Shown: positions 1 to 40,377 of the stretch, piece by piece
Position numbering within the stretch: position 1 is the stretch's first letter
Layout: every line of letters starts with the position of its first letter
Source: Promethearchaeota archaeon Loki_b31
Lineage (GTDB): Archaea > Asgardarchaeota > Lokiarchaeia > Sigyniarchaeales > SOKP01
Direction of reading: 5' to 3'
Assembly: GCA_005222975.1 (NCBI GenBank)
Contig: NJBI01000033.1
Location: 1 to 40,377, forward strand
Length of the DNA: 40,377 bases
Program-made: the position numbers and the translations under genes
The notes under the pieces: model-generated
Told to the model about the DNA's origin: nothing
The model's input: only the letters and a program-made list of their open reading frames with translations
Database searches by the model: none

Positions 1-308
1 TTTAAAATTATTTCAGGAATGTTTACACCAACATTATCCTTGGTCATTGGGCAGTATTCCATACATAATCCACAAGTCAAGCATTGCCAAATATTGTGTT
101 TCTCTAATACTTCTTCAGGGGGTAAAAATGTTAAATCAGTGATCAAATCCCTTGGATGAAATATATCTAGATAAGATACAGGACATACATTCACGCATCT
201 ATTACAATTAAAGCAATAATTTGCTGTTGCTCTAATCTTTTCAATAAACTCCCTTGAAATTATCTTTTTATCTTTTTTATGAATACCTTTATCAGTAGAT
301 TCGGTCAT
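1..308 (-). CDS. Partial 2x[4Fe-4S] protein, heterodisulfide reductase subunit C-like (runs off the window start)
   Basis: Not in the ORF track. Manual translation from the ATG at 308 gives MTESTDKG...NYCFNCNRCVNVCP...HPR...NIWQCLTCGLCMEYCP, two CxxCxxCxxxCP motifs with the HdrC-type IWxCxTC context. Confidence 0.75.
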   Translation of the reverse strand, partial: MTESTDKGIHKKDKKIISREFIEKIRATANYCFNCNRCVNVCPVSYLDIFHPRDLITDLTFLPPEEVLEKHNIWQCLTCGLCMEYCPMTKDNVGVNIPEIIL

Positions 309-579
309 TTTTCCAAAATAAACGTAATTCTCCTTTATTATTATAATTAATTCAGAATTTTATATGGAATTATTTTAAAAATAAATAAATCATATTAAAA
401 ACCAATAAATTAATTTTAGACAAAATTTTAAATGTGAAAATATGGGAATTTTTTATTGATATCTAAAAATATTCCATTTCTGATTTTTGATCTATCATAA
501 GAAATTAATTATCAAAAAAAATGAAAAGTTTTATAATAAAAATAGTTTATTTATTACAATATTGGGGAAGGGATAATAA

Positions 580-1284
580 TTGCTTCTATTGGAAATGGAT
601 TTAGCTAGATTCATACAAATTTATATCGTCCAAGGATTAATTGGATTGTTTTATATTTATATGTCTTACAAAGTTCTTAGAAGAGACAAGAAAAATCTTC
701 ACCTTGCTTTATGTGGATTTTATGTCTGTGTGGGCTTAGGAGTTTTAATAAATATAATTTATGCGTCTATTTTTGATGAAACTCTTGTACGTCTACTTCA
801 TTTTATGACTTATTTCTTATTTTGTTTTTGTCAGGTGTTCTTACTAATCTTTGTATTAATTCTTACTAAATCTGAGAATATTATTACTCTAAGAATCCAA
901 CTCATTTTAATAAGCTCTTTTGGTCTACTTTTATCGGTATTATGGTTTATCCCGAATGGAATTACTATTAATGAAACCACAAATTGGAAACCTGTATGGA
1001 GCTGGGAATTTTTAATTTATTCTTATATTGTCTGCACTCTGTTTACGTTTGGACCTTTAATATACTATTCGGGAAAGATTTATTTTAAATTTGAGACCAT
1101 GGAATTAAGAAAAAAATGGATATGTTTTATAATAGGTATAATGGCGTACTATTTTGTTTATTATGGAACTTCTCTATCAAATACCTTAAATGATTCGACA
1201 TTCAGACTGATATGGTCAATTATCTCTCTAATTGCCATTCCTACAACTTATTTAATTTATTACGGTGTAGGGCGGGAGTTATAA
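580..1284 (+). CDS. Stand-alone 7-TM membrane protein (HisKA_7TM/GPCR-clan-like), paralogue 1
   Basis: Seven hydrophobic segments with basic loops 1, 3 and 5. Shares FIPNG..IN..T.WKPVWSW, LSNTLN and LIYYGVGR with the next gene. TTG start, with an alternative ATG at codon 6. Confidence 0.7.
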   Translation: MLLLEMDLARFIQIYIVQGLIGLFYIYMSYKVLRRDKKNLHLALCGFYVCVGLGVLINIIYASIFDETLVRLLHFMTYFLFCFCQVFLLIFVLILTKSENIITLRIQLILISSFGLLLSVLWFIPNGITINETTNWKPVWSWEFLIYSYIVCTLFTFGPLIYYSGKIYFKFETMELRKKWICFIIGIMAYYFVYYGTSLSNTLNDSTFRLIWSIISLIAIPTTYLIYYGVGREL

Positions 1285-1496
1285 TAAGTAAATATAGCTC
1301 TGCGTTTGTTTACATTTAAAGTAAATATAAGGCAAATACAGTATTAGAAATGATTTAAATTATTACTAAAATCTATTATTTAAAATTTGAAATTAGTAGT
1401 GCTTAAGTTTTTAATACATTATTGAAATATATTATTAAAAAAAATATTGTATTTTTTTAAAAACTATAAAAGTTAATTAAACAGAAGTGTGAATCT

Positions 1497-2210
1497 ATGG
1501 TATTATATCAGTTAGATACAACTAGAATTATTCAAGTTTATATTCTTCAAGGCACTGTTGGATTTTTTTTTCTATTTTTAGCATATAGGATTCTTAAACG
1601 AGATACAAAACGATTAAATTTAATGTTAAGTTTAGGGTATATAACTGCTTCGATCGGAATATTCATAAATTTCATTTATGCCCCTCTTACTAATGAAGCA
1701 ATTGTTTTAGTACTATATTATATGACAATTTTTTTCATGTTTCTATTTGCTGCTTTTTTTTTGGTTTTTCTTTTAATTTTGCTAAAGTCGGAGAAGGTTT
1801 TTACTCCAAAAAAGCAATTGGTGTTAATTATCATATATGGCGTAGCCGAACTGTGCAGTTTTTTTATTCCGAACGGAGTTATCATTAATGCTAGTACAGA
1901 TTGGAAACCTGTTTGGAGCTGGTTTATGTTTATTTATTTTGTAACGGTAATCGTAAGTTTAGGAATGGCTCCATCTTTATACATTTCATCAAAAATTTAT
2001 CAACAATTTGATGATGACCAATTAAAGAGAAAATGGAAATTTTTCATCGTAGGAATATGCGGAATATACACCTTTGCTATAGGAACTTTACTTTCTAATA
2101 CATTAAACATTCAAACTTTCAGGACCATATGGAGCTTATTCGCATTTATCCTAGTAATAATATCACCGTTGCTTATTTATTATGGTGTAGGACGACAAAT
2201 AGAGAAATAA
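1497..2210 (+). CDS. Stand-alone 7-TM membrane protein, paralogue 2
   Basis: Colinear with 580..1284 over its full length, with seven TM segments and no cytoplasmic domain after TM7. Confidence 0.7.
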   Translation: MVLYQLDTTRIIQVYILQGTVGFFFLFLAYRILKRDTKRLNLMLSLGYITASIGIFINFIYAPLTNEAIVLVLYYMTIFFMFLFAAFFLVFLLILLKSEKVFTPKKQLVLIIIYGVAELCSFFIPNGVIINASTDWKPVWSWFMFIYFVTVIVSLGMAPSLYISSKIYQQFDDDQLKRKWKFFIVGICGIYTFAIGTLLSNTLNIQTFRTIWSLFAFILVIISPLLIYYGVGRQIEK

Positions 2211-2242
2211 GTATATTTTTATTTTATTTTTTTTATCTTAAA

Positions 2243-2256
2243 CTTGACTTTCAAAG
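2243..2256 (+). repeat. IS terminal inverted repeat (transposase 3' side)
   Basis: CTTGACTTTCAAAG is the exact reverse complement of 4357-4370. Confidence 0.9.
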
Positions 2257-2323
2257 TTAAATTCTATAATATGATCTTATGGCTTCTAATTAAAGAATTT
2301 TTTTTTTTTGCCACTACTTAAAA

Positions 2324-4039
2324 TTATTTTCCCTTAAATCGGTTCAAGTCTAAGATCTTGAACAATTTGCGTTGCAAGGGAGACATCTGGGTAAGAAGCA
2401 CATCGGGAGGGCCTTTATCATCATAATATAACCGAATTTCTTTTATATCTTCCAAGGCTTCAAAACAAATATCTTTAGAGTCAGGAATGCCAGCTAATTG
2501 TATCTTTCGATAGAGTAAATTGGAAAGAAGCAAGGCTAACACGCTAATGAACATATGCACTCTTATCATCTCATTTGTCCAGACGTACATAGGCATTACG
2601 CTGATCCTACCTCTTTTATTCAACTCCTTGAATTGCCGTTCCACGTCGATTTGCGCTCGATATGTCTTAACGATTTCCAAGGTACTCCATTCATTCCTGT
2701 TGGAAAAAATGATGGATTTCCCGAGATTCTTCAAATATTCTTCTCGAGCAGTCTCATCAATTCTCCACGTTAATTCTAATTCTGAACCATTGTGTATTCT
2801 TTCAATAGATATGACGATGATTGAGCGTAATTTCTTGGTTTTAAGAATGTCTCGCTCGATTTTGGTCACCACACTTTTAGGATCCTTCCATTGTGGCTTA
2901 GTATTCAACTGGACCTTGATAAATTCCTTCAATTTCAAAATTGCCTTATAAATACTCTCGTCAAGGTTATATTCCTGTAAGGCAAACGTATCTTCGTCAA
3001 AGGTTGCAATTAAAGTATTTTGTTTGCCCTTACCGAGATATGCCGTCGTTGTAGTTCGATACCCGAATACTTTTCGTCCGTTCTTTTTCGTCCATAATTC
3101 CTGGTAGTCGGATAATGGCACGTCCAAGATAGGTTTCGAGATATTCATTGAAGGGCGGATGCTACTCACGAAATGGATGTGTTTAGAATCCAAGAACTTA
3201 TATGCGTCCTTTGAATTATTTCCCTTGTCAAAGACTAACGTGATCTTGGGTAATTCGAGTCCGATGGTTTTAAAACGTCGTTCCATGAGGGTGAGCACCT
3301 GCTTGAAGTGTGTCACGTCGGGAACATTTCCTTCGTAGGTTTCGTGCATTACCGGCATGTTATACTCGTCTCGGGTCACCAATAAGGACATGGAAACCTG
3401 TCGCAGGTCATTTCTCTTTTTCTTGTTATGTCCCCGTTGAGCGATGGTGTTTTTCTTGTATTCTCGAATATAAGTAAAGAAATTAGTCGGATCAAACAAG
3501 AAACAATCCGATTTTAACCCGAACTCGGAATACAATTTCTTGCAGATTATTTCTTCGACTTGCCTTATAGTTTCCTGGTCTAAATATCCCATCTGGTTCA
3601 AAATGTTTTGCGTAGTCAAAGACTCCGGAATATCTGGAAAATATCGTGAGAGCGCCGTCTTATCAAACCATTTCTGGACTTGGCTCTTGGAATTCAACGC
3701 AACTGCGCGATTTATCGCGAGTAATGTGATATATTCCCCGACCGGAAAACCCTGTTCTCGTTTTATCGTACATTCGTTAGAAATTTCAATCAAATCGAGC
3801 TCTTTAGAAATTGAATATAGAGCATATACTAAACCAAATGCAAATTGTTGGGGTATAGGGGGCTTTTTAGAAAACCTCCGTTTTATTTCGGGAAGCATTT
3901 CGTTTATTTTATCCTTTCTGCCGATATTAATCTCCCAAACCCGCTTAGATTTTCCATTCTCGTAAACATTATGCCCTAAGCAAATATAGGTATATTTCCC
4001 ATATTTTGTCCTTACATTTTTTTCAAAAACAAATACCAT
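2324..4039 (-). CDS. IS1634-family DDE transposase
   Basis: 571 aa with FDPTNFFTY, RGHNKKKRNDLRQV, YEGNVPD, VFDKGNNS and Y..Q.DVERQFKELN...P..V.T...IRVH motifs typical of IS1634 transposases. Confidence 0.9.
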   Translation of the reverse strand: MVFVFEKNVRTKYGKYTYICLGHNVYENGKSKRVWEINIGRKDKINEMLPEIKRRFSKKPPIPQQFAFGLVYALYSISKELDLIEISNECTIKREQGFPVGEYITLLAINRAVALNSKSQVQKWFDKTALSRYFPDIPESLTTQNILNQMGYLDQETIRQVEEIICKKLYSEFGLKSDCFLFDPTNFFTYIREYKKNTIAQRGHNKKKRNDLRQVSMSLLVTRDEYNMPVMHETYEGNVPDVTHFKQVLTLMERRFKTIGLELPKITLVFDKGNNSKDAYKFLDSKHIHFVSSIRPSMNISKPILDVPLSDYQELWTKKNGRKVFGYRTTTTAYLGKGKQNTLIATFDEDTFALQEYNLDESIYKAILKLKEFIKVQLNTKPQWKDPKSVVTKIERDILKTKKLRSIIVISIERIHNGSELELTWRIDETAREEYLKNLGKSIIFSNRNEWSTLEIVKTYRAQIDVERQFKELNKRGRISVMPMYVWTNEMIRVHMFISVLALLLSNLLYRKIQLAGIPDSKDICFEALEDIKEIRLYYDDKGPPDVLLTQMSPLQRKLFKILDLNRFKGK

Positions 4040-4356
4040 ATATAATAATTGTTACTATTTATTTATATAATTTTTGGTATCATTAATGTTAACCTTTTAA
4101 TATTTAGAAGAAAGATTGTACCATATACTTAGATTAATGGTTATATTGTTTTATTATTAATCCACGATGACATTTGGGAAAAAATGCTAAATAACAGATA
4201 AGAAATTAGTTAAGTTACTGATTGAGTTTTGTCGGAAGTTTGCGTTAACTACAATGATTTTAAATTTAGGTGTAAAAACTTGTTAAAATGGGACAATCAT
4301 TTAAAATCCAGACAAAATTTATTTGAAAGGAAAAATAAAAACTAGTGATCTTATAT

Positions 4357-4370
4357 CTTTGAAAGTCAAG
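4357..4370 (-). repeat. IS terminal inverted repeat (transposase 5' side)
   Basis: CTTTGAAAGTCAAG is the exact reverse complement of 2243-2256. Confidence 0.9.
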
Positions 4371-4461
4371 AATTAGCATAAAAATAAATAAAAAAAATAA
4401 GATTTATAATTTAATTTTAGAGATTGTTAATTAATAAAAAAATATTAAAAATTTAGTAAAT

Positions 4462-5406
4462 ATGACGATAGATAAGCGCGAAATAAATGAATTTAAACTA
4501 GTTATCGCTGGTTTAGACAATGCCGGAAAAAGTAGTGCGTTAATTGCTTTAAGAAAAAAATATAACTTTTACGAACGGGTAAAAAATCTAAAGCCTACAA
4601 TAAAAATAGATTATAGTTCTTTTAAATTCCTAGAAACCTATCGAATTAATCTCTGGGATATGGGTGGCCAGAAGAAATTCAGAAAAATATACATAAGTAA
4701 TCCCATATATTTTACTGAAACAAATTATATTTATTATCTTATAGATATTCAAGATGAAATCAAATTCGAGAAATCTGTAAAATATCTTCATGATTTATTA
4801 AATATTTATAGAGATTTGGATTATTCCAACGAAGTCATAATATGTTTCAATAAATATGATCCAAAGTTTAAATACAGTGAAGATTTTTTCGATCGAGCAG
4901 AAATGATTAAAAATTTAATTTTATCCCAAAATAAAGATATGAAATTTAAATTCTTTGACACATCTTACTACGACATTTCATCAATTTCGAAAGCAATTTC
5001 TTATTCTTTGGATAAATTATTAAATTTAGAAGTAATTGATATAGGATTAAGTAAAATTGTTAATCAGTTTAGTTGTAGTTATGCAATTTTATACACCGCA
5101 TCAGGACTTATCATATCTGATCATTACATGGATGTTATGGATATAAGAGCTTTTGAAGAGAAAATTAGTAGTAGAATTAACGAAGATCTTGAATTTTTTC
5201 AGAGATTAAAAGACGAAGATGTTAAAATAGACGATAGAGTAGCATTATCCGAGGATAGAACGGAATATGTAAAAAGGTATTCAATAATCTCTGGTAATAT
5301 AGAAAATATATTTTATATAGGAATAAGTGCTCCAACAAGTAAAATTAATGAAATCAAGATAGAATTAGAAAAATTTCGTAAGATCCTACTATCTGCTTTC
5401 ATGTAG
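4462..5406 (+). CDS. Arf/Rag-like small GTPase with C-terminal roadblock/longin-like domain
   Basis: G1 GLDNAGKS, G2 PT, G3 WDMGGQ, G4 NKYD, G5 TS, followed by a ~125-aa extension containing YAILYTASGLIISD (roadblock-like beta hairpin). Confidence 0.8.
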   Translation: MTIDKREINEFKLVIAGLDNAGKSSALIALRKKYNFYERVKNLKPTIKIDYSSFKFLETYRINLWDMGGQKKFRKIYISNPIYFTETNYIYYLIDIQDEIKFEKSVKYLHDLLNIYRDLDYSNEVIICFNKYDPKFKYSEDFFDRAEMIKNLILSQNKDMKFKFFDTSYYDISSISKAISYSLDKLLNLEVIDIGLSKIVNQFSCSYAILYTASGLIISDHYMDVMDIRAFEEKISSRINEDLEFFQRLKDEDVKIDDRVALSEDRTEYVKRYSIISGNIENIFYIGISAPTSKINEIKIELEKFRKILLSAFM

Positions 5407-5489
5407 TTTAAAAGAAGATATTATAACTTTATCTTATTTCAAATAAAACCTTTTTTTACTCCTTTTTAATTTGTAATTTATTAGAGTTG

Positions 5490-5553
5490 TAGAATGATAG
5501 AGCGGCAGCCCGTACAGTTATTATTAGACATTCAAATCTCCCCTCTATTCCTA
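5490..5553. other. Possible structured RNA element in the GTPase-panB intergenic region
   Basis: GC-enriched island. ATAGAGCGG (5497-5505) pairs with CCCCTCTAT (5540-5548) at 8 of 9 positions, and a T-run follows. Confidence 0.3.
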
Positions 5554-5627
5554 ATTTTTTTATACTTTCTAATTAAATGCTTATAAATAAACAAAACATT
5601 TTTCTAAAGTATGGGGTTACTTCATAT

Positions 5628-6515
5628 ATGGCGCTACAAAAAATAACTGCTAAAAAAATAATTGAAAAAAAAAAAAGCGGGGAAAAAATAGTAACTATTA
5701 CATCATATGATTATTCATTTGCCAAAATCGTTGATGATTGCGGAATTGATTTAATTCTCGTAGGCGATTCTCTTTCCATGGTAGTGCTTGGGTATAAGAA
5801 CACATTATCAGTTACGATGGACGAGATGATTCACCATACTAAAGCAGTGGCACGTGGAGTTTCGAATGCTATGATAGTTGCGGATATGCCTTTTTTATCG
5901 TACAAGATTGATATTATAAGAGCTGTGAAAAACGCTGGAAGGTTTATTCAAGAAGGTGGCGCTGAAGCCGTAAAAGTTGAGGGCGGGACAAAGATATGTC
6001 CTACGATAAAAGCAATTATTGATGCAGATATACAAGTGATGGGGCATATTGGGCTTACGCCTCAAGCTATATATGAATTTGGCGGTTTCCTAGTTCAAGG
6101 AAAAACAGTAGAAGCCGCAAAAAAGTTAATAATTGATGCTAAAAATTTAGAAAAAACGGGTGTTTTTTCTATAGTGTTAGAAAGCATTCCTTGGCAAATT
6201 GCCAAATTAATAACAAAAACTGTGAATATCCCTACTATTGGTATTGGTGCGGGGTCTTATTGTGATGGTCAAATCTTAGTTATAAATGATATGTTAGGGC
6301 TTTTTACTGACTTTAAGCCAAAATTTCTCAAATATTTTGCTGATATTGGAAGCTCAGTCCGAAGTGCTTTAGAAAGTTATAAAAATGAGGTAGAAAAGGG
6401 ATTATACCCCGATAAAGAACATTCTTACGACTTTCCATATCAAGACTTGGATGAGATTAATAAATGGTTTGAAAGCGTTGAAATCGAGGAAGAATCTAAT
6501 AAAATACAGGAATAA
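5628..6515 (+). CDS. panB: 3-methyl-2-oxobutanoate hydroxymethyltransferase
   Basis: TSYDY, LVGDSL, DMPFLSY, VKVEGG, MGHIGLTPQ and IGIGAG..CDGQILV..D motifs. Likely start is MALQKIT at 5628 rather than 5577. Confidence 0.95.
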   Translation: MALQKITAKKIIEKKKSGEKIVTITSYDYSFAKIVDDCGIDLILVGDSLSMVVLGYKNTLSVTMDEMIHHTKAVARGVSNAMIVADMPFLSYKIDIIRAVKNAGRFIQEGGAEAVKVEGGTKICPTIKAIIDADIQVMGHIGLTPQAIYEFGGFLVQGKTVEAAKKLIIDAKNLEKTGVFSIVLESIPWQIAKLITKTVNIPTIGIGAGSYCDGQILVINDMLGLFTDFKPKFLKYFADIGSSVRSALESYKNEVEKGLYPDKEHSYDFPYQDLDEINKWFESVEIEEESNKIQE

Positions 6516-6753
6516 TTATTTAGTTTTTAGGTAAAGACCTAATTTTTTATGTTTAGAATAAAACATCTAATAAATCCTTATTCAGATCAATCTATTAACC
6601 AACACTAATTCTATAGTAAATTTAACTGAATATTTGAAATTTTTCCAAAAGTATAATTAATTAAATTTTTATTAATTATAATAATACACTGAAATTTGAT
6701 TAATGACAATAGGATAAAAAAATAATTATTAATTACAGTTATGGTAGACTGAT

Positions 6754-8517
6754 ATGGTTGAAGAGTATGATTATCTTTTTAAATCAATTGTGGTAGGAGA
6801 TGGTGGAGTTGGTAAAACTGCTTTAACTCTTCGATTTTCAAAGGGTTTCTTTACAGAAGATTACAAGATGACGATTGGAGTGGATTTCCATGTCAAAACA
6901 ATAGCAATAGAGACGGTGGAAGGGGTTATTAAGTGTAAACTTCAACTTTGGGACACAGGTGGTCAAGAACGTTTTAGTTCCATAAGACCAATGTATTATA
7001 GAGGTTCGTTAGGTACAGTATTAGTTTTTGATCTTACTAATTCTGCAAGTTTTGAACATTTACCTCAATGGATTGAAGAAGTTAGATCTAATATCAAAAC
7101 CGACATCCCTATATTACTTGTTGGGAATAAGAGTGATTTGATTGATCAAAGAGCAGTTTCAATTGAAGAAATTAGTAATTTTACAAGAGATTTTAACTTG
7201 TATTATATGGAGACTTCAGCTAAAACAGGTGATGGAGTTGGAGATTGTTTTTATATTCTTGCTTGTCTAATGATAGGACAAGGTGTACCTGAACAATTTA
7301 TCGCCAATGCAACTGTCTTTACACCAGGAGACATCCCCTCACCTCCTCCTAGCGAAACTCCTTCTGAACCTACAGACGCGTATTTAGCACCACCCGTTCC
7401 TGAGCCAATACAATCTTTTGAAACCGAACCTGAAATTGAATTTGAGGCCCCCCCCGTTCCCGAACCCACCTCCATAAAATCGACAGAACAAATGTCATCC
7501 TTCGAACCAGAACCAGAGGTTGAATATGAGGCCCCCCCCGTTCCCGAACCTGTTCCAACATTTGAACCTCAACCAGAACCAGAAATATCAATGCCCGAAC
7601 CTGAAATTGAATTTAAAACCCCTGATGAAATTTTGCTTCAAAAAGCTGAGAAATCAGAACCTGAAATACTTCCTTCAATATTTCCAGGATCCTCAACTGT
7701 TGAAAGTGAAGTTTATAAACCCCAAACAATACCATTTTCATCAAATATTCCAGTACCGGCAACTCCACCCAAGGAATTTCAAACAATTAAACCTGAAAAA
7801 TCGGAAGTAGGTTCTTCAACTGAGACACCATTTCGCGTAATTAAAAGAGAGGAACCACCCAAACCTAAACCTGCTTCTATGACATTTGAGCCTACTCCGG
7901 AACCAAAAGCAGAACCAACAAGCGTAACTCCACTTTTTCAAACCTCACTGACTCAACCCTCTTCATCAGAATCACTAATCGATTATATGCCTCAAACTAT
8001 TTTATCTAAAAAAGAAATGAAAAAACTTGCTAAAGAGAAAAAGAAACAAGAAAAAGAAAAGAAAAACCTCGAAGCTCGGGAAAAACAAGAAAAATTACTT
8101 GAGGATATGAAAAAATTAAAGAAAGGAAAGAAGGAAAAGCAAGAAAAACAAATTGAACATAAAACTTCAAAATCAATCCCTCCCACTCCTCCTTTAGACA
8201 CGACACCTGAAGCAAGTTCACTATTTCAAACACTCACTCAAAAATTTGAAGAAAATTCTTTTGATCAAAGTACTCCCTTCATACCATTTAGTGCAACCAA
8301 AAAATCTGAAGAAGAAGAAAAATCTAAACTGAGAATAATCCCTAATGTTGCGGATATTGAAAGCGAACCTAGTAAGTTTACAGCAATTACTTCCACCCAA
8401 ACTGTTCAAGAAGATAAAAAAGAGCCAAAATCTAAAGATCTCTTAGTTTGTGAACAATGTGGGGCAATTTTATCTTCTGATTATGCGTTTTGTAATAAGT
8501 GTGGTAGTAAATTGTAA
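6754..8517 (+). CDS. Rab-like small GTPase with Pro/Glu-rich linker, Lys/Glu coiled coil and C-terminal C4 zinc ribbon
   Basis: YDYLFK..VVGDGGVGKT, TIGVDF, LQLWDTGGQERF, YYRG, NKSD and ETSAK motifs; C-terminus CEQC-x10-CNKCGSKL. Confidence 0.88.
   Translation: MVEEYDYLFKSIVVGDGGVGKTALTLRFSKGFFTEDYKMTIGVDFHVKTIAIETVEGVIKCKLQLWDTGGQERFSSIRPMYYRGSLGTVLVFDLTNSASFEHLPQWIEEVRSNIKTDIPILLVGNKSDLIDQRAVSIEEISNFTRDFNLYYMETSAKTGDGVGDCFYILACLMIGQGVPEQFIANATVFTPGDIPSPPPSETPSEPTDAYLAPPVPEPIQSFETEPEIEFEAPPVPEPTSIKSTEQMSSFEPEPEVEYEAPPVPEPVPTFEPQPEPEISMPEPEIEFKTPDEILLQKAEKSEPEILPSIFPGSSTVESEVYKPQTIPFSSNIPVPATPPKEFQTIKPEKSEVGSSTETPFRVIKREEPPKPKPASMTFEPTPEPKAEPTSVTPLFQTSLTQPSSSESLIDYMPQTILSKKEMKKLAKEKKKQEKEKKNLEAREKQEKLLEDMKKLKKGKKEKQEKQIEHKTSKSIPPTPPLDTTPEASSLFQTLTQKFEENSFDQSTPFIPFSATKKSEEEEKSKLRIIPNVADIESEPSKFTAITSTQTVQEDKKEPKSKDLLVCEQCGAILSSDYAFCNKCGSKL
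7387..7614 (+). repeat. Intragenic repeats encoding EPE(I/V)E(F/Y)EAPPVPEP units
   Basis: 24-bp identical repeat TGAGGCCCCCCCCGTTCCCGAACC at 7443-7466 and 7527-7550; 20-bp identical repeat CCGAACCTGAAATTGAATTT at 7424-7443 and 7595-7614; APPVPEP occurs three times. Confidence 0.85.
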
Positions 8518-8543
8518 TTTTTATTTAATTTTAAAATAATATT

Positions 8544-9416
8544 CTAAAGATTCTTACCACAGATGGGGCATGTGCTCCATATTTTTTTGATTTTAGAATT
8601 ACAATGAGGACATATTTTTAAATCTGGATCAATTTTAGTTTGAAGTTTTCCAAAGATAGTAATATTATCTTCAACGCTATATTCTTTTGGATGCTGAGAT
8701 GGTTGCATACTAGGTTTATTAATAAAAATTTGAGAGATTCCAGTTGAATTGTCAATCTTTTCCTTTTTTGAATTTGCATTCGATTCTAATTTAGGTTTAA
8801 AATATTCAGGTTGTGGTTTCGGTGGTTTTTGGACTAAATCATTTGTGATTTGTGTTTTCGATATGGTGAAATCTTCTAAAACCTCGTCATATTCATTTAC
8901 AGCTTTATTTAGTAGTTTCTTCGCATGATTTACGATTTTTCCTTTAGAAATTTGTTGATCTTTTTCTAAATCTTCGATAGGTACGCCAACTTTATAATGA
9001 AAATAATTACCCTCATTATTTTCAATAATTTGCTCACCATGAATTAATATAACTTCAATGTAATAAATAATATTAGATCCAACAGGAACATCAGTGATTT
9101 CTGCTATAAAAAAGTCCAATTGGTTCTCCATTTCCATTTGATACCAAGATCGGCCTTGGTCAGCGCTAAAAATTAATTTAACTCTCTCTAATGTATTATT
9201 AAAATCTTCTTCTGTTATTTTAACAATAATTTTTATTGTTTTCTTTAGCGCCTCCTTTGCATCAGTAGTCTTTTCTGCTTCTACAGAATCCCAAGCAGCA
9301 CCACATTTAGGGCAATTCGTAAACCAATTTGGGTATTCAAACTTACATTTAGTACAAGTTTTAGTAAAATATCTTGTTGTCTTTATTCCAAGTGATTTTT
9401 TTTTTTCTTTTCCCAT
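8544..9416 (-). CDS. Double zinc-ribbon protein with a central beta-rich (Ig-like?) domain
   Basis: N-terminal CTKC-x10-CPKC and C-terminal CPHC-x10-CPICG. The central segment VKLIFSADQGRSW...IIYYIEV...NNEGNYFHY resembles a beta-sandwich. Confidence 0.7.
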   Translation of the reverse strand: MGKEKKKSLGIKTTRYFTKTCTKCKFEYPNWFTNCPKCGAAWDSVEAEKTTDAKEALKKTIKIIVKITEEDFNNTLERVKLIFSADQGRSWYQMEMENQLDFFIAEITDVPVGSNIIYYIEVILIHGEQIIENNEGNYFHYKVGVPIEDLEKDQQISKGKIVNHAKKLLNKAVNEYDEVLEDFTISKTQITNDLVQKPPKPQPEYFKPKLESNANSKKEKIDNSTGISQIFINKPSMQPSQHPKEYSVEDNITIFGKLQTKIDPDLKICPHCNSKIKKIWSTCPICGKNL

Positions 9417-9537
9417 TCCTATTTCATTTCTTAAGAGAGATTAAACCCTAATAAATCTATATAAATTATTAAATTACTTTTTGGTTTATAAATATATTTC
9501 TGATGGATATTATAAAATTTTTATTTAACTAAACTTA

Positions 9538-10713
9538 TTATAAATTTAGTTTTTTTACTACTTTTTCTAAATCAGAAGTAAAATTAGATATATGATCTCT
9601 TTTTACATGTGGCATTAGTACAACTCTAATTAAATTAAAATCTACAAATTTACCTAACATCCACTTGTTATTACGTAATGCTTCATCAATTTCACATATA
9701 CTTTCTCCATTCTCTGTTGTTATTCCTACTATATTCATAACGGGGTTAGCAGCTAATTTTATCCCATTAATTTCAGATATCCTTTTTACTAAATATTTAG
9801 TATTATCCATACATTTTTTTACTATCTCAACAAAACCGTTAATACCTAAAGCTCTCAATATTACCCAAAATGCGATAATTGGACCTCCTGGTCTAGTTCC
9901 AACGATATGAAAGTGCTTAAAATTTCCCCCTGCTAAATAAGGAATTTCAAAACCAGTCTTTTGTAGTATAGACGCATCTTTAACAAAAAATCCCCCAGAA
10001 GGTATTACACCTAAACCCATTTTATGGGGATCCGCTGTAATTGAACTTACAGGCTTTACTGAGAAATCCCATGGAGGAACTTTATATTTTAGTTTTTTTA
10101 GAAATGGTAACACAAATCCACCAAAAGCAGCATCAATGTGATAGAAAATATTCTCTCCTTCGATAATTTTACCCATATCTTCGATTGGGTCAATTAAACC
10201 TAACGAGGTTGTACCTGCAATTCCAACAACGCCACAAGTATTTTTATTGATAAGAGATTCGAAATGGTTTAAATCTAATTCAAAATTATCTCTTAATTGT
10301 ACCTTCCTAAGTCTAATATCACACATATCGGCTGCTTTATCGAAGGAAATATGAGCTGAAGCCGAAACTACAACTTCGGGATTTTTTATTTCAGGCCGTA
10401 ATTTTTTAGCAATCCTCATGGCAATTAAATTAGATTCTGAACCTCCAGTAGTAAATGTTCCGATTATATCTTTATTTCCAAATAACTCACCAATTTCAAG
10501 TACTAATTCATCTTCTAACGCTACAGTCCCTAAAAACAATCCGGGATCTCCTAAATTTTTAGAAATATATTTAATATAAATTTTCTTAGCGAAATCTAAA
10601 GGTTCTGTGCACATGGACCCTAAGATTAAGCCTGAATCGTACGAAAGATCTTTCTCTAACTTTTTCTCAAGTAATTTGAGTATTTCTTGTTTCTCTAATC
10701 CTTCTTTTAGCAT
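9538..10713 (-). CDS. mfnA: L-tyrosine/L-aspartate decarboxylase (group II PLP decarboxylase)
   Basis: ILGSMCT.P, NLGDPGLF.GT, GGSESN, AHISFDKA, HIDAAFGG, DPHKMG and GTRPG motifs. Confidence 0.92.
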   Translation of the reverse strand: MLKEGLEKQEILKLLEKKLEKDLSYDSGLILGSMCTEPLDFAKKIYIKYISKNLGDPGLFLGTVALEDELVLEIGELFGNKDIIGTFTTGGSESNLIAMRIAKKLRPEIKNPEVVVSASAHISFDKAADMCDIRLRKVQLRDNFELDLNHFESLINKNTCGVVGIAGTTSLGLIDPIEDMGKIIEGENIFYHIDAAFGGFVLPFLKKLKYKVPPWDFSVKPVSSITADPHKMGLGVIPSGGFFVKDASILQKTGFEIPYLAGGNFKHFHIVGTRPGGPIIAFWVILRALGINGFVEIVKKCMDNTKYLVKRISEINGIKLAANPVMNIVGITTENGESICEIDEALRNNKWMLGKFVDFNLIRVVLMPHVKRDHISNFTSDLEKVVKKLNL

Positions 10714-10850
10714 CTTTTTATTATAAATTAATAGTTGTTATTATCATTACCCAAGTTTTAAAAAAATAAAACGCATAAAAGGATTAAAATTTTTCAAATT
10801 GAAACTGTTTTTTCAATAAAATTGTTTAAAAATTTGTGATCTTTTTTTAA

Positions 10851-11168
10851 TTACAAAAACCTCTTTGAATCTCTTTTTGTATATTTTTCAATAGCTTTGG
10901 CTAATTCCGAATTCATATTTACTTTGTAATAATTAGCAACACAGATTGTCGCAAAAATGACATCTGCGAGCTCTTCACCAATATTTAATTTTGCGTCGTC
11001 AGACTTCTTCGGTTTGAACCCTTCAAGATGGTTGATTTCTTTTGCTAATTCTCCTACTTCTTCTATAATTGCACCGAGCATTGAAAGAGGAGGCCAATAA
11101 CCCCCGTGATTGAGAATCCATTTGTCAATTTGTTGTTGAAATTCTTTAAGTGATAATTCTTTGTTCAT
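10851..11168 (-). CDS. MazG-like nucleotide pyrophosphohydrolase (YpjD-like)
   Basis: GYWPPLS...EEVGELAKEINH..G.K.KK...EELAD...RD..R motifs. Likely start is MNKELSL (the track starts at 11186). Confidence 0.88.
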   Translation of the reverse strand: MNKELSLKEFQQQIDKWILNHGGYWPPLSMLGAIIEEVGELAKEINHLEGFKPKKSDDAKLNIGEELADVIFATICVANYYKVNMNSELAKAIEKYTKRDSKRFL

Positions 11169-11214
11169 ACATTTAGTAAGATTCAAAAATATTTAAGAAA
11201 TTAAAAAAGAAGAA

Positions 11215-13344
11215 TTATTTAAATAAATTTTCTCGTTTTCTTGCTTCCCATTCCGCTCTTTTTCCTAAATTATATCTATTTACTTCACTGTAATATCCCG
11301 TAACTCTCGAATATACTTTCACATCTTCAGAATAACATTGAGGACATGTAAATTGACTTCCTCGATACATCTTACGACAGGATGGACAATATATAAAATC
11401 TGTAGTATATGCAAAATATGCAGTATTTGTATTAAGACAAATATTTTTTGTGAGTTCCCAAAGAGCCTGAATATCTGGTTTTTGTTCCCCTAACCAAATA
11501 TGTGTAATTACTCCTCCATTTACAATAGGATGATAATCTCCCTGTTTTCGAATTCTTTCAGATAACGGTATATCTGCATCATACCGAAAATGACCTGAGT
11601 TCGTATAATAAGCAGAGTTACCTGATGACTGAGGTATGGCTTTCTTTGGAAAATGTTTCAAATCTAATTTAGCAAAGCGCCCAGAACTGGATTCTGAGGG
11701 CTGTTCCCAAAGTGAATAGGAAATCCCATCTCTTTCTGTCATGGAATTACACTTAGCAACCATGTACTCTAATATTCTTTTCCCAAGGTTATATGTCGTA
11801 TCATTTTCATGCAATTCAAAGCCGGTAATACTTTTTACGGCTTCATTCAAGCCAGTAAAACCTATTGAAAGATTTTGATCTCGCAATTTAAAAATTGGAT
11901 TTCCATTAATTTTGCCACTACATAAGGGTAAATGCCCTGTTTTTAATCGCCTTTCCATTAAATCCCATTTTTTCTTTAGGATTCTAGCTGAAAGCTCCAT
12001 TTTTTCACCCAAAATCCTAATGTAATCGTCTTCGTTGTTGGATATATATGCATATCTAGGTAAATTTAGACTAACGCTTTGAAGTGAGCCAATGGTAACA
12101 TAATTTTCCCATATGTTAACATTTTTCCTTTTTTCAGGATCTACAATACATTGACTTATAATTTGATTGCCACTTAGAAATTTTCTACAGCATTGACTAT
12201 GAATTTCGTCAGGCATCCAATCTGGGCACATATTTAGAAAATATGGAGTCCCCATCGTAGCTACTTCTTCCATTATTTTAATGTAAGATGGTTCGAATTC
12301 CTTAAGCCACTCTTTTTTTATTTTTACCTCATGTTTCGGAAATGCAAATAGTTTTCCGTTATAATCTCCTTGTATATAAACTTCTGTTAAAGCATCAAAA
12401 AGTTTAAGACATTCTTCTCTATAATCTCCATATATACCAATATTTTTTCCATGAGGGCCAATAGCCGGAATATTTAATAAACCCTCTGGAACCGTAGGAG
12501 TGCAAGAAATCGATGTAAACGGTACTTGACCGCCTCTTGCTGCAAAAATTTGATTTGTTTCGAATATTAAACACTGCATTGATTGCTCAATTTCTTTTTG
12601 AGAAAGCCCTCGTACATAAGGAGCAAGAAAAGTGGTAATATAATCGTAACCTTGCCCTCCTGAAAATTCTCCTTGAATAATCCCTAACCATTTTGCTAAG
12701 TGTGTAACTGCCACTCGCAAACTTCCTGCAGGACCAGATTTGCTACAATGTGCCCAACTATCGACAGGGGGAAGTCCATGCTCAAGGATCATACGAGGGT
12801 CCCATTCTTGGCAGAAGGGCCGTAAATCGAAGTATCTTAGCATGTGTATGTGGATATCGCCGTATAAATGAGCATGCGCTTCTTCTGAATCTAAAATTCT
12901 TAAAAGTGCATATTCGTCAGATATTCTATTAGCAGCCCAATGATGGATGCTCTCAGGATTCATATCTTGATTAGCATTTTCATTCACGCCCTTCTCTAAA
13001 ATTGCTTCGTAGTCCATCAACGGCATACCTATTCTGGTATATAGCTTTCGTTCATCTTCAAAATGTTGTTCAGATAATATTGAACAGACTATTTCCCTAA
13101 TGTGCGGACCAGAAAGAAACATTATGCCGGAGGATATAATTCTTCTAACTACTAATTCAGTAATGCTATCAGCGACTTTATCGCTTAACCCTGTTTCTTT
13201 AACAATACTCTGTTTTATTTTTAAAGGATCAAAAGGGACTACATCACCTTCAGTTCGGGAAACTCTTGGTAATAAATTTTTTAAAAAACCACTTCTTAAA
13301 CCTTTATTAACTTCAGTTGTTTCAGATTTTGGAATCAAGACCAT
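11215..13344 (-). CDS. nrdD: Anaerobic (class III) ribonucleoside-triphosphate reductase with N-terminal ATP cone
   Basis: ATP cone (VSRTEGDVVPFDP.KI), GGQVPFTS, QCCR, YYTNS.H, GGVITHIW, CPSC/CPQC Zn site and glycyl-radical motif RVTGY. No intein. Confidence 0.95.
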   Translation of the reverse strand: MVLIPKSETTEVNKGLRSGFLKNLLPRVSRTEGDVVPFDPLKIKQSIVKETGLSDKVADSITELVVRRIISSGIMFLSGPHIREIVCSILSEQHFEDERKLYTRIGMPLMDYEAILEKGVNENANQDMNPESIHHWAANRISDEYALLRILDSEEAHAHLYGDIHIHMLRYFDLRPFCQEWDPRMILEHGLPPVDSWAHCSKSGPAGSLRVAVTHLAKWLGIIQGEFSGGQGYDYITTFLAPYVRGLSQKEIEQSMQCLIFETNQIFAARGGQVPFTSISCTPTVPEGLLNIPAIGPHGKNIGIYGDYREECLKLFDALTEVYIQGDYNGKLFAFPKHEVKIKKEWLKEFEPSYIKIMEEVATMGTPYFLNMCPDWMPDEIHSQCCRKFLSGNQIISQCIVDPEKRKNVNIWENYVTIGSLQSVSLNLPRYAYISNNEDDYIRILGEKMELSARILKKKWDLMERRLKTGHLPLCSGKINGNPIFKLRDQNLSIGFTGLNEAVKSITGFELHENDTTYNLGKRILEYMVAKCNSMTERDGISYSLWEQPSESSSGRFAKLDLKHFPKKAIPQSSGNSAYYTNSGHFRYDADIPLSERIRKQGDYHPIVNGGVITHIWLGEQKPDIQALWELTKNICLNTNTAYFAYTTDFIYCPSCRKMYRGSQFTCPQCYSEDVKVYSRVTGYYSEVNRYNLGKRAEWEARKRENLFK

Positions 13345-13768
13345 AGCAATCCATCACAAATTTTAATTTATAATATTCTAATAAGAAATAAAGGTATACT
13401 ATCAGGTCAAAAACTAAATGTTTTTGTCGGCACTATGAACTGAAACAATACCCTTAATAATTATTTGTTATCGTTTATATTTTACCTCTTTTGATATAAA
13501 AATGTATTATTTTTTCCAATTTAAACTTAATTTATTAATTCTTGATTTGAGATTTAAAACACCAGTTAATTAAACCGCAGAAAACTCCATACTCTTTCAG
13601 AAAAATTCGAAAGAACCGTATTTAATCTCGTTATTTTATCCTTACATAAATTAATGTCGTCTTTACTGATTTTGTAATTTTCAATTGAGTATATAAAATT
13701 TAAAAATTAAAGACTATGAGTATATTTAAATAAAAAATCGATGAAATCAAATTAAAAGTGCTATTTAG

Positions 13769-14098
13769 ATGAGAAAAAACCTCGTAAGCAAAAATTCTGT
13801 TGATTCAGTAGAAATTTTACACGGAATATATAGAAAAACTTTAGCCTATAACAAGAATATGATGTTATGCCATTTTAATCTAATTAACGGCTCACAAATT
13901 CCCTTACATTCACATAAAGAACATCAAATTGGATATGTGTTAAAGGGCAAATTAAAATTTATTACTGAAAATGGAGAATTTATAGCAAAGGAAGGAGATA
14001 GTTATGTTTTTGATTCTAACGAAAAACACGGGGCGATAATATTGGAAGATACGGATGTTATAGATGTATTTAGTCCAGCAAGAGAAGATTATAAATAA
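13769..14098 (+). CDS. Cupin domain protein
   Basis: PLHSH.EHQIGYVLKG...GDSY......HG....DVFSPAREDY motif. Confidence 0.9.
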   Translation: MRKNLVSKNSVDSVEILHGIYRKTLAYNKNMMLCHFNLINGSQIPLHSHKEHQIGYVLKGKLKFITENGEFIAKEGDSYVFDSNEKHGAIILEDTDVIDVFSPAREDYK

Positions 14099-14132
14099 AT
14101 ATAGTTGGTAATCGAAATGTAATAAAAAACGA

Positions 14133-14486
14133 TTACCATTGGTAAGCAGCTACAGCAATAATAGTAATTATGCCAAGTAGAAATTCGCCCATTAACCAAT
14201 CAAAGTACAATTTCTTCTTTTGATCTCTATTTTTTTTAATTCTTGTAGCTAATCCAAAATTAATTGCAGAATTAGTCCCGAAAAAAATCATTAATACAAA
14301 TGTTGGTGCATTTAATTCTAATTCAATTAACCCTAATACAGAATCGAAAATAAAAAACGCCCCCATTAATGAAATTAGAGCAATTAAAAATATCCAACCT
14401 GAAAATTGTATAATTTTTTCGAATTTTACTTCTTCTTCGGATAAGCCTCCATGTAGCCCAGTAGGTTTTTTCTTTACTTTTGACAT
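14133..14486 (-). CDS. Hypothetical 3-TM membrane protein
   Basis: Three hydrophobic segments. Start is at 14486 (MSKVKK) or 14555. Confidence 0.6.
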   Translation of the reverse strand: MSKVKKKPTGLHGGLSEEEVKFEKIIQFSGWIFLIALISLMGAFFIFDSVLGLIELELNAPTFVLMIFFGTNSAINFGLATRIKKNRDQKKKLYFDWLMGEFLLGIITIIAVAAYQW

Positions 14487-14571
14487 ATCATTCTTACCAA
14501 TTTGTTTATAAAATAGTGAATGGTTTATGATTCTTAATTCTTTTTTTTTGCTCATTTTATGTGATAGTAAA

Positions 14572-15051
14572 TTAAGGTCTATTTTTCAGAAATAAAATAG
14601 CTTTTGCTATATCTCCTTCACTATCAATTAATGCTGCGTTCGCCTCTTCTTTATTGACATTTGCTTGAGCTGCTACTAGCATAATATCATTTTCAGTAAT
14701 AATTGGTTTTGTTTCAGATTCTTCAACAAGTTCCGTAGTCTCAACATCTTCCTTTTCTCCAATTAAAATGTCCCCTGGAGAATACTCTTGTGCTTCACCA
14801 ATTATTTGATAGATTTCTTGTCCCATTTGCTTCATTAAAACAACTTCTGGTTGATCAATTATGAGCGTTTTTTCTACTCCTTCTATTATTACTCTAGTAG
14901 CATTAATTTGATCCATTTCAACTCCTTGCTGTTGCATTCGGCGACGCATTTGTCTTGAAGCAAATTGTTGCCCTTCTCTCTTTTTTTTTGCTTGAGGGCG
15001 CTTAGGTTTGCTGTTTTCTCTTTTTTGCATCTCTTTTGGTAATTTTACCAT
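14572..15051 (-). CDS. nac: Nascent polypeptide-associated complex protein
   Basis: RQMRRRMQQQG...ATRVII...IDQPEV..M...GQ.IYQI.G NAC domain, plus the C-terminal UBA-like DIMLVAAQANV..EEA..AL....GDIAKAI. Confidence 0.92.
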   Translation of the reverse strand: MVKLPKEMQKRENSKPKRPQAKKKREGQQFASRQMRRRMQQQGVEMDQINATRVIIEGVEKTLIIDQPEVVLMKQMGQEIYQIIGEAQEYSPGDILIGEKEDVETTELVEESETKPIITENDIMLVAAQANVNKEEANAALIDSEGDIAKAILFLKNRP

Positions 15052-15099
15052 TTTTTTCTCAATAACTCCTAACTATATATTATTAAAATTTATTTAGGC

Positions 15100-15591
15100 T
15101 TATAATTTTGATTTATCGATTCCTTTCCGAACTTTTATTGCGATTCCAGTTTTAAAACTTCGAACATAAGGAATGGGGATCGCTAGTTTTCCAATTGCTA
15201 AAAGGTTATTCTTTTGATTAACAACAATAATCTCATCTAAAGGTCTTAAATTATCATCTATATCCAAAACATGTTTACAAAATACGTTACGACCTTTTCT
15301 AATAAAGTCAGATATGTCATTCAACACGACTGCTCTCAATCTCGGTGTTGAAATGTTTTTAATTATCTTATTAGCTGCGAATAAACTTAATGTAAAGAAT
15401 CCATTAGTTGGTCGCAAATTTAGCAAAAGTTTCTCATCGTAATATATATGCTTTATTTTATCCGTCTTTTTAGAAAACTCAATATGGATATCATTATCAT
15501 TTTCAAATAGAATATTTGTTACTGTTTGTCCAAATTGATAATCAGAAATAGCCTTGACTTTTCTTAAAGCAAAGAATAGTTTGTTTTCCAT
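15100..15591 (-). CDS. PUA-domain protein (ArcTGT C-terminal-like)
   Basis: AISDYQFG, LRPTNG.FTL, GRNVFCKHV..D..LRP.DE..VV and G.AIKVRKG motifs. Confidence 0.85.
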   Translation of the reverse strand: MENKLFFALRKVKAISDYQFGQTVTNILFENDNDIHIEFSKKTDKIKHIYYDEKLLLNLRPTNGFFTLSLFAANKIIKNISTPRLRAVVLNDISDFIRKGRNVFCKHVLDIDDNLRPLDEIIVVNQKNNLLAIGKLAIPIPYVRSFKTGIAIKVRKGIDKSKL

Positions 15592-15660
15592 ATTAAATTA
15601 CTGCAACTATTTACATAAAAATAAAGTTATAAATATTTAATATGTTTGTAAAAAGGAAGA

Positions 15661-16869
15661 TTAAGAGTATAACTTAGAATCAATAGCTTTATCTTTCATT
15701 TTATTCATAACTTTATTTATTGCTTCAATAAAATCGTCTTTAATAATTGCTTCAGCTTCTTTTCTTATTGCAAACATTCCAGCTTCAGTGCAGATTGCTT
15801 TTATGTCTGCACCCGTCGCTCCTTCAGTTAACTCAATCAACTTTTTAAAGTTTAATACTCCATCAATCCTTAAATTTCTTGCGTGAATTTTAAAGATTGA
15901 AGTTCTAGCTTCCCCATCTGGGATTGGAAAATCAATCATTCTGTCAAATCTACCTGGTCTTAATAAAGCCGGATCTAAAATATCAATTCTATTTGTTGCG
16001 CCAATTATTTTTACATCTCCTCTTTCTTCAAATCCATCTAATTCACTTAATAATTGCATTAAAGTCCTTTGTACTTCTCTATCGCCAGATGTAGCAATTT
16101 TTAATCTTTGAGACCCGATAGCATCTAATTCATCTATAAATAATATAGTGGGGGCTTTTTGTTTTGCTAAATTAAATATCTCTCTGACCAAACGAGCACC
16201 TTCACCAATAAACTTTTGAACTAACTCCGATCCTATTATTCTAATGAATGTAGCGTTCGTTTCATGGGCAACCGCTTTCGCAACTAATGTTTTACCGGTC
16301 CCTGGAGGTCCAAAAAGTAAAACGCCGTTAGGCGGATCAATCCCTATTCTTTTAAACAATTCTGGTTTTAACAGAGGTAATTCAACAGTTTCTCTTACTT
16401 CTAGTATTTGTTCATCTAAACCACCGACATCTTCGTAAGTAATATTGGGAATTGCATCGATAACTTCCATTCCTTTTACAAAAGGATCTAATTTTGTTGG
16501 TAAGATTTCCATTATTGCGAAAGTTCTCTGGTTTAGAGCAACTCTCATTCCTGGAGATAGATTTTCGTTTTTAACCTTCCTACTAGGGTTAACAACGAAA
16601 CTAGGGCCAGTAGAGCTTTTTACAATAACTTTACCTGTTTCATCTAACATGTCAATTACAGTAGCAGATACTAAAGGAGGTTCTCTTAACCGATCAATTT
16701 CATTTCTTAAACTATGTAGTTCTTGTTCCAATCTTAGACGTTCAGCATCTAACAACTGTTTTTCAGTCTCTAAATTTCTTAATCTCTTTTCCAGGTGCCT
16801 TGTATAAGTAATTAAATACTCTTCATCCTTAGTTTCTTCCTTTTTTCTCCTTTCTTTGGTTGTAGTCAA
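15661..16869 (-). CDS. pan: Proteasome-activating nucleotidase
   Basis: N-terminal coiled coil, PPL-OB domain, Walker A GPPGTGKT, Walker B FIDELD, SRH ATNR.DILDPALLRPGRFDR and C-terminal HbYX motif (L-Y-S). TTG start. Confidence 0.97.
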   Translation of the reverse strand: MTTTKERRKKEETKDEEYLITYTRHLEKRLRNLETEKQLLDAERLRLEQELHSLRNEIDRLREPPLVSATVIDMLDETGKVIVKSSTGPSFVVNPSRKVKNENLSPGMRVALNQRTFAIMEILPTKLDPFVKGMEVIDAIPNITYEDVGGLDEQILEVRETVELPLLKPELFKRIGIDPPNGVLLFGPPGTGKTLVAKAVAHETNATFIRIIGSELVQKFIGEGARLVREIFNLAKQKAPTILFIDELDAIGSQRLKIATSGDREVQRTLMQLLSELDGFEERGDVKIIGATNRIDILDPALLRPGRFDRMIDFPIPDGEARTSIFKIHARNLRIDGVLNFKKLIELTEGATGADIKAICTEAGMFAIRKEAEAIIKDDFIEAINKVMNKMKDKAIDSKLYS

Positions 16870-17112
16870 AAAGAAAATACCCCATCTTTTATTTATTTAA
16901 ATTTCTAGTAAATTTTCTAATTTATTAATAACTATTTATTCATTTAAATTTAAGGTAATACACTAATATGATAAAAGTATCGATTTCTAAAAAATTTATA
17001 GGTTATATTTTATAACGATTTTTAGCTTTAAACAGAAAATTTTAAGAGTTCTACATCCCATTCATTATATATAGTACTTTTCCTTAGAAATTATTGTATA
17101 TAAGATCGTATT

Positions 17113-17649
17113 ATGTCAAAAAAAGCATCGAATCAATTTGATAAGGAATGCCCCATATGTGGAGGTAAAATATGGGGAAAAGGACAAAAAGTTTTAATAG
17201 AAGAAGCAAAAATTACTGTGTGTCAAAGTTGTGCCCAATATGGCAAAAAAATCAGGGATAAACCTAAAATATCCTATTCTCAACAGCAGACATATGTTAA
17301 ACTTAAGAGACCCGTGAAAAAATTTGTCCCTAAAAGAGATGGCGATGAAACTATTGAAATTGTTCATGATTACGCGAAAAGAATTAGAAATGCTCGAAAT
17401 TCCCGTGGATTTAATCAAGATCAATTTGCTCAAAAATTAAACGAGAAACCTTCTTTACTAAGAAGAATTGAAGCCGGAAAAGTTGAACCAACTATAAAAT
17501 TGGCAAAAAAAATAGAAAAAGTCTACAATATTACGCTTCTTAAGAAAATAGATGAAATTGAACCAAGTGCTAAACAAAGCAAGTATATGAAAAAATCTCA
17601 CGGGGCCTCTCTTGGTGATATTGCTTTTATTACAAAAAAGAAAGATTAA
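17113..17649 (+). CDS. mbf1: Archaeal multiprotein bridging factor 1 (Zn ribbon + HTH)
   Basis: CPICG...VCQSC Zn ribbon, HTH (DYAKRIRNAR..G.NQ..FA.KLNEK.S..RRIE.G) and SLGD motif. Confidence 0.92.
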   Translation: MSKKASNQFDKECPICGGKIWGKGQKVLIEEAKITVCQSCAQYGKKIRDKPKISYSQQQTYVKLKRPVKKFVPKRDGDETIEIVHDYAKRIRNARNSRGFNQDQFAQKLNEKPSLLRRIEAGKVEPTIKLAKKIEKVYNITLLKKIDEIEPSAKQSKYMKKSHGASLGDIAFITKKKD

Positions 17650-17722
17650 CTTTTAAACGCCTTGGAAATTTAGATAATTTTTATTAGAAGTTATTCTTTT
17701 TTGGTGCAATATTAAGAAGTAA

Positions 17723-18313
17723 TTAAATTTCTGAGTCAATTGATAATTCAGCATTTTCAATTGAAACTATTTTTTCTTTTAAAAACTGAATAAAATTTTG
17801 ATTATCTTGAGCTTCTAATGGATCTCCACAATTTGGACATCTGAAATTCAATTCAAACGCCGTGTCAAAATTATACTTAATATTTGAATCTCGACAATTC
17901 TTACATATAAAAAAATAGTTATTTTCTTCAAATTCTAACCTTTCTCTTAACTTTCTTTCTACTAATCTTTTTTTTTCCATTAAGATTTCTTCCAGCAAAT
18001 CAAATTGATGCCACCAGTAATATATAAACCAACCTGTAGACTTATCACGTATTCTTCTAAATTGAGCTAATTTTGCACTATATAATATGTATAAGGTTTT
18101 TCTTACTGTATTTAATTTTAAAAGAACAGTATCATCTGGGTCAATTTCTATTTTATAATCTCCACTTTTAATTCGTTCTTTAATATTTTCTGTTATATCT
18201 TCATCAGTTATATCTTCGTTTTCAGAGTTCAATAATTGAATTCCTACTTCTGTGGCAATATCTCCAGCTATTATATATAAAAACGATCTTAACAAAGGAT
18301 TTAATTCCTTCAT
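17723..18313 (-). CDS. tfe: Transcription factor E alpha subunit
   Basis: TDEDI...LNTVRK.LY.L, RIRDKSTGWFIYYW and C..C...F..A.E..F.CP.CG..L...DN motifs. Confidence 0.92.
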   Translation of the reverse strand: MKELNPLLRSFLYIIAGDIATEVGIQLLNSENEDITDEDITENIKERIKSGDYKIEIDPDDTVLLKLNTVRKTLYILYSAKLAQFRRIRDKSTGWFIYYWWHQFDLLEEILMEKKRLVERKLRERLEFEENNYFFICKNCRDSNIKYNFDTAFELNFRCPNCGDPLEAQDNQNFIQFLKEKIVSIENAELSIDSEI

Positions 18314-18415
18314 AATACGTCATATTCCATATTTTTTCTATTAATAATTTACATAAACCTTTTTAAAAATTAAATTTTTTGAATTTTTAAATAATGGAAT
18401 TTAACTTCAAAAAAA

Positions 18416-19198
18416 TTAAACAAAGATTAAAATCTGTTTTTCTATTAGTTCGCCATCTATATTAATTGATCGATGCATTTTCCCTTTTCTAATGGCCATA
18501 ATCCTTAATAAGCGAGAGTCCTTGATATCTTTTGGAATTACAATCTCAGTTATGTTGTAGTTATTGAGCAAAATAATAATTTTCCAGTTATTAGGAATGT
18601 CCGTTTTAAAATCAGAAGCAACTAAATCTAAAACCATCTTAATATTTGCATCTGTATTACTCGTAATTCCAGTGCAAAACTGAATTCTTTTACCTAAATC
18701 ATCATCTTCAGCCTTTTTTTTAGATGGCTGTGGTATGTTTTTTTTGGTTGTGACTTTAATGGTTGCGTTAATAATAAAGGAGAGTAACAAATAACTATTT
18801 TCTCGAAATACATTAATTGCTTGGAGTAACTGATTTTTATTAATTTGATCAACAATATCTGCTTTGTAATTCTTTGTTTTACCCGTAGATTTTTTTAAAA
18901 TCCAATTTAACCCTAAATCCGTGATGGTCTCTGATAAATCCATGCCAGTAATTAGTTTTCCTTTTATTTCAAAACTTTGTTGTGGGTCCGAAATTGTTTT
19001 ACCGATAATTTCTGAAATTAAATCTTCATATTCATGAGTTCCTTTCAAAGTTATTTTTGTTTTAGTTTTAGTGATTTTTATTGCGGGACCAATAAAATCT
19101 CCTTTAGAATATCTGTAGAAATGTCTATGAATGTTCATATGATTTTTTGCAGGATCCTCTAAAATTGGGGTTTCAATTAATCTACTTAAAAAATGCAT
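18416..19198 (-). CDS. Hypothetical protein
   Basis: 260-aa Lys/Ile-rich ORF with host-like composition, co-oriented upstream of tfe. Confidence 0.7.
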   Translation of the reverse strand: MHFLSRLIETPILEDPAKNHMNIHRHFYRYSKGDFIGPAIKITKTKTKITLKGTHEYEDLISEIIGKTISDPQQSFEIKGKLITGMDLSETITDLGLNWILKKSTGKTKNYKADIVDQINKNQLLQAINVFRENSYLLLSFIINATIKVTTKKNIPQPSKKKAEDDDLGKRIQFCTGITSNTDANIKMVLDLVASDFKTDIPNNWKIIILLNNYNITEIVIPKDIKDSRLLRIMAIRKGKMHRSINIDGELIEKQILIFV

Positions 19199-19395
19199 TT
19201 TTATCTCATTAATATTCCTTTAATAATATAGATCTAAATAATGATAATATAAATAGAATATAACTTTAAATTTTAATTTATTTAATAAGAAGTGACAAAA
19301 TTAAGTCAAACGATTCTATTCTTGAGAACATTAATAAAGTTAAAAAAAAATAAAAGATAACATATAATTTAAATCATAAAAATATTTAGCGATTA

Positions 19396-19626
19396 TTGAT
19401 GTTGTTTACATTCCTTCAAAATAATGATTTTCAAGTTCCTTCATTAACTATTTGGATATTAGCGTGGATTTTTCTAATAGTTGGATTGTTAGGTTTAACG
19501 ATTTTAATAGTTTATACAAGATATGGAAGGGAATTATCAATTAAACTCTCGATCCTCTCAATAACCTTTGCAGCCGTATTTCTAGGTTTCGCGTTCCATT
19601 TCTTCCTTATATCGTTTGGTATATAA
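19396..19626 (+). CDS. Small 2-TM membrane protein
   Basis: Two hydrophobic helices separated by YTRYGRE. Confidence 0.65.
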   Translation: MMLFTFLQNNDFQVPSLTIWILAWIFLIVGLLGLTILIVYTRYGRELSIKLSILSITFAAVFLGFAFHFFLISFGI

Positions 19627-19819
19627 TTAATCTATTACAAAAGCACCTAATTTTAATTTTTTTCAACTTTGTATAATTATCCAATAATATTTTACTAATT
19701 TCAAAATTAGTTCAATCTCAATGTTAATCAATAGTAAATATAATCAACATTTATAAAAGAAGGAGAATTTTTTTCTTATAAATTATTATTTAAACAAACT
19801 TAAAAATTAAATTAGAGTT

Positions 19820-20245
19820 TTGAAAATGTTATTTCAAGGAGAAAGTACTTTATTCTTTATTTTGTGGCTAATACTAGCAACTGTAATTGTCGCGTTAATC
19901 ATTTACATCTCGGTTTTGCTTATTGGTTCTAAAACTAAAGCTTCTGATAAAAAATTTTTAATTATTCTCTTAGCTTTTATTTGCGTCTTAATAATACCAA
20001 TAATTCTGGGAGCAATAAATTCAGTATTAGGAGCAATTGGTAATTTAATAGATTTTAGTGGCTCAAACTATTTAACTCAATTAACGCCTATCATTGGATT
20101 TCTAATTATTTTAATTTTAACAAAATTTTTAATCGACCTTTCTTGGGATCAAGCTGTATGGATATCTTTACTAACATTGTTTTTCTTGTTTCTTCTCTAT
20201 ACTATGATACCAGATCTTTATGAATTCCTAGGATTTGGCCTTTAA
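19820..20245 (+). CDS. Hypothetical 4-TM membrane protein
   Basis: Four hydrophobic helices, followed by a long T-run terminator. Confidence 0.7.
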   Translation: MKMLFQGESTLFFILWLILATVIVALIIYISVLLIGSKTKASDKKFLIILLAFICVLIIPIILGAINSVLGAIGNLIDFSGSNYLTQLTPIIGFLIILILTKFLIDLSWDQAVWISLLTLFFLFLLYTMIPDLYEFLGFGL

Positions 20246-20334
20246 ATCTTTTTTTTTTATTTTACAATTATAATTGAAGTTTGGTTATTTAATTGATAAA
20301 TTATAGAAAATAGAGTAAAAAAGTGATAATTTGC

Positions 20335-23300
20335 TTAAATCTTTTCTTTTAATTTTAGACGTGGCGCAAGTCCTAAACTCATCATTTCTTGGAGTAGCAG
20401 TTTAAAAGCATAAGAACATACTACTTTTGATATTACAGTTCCTTGTCCACATATAGGACAATATCTTTTATCTTTGTTTCGATCGTAAACTGCTAAAAGC
20501 CCACATTTCTCACAAACTAAAATTACAGTTCTATCAGACTCATCAAGCAATCTTTCCTTTAATAATAAAGCGGACCCATGACCCACTAAGCAATCTCGTT
20601 CCATCTCGCCGAATCGTAAACCTCCTTCTCTTGCTCTTCCTTCTGTTGGTTGTCTAGTTAGAATTTGAACTGGACCCCTTGCTCTTGCGTGAAGTTTGTC
20701 TGCAACAAGATGATACAATTTTTGATAATAAATTGGGGCGCAATAAATTCCTGCCTCATATTTTTCTCCTGTAATTCCGTTATACATTACCTCTCTTCCA
20801 TTAAATTCAAATCCCGCTTCTACTAATTGATCTTGAAGTTTCGTGATATCTTTCCATTCGAACGCTGTTGCATCGCCTAATTTTCCGGTTGTACACGCAA
20901 TTTTACCACTAATTCCTTCAAAGAGCTGTCCTAAGGTCATTCTTGATGGCATGGCATGAGGGTTTACAATAATATCTGGAATTACGCCATTTGAAGTGAA
21001 AGGCATGTCCTCAGCCGGTTGGACTAACCCCAGTACCCCCTTCTGTCCATGTCGTGAAGAGAATTTATCTCCTAATTCAGGAATACGTAGGTCTCTCACT
21101 TTAATTTTAACTAATTTATTACCATCAACAGTTTCAGAAATAATTACGGTATCTACAATTCCTTTCTCATTGTGACGCATATTTTTTGAAGTTTCTCTTC
21201 TATTTGGTTGCATCAATTCAAATTCTTCGTAAGATTTAATAAACCGTGGAGGAGATGTGCGTCCTATTAAAACATCGCCACCATTTACAGTGGTTTCAGG
21301 TTCGATAATTCCATCTTCTTCAGATAATAATCGATAAGATTCAGCGGATTTGAAACCTCTAACGCCTCTTTCTGGTATTTCGAATTTATCCAATTCTCCT
21401 CCGGGATATTTCCTTTCTTCGGCATCGTATGTTCTGAAGAAATGACTGCGTGCGAGACCGCGTTCTATTGAGGCTTTGTTTATAATAATTGCATCTTCAA
21501 TATTATAACCTTCAAAACTCATCATGCCAACTATGAAGTTTTGTCCCGCTGGTCGGCGATTAATTCCAATTATCTTCATTGAGCTCGTTATAACTAATGG
21601 TTGTTGAGGATAATGAAGTGTATGACCACGCGTATCAAGTTTTAAATGCATATTTGCAGCAAATAGTCCTAATGCTTGTTTAACCATTCCCGCTTCGTAT
21701 GTATTTCGTGGAGATTGATTATGTTCTGGAAATGGAATTATTGAAGCGCATATTCCTAAAATAGCAGCAGGAGAAATCTCTAAATGTGTATGTTCAGCCG
21801 TAATATCTTCTTCAAACATAGCAATATAAGCATTCTCTTCTTCTTCTGCGTCTAGATATTCAATAACGCCTTTCTGAATCAAATCTGTCCACTCATACTT
21901 ATCTTGTTTAATTTTCTCTATATCTTCTTTTGTAATGAGGATTTGTTTGTTCTTAATAATAAATAAAGGTCTAGTCGCTCTCCCTGCATCGCAATTTATT
22001 TGAATCTCTTTAGAATCGCTATAATATCCAATATTTACATGTTGACCAATTTCGCCTTTACGTCTCTTCTCTCTAAGTTGATTTAAAAAGGGATTATGTT
22101 TTTGATGAATACCGACTAATTTGCCATTAAGAAATACATTTACCTTTTCCCCTTTTACTCTTTTTACTTCATTAATTGGAATTACTCCTAAATCTATTAA
22201 TATGTTTTCAATAATTCTCTCATCGGCGCCAACAGAAATAATAGACGCTAATCCAAGATTTTTAACCAAACCACAATTTGGCCCTTCTGGAGTTTCTGCT
22301 GGACAAATTTTACCCCATTGGGTGGGATGTAAATCTCTAGCTTCAAAATGCGGTTGACTTCTACTTAATGGCGATATTACTCTCCTTAAATGACTTAATG
22401 TTCCAACATGATTTGTTCTATTCAACAATTGACTAACGCCAGCTTTACCTCCAACCCAGTTGCCTGTTGCTAAAGCATGTCTTATTCTTTCAGTAATTAC
22501 ATCAGCTCTCACAGCAGTTTTGATATTAGGAGCTCTCCCTCGAACAGCAGTACGTTCTAGTTGGTACTTTATATCTTTTACAAGATTTAAAAACGCAACT
22601 CTAAATAAGGATGTAAATAATTCACCAGCTAATTTCAATCTTTTATTGGCATAATGATCTTTATCATCAGACTCACGAAATTTTAAGGCGAGTTCCATAA
22701 CTTTTTGAGCCATTTGACCTAAATAATAAGCTTTCTTTATTCGATCCTCTTCCGCATTTCCAATATGAGGTAAAAGGTATCTATCTAAAACTTGAAGCGC
22801 TCTTCTAATTCGGTAATCCTTTGTTTGCCCAATAGCGACTCTCTTTCCTATATAATCTAAAGCATTTTGTTGAGATTTCTCAGAATCTTTTAATACTTGG
22901 ATTTCCGAAGCGACATCTATAACTGGAATCAATTCTTTCTGAATATCATCATTTTCTGAAATGGCTTCAAAAATTTCTTTATCAGAGTGTAACCCTAAGG
23001 CACGCATTAAGATCGCAAGCGGAATTTTGCCTGGAACAGAAGGAAACGAGACTCTTAAATTTCCGTCTTTCTTTCTTTCGATAGTTACAGGTGCCCGAAA
23101 ACCACTTCTTGTAGAAAATACTTTTGCTTGATGTGTAGCACTTGAACTTCTACTTGCCTCTTCCGCTAAAATTCTATTGGGAGCTAAATCTTCTTGCGTC
23201 ACCAGTACGCGTTCAGTCCCATTTATTATAAAATATCCACCGGGATCAAGTGGGTCTTCTCCTCGGTTAATTAACTCTTGTTCTGTTAAGTTTTCCAAAG

Positions 23301-23706
23301 GGCAACGACAACTTTTTAGCATTATAGGAATTTTACCAATATATATATCAAGTGTCTCTTCCGCTTCCTCCCTTTGAGTTCGTTCATCAATAGTTATGGG
23401 AGTCATTTCTAATATAATATCCGCAGCATAACTTAATTCTCGAATTCTAGCCTCAATAGGTGTGATTTCCATCGTGGCACCGTCAGCTTCCCTGACTTTA
23501 GGTACCCCCACCTTAATTTTCCCAAAATTTATTTTGAAGCCGGGAATATCAGGTACTACTTCATTCGATTCATCTACTATACTTTGCATCTCATCTTTAA
23601 TAAAAATATTATAAGAATCGAGATGTTGACGCACTAGACCCTTCTCATCAAATAAGCTTTTTAAAACGACCCATTTATCGTTATTAGATAATCTTTCAGC
23701 ACTCAA
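20335..23706 (-). CDS. rpoB: DNA-directed RNA polymerase subunit B (Rpo2), unsplit
   Basis: GGYFIING.ERV, CPAETPEGPNCGLVKN, GDKFSSRHGQKG, GGLRFGEMERD and C-terminal Zn site. TTG start. Confidence 0.98.
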   Translation of the reverse strand: MSAERLSNNDKWVVLKSLFDEKGLVRQHLDSYNIFIKDEMQSIVDESNEVVPDIPGFKINFGKIKVGVPKVREADGATMEITPIEARIRELSYAADIILEMTPITIDERTQREEAEETLDIYIGKIPIMLKSCRCPLENLTEQELINRGEDPLDPGGYFIINGTERVLVTQEDLAPNRILAEEASRSSSATHQAKVFSTRSGFRAPVTIERKKDGNLRVSFPSVPGKIPLAILMRALGLHSDKEIFEAISENDDIQKELIPVIDVASEIQVLKDSEKSQQNALDYIGKRVAIGQTKDYRIRRALQVLDRYLLPHIGNAEEDRIKKAYYLGQMAQKVMELALKFRESDDKDHYANKRLKLAGELFTSLFRVAFLNLVKDIKYQLERTAVRGRAPNIKTAVRADVITERIRHALATGNWVGGKAGVSQLLNRTNHVGTLSHLRRVISPLSRSQPHFEARDLHPTQWGKICPAETPEGPNCGLVKNLGLASIISVGADERIIENILIDLGVIPINEVKRVKGEKVNVFLNGKLVGIHQKHNPFLNQLREKRRKGEIGQHVNIGYYSDSKEIQINCDAGRATRPLFIIKNKQILITKEDIEKIKQDKYEWTDLIQKGVIEYLDAEEEENAYIAMFEEDITAEHTHLEISPAAILGICASIIPFPEHNQSPRNTYEAGMVKQALGLFAANMHLKLDTRGHTLHYPQQPLVITSSMKIIGINRRPAGQNFIVGMMSFEGYNIEDAIIINKASIERGLARSHFFRTYDAEERKYPGGELDKFEIPERGVRGFKSAESYRLLSEEDGIIEPETTVNGGDVLIGRTSPPRFIKSYEEFELMQPNRRETSKNMRHNEKGIVDTVIISETVDGNKLVKIKVRDLRIPELGDKFSSRHGQKGVLGLVQPAEDMPFTSNGVIPDIIVNPHAMPSRMTLGQLFEGISGKIACTTGKLGDATAFEWKDITKLQDQLVEAGFEFNGREVMYNGITGEKYEAGIYCAPIYYQKLYHLVADKLHARARGPVQILTRQPTEGRAREGGLRFGEMERDCLVGHGSALLLKERLLDESDRTVILVCEKCGLLAVYDRNKDKRYCPICGQGTVISKVVCSYAFKLLLQEMMSLGLAPRLKLKEKI

Positions 23707-23751
23707 TTTTTGCCTAACCTATTTAATATTAATTTCAATAAAAGAGATTAA

Positions 23752-24009
23752 TTACACTTTTTCTTTTTTGACATAACGATAATAATTTATGAATTTTACT
23801 GTTGTACGAGAATCTCGAACAATCTTAACAATATCACCTTCTTTTGCACCAATCGCAATTGCTACTGGATCTTTTTCAAACATTTGAGGTAAATCAGAAA
23901 TATGTATTTTATATTTTTCTAACAAATTTTGCGATTCTTCTTTTGTTAAAAGATAATGTTTGGGAACCAGCTCATGAAGTAGAACATCTATCTTTCTTTT
24001 TTTAGTCAA
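23752..24009 (-). CDS. rpoH: RNA polymerase subunit H (Rpo5)
   Basis: HELVPKH.LL..EE, LPQ....DPV, GDIVKI.R.S and YYRYV motifs. Confidence 0.95.
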   Translation of the reverse strand: MTKKRKIDVLLHELVPKHYLLTKEESQNLLEKYKIHISDLPQMFEKDPVAIAIGAKEGDIVKIVRDSRTTVKFINYYRYVKKEKV

Positions 24010-24122
24010 AAAAAATCCTCTTTCCTTACTATATTTTTAAAAGAATATTCGATTTGTAAAAAAATTTTCCATTTTTACTAAATAATTTTCTTGAATTTTA
24101 TTATAAAATCAAAATTATTACT

Positions 24123-24761
24123 CTAATCTAATAAAGTAAGATCAAAAACCCAGTATCCAGATCTCTTACAAATTATCTTGATATCGAATATATTTGATAA
24201 ATTGCTATTTATGTATTTTAATACATATTCTGCGCCCATTTTTTTTTTAATCACGAATTGAAATAGTCCTTTTGGCTTTAAAAAATAAGGAACCTCTTCA
24301 AATATCTTGAGAAATTCTCTTCTACCATTGCGTAAAGGTGGATTCATATAAATTCCATCAAACTTTATGTTTTTATTTTTTATAGGTTTAAAATAGTTTC
24401 CTGATAAAGTAATAACTTTGTTTGTCCTATCCGATAAATTATATTTTATATTTTCCCTAGTGCACCAGATTGCTCTTTTATTTATATCAATTAGGTAAAC
24501 TGTGCTTTGAGGTGATTTATATGCTAACACAATTCCAATCGCACCATACCCGCACCCTAGATCGAGTAAAACGCTCTGTTTTTTTGGAACGGTCATGTGC
24601 TCAATAAAAACCTTAGTTCCTAAATCTAATTTTTTAAATGAAAAAACTCCCGTGATAGTTTTAAAAATAAATAAATGCTGTTTTAAACTTTCTGGAACGG
24701 AATAAACTTTAATTTTTACATCTGGGAACTGAGTAGAATAATGTTGGTTCTTTTGCTTCAT
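24123..24761 (-). CDS. Class I SAM-dependent methyltransferase (RsmC/MTS-like)
   Basis: HYS, GVFS...LD.GT, LDLGCGYG.IG, DIN.RA and NPP motifs. Likely start is MKQKNQHY at 24761. Confidence 0.88.
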   Translation of the reverse strand: MKQKNQHYSTQFPDVKIKVYSVPESLKQHLFIFKTITGVFSFKKLDLGTKVFIEHMTVPKKQSVLLDLGCGYGAIGIVLAYKSPQSTVYLIDINKRAIWCTRENIKYNLSDRTNKVITLSGNYFKPIKNKNIKFDGIYMNPPLRNGRREFLKIFEEVPYFLKPKGLFQFVIKKKMGAEYVLKYINSNLSNIFDIKIICKRSGYWVFDLTLLD

Positions 24762-24781
24762 ATTTTTATATTTTCTCACTT

Positions 24782-25792
24782 TTAGTTTTTGATTATTTCG
24801 TTCCACCGAGGATAAATGCCTCGTTCCATAAATATTTTATTGGTTTTAGCCACAATTCCAGATTTTGCCTTGTAAATCTTCATTGCATTCATATTAGCAG
24901 TACCAAAACCAATTAATTCTTTTTTAAGCGTCATGTAAACTATTTGCATATTATTATTGATCCGTGCATCTACATAACACGTTCCAGCAGAAGCTAAATC
25001 TGCACCATGACATAAAGCATCAACAGCAGTATCTCTTACATATATTTTTGGCAAATGTGATACCATTTTTTCCATAGGAGAAATTATTTTCCTCAAATAA
25101 TAGTCATCACCTTCTTCACGGTATATAGAATATGCATCTTTTAGATTATGAAGATTTACATGGCTCTTATCTTCTATAAAATTCCCTACTCTAGTTCGCC
25201 TTAATTCTAACATATGTGCTCCTGAACATAAAGCTTCTCCTATATCAAAACATAATTTTCGGATGTAAGTACCTGCTTCGCATCCGACCTTAAATAATAC
25301 ATGATTCTTATTTACCTCAAGCACTTTAGCATAATATATCTCTCTTATTCTTAATTTTCGAACTACTGATGATTTTATAGGAGGCATTTGATAAATTTTG
25401 CCCGTGAATATTTTAAATACTTTTTCAATTTTTTTTAATTTCTCAGGTGTGTGCAAATACATAACTCCTACATATTCTTTACCTGCATATAATAATGCCG
25501 ACAAAACTCTTGTAGCTTTACCAAGCGCACAAGGTAATATTCCAGTAACCTTTGGATCTAAAGTCCCTCCATGTCCTGCGTTATCAATTCCTAAAATCTT
25601 GCGGGCCCAGGAGACTACTTCATGGCTTGTTGGGCCACTGGGTTTATTTAAATTTATAACACCATATTTTAAGAGGGCTTCTATGTCTCTTTTGTCCGGT
25701 TCACACCCATATTCTTCGTTAGTAGTGTCTTGGGATTTAACTATTAATTGTTCGGGTTCATCAGATGGTAATTTAAATTCTATATCAACCAT
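24782..25792 (-). CDS. cbf5: H/ACA RNA-guided pseudouridine synthase Cbf5
   Basis: KPSGPTSHEV, GHGGTLDPKVTG, GTYIRKLC and ELRRTR motifs plus PUA domain. Start placed at MVDIEF (25792) because the longer track ORF runs into a tRNA gene. Confidence 0.95.
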   Translation of the reverse strand: MVDIEFKLPSDEPEQLIVKSQDTTNEEYGCEPDKRDIEALLKYGVINLNKPSGPTSHEVVSWARKILGIDNAGHGGTLDPKVTGILPCALGKATRVLSALLYAGKEYVGVMYLHTPEKLKKIEKVFKIFTGKIYQMPPIKSSVVRKLRIREIYYAKVLEVNKNHVLFKVGCEAGTYIRKLCFDIGEALCSGAHMLELRRTRVGNFIEDKSHVNLHNLKDAYSIYREEGDDYYLRKIISPMEKMVSHLPKIYVRDTAVDALCHGADLASAGTCYVDARINNNMQIVYMTLKKELIGFGTANMNAMKIYKAKSGIVAKTNKIFMERGIYPRWNEIIKN

Positions 25793-25935
25793 TTTTTTAG
25801 CTGTAAGAGAGCTTATTCGTTTTAACGATCTACCTTTATATTTACCTTTAATGCATACTCGATTAATTATTTCATGCAAAACTTTTCTTTTAAAAATAAA
25901 TTTTAACTCAGCCTTTACAAAGAGTAAAATATTAG

Positions 25936-26039
25936 CGGGCCATGTGGGAATTTCGCACCCGATCTTTTCGAACGAGCATATCGAACCCACGACCTTCAGG
26001 TTAAAAGCCTGCTGCGCTACCTGCCTGCGCTAATGGCCC
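25936..26039 (-). tRNA. tRNA-Lys(UUU) with a 30-nt intron in the T-loop (59/60; intron 25950-25979)
   Basis: Acceptor GGGCCAT/ATGGCCC, D stem GCGC/GCGC, anticodon loop CT-TTT-AA and T stem GTGGG/CCCAC. The insert forms a BHB (TTCG/CGAA helix, bulges ATA and ATT) that splices to the loop TTCGATT. Confidence 0.92.
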
Positions 26040-26194
26040 TGTGCTAATAGAATAATAATAAGATCAAATGTTTTAATTCTTGTTAAAAAGTTAAAATTAA
26101 AGTAAAATTGTAATGGATAAAATCTATAATAATTTATAACTTTTTCTGTAGTCGGTTCTGTTCTATATTTCTTGAATGTTTTCATTAAGGTAAA

Positions 26195-27211
26195 TTATTT
26201 AAAATGTTCATAACCTTGACTCTTTAATTCAATTCTTTTACCTTCTTTTATAAAATAGATTTTTTCCTCAGAAATTACCTTTCCGATCTTAAACAATTTT
26301 CCACCCCTCGAATTGACAAATTTTTGAGCCGCTTTAAAATTTTTGGCATTCGTTGTAAATAGATGAATAAATTCTTCTCCTCCATTAAAGACTAATTTTT
26401 CTAACGAGACATCGTAATCTTTCGAATATTTTATTGAATCTTGATGAATTAAATTTTCATTAAATTCAATTTCAAACCCCATTTTAGGATTTGACAAAAG
26501 CAAATCTTTTAAAGATTTAGATAACCCATCAGAAGAATCAATACTCGCCGTTGCTAATTGCTTATCCGCCAAAATAATACCTTCCTTTCCTATATCGTTT
26601 GGTTCTAATATACTTTTGATAGCTCTACTATATTTAGGAAAATCCTCTAATTTCTCTTTTCTATTTAAAATTATGTCAAATCCTACACCAGTTAAGCCAA
26701 ATTTATTGTTTATTAAAACTAAATCGTCTGGTTTTAAACCTTTTCGATAAATTATTTTTTTTGGATCCTTAAAACCAAATACAGTCGGATTTATAATTAT
26801 TTCTTTAGATTTATTAATATCTCCTCCCAGATAATTAATATTCCACAATTTCACATAATCGATAATTCCTTCAATCAAACATTTAAAATCTATAACTTTT
26901 AAATTTTCAGGAAGTCCTAGAGAAATAATGGCACCTTGGGGTTTTACGCCCTTAACAACAAGATCACTTATATTCATAAGAACAGATTTTCGTCCCATCT
27001 GATAAAAGGACATTTGTTCTGGAGCATCTGTTGCAGCATTGAACATGTCTGAGTTAAGAATAATATCTTTTAGGTTGTTTTCCTCTATAATTTTAAAAAA
27101 AAAAGAATCATCTCTAATTAATTTCCTTCCAGTTTTTTCAAAAATTAATTCTTCTATAATTCTTATTAATGTTATTTCTCCTATTGAACTAATATAATCG
27201 TTGTTATTCAT
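26195..27211 (-). CDS. thiL: Thiamine-monophosphate kinase
   Basis: GE..LI, DD, NISDL..KG..P, GGD, DSSDGL and GGEEF..LFT...G.EHF motifs. Confidence 0.92.
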   Translation of the reverse strand: MNNNDYISSIGEITLIRIIEELIFEKTGRKLIRDDSFFFKIIEENNLKDIILNSDMFNAATDAPEQMSFYQMGRKSVLMNISDLVVKGVKPQGAIISLGLPENLKVIDFKCLIEGIIDYVKLWNINYLGGDINKSKEIIINPTVFGFKDPKKIIYRKGLKPDDLVLINNKFGLTGVGFDIILNRKEKLEDFPKYSRAIKSILEPNDIGKEGIILADKQLATASIDSSDGLSKSLKDLLLSNPKMGFEIEFNENLIHQDSIKYSKDYDVSLEKLVFNGGEEFIHLFTTNAKNFKAAQKFVNSRGGKLFKIGKVISEEKIYFIKEGKRIELKSQGYEHFK

Positions 27212-27263
27212 TAGTTAAATTTTATAATTTTCTAATATTTATATTTAATATATTAAATATTTC

Positions 27264-27354
27264 GCCTTTGTGGCTTAGTCGTAGAGCGACTGATTCGTAA
27301 AATCAACTGGTTCGAATCATCAGTAGGCCGGGGGTTCAACTCCCCCCAGAGGCT
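27264..27354 (+). tRNA. tRNA-Thr(CGU) with a 19-nt canonical 37/38 intron (27300-27318)
   Basis: Acceptor GCCTTTG/CAGAGGC, anticodon stem ACTGA/TCAGT and T arm GGGGG-TTCAACT-CCCCC. A BHB (TTCG/CGAA, bulges TAA and TCA) gives the loop TT-CGT-AA. Confidence 0.92.
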
Positions 27355-27358
27355 CTAT

Positions 27359-28375
27359 TTACACATCCTCCATTACTATAAACTTTTTTATTATTTGTAA
27401 AGCAAGCATTTTGAAAGCATCATTTATATTTTCTCCAGTTTTAGCAGATGTTTCTATGTACGATAACTTTAATTCTTGCGCTAGTGATTCCCCCTCTTCA
27501 GTAGAAACCACTCTATCATTTTCTAAATCTATTTTATTTCCTACTAAAATAAGCGAAATGTTAGGAGACACCTTCCTAATTTCATTGTACCAATTCTTGT
27601 TGACATTTTCAAAAGATATTCGATTTGTTACATCATAAACTAAAATTCCTGCTTCTGCATTAGCCAAGTACATTTGTCTAACGCGTTTAAATTGAACTTG
27701 CCCTGCTAAATCCCATATTATAAACCTCACACTACTTTCAAGCCCTTCAAATGAACATTTCTTTTTCATAATTGAAGTACCTATCGTAGATTTATAATCA
27801 GTGGCAAAACTATTTTCAACATATCTGTGTACCATGCTTGTTTTACCAACTGCGCCATCTCCACCAAGGATTAATTTAAAAGCGTATTCTCCAGATTTTA
27901 TATTAATTTTTTGAAGTTTATCCACTTTTCGTTGGATATGTTTTATATCTTGTTCAGAAATTAACTTTGGAATAACGGGACTTACGGTTCTTCCGTCGAA
28001 AATTCGGGCAATCTTTTCAGATGCTAAATAAGCGTAAGGAAAAACGGGATCTACGCCCGCGATTGCATCTAAAACCGTAACAAGAATAGCTTCAGGTCCA
28101 GCTTCACAAAAAATGAATCTATAATCTTCAGTATCAAAAGTTCCCGTTCCAAAGGATCCTGAACTGAATTCTTCGGTAATTCTAGTTAATACGGGTTCTA
28201 CTAAAGCGCTTACACCACTAATAATTTCTTCATCTAGAGATTTTTCTGAAGAACCTATTAAAGAATCCATAACCAACCCGTCTCTATTTACCACTAAAAC
28301 TGCGATTAATTCATTACCAAGGCTTTGTTTATACCATTGGAGCAATGCTGCTAACTTTTTTGTATCAACTGACAA
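27359..28375 (-). CDS. Roadblock/LC7-domain fused Rab-like small GTPase
   Basis: N-terminal AVLVVNRDGLVM...AGPEAILVTV roadblock domain; C-terminal GDGAVGKT, STIG, WDLAGQ, NKID and ETSAKTG motifs. TTG start. Confidence 0.88.
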   Translation of the reverse strand: MSVDTKKLAALLQWYKQSLGNELIAVLVVNRDGLVMDSLIGSSEKSLDEEIISGVSALVEPVLTRITEEFSSGSFGTGTFDTEDYRFIFCEAGPEAILVTVLDAIAGVDPVFPYAYLASEKIARIFDGRTVSPVIPKLISEQDIKHIQRKVDKLQKINIKSGEYAFKLILGGDGAVGKTSMVHRYVENSFATDYKSTIGTSIMKKKCSFEGLESSVRFIIWDLAGQVQFKRVRQMYLANAEAGILVYDVTNRISFENVNKNWYNEIRKVSPNISLILVGNKIDLENDRVVSTEEGESLAQELKLSYIETSAKTGENINDAFKMLALQIIKKFIVMEDV

Positions 28376-28643
28376 AATTTCCCAATTTCTCCTTTTTGGT
28401 AAATCAAATTTTAAATAAACAAAATATATAAAAATAGTTAAAACTTTTAAATAAAAATTTTATTAAAAACAAAGTTCTTCATCTCTTTGTTAATTTGATT
28501 TATTCTGATTAGAATCCTATTAGTTTTACAATTAAATGATTAGAGAAAGTAAATAATAAAATTTTTTAATATTTCTACTCTTTAATGCTATTAAGATATA
28601 GAAATTTAAAGTGAAAAATTATCTGATTTTATTTAAAAACTTC

Positions 28644-28728
28644 GCAGGAGTTGCCAAGCCTGGTCAACGGTGCTAGACCGAGGCTCTAGTCTCATAGGAG
28701 TTCGAGGGTTCAAATCCCTCCTCCTGCA
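28644..28728 (+). tRNA. tRNA-Leu(GAG), long variable arm
   Basis: Acceptor GCAGGAG/CTCCTGC-A, anticodon stem CTAGA/TCTAG with loop CC-GAG-GC, variable arm CTC-ATAG-GAG and T arm GAGGG-TTCAAAT-CCCTC. Confidence 0.92.
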
Positions 28729-28967
28729 TTACATTTTAAGTGAATCTTCTTATTGGAAAAAAAGTTAATTGAAATTATAAAACATATATTAAAAAGTTGA
28801 CAAGTCTTATCATTTCGATCTTTTGCTATAAAATTAGATCTTCATTTCAAGTTGCTTGCTTTCATTCAGATAAGGATACTCCCAACAAATGCTCTTCTCA
28901 AAATTTGAATGGGTGTTTAGATATTTGTTATACTACAATAAGATCAATTGATTCAAGGAATTTCTAA

Positions 28968-31900
28968 TTAGAAGAAATTAGATAATTTCTGTTGCTTAAT
29001 TTTAGGATTATTTGTAAGGCTTTCAACATATTGTTCTATCAGTTCCATTCGTTGAACTGTATAATGATCTAAATTAAAATCATAACAAAGTTTTATAGCT
29101 CTAGGGATATATTTTTCTATGCCTCCTCGATTAACGGTCAATATAACTTTATTTCCGCATTTTGGACACTTTCCTGCATTTGAAAGTGGTGGGCGTCTAA
29201 ATTTTTCATTACATTTTACACATCTAAAACTCTGTATAGCAAATCTTTTTAAATTTCCTAATATGTCTGGATTGAAATGTGTAGATAAAATCTTCTCAGC
29301 GACTTTTTTATCATCGACCGCTTGAATGATCTTTGCGAGGTGTAATTGGGCATTAATTTTTTCTTCCATTGATTTATGAGTTTTGTATGATGTGGTCGTG
29401 GGACCCTCATTAATATCTTTTGTTGGTATGTTAAAACCAAGATTTTCATATTGGTTTGGAGTTCCTAAGCGACTTATAACTAAATTCATTTTTTCTTCTA
29501 TTTCTGATGGCATAGTAAATTTTTGGGTTGCTATATAAAACTCTAAAGGATACTTAAAAAGAGTATCAATATTATGAGCCTCACTATCTATTTCATTTGG
29601 GTCCAAAATTGAAGAAATAACTAAAGTTGCGTCCATTCTACCTCCTATTTTACTTGGTAAATAATATCTCGAAAAATTTAATAAAGGATCCAAAAGTAGC
29701 ATAATACCATCTTCGTCACCATCGCAGTTACGTCTTTTTGCTGCATGCCAAAAGGGATGGGCATAAATAGATCGTGCCACTGTAAAACCAATGATCCTAC
29801 CAACAATTCCCGCACTAGTATGAGGAGCGAGCCCTACTACTGAATGCCCAATTAGATCTTCTCTCCTTAGGACATTAAAGAACCTGTTCATATCATAAAA
29901 CAATTCCAATTCGTCATCTAAAAATTTTGCAAGTTTTATGAAATAGTTTGCGCAATCTTCAGAGAGAATAACATCTTGAACTTTAAGTTCTAAAATCTGA
30001 TTTTTATCAATTAAATCTTTCCCTTTATAGTCTATTTTATATCCTAATTCTTTTAATCGGTTAATTGATGTTTTTATTTCTTTTGGTTTAAAATGTGTTA
30101 ATGGAATATCAGTAGCATCGTAGCGAATTTCAGCAGTTTTATATACAAGTAAACCATTTTTAGCTCGAAGAATTCCTTTTTCAAGGGGTTCTGGAACTTT
30201 AAATTTATTAGTTAATCCAAAAATACCCTTAAATTTATTTGGCAATGCTGTTTTCAATTGACTTACTACAGATTTGACATAATTTTTTATATTAAAACCA
30301 GCTTCTGCAGAAAATTTTAATTCGCTACCGCATTGAGGACATTTTTCTTCATTTATAGGGTATAATTTTTTATTACAGTTGAGACATATCTTCTGAAATT
30401 CGGTATGTGTTCTACATTTAGGACAAAGATTAAAGGGAGTGACTGTTCCGCAATTGGGGCATTTTTTTCTACAAAGGTCAATTTTCACTTTTCCAAATTC
30501 AATCGCTTTCTCAACCAACCTCGTGTTTCCAACTTTATCGCTGAGAGGAAATAAAACATGGACGCCTTTCATGCTTTTTCTTTCAGACTTTTCAGGCCGA
30601 CCCATACGAGTACCCATGAAAAAGGGAGCTCTATTTCTAATAACTATAGGAGATATTTTAGAGAAATAGGAGAATATATCGTCGTTTTTACCTATATCAG
30701 CGATTTTTTTATCTTCTAAATTGAAAATTGTTTTATAAATTTCAATTGTATTCTTATTTAGAATGATGCTACTTTCTTTAATAGAATGAATAATAAATGC
30801 TTTTTCTAATATCTGTTTCAATCTCTGATTATTTTTTAATTCGATTGTTTTATTGACTTTATCAAATCCATTAATTAAAGCTTCCCTTAGAACTTGTAAC
30901 TCACTTATTGAGAGATTTCCCCAAAAATCAGTATAAAGTGGGTGTAACGGTATATTATAGTTTTTTGCTAGAGTTAAAGCTTCCTTGGCAGAGGGAATCT
31001 TTTTAAATGGGTTTTTTACAAACTCAAATATCTCCGAATTAAAATTTCCTTCAATTTCTATTGCTTTCTCTAACTCTAACGCCCACCATTCTTCTACATA
31101 ACCAGATGGAACCAATCTATGATTATTTTCGGCGAATTCTCCAAAGCTAAAGAGAATATCACCTAAAAACAAGATTTTTTCAATATTTGGAAACGCTTCT
31201 TTTGCTATTTTTACATTTGAAATCCTTATTACGTTCCCATTTTTAAGCTTTACGATGGGGGGTTCTATAGAACTAACAGGACATATACTGGCGCTCTTTC
31301 CCGGTCTCTCAATTCTCAATTGTGTTCCAATTGCTATAAAATTATCTAATATCACCATTGTTGCGGGATGTAAACCAGCAGCAGCTAATCCTGTATTACG
31401 AGATCTCCCATATCGAATTCTATGGCCACCAATTTTTGAAGGATGGCTAAATACAGCTCTTCCAGCGATAATTTCAGAAACATATTTTGAATTAGGTGGA
31501 ATTATGAAATTTTCTTCTTTATTTTTTTTATCTAACATTTCTGTTTTCTCATCCCTTTGAGAAATCTTTTTTAATTTTGCTAACCAATCCCAACCTTCTA
31601 AGTTCATATTTTTTGCTATTTTTAGGAGTTTTGGTGCCTTAAGAAGTATCCCGTCATTTAAAACTAAGCAAGCACCCCCCCGTATATTATTCGTTTCTAT
31701 TCTAGGTAATTTTCGAAAAGCAGAAACCTCTTCATCTTCAGTAGGATCCCCATTAATTTCCACTGGTAAATGTTCTACAGCAAATCGTATTTCATCATTT
31801 GAGGAAGGATATTGTAAATGAACTCTTCTATCATAAAGCTTAACTTCTTCAACATATCTCCCAATTTCTCCCTCAGTCGCTTCATACTTTGGAATATTTG

Positions 31901-32405
31901 ATTTTTTTCTTACATAATCTGCGATTAACACACATAACGCAGCTGTTGTTCCCCCTGCTGCTCTAATAGGACCAGCAAAGTATAACGATAAATATTTGTT
32001 ATGTTGGCGATCTTCTCGAATTAAAATTTTAGATATTCCTTCAAGTGGAGCGCTAACGACGCCCATCGTTTTTATAGCGAGCCCAACTCGAATGGCTCTC
32101 TCAACCCTAGCCTCTAATGACGTAATCTTCCCTATTTTCTGGTCAAGGATGTCAGAAACTACTTGAAACACTATCTCATCGTCAGATTTACCTTGATCTT
32201 TTAAAATTCTTATTACTTCAGCTACACCTTCTGGCCCTACGAGCTTCTCAACCCTTCCTGCTAAATCTTTAGCTTGGGGCGACTCTACGAAAATCTCAGG
32301 ATCCAATCCTTTTTGACGAGCATTATCTGCAATTTCGTAGCATTTATCTACATCATTTTGTATTTGTGAAAAATATGCTTCCATTTCCTTACTCATTTCT
32401 ACCAT
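28968..32405 (-). CDS. polC: DNA polymerase D large subunit DP2
   Basis: FAGPIRAAGGT, RYGRSRNTG, RMGRPEK, catalytic KRRNCDGDED, Zn fingers and C-terminal PIP box QQKLSNFF. No intein. Confidence 0.97.
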   Translation of the reverse strand: MVEMSKEMEAYFSQIQNDVDKCYEIADNARQKGLDPEIFVESPQAKDLAGRVEKLVGPEGVAEVIRILKDQGKSDDEIVFQVVSDILDQKIGKITSLEARVERAIRVGLAIKTMGVVSAPLEGISKILIREDRQHNKYLSLYFAGPIRAAGGTTAALCVLIADYVRKKSNIPKYEATEGEIGRYVEEVKLYDRRVHLQYPSSNDEIRFAVEHLPVEINGDPTEDEEVSAFRKLPRIETNNIRGGACLVLNDGILLKAPKLLKIAKNMNLEGWDWLAKLKKISQRDEKTEMLDKKNKEENFIIPPNSKYVSEIIAGRAVFSHPSKIGGHRIRYGRSRNTGLAAAGLHPATMVILDNFIAIGTQLRIERPGKSASICPVSSIEPPIVKLKNGNVIRISNVKIAKEAFPNIEKILFLGDILFSFGEFAENNHRLVPSGYVEEWWALELEKAIEIEGNFNSEIFEFVKNPFKKIPSAKEALTLAKNYNIPLHPLYTDFWGNLSISELQVLREALINGFDKVNKTIELKNNQRLKQILEKAFIIHSIKESSIILNKNTIEIYKTIFNLEDKKIADIGKNDDIFSYFSKISPIVIRNRAPFFMGTRMGRPEKSERKSMKGVHVLFPLSDKVGNTRLVEKAIEFGKVKIDLCRKKCPNCGTVTPFNLCPKCRTHTEFQKICLNCNKKLYPINEEKCPQCGSELKFSAEAGFNIKNYVKSVVSQLKTALPNKFKGIFGLTNKFKVPEPLEKGILRAKNGLLVYKTAEIRYDATDIPLTHFKPKEIKTSINRLKELGYKIDYKGKDLIDKNQILELKVQDVILSEDCANYFIKLAKFLDDELELFYDMNRFFNVLRREDLIGHSVVGLAPHTSAGIVGRIIGFTVARSIYAHPFWHAAKRRNCDGDEDGIMLLLDPLLNFSRYYLPSKIGGRMDATLVISSILDPNEIDSEAHNIDTLFKYPLEFYIATQKFTMPSEIEEKMNLVISRLGTPNQYENLGFNIPTKDINEGPTTTSYKTHKSMEEKINAQLHLAKIIQAVDDKKVAEKILSTHFNPDILGNLKRFAIQSFRCVKCNEKFRRPPLSNAGKCPKCGNKVILTVNRGGIEKYIPRAIKLCYDFNLDHYTVQRMELIEQYVESLTNNPKIKQQKLSNFF

Positions 32406-32662
32406 AAAATATATACACTTTAAAATTACTTTAATAATCTCAATGCAGAAAAATAGGATATAATATTCTAAATATTCACTTTCAAAATAAATTGTTTTAT
32501 TAATAGGCTGATTGAATTATGTTATTTTAATTTGAAGAGATTTCCAATTTATAATGATATTATGAGAATTATTATAGCCTCCTAATATTTAAAAAAAAAT
32601 TTGTTTTTTCTTTAATAACAAACATTTTAACTTAATCCCATCATAATTATAATAATTCTATT

Positions 32663-34450
32663 TTGGAAGAAAAGGATTTGAAAAACGAAATATCTGAGCA
32701 GAAACGGGTTATCTTAGATAAATTGGTAAACTCAGGAATTAATATTACTCCTACAATGTTAGACTGGATAGTAAATCTTGAGAATCCCATGAAAAACTTA
32801 AATAATATTATAAAAGAAACTAGTTTTATCCCAACTTTTAAAAATCATTTAACAGAAACCGTTTTAAAAGGAATTTCAAACGAAGAAATACAAAGGGCGT
32901 TAAAGCGAGTAATTTCCAGATCTAATTCGCTCTCTATGGATGTGAAATCCATAGACACAAAAGATGTTTTCAAATCATCAAGCAAACCAGATACTAAATT
33001 GTTTAACGACGAAGTTACATCAATATCCTCTGAAACCCTAATCAAAACTTCGAAATCTGAAGATCGAACTCAGTCTTCTCCAACTTATACTCAATTAGAA
33101 AAAATACCCGCAAAGAAGAAAATTAAAGCAAAAACTCACGAATCTACCAAATCAACTTTTATTTTTAAACCAATAGCAAAGGATTATGATTTTATTTTCG
33201 AAATTTTAAAAGATCCAACTGGTAAAATGCACACAAATGGAAAGTACGATGAATTTTACGAATTAACGCTCGATAAATTTAACCAACTTCGAAAACTCAT
33301 TAGAAGAAGACCAGAAGTAAATTCCGCAACTAATATTAACAATATTTTTAGATTGTCGAATAGCACTGAAATCTCTACAATAGGTTTAGTAAATAACATT
33401 CATTTAACAAAAAAAGGAAATTATTTATTAACTTTGGAGGATTTAACAGGTATAATTAGTGTTTTAATTCAAAACAACTCTGATAACTTGGATTATATCA
33501 AAATAATTGAAAGAACTATCAACGATCAGATGTTGTTTGTCAAGGGAACCTTTAATCCTGGTGAAAAAGGTAGAAGGGGGATAATTTTTGCCAATTCCAT
33601 TTCAAAAATCGATATTCCGACTAATTTTCAACCAAACACATCTCCAGATCCTTTATCTATCGCGTTAATTTCGGATATTCATATTGGTAGTAAAGAATTT
33701 GAAGAAGGGTTATTTAAAAAATTTCTAAATTTTTTAAACGGTAAAAGTAATAATAAAAATTTAAGAGATATTGCGGGAAAAATAAAATACCTCGTTATTA
33801 ACGGTGATTTAGTTGATGGCATCGGAGTTTATCCAAACCAACAAAAAGATTTAATTATAACAGATATATATAAACAGTTTAAAAAAGCTTCAGATTTACT
33901 TTCAGAAATTCCAGATTATATTAAAATTTTTTATGTATCTGGAAATCACGAACCCGTAAGAAATGCATTACCTCTACCCTCGGTACCAAAGAAATATTGT
34001 GAAGATTTAATTAATTTGGGAATAAAATGCTTGGGCAACCCCTCTTTAATAAAAACTCATAATGTTAATACTCTTATATATCATGGGGAGAGTATGCATG
34101 ACATGAATATGTTAATCCACGATTTAGATATCAATAAACCTATTGAAACCATGAAAGAATTTCTTATTTGTAGACATCTCGCGCCAACTTTTGGAGAAAA
34201 AACCCAATTGGCCCCTATTGACAAGGATCTACTTTTAATAGATAAGATTCCTGACATTTTTCATACAGGTCATGTACATATTAACGGAACCGGAAAATAT
34301 AGGAATGTGACTTTGGTTAATTCAGGATGCTTTCAATCTCAAACTGATTATATGAAAAGTTTTGGAATAACACCTACTCCAGGAATAGTACCCATTGTTG
34401 AATTAGACACATTAAACTTCTTTCCATTAGATTTTAAAAAAATTGATTAG
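32663..34450 (+). CDS. polB: DNA polymerase D small (proofreading) subunit DP1
   Basis: OB fold (LEDLTG) and phosphoesterase motifs SDIHIGS, GDLVDGIGVYP.Q, GNH, HG, RHLAPTFG and GHVH. Confidence 0.95.
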   Translation: MEEKDLKNEISEQKRVILDKLVNSGINITPTMLDWIVNLENPMKNLNNIIKETSFIPTFKNHLTETVLKGISNEEIQRALKRVISRSNSLSMDVKSIDTKDVFKSSSKPDTKLFNDEVTSISSETLIKTSKSEDRTQSSPTYTQLEKIPAKKKIKAKTHESTKSTFIFKPIAKDYDFIFEILKDPTGKMHTNGKYDEFYELTLDKFNQLRKLIRRRPEVNSATNINNIFRLSNSTEISTIGLVNNIHLTKKGNYLLTLEDLTGIISVLIQNNSDNLDYIKIIERTINDQMLFVKGTFNPGEKGRRGIIFANSISKIDIPTNFQPNTSPDPLSIALISDIHIGSKEFEEGLFKKFLNFLNGKSNNKNLRDIAGKIKYLVINGDLVDGIGVYPNQQKDLIITDIYKQFKKASDLLSEIPDYIKIFYVSGNHEPVRNALPLPSVPKKYCEDLINLGIKCLGNPSLIKTHNVNTLIYHGESMHDMNMLIHDLDINKPIETMKEFLICRHLAPTFGEKTQLAPIDKDLLLIDKIPDIFHTGHVHINGTGKYRNVTLVNSGCFQSQTDYMKSFGITPTPGIVPIVELDTLNFFPLDFKKID

Positions 34451-34482
34451 TTGTTAAAAAAAAATGAAATAGGTAGTTTTAA

Positions 34483-35166
34483 GTGAACTTTGCAATCCCA
34501 AGAAATAACAATTCTGAGATGGTTTTATATATTTGGAAAATTATTGAGCTCCCCTCTATATCTCTAAGTGACTTAATATACGAATTATCGTTTGAATTAT
34601 TCCTTTTTTCACCTAACGACGCAAACCAATTCATACAAAAGGTTGTTGACAACAATTTTTTAATAGAAAACCCTAACAATATTTTTAAATTATCACATAA
34701 TTTAGAACTAAAATTAAAGAATTGGCACATAAAAAGAAAAGCTCAAATTTTAAAAAAAATCGATTCTTCCAAAAAGGAAACACAAGAAATAGATAACTTT
34801 GATAAAAATAATTTAAATAAGTTTAATACTTTATTAAAAGCGTTTTTAGATAAAGGAACTATAAACAGAGCAGTCACCGTATCAGATAGCGCATTTAATA
34901 TAATTAAATTCGATCCTAAGAGTAAGATCATTAAAGCTGAAGTTAAAGGCTCTAATGATGCTCCATATAATATTAAAATATCCATAAATGATAAATTCAT
35001 TAAGCATAATTGCCATGATTTCCAAACTAATAGAGCTAAAAACAAAAAATTCTGTAAACATTTAGCAAAGTTATTTTTACTTTTAAAGAAAAAAAATGAA
35101 AAATCGGCTTCATTTTTTCTTGAAAGTATTACTAATGAAATTAATAATTGGGATTTTTTAAGTTAA
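34483..35166 (+). CDS. SWIM zinc-finger-like protein
   Basis: V.GS...PY.I.I......HNCHDF...KKFCKHL motif with an N-terminal helical domain. GTG start; the stop overlaps the cdc6 stop (TTAA). Confidence 0.7.
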   Translation: MNFAIPRNNNSEMVLYIWKIIELPSISLSDLIYELSFELFLFSPNDANQFIQKVVDNNFLIENPNNIFKLSHNLELKLKNWHIKRKAQILKKIDSSKKETQEIDNFDKNNLNKFNTLLKAFLDKGTINRAVTVSDSAFNIIKFDPKSKIIKAEVKGSNDAPYNIKISINDKFIKHNCHDFQTNRAKNKKFCKHLAKLFLLLKKKNEKSASFFLESITNEINNWDFLS

Positions 35167-36485
35167 ATTAACTTTTTAAAAACAATATTCTTTACTTTGA
35201 CTTTATCAGTTTGAAGTAAAATAGGTATGTAATTTAACAATTTAGAATCCTGTATTTTCTTAATTTGAGATAGAACTCGTTCTACTAACTCACTTTCTAT
35301 ATCGAGATTTATTATTTTAGTACGCCCATAATGTCCCATAGACCTCGTGTTGGCAGTAATTAAACCTGCTAATGCTAACTCATTAATATAATCACTTATT
35401 CTTCTATGAGTTAATTGTTTCACGCCCAGAATTTTATTTGTAAGTTCTGAATGAACTTCGTAAATATCTCCCGAAGTTATTATATGTTCTCGGGTATATT
35501 TAGATAATAAATAAATAGCTGTTAACGTTAATTGAGCTTGAAGTGGCATTGATAGCATATATTCAACGATGTGATCCTTATCAATATCTTTTTGGGCATT
35601 TTCTACATGTTTTTCTAAAATTTTTTTATTTTGATTTCTTTCTGCAATCTCTCCTGCTTTTCTTAGTAATTGTAGTGCTTTTCTTGCATCCCCATGCTCC
35701 CTTGCAGCGAGCCCTGCACACAACTTTATTACCCCTTCTTCGATAATACCTTCATGAAATGCAATCTTTGCTCTTTGTTTTAGAATATCTGCCAATTCGT
35801 TTGCATTATAAGGGTGAAAAACAATCGGTTCTTCTTGATCTAAATTCGATGTAACTCTTGAATCTAAATATTCCATAAACTTTAGTTTATTAGAGATTCC
35901 AATAACACTTGTTCTACATAAATCTAAGCTCTCATTAAGTCTAGTTAAAGTATAAAGAATTTCATTTCCTCCTTTTTTCTCTATTAAGATATCGATTTCA
36001 TCTAAAACAAAAAAACATACGCTATTTTTAACTTTTTGATCCAATAAACCAAGCAATTTTTTGAGAATAACATCTTTTGGCAAACCCGTCGCTGGGATTT
36101 TTTCTCTTCCAACAATTGTGTTATAGATATGAGCTAGAATTCTATAAGGCGTTGAAACTACAGTACAATTGATATATATCCACCATGGAGGATTGTTGGT
36201 GCAATGTTGAGCTAATTTTTGTGAAACATAACGAACAGTGGCAGTTTTACCCGTTCCAGTCATCCCATAACATAAGAAATTGGGTGGAACATCCCCTTTT
36301 AAAGCACACGCAGTTATACCCGCAATCTTTTCAATCTCAGAGTTTCGATGTGGTAATTCATCAGGAATGAATGAAGGTTCGAGAGCTTCGCGTTTCCTAA
36401 AAAGATTTGGACCTTTTAAGTAGTTTCGATAAAATTTATCAATATTAAAAGAATATATGTTATTATCGTTTTGATTCGTCAACAT
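35163..36485 (-). CDS. cdc6: Orc1/Cdc6 replication initiator
   Basis: L.P.FIPDELPHR, Walker A GMTGTGKT, YINC, Walker B LDEID, PYNA.EL.DIL, GDARKAL.LL and C-terminal winged helix (S.GHYGRT). Confidence 0.95.
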   Translation of the reverse strand: MLTNQNDNNIYSFNIDKFYRNYLKGPNLFRKREALEPSFIPDELPHRNSEIEKIAGITACALKGDVPPNFLCYGMTGTGKTATVRYVSQKLAQHCTNNPPWWIYINCTVVSTPYRILAHIYNTIVGREKIPATGLPKDVILKKLLGLLDQKVKNSVCFFVLDEIDILIEKKGGNEILYTLTRLNESLDLCRTSVIGISNKLKFMEYLDSRVTSNLDQEEPIVFHPYNANELADILKQRAKIAFHEGIIEEGVIKLCAGLAAREHGDARKALQLLRKAGEIAERNQNKKILEKHVENAQKDIDKDHIVEYMLSMPLQAQLTLTAIYLLSKYTREHIITSGDIYEVHSELTNKILGVKQLTHRRISDYINELALAGLITANTRSMGHYGRTKIINLDIESELVERVLSQIKKIQDSKLLNYIPILLQTDKVKVKNIVFKKLI

Positions 36486-36506
36486 TTAATCACACCATGT
36501 ATATAG

Positions 36507-36520
36507 GTTCCACTCGAAAT
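36507..36520 (+). promoter_or_regulatory. ORB/mini-ORB-like Orc1-binding motif GTTCCACTCGAAAT
   Basis: Close match to the archaeal ORB core GTTCCAGTGGAAA, located 22-35 bp upstream of the cdc6 start next to an AT-rich intergenic region. Confidence 0.55.
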
Positions 36521-36786
36521 ATCGCATAATAAAATATTTCGATTCCACACTATTTAAACTTAATTATTAATCGAAAAATTATAGATAAAATGTTAAAGCT
36601 TTAATACATTTTTCTCGTTTTATTCGATTTGCAACAATCTAAGCAATAATTTATAATATTATTGTCGGAGCTTTAAAAGATAATTATTTAAGGAGCAATA
36701 TTATTAAGGGTTTAGTATATTCGATTATATTTACCAAAATTTAATTTTAATTAAAAATTATTCAATCTAATTTTTTATTTATAGGA

Positions 36787-37566
36787 ATGATAATGCCGAC
36801 ACATAGTGATAAGAGAGATAACAAGAGAAGAAATATAAAATTTGCAATAATTTTAACTGTAATTTTTATGAGCTTACTCTTTTTAAACTTTTTAATTATT
36901 TCCGTATTATTTACATGGTCAGATTGGGTAGCGACCCTTATTTTTAGCATGCTTTTTATCGTTCCCGCGTATTTTTCGAATGCTGGAATGGTCATCGTTG
37001 GCGGCGGAAAACCTTTAGATCGTGGAAAAAATTGGCGTGATGGACGAAGAATCCTAGGAGATCATAAAACCGTTTCTGGACTTATTAAAGGACCGTTATT
37101 CATTGGTATTCCATTAAGTTGCGCATTATTTTTGCTATTTATAGTACTATGGCCCGCTATACAACAGATCCCAATAACGGGAGCAACATTGGGGATTTAT
37201 AAATTGTACTCTGACATTTTCTATTATCAGTATTATTTTATAGGTGGACCTTTTCCAATAGGAATATTGATGCTGGGCTTTAGAATAATTTTTTGCTCGT
37301 ACGGTGCTGCATTTGGAGACTTAGCAGGATCATTTCTCAAGAGAAGATTTAATATAAAAAGTGGCGCACCTTTTTGGGTTGTAGATCAATTAGATTTTGC
37401 TGTAGGGGCTATTATTTTTGCCTCAATACCTGCTTTATTTTTTCCGGGTTTTTATATTATCCCGGACATCAATATTATTATATTACTTCTTATATTAACT
37501 CCTTCTGTTAGCCTAATTGCTAATACAATTGCTTATCTAACAAAATTAAAAGATGTTCCATGGTAA
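36787..37566 (+). CDS. carS: CDP-archaeol synthase
   Basis: PAYFSNAG...GGGKPLD.G....DGRRILGDHKT..G, GDL.GSF.KRR.....G....VDQLDF and K..PW motifs. Confidence 0.92.
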   Translation: MIMPTHSDKRDNKRRNIKFAIILTVIFMSLLFLNFLIISVLFTWSDWVATLIFSMLFIVPAYFSNAGMVIVGGGKPLDRGKNWRDGRRILGDHKTVSGLIKGPLFIGIPLSCALFLLFIVLWPAIQQIPITGATLGIYKLYSDIFYYQYYFIGGPFPIGILMLGFRIIFCSYGAAFGDLAGSFLKRRFNIKSGAPFWVVDQLDFAVGAIIFASIPALFFPGFYIIPDINIIILLLILTPSVSLIANTIAYLTKLKDVPW

Positions 37567-37572
37567 TTCCAT

Positions 37573-38088
37573 TTACAACTTAACTACTTCACATCTTATT
37601 CTTACCGGAAATCTTTGATATTCCGCAAACTTAATCTGAGTATCGAAGATTTCGTTCACAGCTTTAATATAATCGCCATTACAACCTACTGCAATCCCTC
37701 GCTCTTCGTAAGAGAGAAAACCAACAATAATTATAATTTGTCCAGTATGAGTATTTCTATCTAGTCTTATGTTATGAATATAAGGATCTGGGAAAAAACC
37801 AAAAACTAAATTAACTAAAACTCTTTCTTCCCGAACAAGCACAATTCTTCTGTGCTGAAATTTCTTTCGAAGATATGGCAATTTCATTTTCGCTTCAAAA
37901 TAATTTTCGTTATCAAGGAAGAAAAATATAATATCTTTAACGATAATAATGTTTTGAGGAAAAATTTTGGTTATATCATGGAAGAAGTGAAAGAGTAAAA
38001 GTTCTTTGTTAGAAAATATTTTTTTCATATCCAATTTTTGATAAAGAAGTAAGTTATCAATAAACATACTTTGAATTGTATTCGACAT
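37573..38088 (-). CDS. Divergent NusA-like KH-domain protein
   Basis: Second KH-like motif ERGIAVGCNGDYIK, and a size and layout resembling archaeal NusA. The first KH GxxG is absent. Confidence 0.55.
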   Translation of the reverse strand: MSNTIQSMFIDNLLLYQKLDMKKIFSNKELLLFHFFHDITKIFPQNIIIVKDIIFFFLDNENYFEAKMKLPYLRKKFQHRRIVLVREERVLVNLVFGFFPDPYIHNIRLDRNTHTGQIIIIVGFLSYEERGIAVGCNGDYIKAVNEIFDTQIKFAEYQRFPVRIRCEVVKL

Positions 38089-38208
38089 ATACTTAAAATT
38101 TCAGACCTATTATTTTAAACTCCTAGGAAAATTCAATCAAACAGCAAAAGGTTTAATTTTAAACGAGACTATTTATTGTAAATCTATACTGAAAATAATA
38201 CGATTCGT

Positions 38209-38646
38209 ATGAAAAAAGCCGGATTTGAGTTTAGAGATCATACTGCAGATGTTCAGGTAAGAAGTTGGGGACCATCATTAGAAGAAGCCTTTTCGCAAAC
38301 CGCTTATAGTTTAATGGCGACTATAACGCCAGACTTAAAAAAAATATCTCCTAAAATCGAAAAAAAAATAACAATTAAGGCTGAGGATAAAGAAGCCCTT
38401 TTATTTGATTTTCTCTCTGAATTTTTGTATATTTTTGATGTGGATGAGCTTGTTTTTAGTCAAATCTATGTAAATAAAATTGAAAAATTCAACGATAATT
38501 ACAAGTTGCAGGCTATTCTAAAAGGTGAAAAATTCGATTTGGGTAAGCACGAAATAGGAATTGAAGTTAAGGCTATAACTTATTCCTTCATGAATATAGA
38601 AGAAAAACACGCAAGCACCATAATTGATATAGTATATGATATTTAA
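38209..38646 (+). CDS. Archease
   Basis: DHTADV...G.SLEEAF, L..FL.E, EVKAITY motifs and C-terminal DI. Confidence 0.95.
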   Translation: MKKAGFEFRDHTADVQVRSWGPSLEEAFSQTAYSLMATITPDLKKISPKIEKKITIKAEDKEALLFDFLSEFLYIFDVDELVFSQIYVNKIEKFNDNYKLQAILKGEKFDLGKHEIGIEVKAITYSFMNIEEKHASTIIDIVYDI

Positions 38647-38691
38647 CTTCAAAATAATTTTTTCATATAGGAAAATAAATAAAATAAAAAT

Positions 38692-40164
38692 TTAACCTTT
38701 TACAACCCCTATTGGAACTAACCTTACAATTTTTTCTATGATTCCAAGATCGTGACTTACTTGTACTACTTGATCTATATCTTTGTATGCCCCTGGAGCT
38801 TCCTCAGCAATTATTTTAGGTGAAGCAGCTTTTACAATTATCCCTCTATTTTTTAAATCTTCTTTAACTTTAGAACCCCAATATAATTTTTTAGCTTTAG
38901 ATCTTGACATTACTCTACCAGATCCATGAGCGGTGGATCCAAAAGAAAGATCCATCGCTTTTGGCCTTCCAGCGCATAAGTAGGAAGATGATCCCATAGT
39001 ACCTGGAATCAAAGCGGGTTGACCAATGTTTTTATAATCTTGCGGTAGATCTCGGTGTCCTGGTGGAAAAGCTCTGGTTGCTCCTTTCCTATGAACATTT
39101 AATTTCATTTTTTTACCATTAACTTCGTGTTCCTCTATTTTTAAAATATTATGACATACACCATAGATTAATTTAAAGTCTAGCTCGTCTAAACTCTTTC
39201 TAAAATAATCTTGAAAAGATTGTCTTAACCAATGGGTAATTAATTGACGGTTGTTGAACCCAAAATTTGCAGCACACGCCATGCTACTTAAATAATTTTG
39301 TGCTTCGGGAGTATCAGCTGGTACACAAGCTAATTCGCGATCAGGAACTTTGATATCGTATTTTTTCATTGCCTGTTCGACATTTCGTAAAGAATCGGTG
39401 CATACTTGATGACCAAGAGCTCGCGACCCTGTATGAACCATAACTGTTATTTGATCCTTATCAAAAATTCCTAATTTTTTTGCGATGGAATCGTTGTAGA
39501 TTTTATCAACCTTCTGGATTTCTATAAAATGATTGCCACTTCCTAAAGAACCAAGTTGCTTTAACCCCCTCTGCTTAGCTTTCTGGGAAACCACTTTTGA
39601 ATTAGCATCCTTTAAAAAACCGTTTTCTTCACAGTGCACTATATCCTCTTCGATCGCATAACCATTATCTAAAGCCCAATTCACACCATTATCTAATACA
39701 TTATCTAAATCTGAATAACTTATATTTAATTTACCTTTACTTCCTAAACCTGATGGTATATTCTTAAAAATAACGTTTAATAAACTGGGAATTGAGCTAT
39801 TGATGTCTTTAAGGTGAAGGTTTGTCCGAAGGAGGCGAACCCCACAGTTTATATCGTATCCTACACCCCCTGGCGAAATCATACCCGATTCGGCGTCAGT
39901 TCCAGCAACGCCCCCTATACAAAATCCATACCCTTGATGAGCATCGGAGAGTGCAATTGCATGCTTCTGTATTCCTGGAAGACAAGCAACGTTGCTAATC
40001 TGATCAAGCGTTCTGTCGTTCTTGATCTTTTCCAATATGTACTCATTCGCATAAATATGTACCGGCACTTTCATTTGAAACTTCGCGATTTTGCCTTCTA
40101 CACGCGCCATTAAAGTTTTTGGCGGTATTTCGTAAATGTTCTCATCAATCTTAATCACATTCAT
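38692..40164 (-). CDS. rtcB: RNA-splicing ligase RtcB
   Basis: DAHQGYGF.IGGV, GVGYDINCGVRL, GSGNHF.E.Q, VHTGSR, HRKGATR, PGTMG and HGSGR motifs, C-terminal KG. Likely start is MNVIKID (40164); an in-frame TTG exists at 40272. Confidence 0.97.
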   Translation of the reverse strand: MNVIKIDENIYEIPPKTLMARVEGKIAKFQMKVPVHIYANEYILEKIKNDRTLDQISNVACLPGIQKHAIALSDAHQGYGFCIGGVAGTDAESGMISPGGVGYDINCGVRLLRTNLHLKDINSSIPSLLNVIFKNIPSGLGSKGKLNISYSDLDNVLDNGVNWALDNGYAIEEDIVHCEENGFLKDANSKVVSQKAKQRGLKQLGSLGSGNHFIEIQKVDKIYNDSIAKKLGIFDKDQITVMVHTGSRALGHQVCTDSLRNVEQAMKKYDIKVPDRELACVPADTPEAQNYLSSMACAANFGFNNRQLITHWLRQSFQDYFRKSLDELDFKLIYGVCHNILKIEEHEVNGKKMKLNVHRKGATRAFPPGHRDLPQDYKNIGQPALIPGTMGSSSYLCAGRPKAMDLSFGSTAHGSGRVMSRSKAKKLYWGSKVKEDLKNRGIIVKAASPKIIAEEAPGAYKDIDQVVQVSHDLGIIEKIVRLVPIGVVKG

Positions 40165-40302
40165 ACTAACTAAATAAGTGAAATTATTTTCATAAATTTT
40201 ATGTTTACGACTTTTAAAAACAAGATATAATTTAAAAAATCTTATCGAAGATTTTTTTTTATGAGGTCGCAAAATAATCTCACCTCCGACTAAATTGCCG
40301 CC

Positions 40303-40377
40303 TCACTTTTTTTTCTTATTCTGTTGATAGTATTTAAACACATCCACATCAAACCGTTCATAACGCTTACTTCTCGC
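40303..40377 (-). CDS. 3' end of an ORF entering from outside the window (possibly a transposase)
   Basis: Reads ARSKRYERFDVDVFKYYQQNKKKK* and lies in a more GC-rich stretch that ends abruptly at about 40261. Confidence 0.35.
   Translation of the reverse strand, partial: ARSKRYERFDVDVFKYYQQNKKKK

Follow-up and report, generated by a model that had tools for sequence, protein, structure and literature searches.

Our analysis indicates that the window (the whole stretch of 40,377 nucleotides analysed here, from contig NJBI01000033.1 of Promethearchaeota archaeon Loki_b31) carries near its start two intact tandem seven-transmembrane (7-TM) paralogues of GPCR-like fold, which are putative sensors, and that their adjacency to a Rag-like GTPase is accidental and came about through an insertion sequence (IS). 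We consider this the probable explanation of the locus. The word sensor is used here on the grounds of fold and topology, of conserved loops and of remote homology. The features concerned are collected in Table 1.

Table 1. Features at the left end of the window, with their positions and strands.
Feature	Positions	Strand	Remarks
Fe-S/CCG/pyridine-nucleotide oxidoreductase, 5' part	3-308	-	first ~101 codons; continues past contig start
7TMa	580-1284	+	234 aa, TTG start, seven-helix, stand-alone; "first-gene" type of the tandem pair
7TMb	1497-2210	+	237 aa, seven-helix, stand-alone; "second-gene" type
Insertion sequence	2243-4371	-	about 2.13 kb; DDE transposase gene and 14-bp perfect terminal inverted repeats
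DDE_Tnp_1 transposase gene	2324-4039	-	571 aa; Pfam 7.5e-07, 29.5 bits vs cut-off 23
Rag/Arf-like small GTPase	4462-5406	+	314 aa; G domain and ~130-aa C-terminal domain
PanB	5577-6515	+	Pantoate_transf 1e-111; single copy in genome
Ras-like GTPase with C-terminal Zn ribbon	6754-8517	+	Ras 7e-53

From end to end, 7TMa and 7TMb share 45% identity (E 2e-63), and 7TMa has every residue that is invariant in the family. In a quick IQ-TREE run, 7TMa clusters with the first genes of the pairs found in relatives, and 7TMb falls into a clade with genes of loci L030, L031, L033 and L010; the second-gene type is the one retained where a locus has a single 7-TM gene. The AF2 model of 7TMb (mean pLDDT 91.7) shows seven long helices (residues 8-35, 39-61, 67-97, 104-123, 142-170, 174-203 and 206-231). 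Lysine and arginine together number 4, 4 and 5 in the inner loops ICL1, ICL2 and ICL3 and 2 in the C-terminal tail, and 0, 1 and 1 in the outer loops ECL1, ECL2 and ECL3. Because basic residues favor inner loops (positive-inside rule), the topology is assigned as N-out/C-in. Helices and counts both agree with an earlier interpretation of this DNA made from the letters alone (the sequence-only reading), which had described two 7-TM paralogues with basic inner loops in this orientation. It had also pointed to a long conserved second outer loop, and the motif PNG..IN.ST.WKPVWS of this loop is indeed, together with the cytoplasmic loops, the best-conserved part of 39 homologues, in which G127, W136 and P138 are invariant. 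The basic cytoplasmic face carries the conserved motifs LKRDxKRLN, KSEK...KQ, FEDExLKKKWK and YYGVG. In the membrane core of the 39 homologues there are no conserved charged or His/Asp/Glu residues, and conservation sits at both membrane faces.

The proteins end 6 residues past TM7, as had been remarked, and the claim that no effector is fused to them stands as well. No fused domain was found among the best 120 of the 283 homologues of a first search, which took proteins of 130-415 aa and in which these 120 were about 237 aa or shorter fragments, nor among the best 150 of the 449 cluster representatives of a second search, nearly all of which were about 230-250 aa or fragments. Fusions to kinase, GGDEF/EAL or HD output domains were not seen, and a search among longer proteins was empty (weak evidence). 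The retinal-binding Lys that marks microbial rhodopsins is absent from TM7 of both proteins, again as had been stated, and a Lys within the TM7 core occurs in 3 of the 39 homologues and is thus not conserved. The suggested resemblance of SPLLIYY to NPxxY did not survive the comparison, as its Pro is unconserved, the Asn is absent and NP..Y occurs in 0/39 members; the same count of 0/39 was obtained for E/DRY and for CW.P.

In a comparison of 7TMb with the PDB, in which fold similarity says nothing on function, the best 50 matches were all GPCRs, GPCR-like or designed GPCR folds (Z 13.5-16.8, rmsd 3.3-4.6 over 205-230 residues), with no transporter or enzyme fold among them. Helical bundles reach middling Z by chance, but here the best 50 share one fold class. 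The nearest Atlas clusters beyond the 7-TM family are HisKA_7TM proteins (TM 0.72-0.75). The structural comparison with GPCRs and HisKA_7TM that had been proposed thus returned GPCR-type folds, and the 7-TM proteins are predicted with good support from the model to adopt a GPCR-like seven-helix bundle in N-out/C-in orientation. Profile comparison (hhalign) of the family with 14 Asgard HisKA_7TM domains gave a match of 91% probability (E 9.7e-7) that is co-linear across 165 columns, from TM1 to TM6, with the reservation that composition bias may inflate such values for hydrophobic TM proteins. We conclude that the 7-TM proteins are remotely homologous to the HisKA_7TM sensor domain of prokaryotes and carry no output domain. 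The Pfam model itself (PF16927) does not match 7TMa or 7TMb, its best E being 0.28, in 3 of 39 members; it gave no match in the whole genome either, while control genomes did give matches. Among 15 genomes of the same taxonomic family, no bona fide HisKA_7TM gene was found, and in other Asgard families such genes lie in frames of 375-1144 aa. The statement that HisKA_7TM-type domains are normally fused to an effector needs softening, as a 1,437-member bacterial cluster of this type in the Atlas consists of stand-alone proteins of about 276 aa. No Pfam GPCR family matched 7TMa, 7TMb or the 39 homologues, in which weak EccD-like and TctB-like noise was seen, and the family profile found nothing among PDB sequences (best E 1.5).

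Our reading of 7TMa and 7TMb as membrane sensors would imply that the helix bundle, together with the conserved hairpin of outer loop 2, receives a signal, and that the basic cytoplasmic face would hand it to a putative separate soluble partner. The conserved a/b pair may form a heterodimer.

The 7-TM family is real, receptor-like, about 237 aa in length and, among the genomes searched, nearly confined to one Lokiarchaeial family. Of 40 genomes from this taxonomic family, 39 have a member, and the rest of the phylum, with about 160 genomes, contributes only 6. The genome studied here has six paralogues, and the four others have no GTPase neighbor. Genes for a GNAT and a ThiF/E1-like enzyme accompany one paralogous subfamily in a cluster that is conserved and co-directional. 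We found no paper describing the family, only general mentions: a set of Asgard-eukaryote structural clusters includes "7TM proteins" and clusters labelled as GPCR (bioRxiv 10.64898/2026.10.28.762692), and the 7-TM domains of archaeal histidine kinases have been linked to the GPCR fold (PMC13581589).

The neighborhoods on the two sides of the IS belong to different loci. On the left, the truncated gene at the contig start matches Fer4_8/Fer4_17 and is 64% identical to residues 1-101 of a 920-aa protein of locus L030; this oxidoreductase gene is, within this lineage, the conserved divergent upstream neighbor of the 7-TM genes, as it is in L030, L031 and L033, and a related gene of ~415 aa lies upstream in L010, L012, L014 and L024. 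An IS-free allele (L085), 95% identical in DNA to positions 1164-2251, matches the window as far as 2242 and diverges at the inverted repeat of the IS. Downstream of its 7-TM gene is a small gene for a helix-hairpin-helix (HhH)/zinc-ribbon protein, as in L030, L032 and L034 and in every closer relative; this gene was found downstream in 17 of 23 genome loci, and at most loci about 115-170 bp separate it from the co-oriented 7TMb. The ancestral order would therefore read oxidoreductase (divergent), 7TMa, 7TMb and HhH-Zn-ribbon, a reconstruction that the compared loci clearly favor. No remnant of the HhH-Zn-ribbon gene was found in the window, and a search of the genome for a second copy of this gene or its DNA returned only the paralogous copy on contig C61.

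The DNA to the right of the IS has a history of its own. The GTPase gene has canonical G1, G3 and G4 motifs (GLDNAGKS, DMGG and NKYD) and matches the Pfam families Gtr1_RagA (6e-20; 72.1 bits vs a cut-off of 22; 1-225 of 232 profile positions covered) and Arf (7e-20). The closest solved structure is LokiRagO 8yl2 (E 9.5e-24), aligned over residues 38-257 of 8yl2. The function of archaeal Rag-like GTPases has been stated to be unknown (PMC10933270). Each of 46 genomes from the taxonomic family has an orthologue, always away from 7-TM genes. In 14 relatives, an IlvE-like aminotransferase gene lies upstream of the orthologue at 10 loci and a 7-TM gene at none; in the same 10, the downstream gene is PanB or another conserved gene, and the order GTPase, PanB, Ras-Zn-ribbon is kept in 6 of the 14. 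Since PanB and the Ras-Zn-ribbon gene are conserved beside the GTPase, the DNA right of the IS represents native synteny, and the ancestral GTPase locus would read IlvE-like (divergent), GTPase, PanB and Ras-Zn-ribbon, as the relatives strongly indicate. A search of the genome (92% complete) for the IlvE-like gene found none. Both genes expected at the junction, HhH-Zn-ribbon and IlvE-like, are missing from the window, and no reciprocal product of a rearrangement was seen among the DNA of the genome.

The element in between is of the IS4-like type, with terminal inverted repeats at 2243-2256 and 4358-4371 on either side of its DDE transposase gene. Its GC content is 34-40%, against 23-27% in the flanks, and its left end was set at 2242/2243 by comparison with the IS-free allele. 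It is single copy in the assembly, a search for a second copy having found none. No target-site duplication is visible, the flanks ...TCTTAAA and AATTAGC... being different, and a simple insertion is not supported, as the DNA right of the IS fails to continue the empty-site allele. Removal of the IS leaves 32 + 90 = 122 bp up to the start codon of the GTPase, which has the same orientation, so that the spacing of about 123 bp to a co-oriented GTPase had been read correctly.

The linkage for which this spacing had been taken is another matter. A canonical GTPase was the direct neighbor at 0 of 49 other loci of the 7-TM family. Searches of the 6-8 kb around 43 genome loci with tblastn and phmmer gave no Arf/Rag-like gene, and a Ras-like gene in just two cases, adjacent in neither. 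The IS thus marks a synteny breakpoint, because the IS-free allele, the 49 other loci and the GTPase orthologues all show separate neighborhoods. The synteny of the 7-TM family with a GTPase, looked for in IS-free relatives, is not conserved, and the neighboring GTPase loses its standing as the obvious trans-acting partner, as the IS sits at the break between two unrelated neighborhoods. The join is private to this contig; either the IS was associated with a deletion or rearrangement, or the assembly is chimeric at this element. The adjacency to the Rag-like GTPase lies outside the 7-TM system, the two having been joined by a mobile element. With at least 62 Arf/Ras-type small-GTPase genes in 3.52 Mb, a chance adjacency is unremarkable; by our arithmetic, the chance of at least one of the six paralogues bordering a GTPase is about 20%.

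A different neighbor of the ancestral locus deserves attention. A protein of ~200 aa, here termed c1, is encoded upstream of 7-TM genes, with a copy in the same genome on contig C61. About 25 of 27 main-type loci have it upstream in the orientation of the 7-TM genes, about 14 of them immediately next to these, and it is restricted to one Lokiarchaeial family, where it occurs in 38 of 40 genomes; neither c1 nor the 7-TM family was found in G077. The linkage of c1, although the usual upstream neighbor, is loose. Its model (pLDDT 91.1) has a Ras-superfamily small-GTPase fold. Foldseek returned at least 500 matches at E < 0.001 (best 1.2e-9, to Rac1, with Rab also matched), structure comparison gave Z 15.4 (rmsd 2.6-3.0 over about 155 residues), and language-model features agree with Ras. 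The nucleotide-binding motif GxxxxGK[ST] was present in 0 of 20 orthologues, which also have no positionally conserved DxxG or NKxD; Pfam assigns c1 to no GTPase or other family, and no profile similarity to the GTPase of the window was detected. The paralogue on contig C43 is preceded by an ORF of 187 aa, which was considered as a relative of c1 and rejected (hhalign probability 0.4%). Modelling of a complex of 7TMb with c1 gave a score of 0.01 and returned no answer, which weighs neither for nor against the pairing.

That 7TMa and 7TMb act in trans on the adjacent GTPase as a GEF-like proto-GPCR/G-protein module drew on the GPCR-like fold and N-out/C-in topology, on a conserved basic cytoplasmic face resembling a partner-binding surface, and on a co-oriented GTPase with intact G motifs 122 bp away once the IS is removed. 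We regard it as very improbable: the linkage is seen on this contig alone, at a break from which both flanking genes have gone, and the orthologues of the GTPase in all 46 family genomes lie elsewhere. The 7TMb stop is directly followed by T-rich runs and the GTPase is preceded by an AT-rich leader of 90 bp, which points to separate transcription units, though both are weak signals in DNA of 75% AT. No G-alpha homologue (PF00503) is above the cut-off in the genome, and Loki GTPase genes are generally not grouped with their regulators (PMC10933270). A real and recent IS-mediated juxtaposition might in principle have been selected, which would speak against an accidental adjacency.

There is a small chance that the 7-TM pair works with its ancestral neighbors: c1 might serve as an adaptor in the cytoplasm, the HhH/Zn-ribbon protein might bind DNA as the output, or both might be involved. 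The same-strand position of c1, its predicted fold, a phyletic range close to that of the 7-TM family and the closely trailing HhH-Zn-ribbon gene all fit this idea, but the loci are all orthologues from a single taxonomic family, for which inherited synteny is explanation enough. Moreover, c1 is always divergently paired with an EamA gene, and at about 11 loci some 500 bp or 1-2 opposite-strand genes separate it from the 7-TM genes. In G138, c1 remains with EamA and is unlinked from the 7-TM genes, and G144 keeps a 7-TM gene while c1 was not found there. Other 7-TM subfamilies have neither neighbor, c1 lacks nucleotide-binding motifs, and the pair in the window is intact though its HhH gene is gone. 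The narrower proposal that the 7-TM proteins signal through c1 as a pseudoGTPase, with the Rag-like GTPase playing no part, appears less probable again. Slightly better placed than any of these, and still unlikely, is that the 7-TM proteins are a small transporter, a membrane enzyme or a structural component. Their lack of an output domain or known partner would fit, as would the GNAT and ThiF/E1-like cluster, suggestive of a role in metabolism or modification for at least that branch, and the weak EccD-like and TctB-like Pfam noise; a shared fold, moreover, proves no function. Against it stand a membrane core devoid of conserved charged or His/Asp/Glu residues, the lack of any transporter or enzyme fold in the 50 best PDB matches, and the remote profile match to a sensor domain. 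Putative sensors placed beside a GTPase by accident therefore remain our preferred reading.

The origin of GPCR signaling is an open question, and an Asgard receptor-GTPase gene pair would have allowed it to be tested directly. A false lead is removed here, since the pairing is a mobile-element accident in a genome with over 60 small-GTPase genes. What is documented in its place is a sizeable, unannotated family of stand-alone GPCR-fold proteins (the 449 cluster representatives) with an unusually conserved cytoplasmic face, for which the HhH/zinc-ribbon protein and the Ras-fold pseudoGTPase c1 are concrete partner candidates for experiment. If signaling through c1 were true, the closest archaeal relatives of eukaryotes would possess a prokaryotic 7-TM receptor with a transducer of small-G-protein fold, and this would be an analogue, independent or ancestral, of the coupling of receptors to G proteins.

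Among known systems, the GTPase of the window resembles the Lokiarchaeial Rag-like GTPases LokiRagO (8yl2) and LokiRagM (8zla/9m28) in sequence (E 9.5e-24 and 4.3e-17), and it shares with these and with eukaryotic RagA/Gtr1 the order of a G domain followed by a C-terminal domain; its orthologues are conserved beside IlvE-like and PanB genes, with no membrane receptor. Like the Ras-superfamily pseudoGTPases p190RhoGAP pG1 and the AAGAB G domain, c1 has a Ras-like fold without canonical G1, G3 and G4, and its matches include 5u4v and 9dds (Z about 11.5); unlike them, it is a stand-alone archaeal protein of ~200 aa with no Pfam family. Eukaryotic GPCRs (adhesion, class A, class C and Frizzled) have the same bundle, helix order and N-out/C-in topology as the 7-TM family, but identity is 6-12% and Foldseek E only about 1e-2, and the family has no hallmark motifs, Pfam GPCR match or conserved GTPase linkage. 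HisKA_7TM (PF16927), which forms the N-terminal 7-TM sensor part of histidine kinases and other signaling proteins in prokaryotes, has seven helices of comparable length, TM values of 0.72-0.75 to the family and a co-linear profile match with it, and one Atlas cluster of the 7-TM family is auto-named after this domain. The family differs from it in lying below the Pfam threshold and in lacking any output domain, be it a kinase, GGDEF, HD or another; the outer loop 2 hairpin, the basic cytoplasmic motifs and the conserved tandem a/b pair are its own.

The two 7-TM proteins encoded in tandem (7TMa and 7TMb, 45% identical to each other) match no Pfam family. An AlphaFold2 model of 7TMb, built on an alignment of 39 homologues, consists of seven long helices with a mean pLDDT of 91.7. 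Loops 1, 3 and 5 contain 4, 4 and 5 Lys and Arg residues and the tail 2, whereas loops 2, 4 and 6 contain 0, 1 and 1; this excess indicates an N-out/C-in topology. Conservation within the family peaks in the loops. VIA-align places only GPCRs, GPCR-like proteins and de novo designs of the GPCR fold among the 50 best PDB matches of 7TMb (Z 13.5-16.8, rmsd 3.3-4.6 Å, 205-230 residues aligned); Foldseek returned the same list, yet with E values of only ~1e-2. The sequence-only reading had described an effector-less seven-helix pair, N-out/C-in, and this description stands. Its analogy with NPxxY does not, as this motif, like E/DRY and CWxP, is present in 0 of 39 family members.

Genes at the left end of the window (positions in nt) and conserved motifs of the 7-TM proteins
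Feature	Position	Strand	Remark
Large Fe-S oxidoreductase gene, 5' end	3-308	minus	leaves contig at its start
7TMa	580-1284
7TMb	1497-2210
DDE-transposase gene	2324-4039	minus
GTPase, 314 aa	4462-5406
PanB	5577-6515
Ras-like GTPase with zinc ribbon	6754-8517
LKRDxKRLN	after TM1		conserved
KSEK..KQ	after TM3		conserved
Hairpin PNG..IN.ST.WKPVWS	TM4-TM5		conserved
FEDExLKKKWK	after TM5		conserved
YYGVG	TM7 end		conserved

In 21 genomes the main 7-TM locus reads EamA< c1> (optional oxidoreductase<) 7TMa> 7TMb> HhH/Zn-ribbon> Na/Ca-exchanger< SIR2< PIG-L<. Metagenome contigs from the nearest relatives, at 70-77% identity, keep this order, and there the HhH/Zn-ribbon gene lies ~165 bp downstream. 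No other gene downstream of 7TMb is as faithful a neighbour as this one, which the window locus has lost. Its product (116-145 aa; L030:7343-7693, L085:1196-1456, and C61:46916-47251 in the Loki_b31 genome itself) carries a pair of HhH motifs, with a zinc ribbon (CPKCG...CxxC) at its C-terminus. The HhH/Zn-ribbon protein and c1, a candidate Ras-fold pseudoGTPase, are the true conserved neighbours of the family. By tblastn, no match to the window GTPase was detected within ±8 kb of 23 7-TM loci. More distant 7-TM paralogues, at 20 further loci, have other contexts, with a Ras-like gene at one of them, five genes away. One paralogous subfamily closes a conserved co-directional cluster (unknown protein, ~427 aa > GNAT-containing protein, ~350 aa > ThiF/E1-like protein, ~284 aa > 7TM) in about ten genomes (Loki_b31 contig C64, L008:5436-9559, and loci L055-L063), which is tightly spaced, with gaps of 23-131 bp in Loki_b31.

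The window GTPase is an ordinary Lokiarchaeial Rag-like member (nearest solved structure LokiRagO, 8yl2, E 9.5e-24) with orthologues in 46 of 46 sampled genomes of the family. Of 14 orthologous loci inspected, 10 carry an IlvE-like class-IV aminotransferase gene upstream on the opposite strand and none a 7-TM gene; downstream come PanB, the Ras-Zn-ribbon gene and the further genes seen in the window. A search of the Loki_b31 genome did not turn up the IlvE-like gene; this 3.52-Mb bin of a Lokiarchaeia-type Asgard archaeon (Promethearchaeota; source of the window, contig C84) is 92% complete with 5.98% contamination. The arrangement IlvE-like branched-chain aminotransferase< Rag-like GTPase> PanB> Ras-Zn-ribbon GTPase> (window 4462-8517; L035-L046) spans several genera. 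Since eukaryotic Rags signal amino-acid supply, the location of a Rag-type GTPase next to genes for branched-chain amino acids and pantothenate is suggestive.

The Loki_b31 genome contains at least 62 Arf/Ras-type genes, approximately 1 gene in 55. This density is exemplified by a third small GTPase in the 40-kb window, a Ras-type G domain (27389-27877, minus strand) within a 366-aa frame. By our arithmetic, six 7-TM paralogues with two flanks each have a ~20% chance of at least one adjacency to a GTPase. Published structural work also remarks that Loki GTPase genes are generally not placed with their regulators (PMC10933270). Given the family-wide synteny, the empty site in L085 (a contig with an IS-free allele of the locus), the GTPase's own neighbourhood and this base rate, the adjacency of the 7-TM and GTPase genes is accidental. 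The receptor and GTPase "module" proposed earlier is refuted by the lack of conserved GTPase linkage in IS-free relatives.

L085 is 95% identical to window positions 1164-2251. The two agree base for base over 2150-2242 and diverge from 2243, where a 14-bp inverted repeat (CTTGACTTTCAAAG; second copy at 4358-4371) begins. Downstream, L085 continues into the HhH/Zn-ribbon gene. A simple IS insertion is ruled out, because the window DNA to the right of the IS resembles neither the downstream DNA of L085 nor its HhH/Zn-ribbon gene, and no target-site duplication is visible at the IS ends. The IS is single copy in the genome, with a GC content of 34-40% versus 23-27% in its flanks. Since the neighbourhoods are broken on both sides and the IlvE-like gene was not found, the IS stands exactly between two truncated ancestral neighbourhoods, that of the 7-TM genes and that of the GTPase. 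A quick tree places 7TMb with sequences from metagenome contigs and from a different genus, apart from the C61 pair of its own genus; window positions 1-2251 may thus have been acquired horizontally together with the IS, or the IS may mark a chimeric join in the contig.

The upstream neighbour c1 (C61:49572-50156, i.e., L007:11573-12157, minus strand; orthologues in L011-L033) encodes a protein of ~200 aa that matches no Pfam family and begins with LGLIGxxDSGKE, a sequence resembling a P-loop. A Ras-superfamily fold is seen in its model (pLDDT 91.1), with Foldseek E values of 1e-9 to Rac1 and Rab proteins and at least 500 matches below 1e-3, and VIA-align Z 15.4 (rmsd 2.6-3.0 Å, ~155 residues). 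Language-model features also indicate Ras. The nucleotide-binding motifs GxxxxGK[ST], DxxG and NKxD are kept in 0 of 20 orthologues, which makes c1 a candidate archaeal pseudoGTPase. A functional coupling of c1 and the 7-TM proteins would fit their matching range, as the single-copy c1 is limited to one Lokiarchaeial family, where it occurs in 38 of 40 genomes, and neither was found in G077. We nevertheless consider such coupling improbable. The c1 gene is always divergently paired with the EamA transporter gene and either lies ~500 bp from 7TMa or is separated from it by one or two inserted genes; in G138 it is parted from the 7-TM genes and still accompanies EamA, and in G144 it was not found though a 7-TM gene is kept. 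The evidence for linkage, which is loose, comes from a single orthologous locus in a single taxonomic family.

An initial search for the 7-TM family returned 283 matches, and an exhaustive profile search 449 cluster representatives. Among the matches listed, nearly all are 230-250 aa or fragments, and a search of longer proteins found no fused forms, which is weak evidence. Of 40 genomes sampled from the same taxonomic family, 39 contain members, compared with only 6 of ~160 others in the phylum; Loki_b31 has six paralogues. In a quick tree, the first genes of the tandem pairs form one clade and the second genes another, so the duplication is old. In the ESM Atlas, the closest clusters outside the family bear HisKA_7TM (PF16927; TM 0.72-0.75), one of them bacterial and stand-alone (1,437 members, ~276 aa). 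The Pfam HisKA_7TM model is not matched by the family, and hhalign gave a co-linear alignment of the family profile with one built from 14 genuine HisKA_7TM domains of Asgard archaea (probability 91%, E 1e-6, 165 columns). We conclude that the family belongs to the sensor superfamily of HisKA_7TM-like, GPCR-fold proteins as a divergent branch of stand-alone members, and we infer a sensory function. This uncharacterised, receptor-like family is real and sizeable. Compared with known systems, the 7-TM proteins are without the G-protein context of GPCRs (no G-alpha homologue in Loki_b31 exceeds the cut-off) and without the output domain of HisKA_7TM proteins; at the sequence level they are recognised as neither, but they have a fold like that of both.
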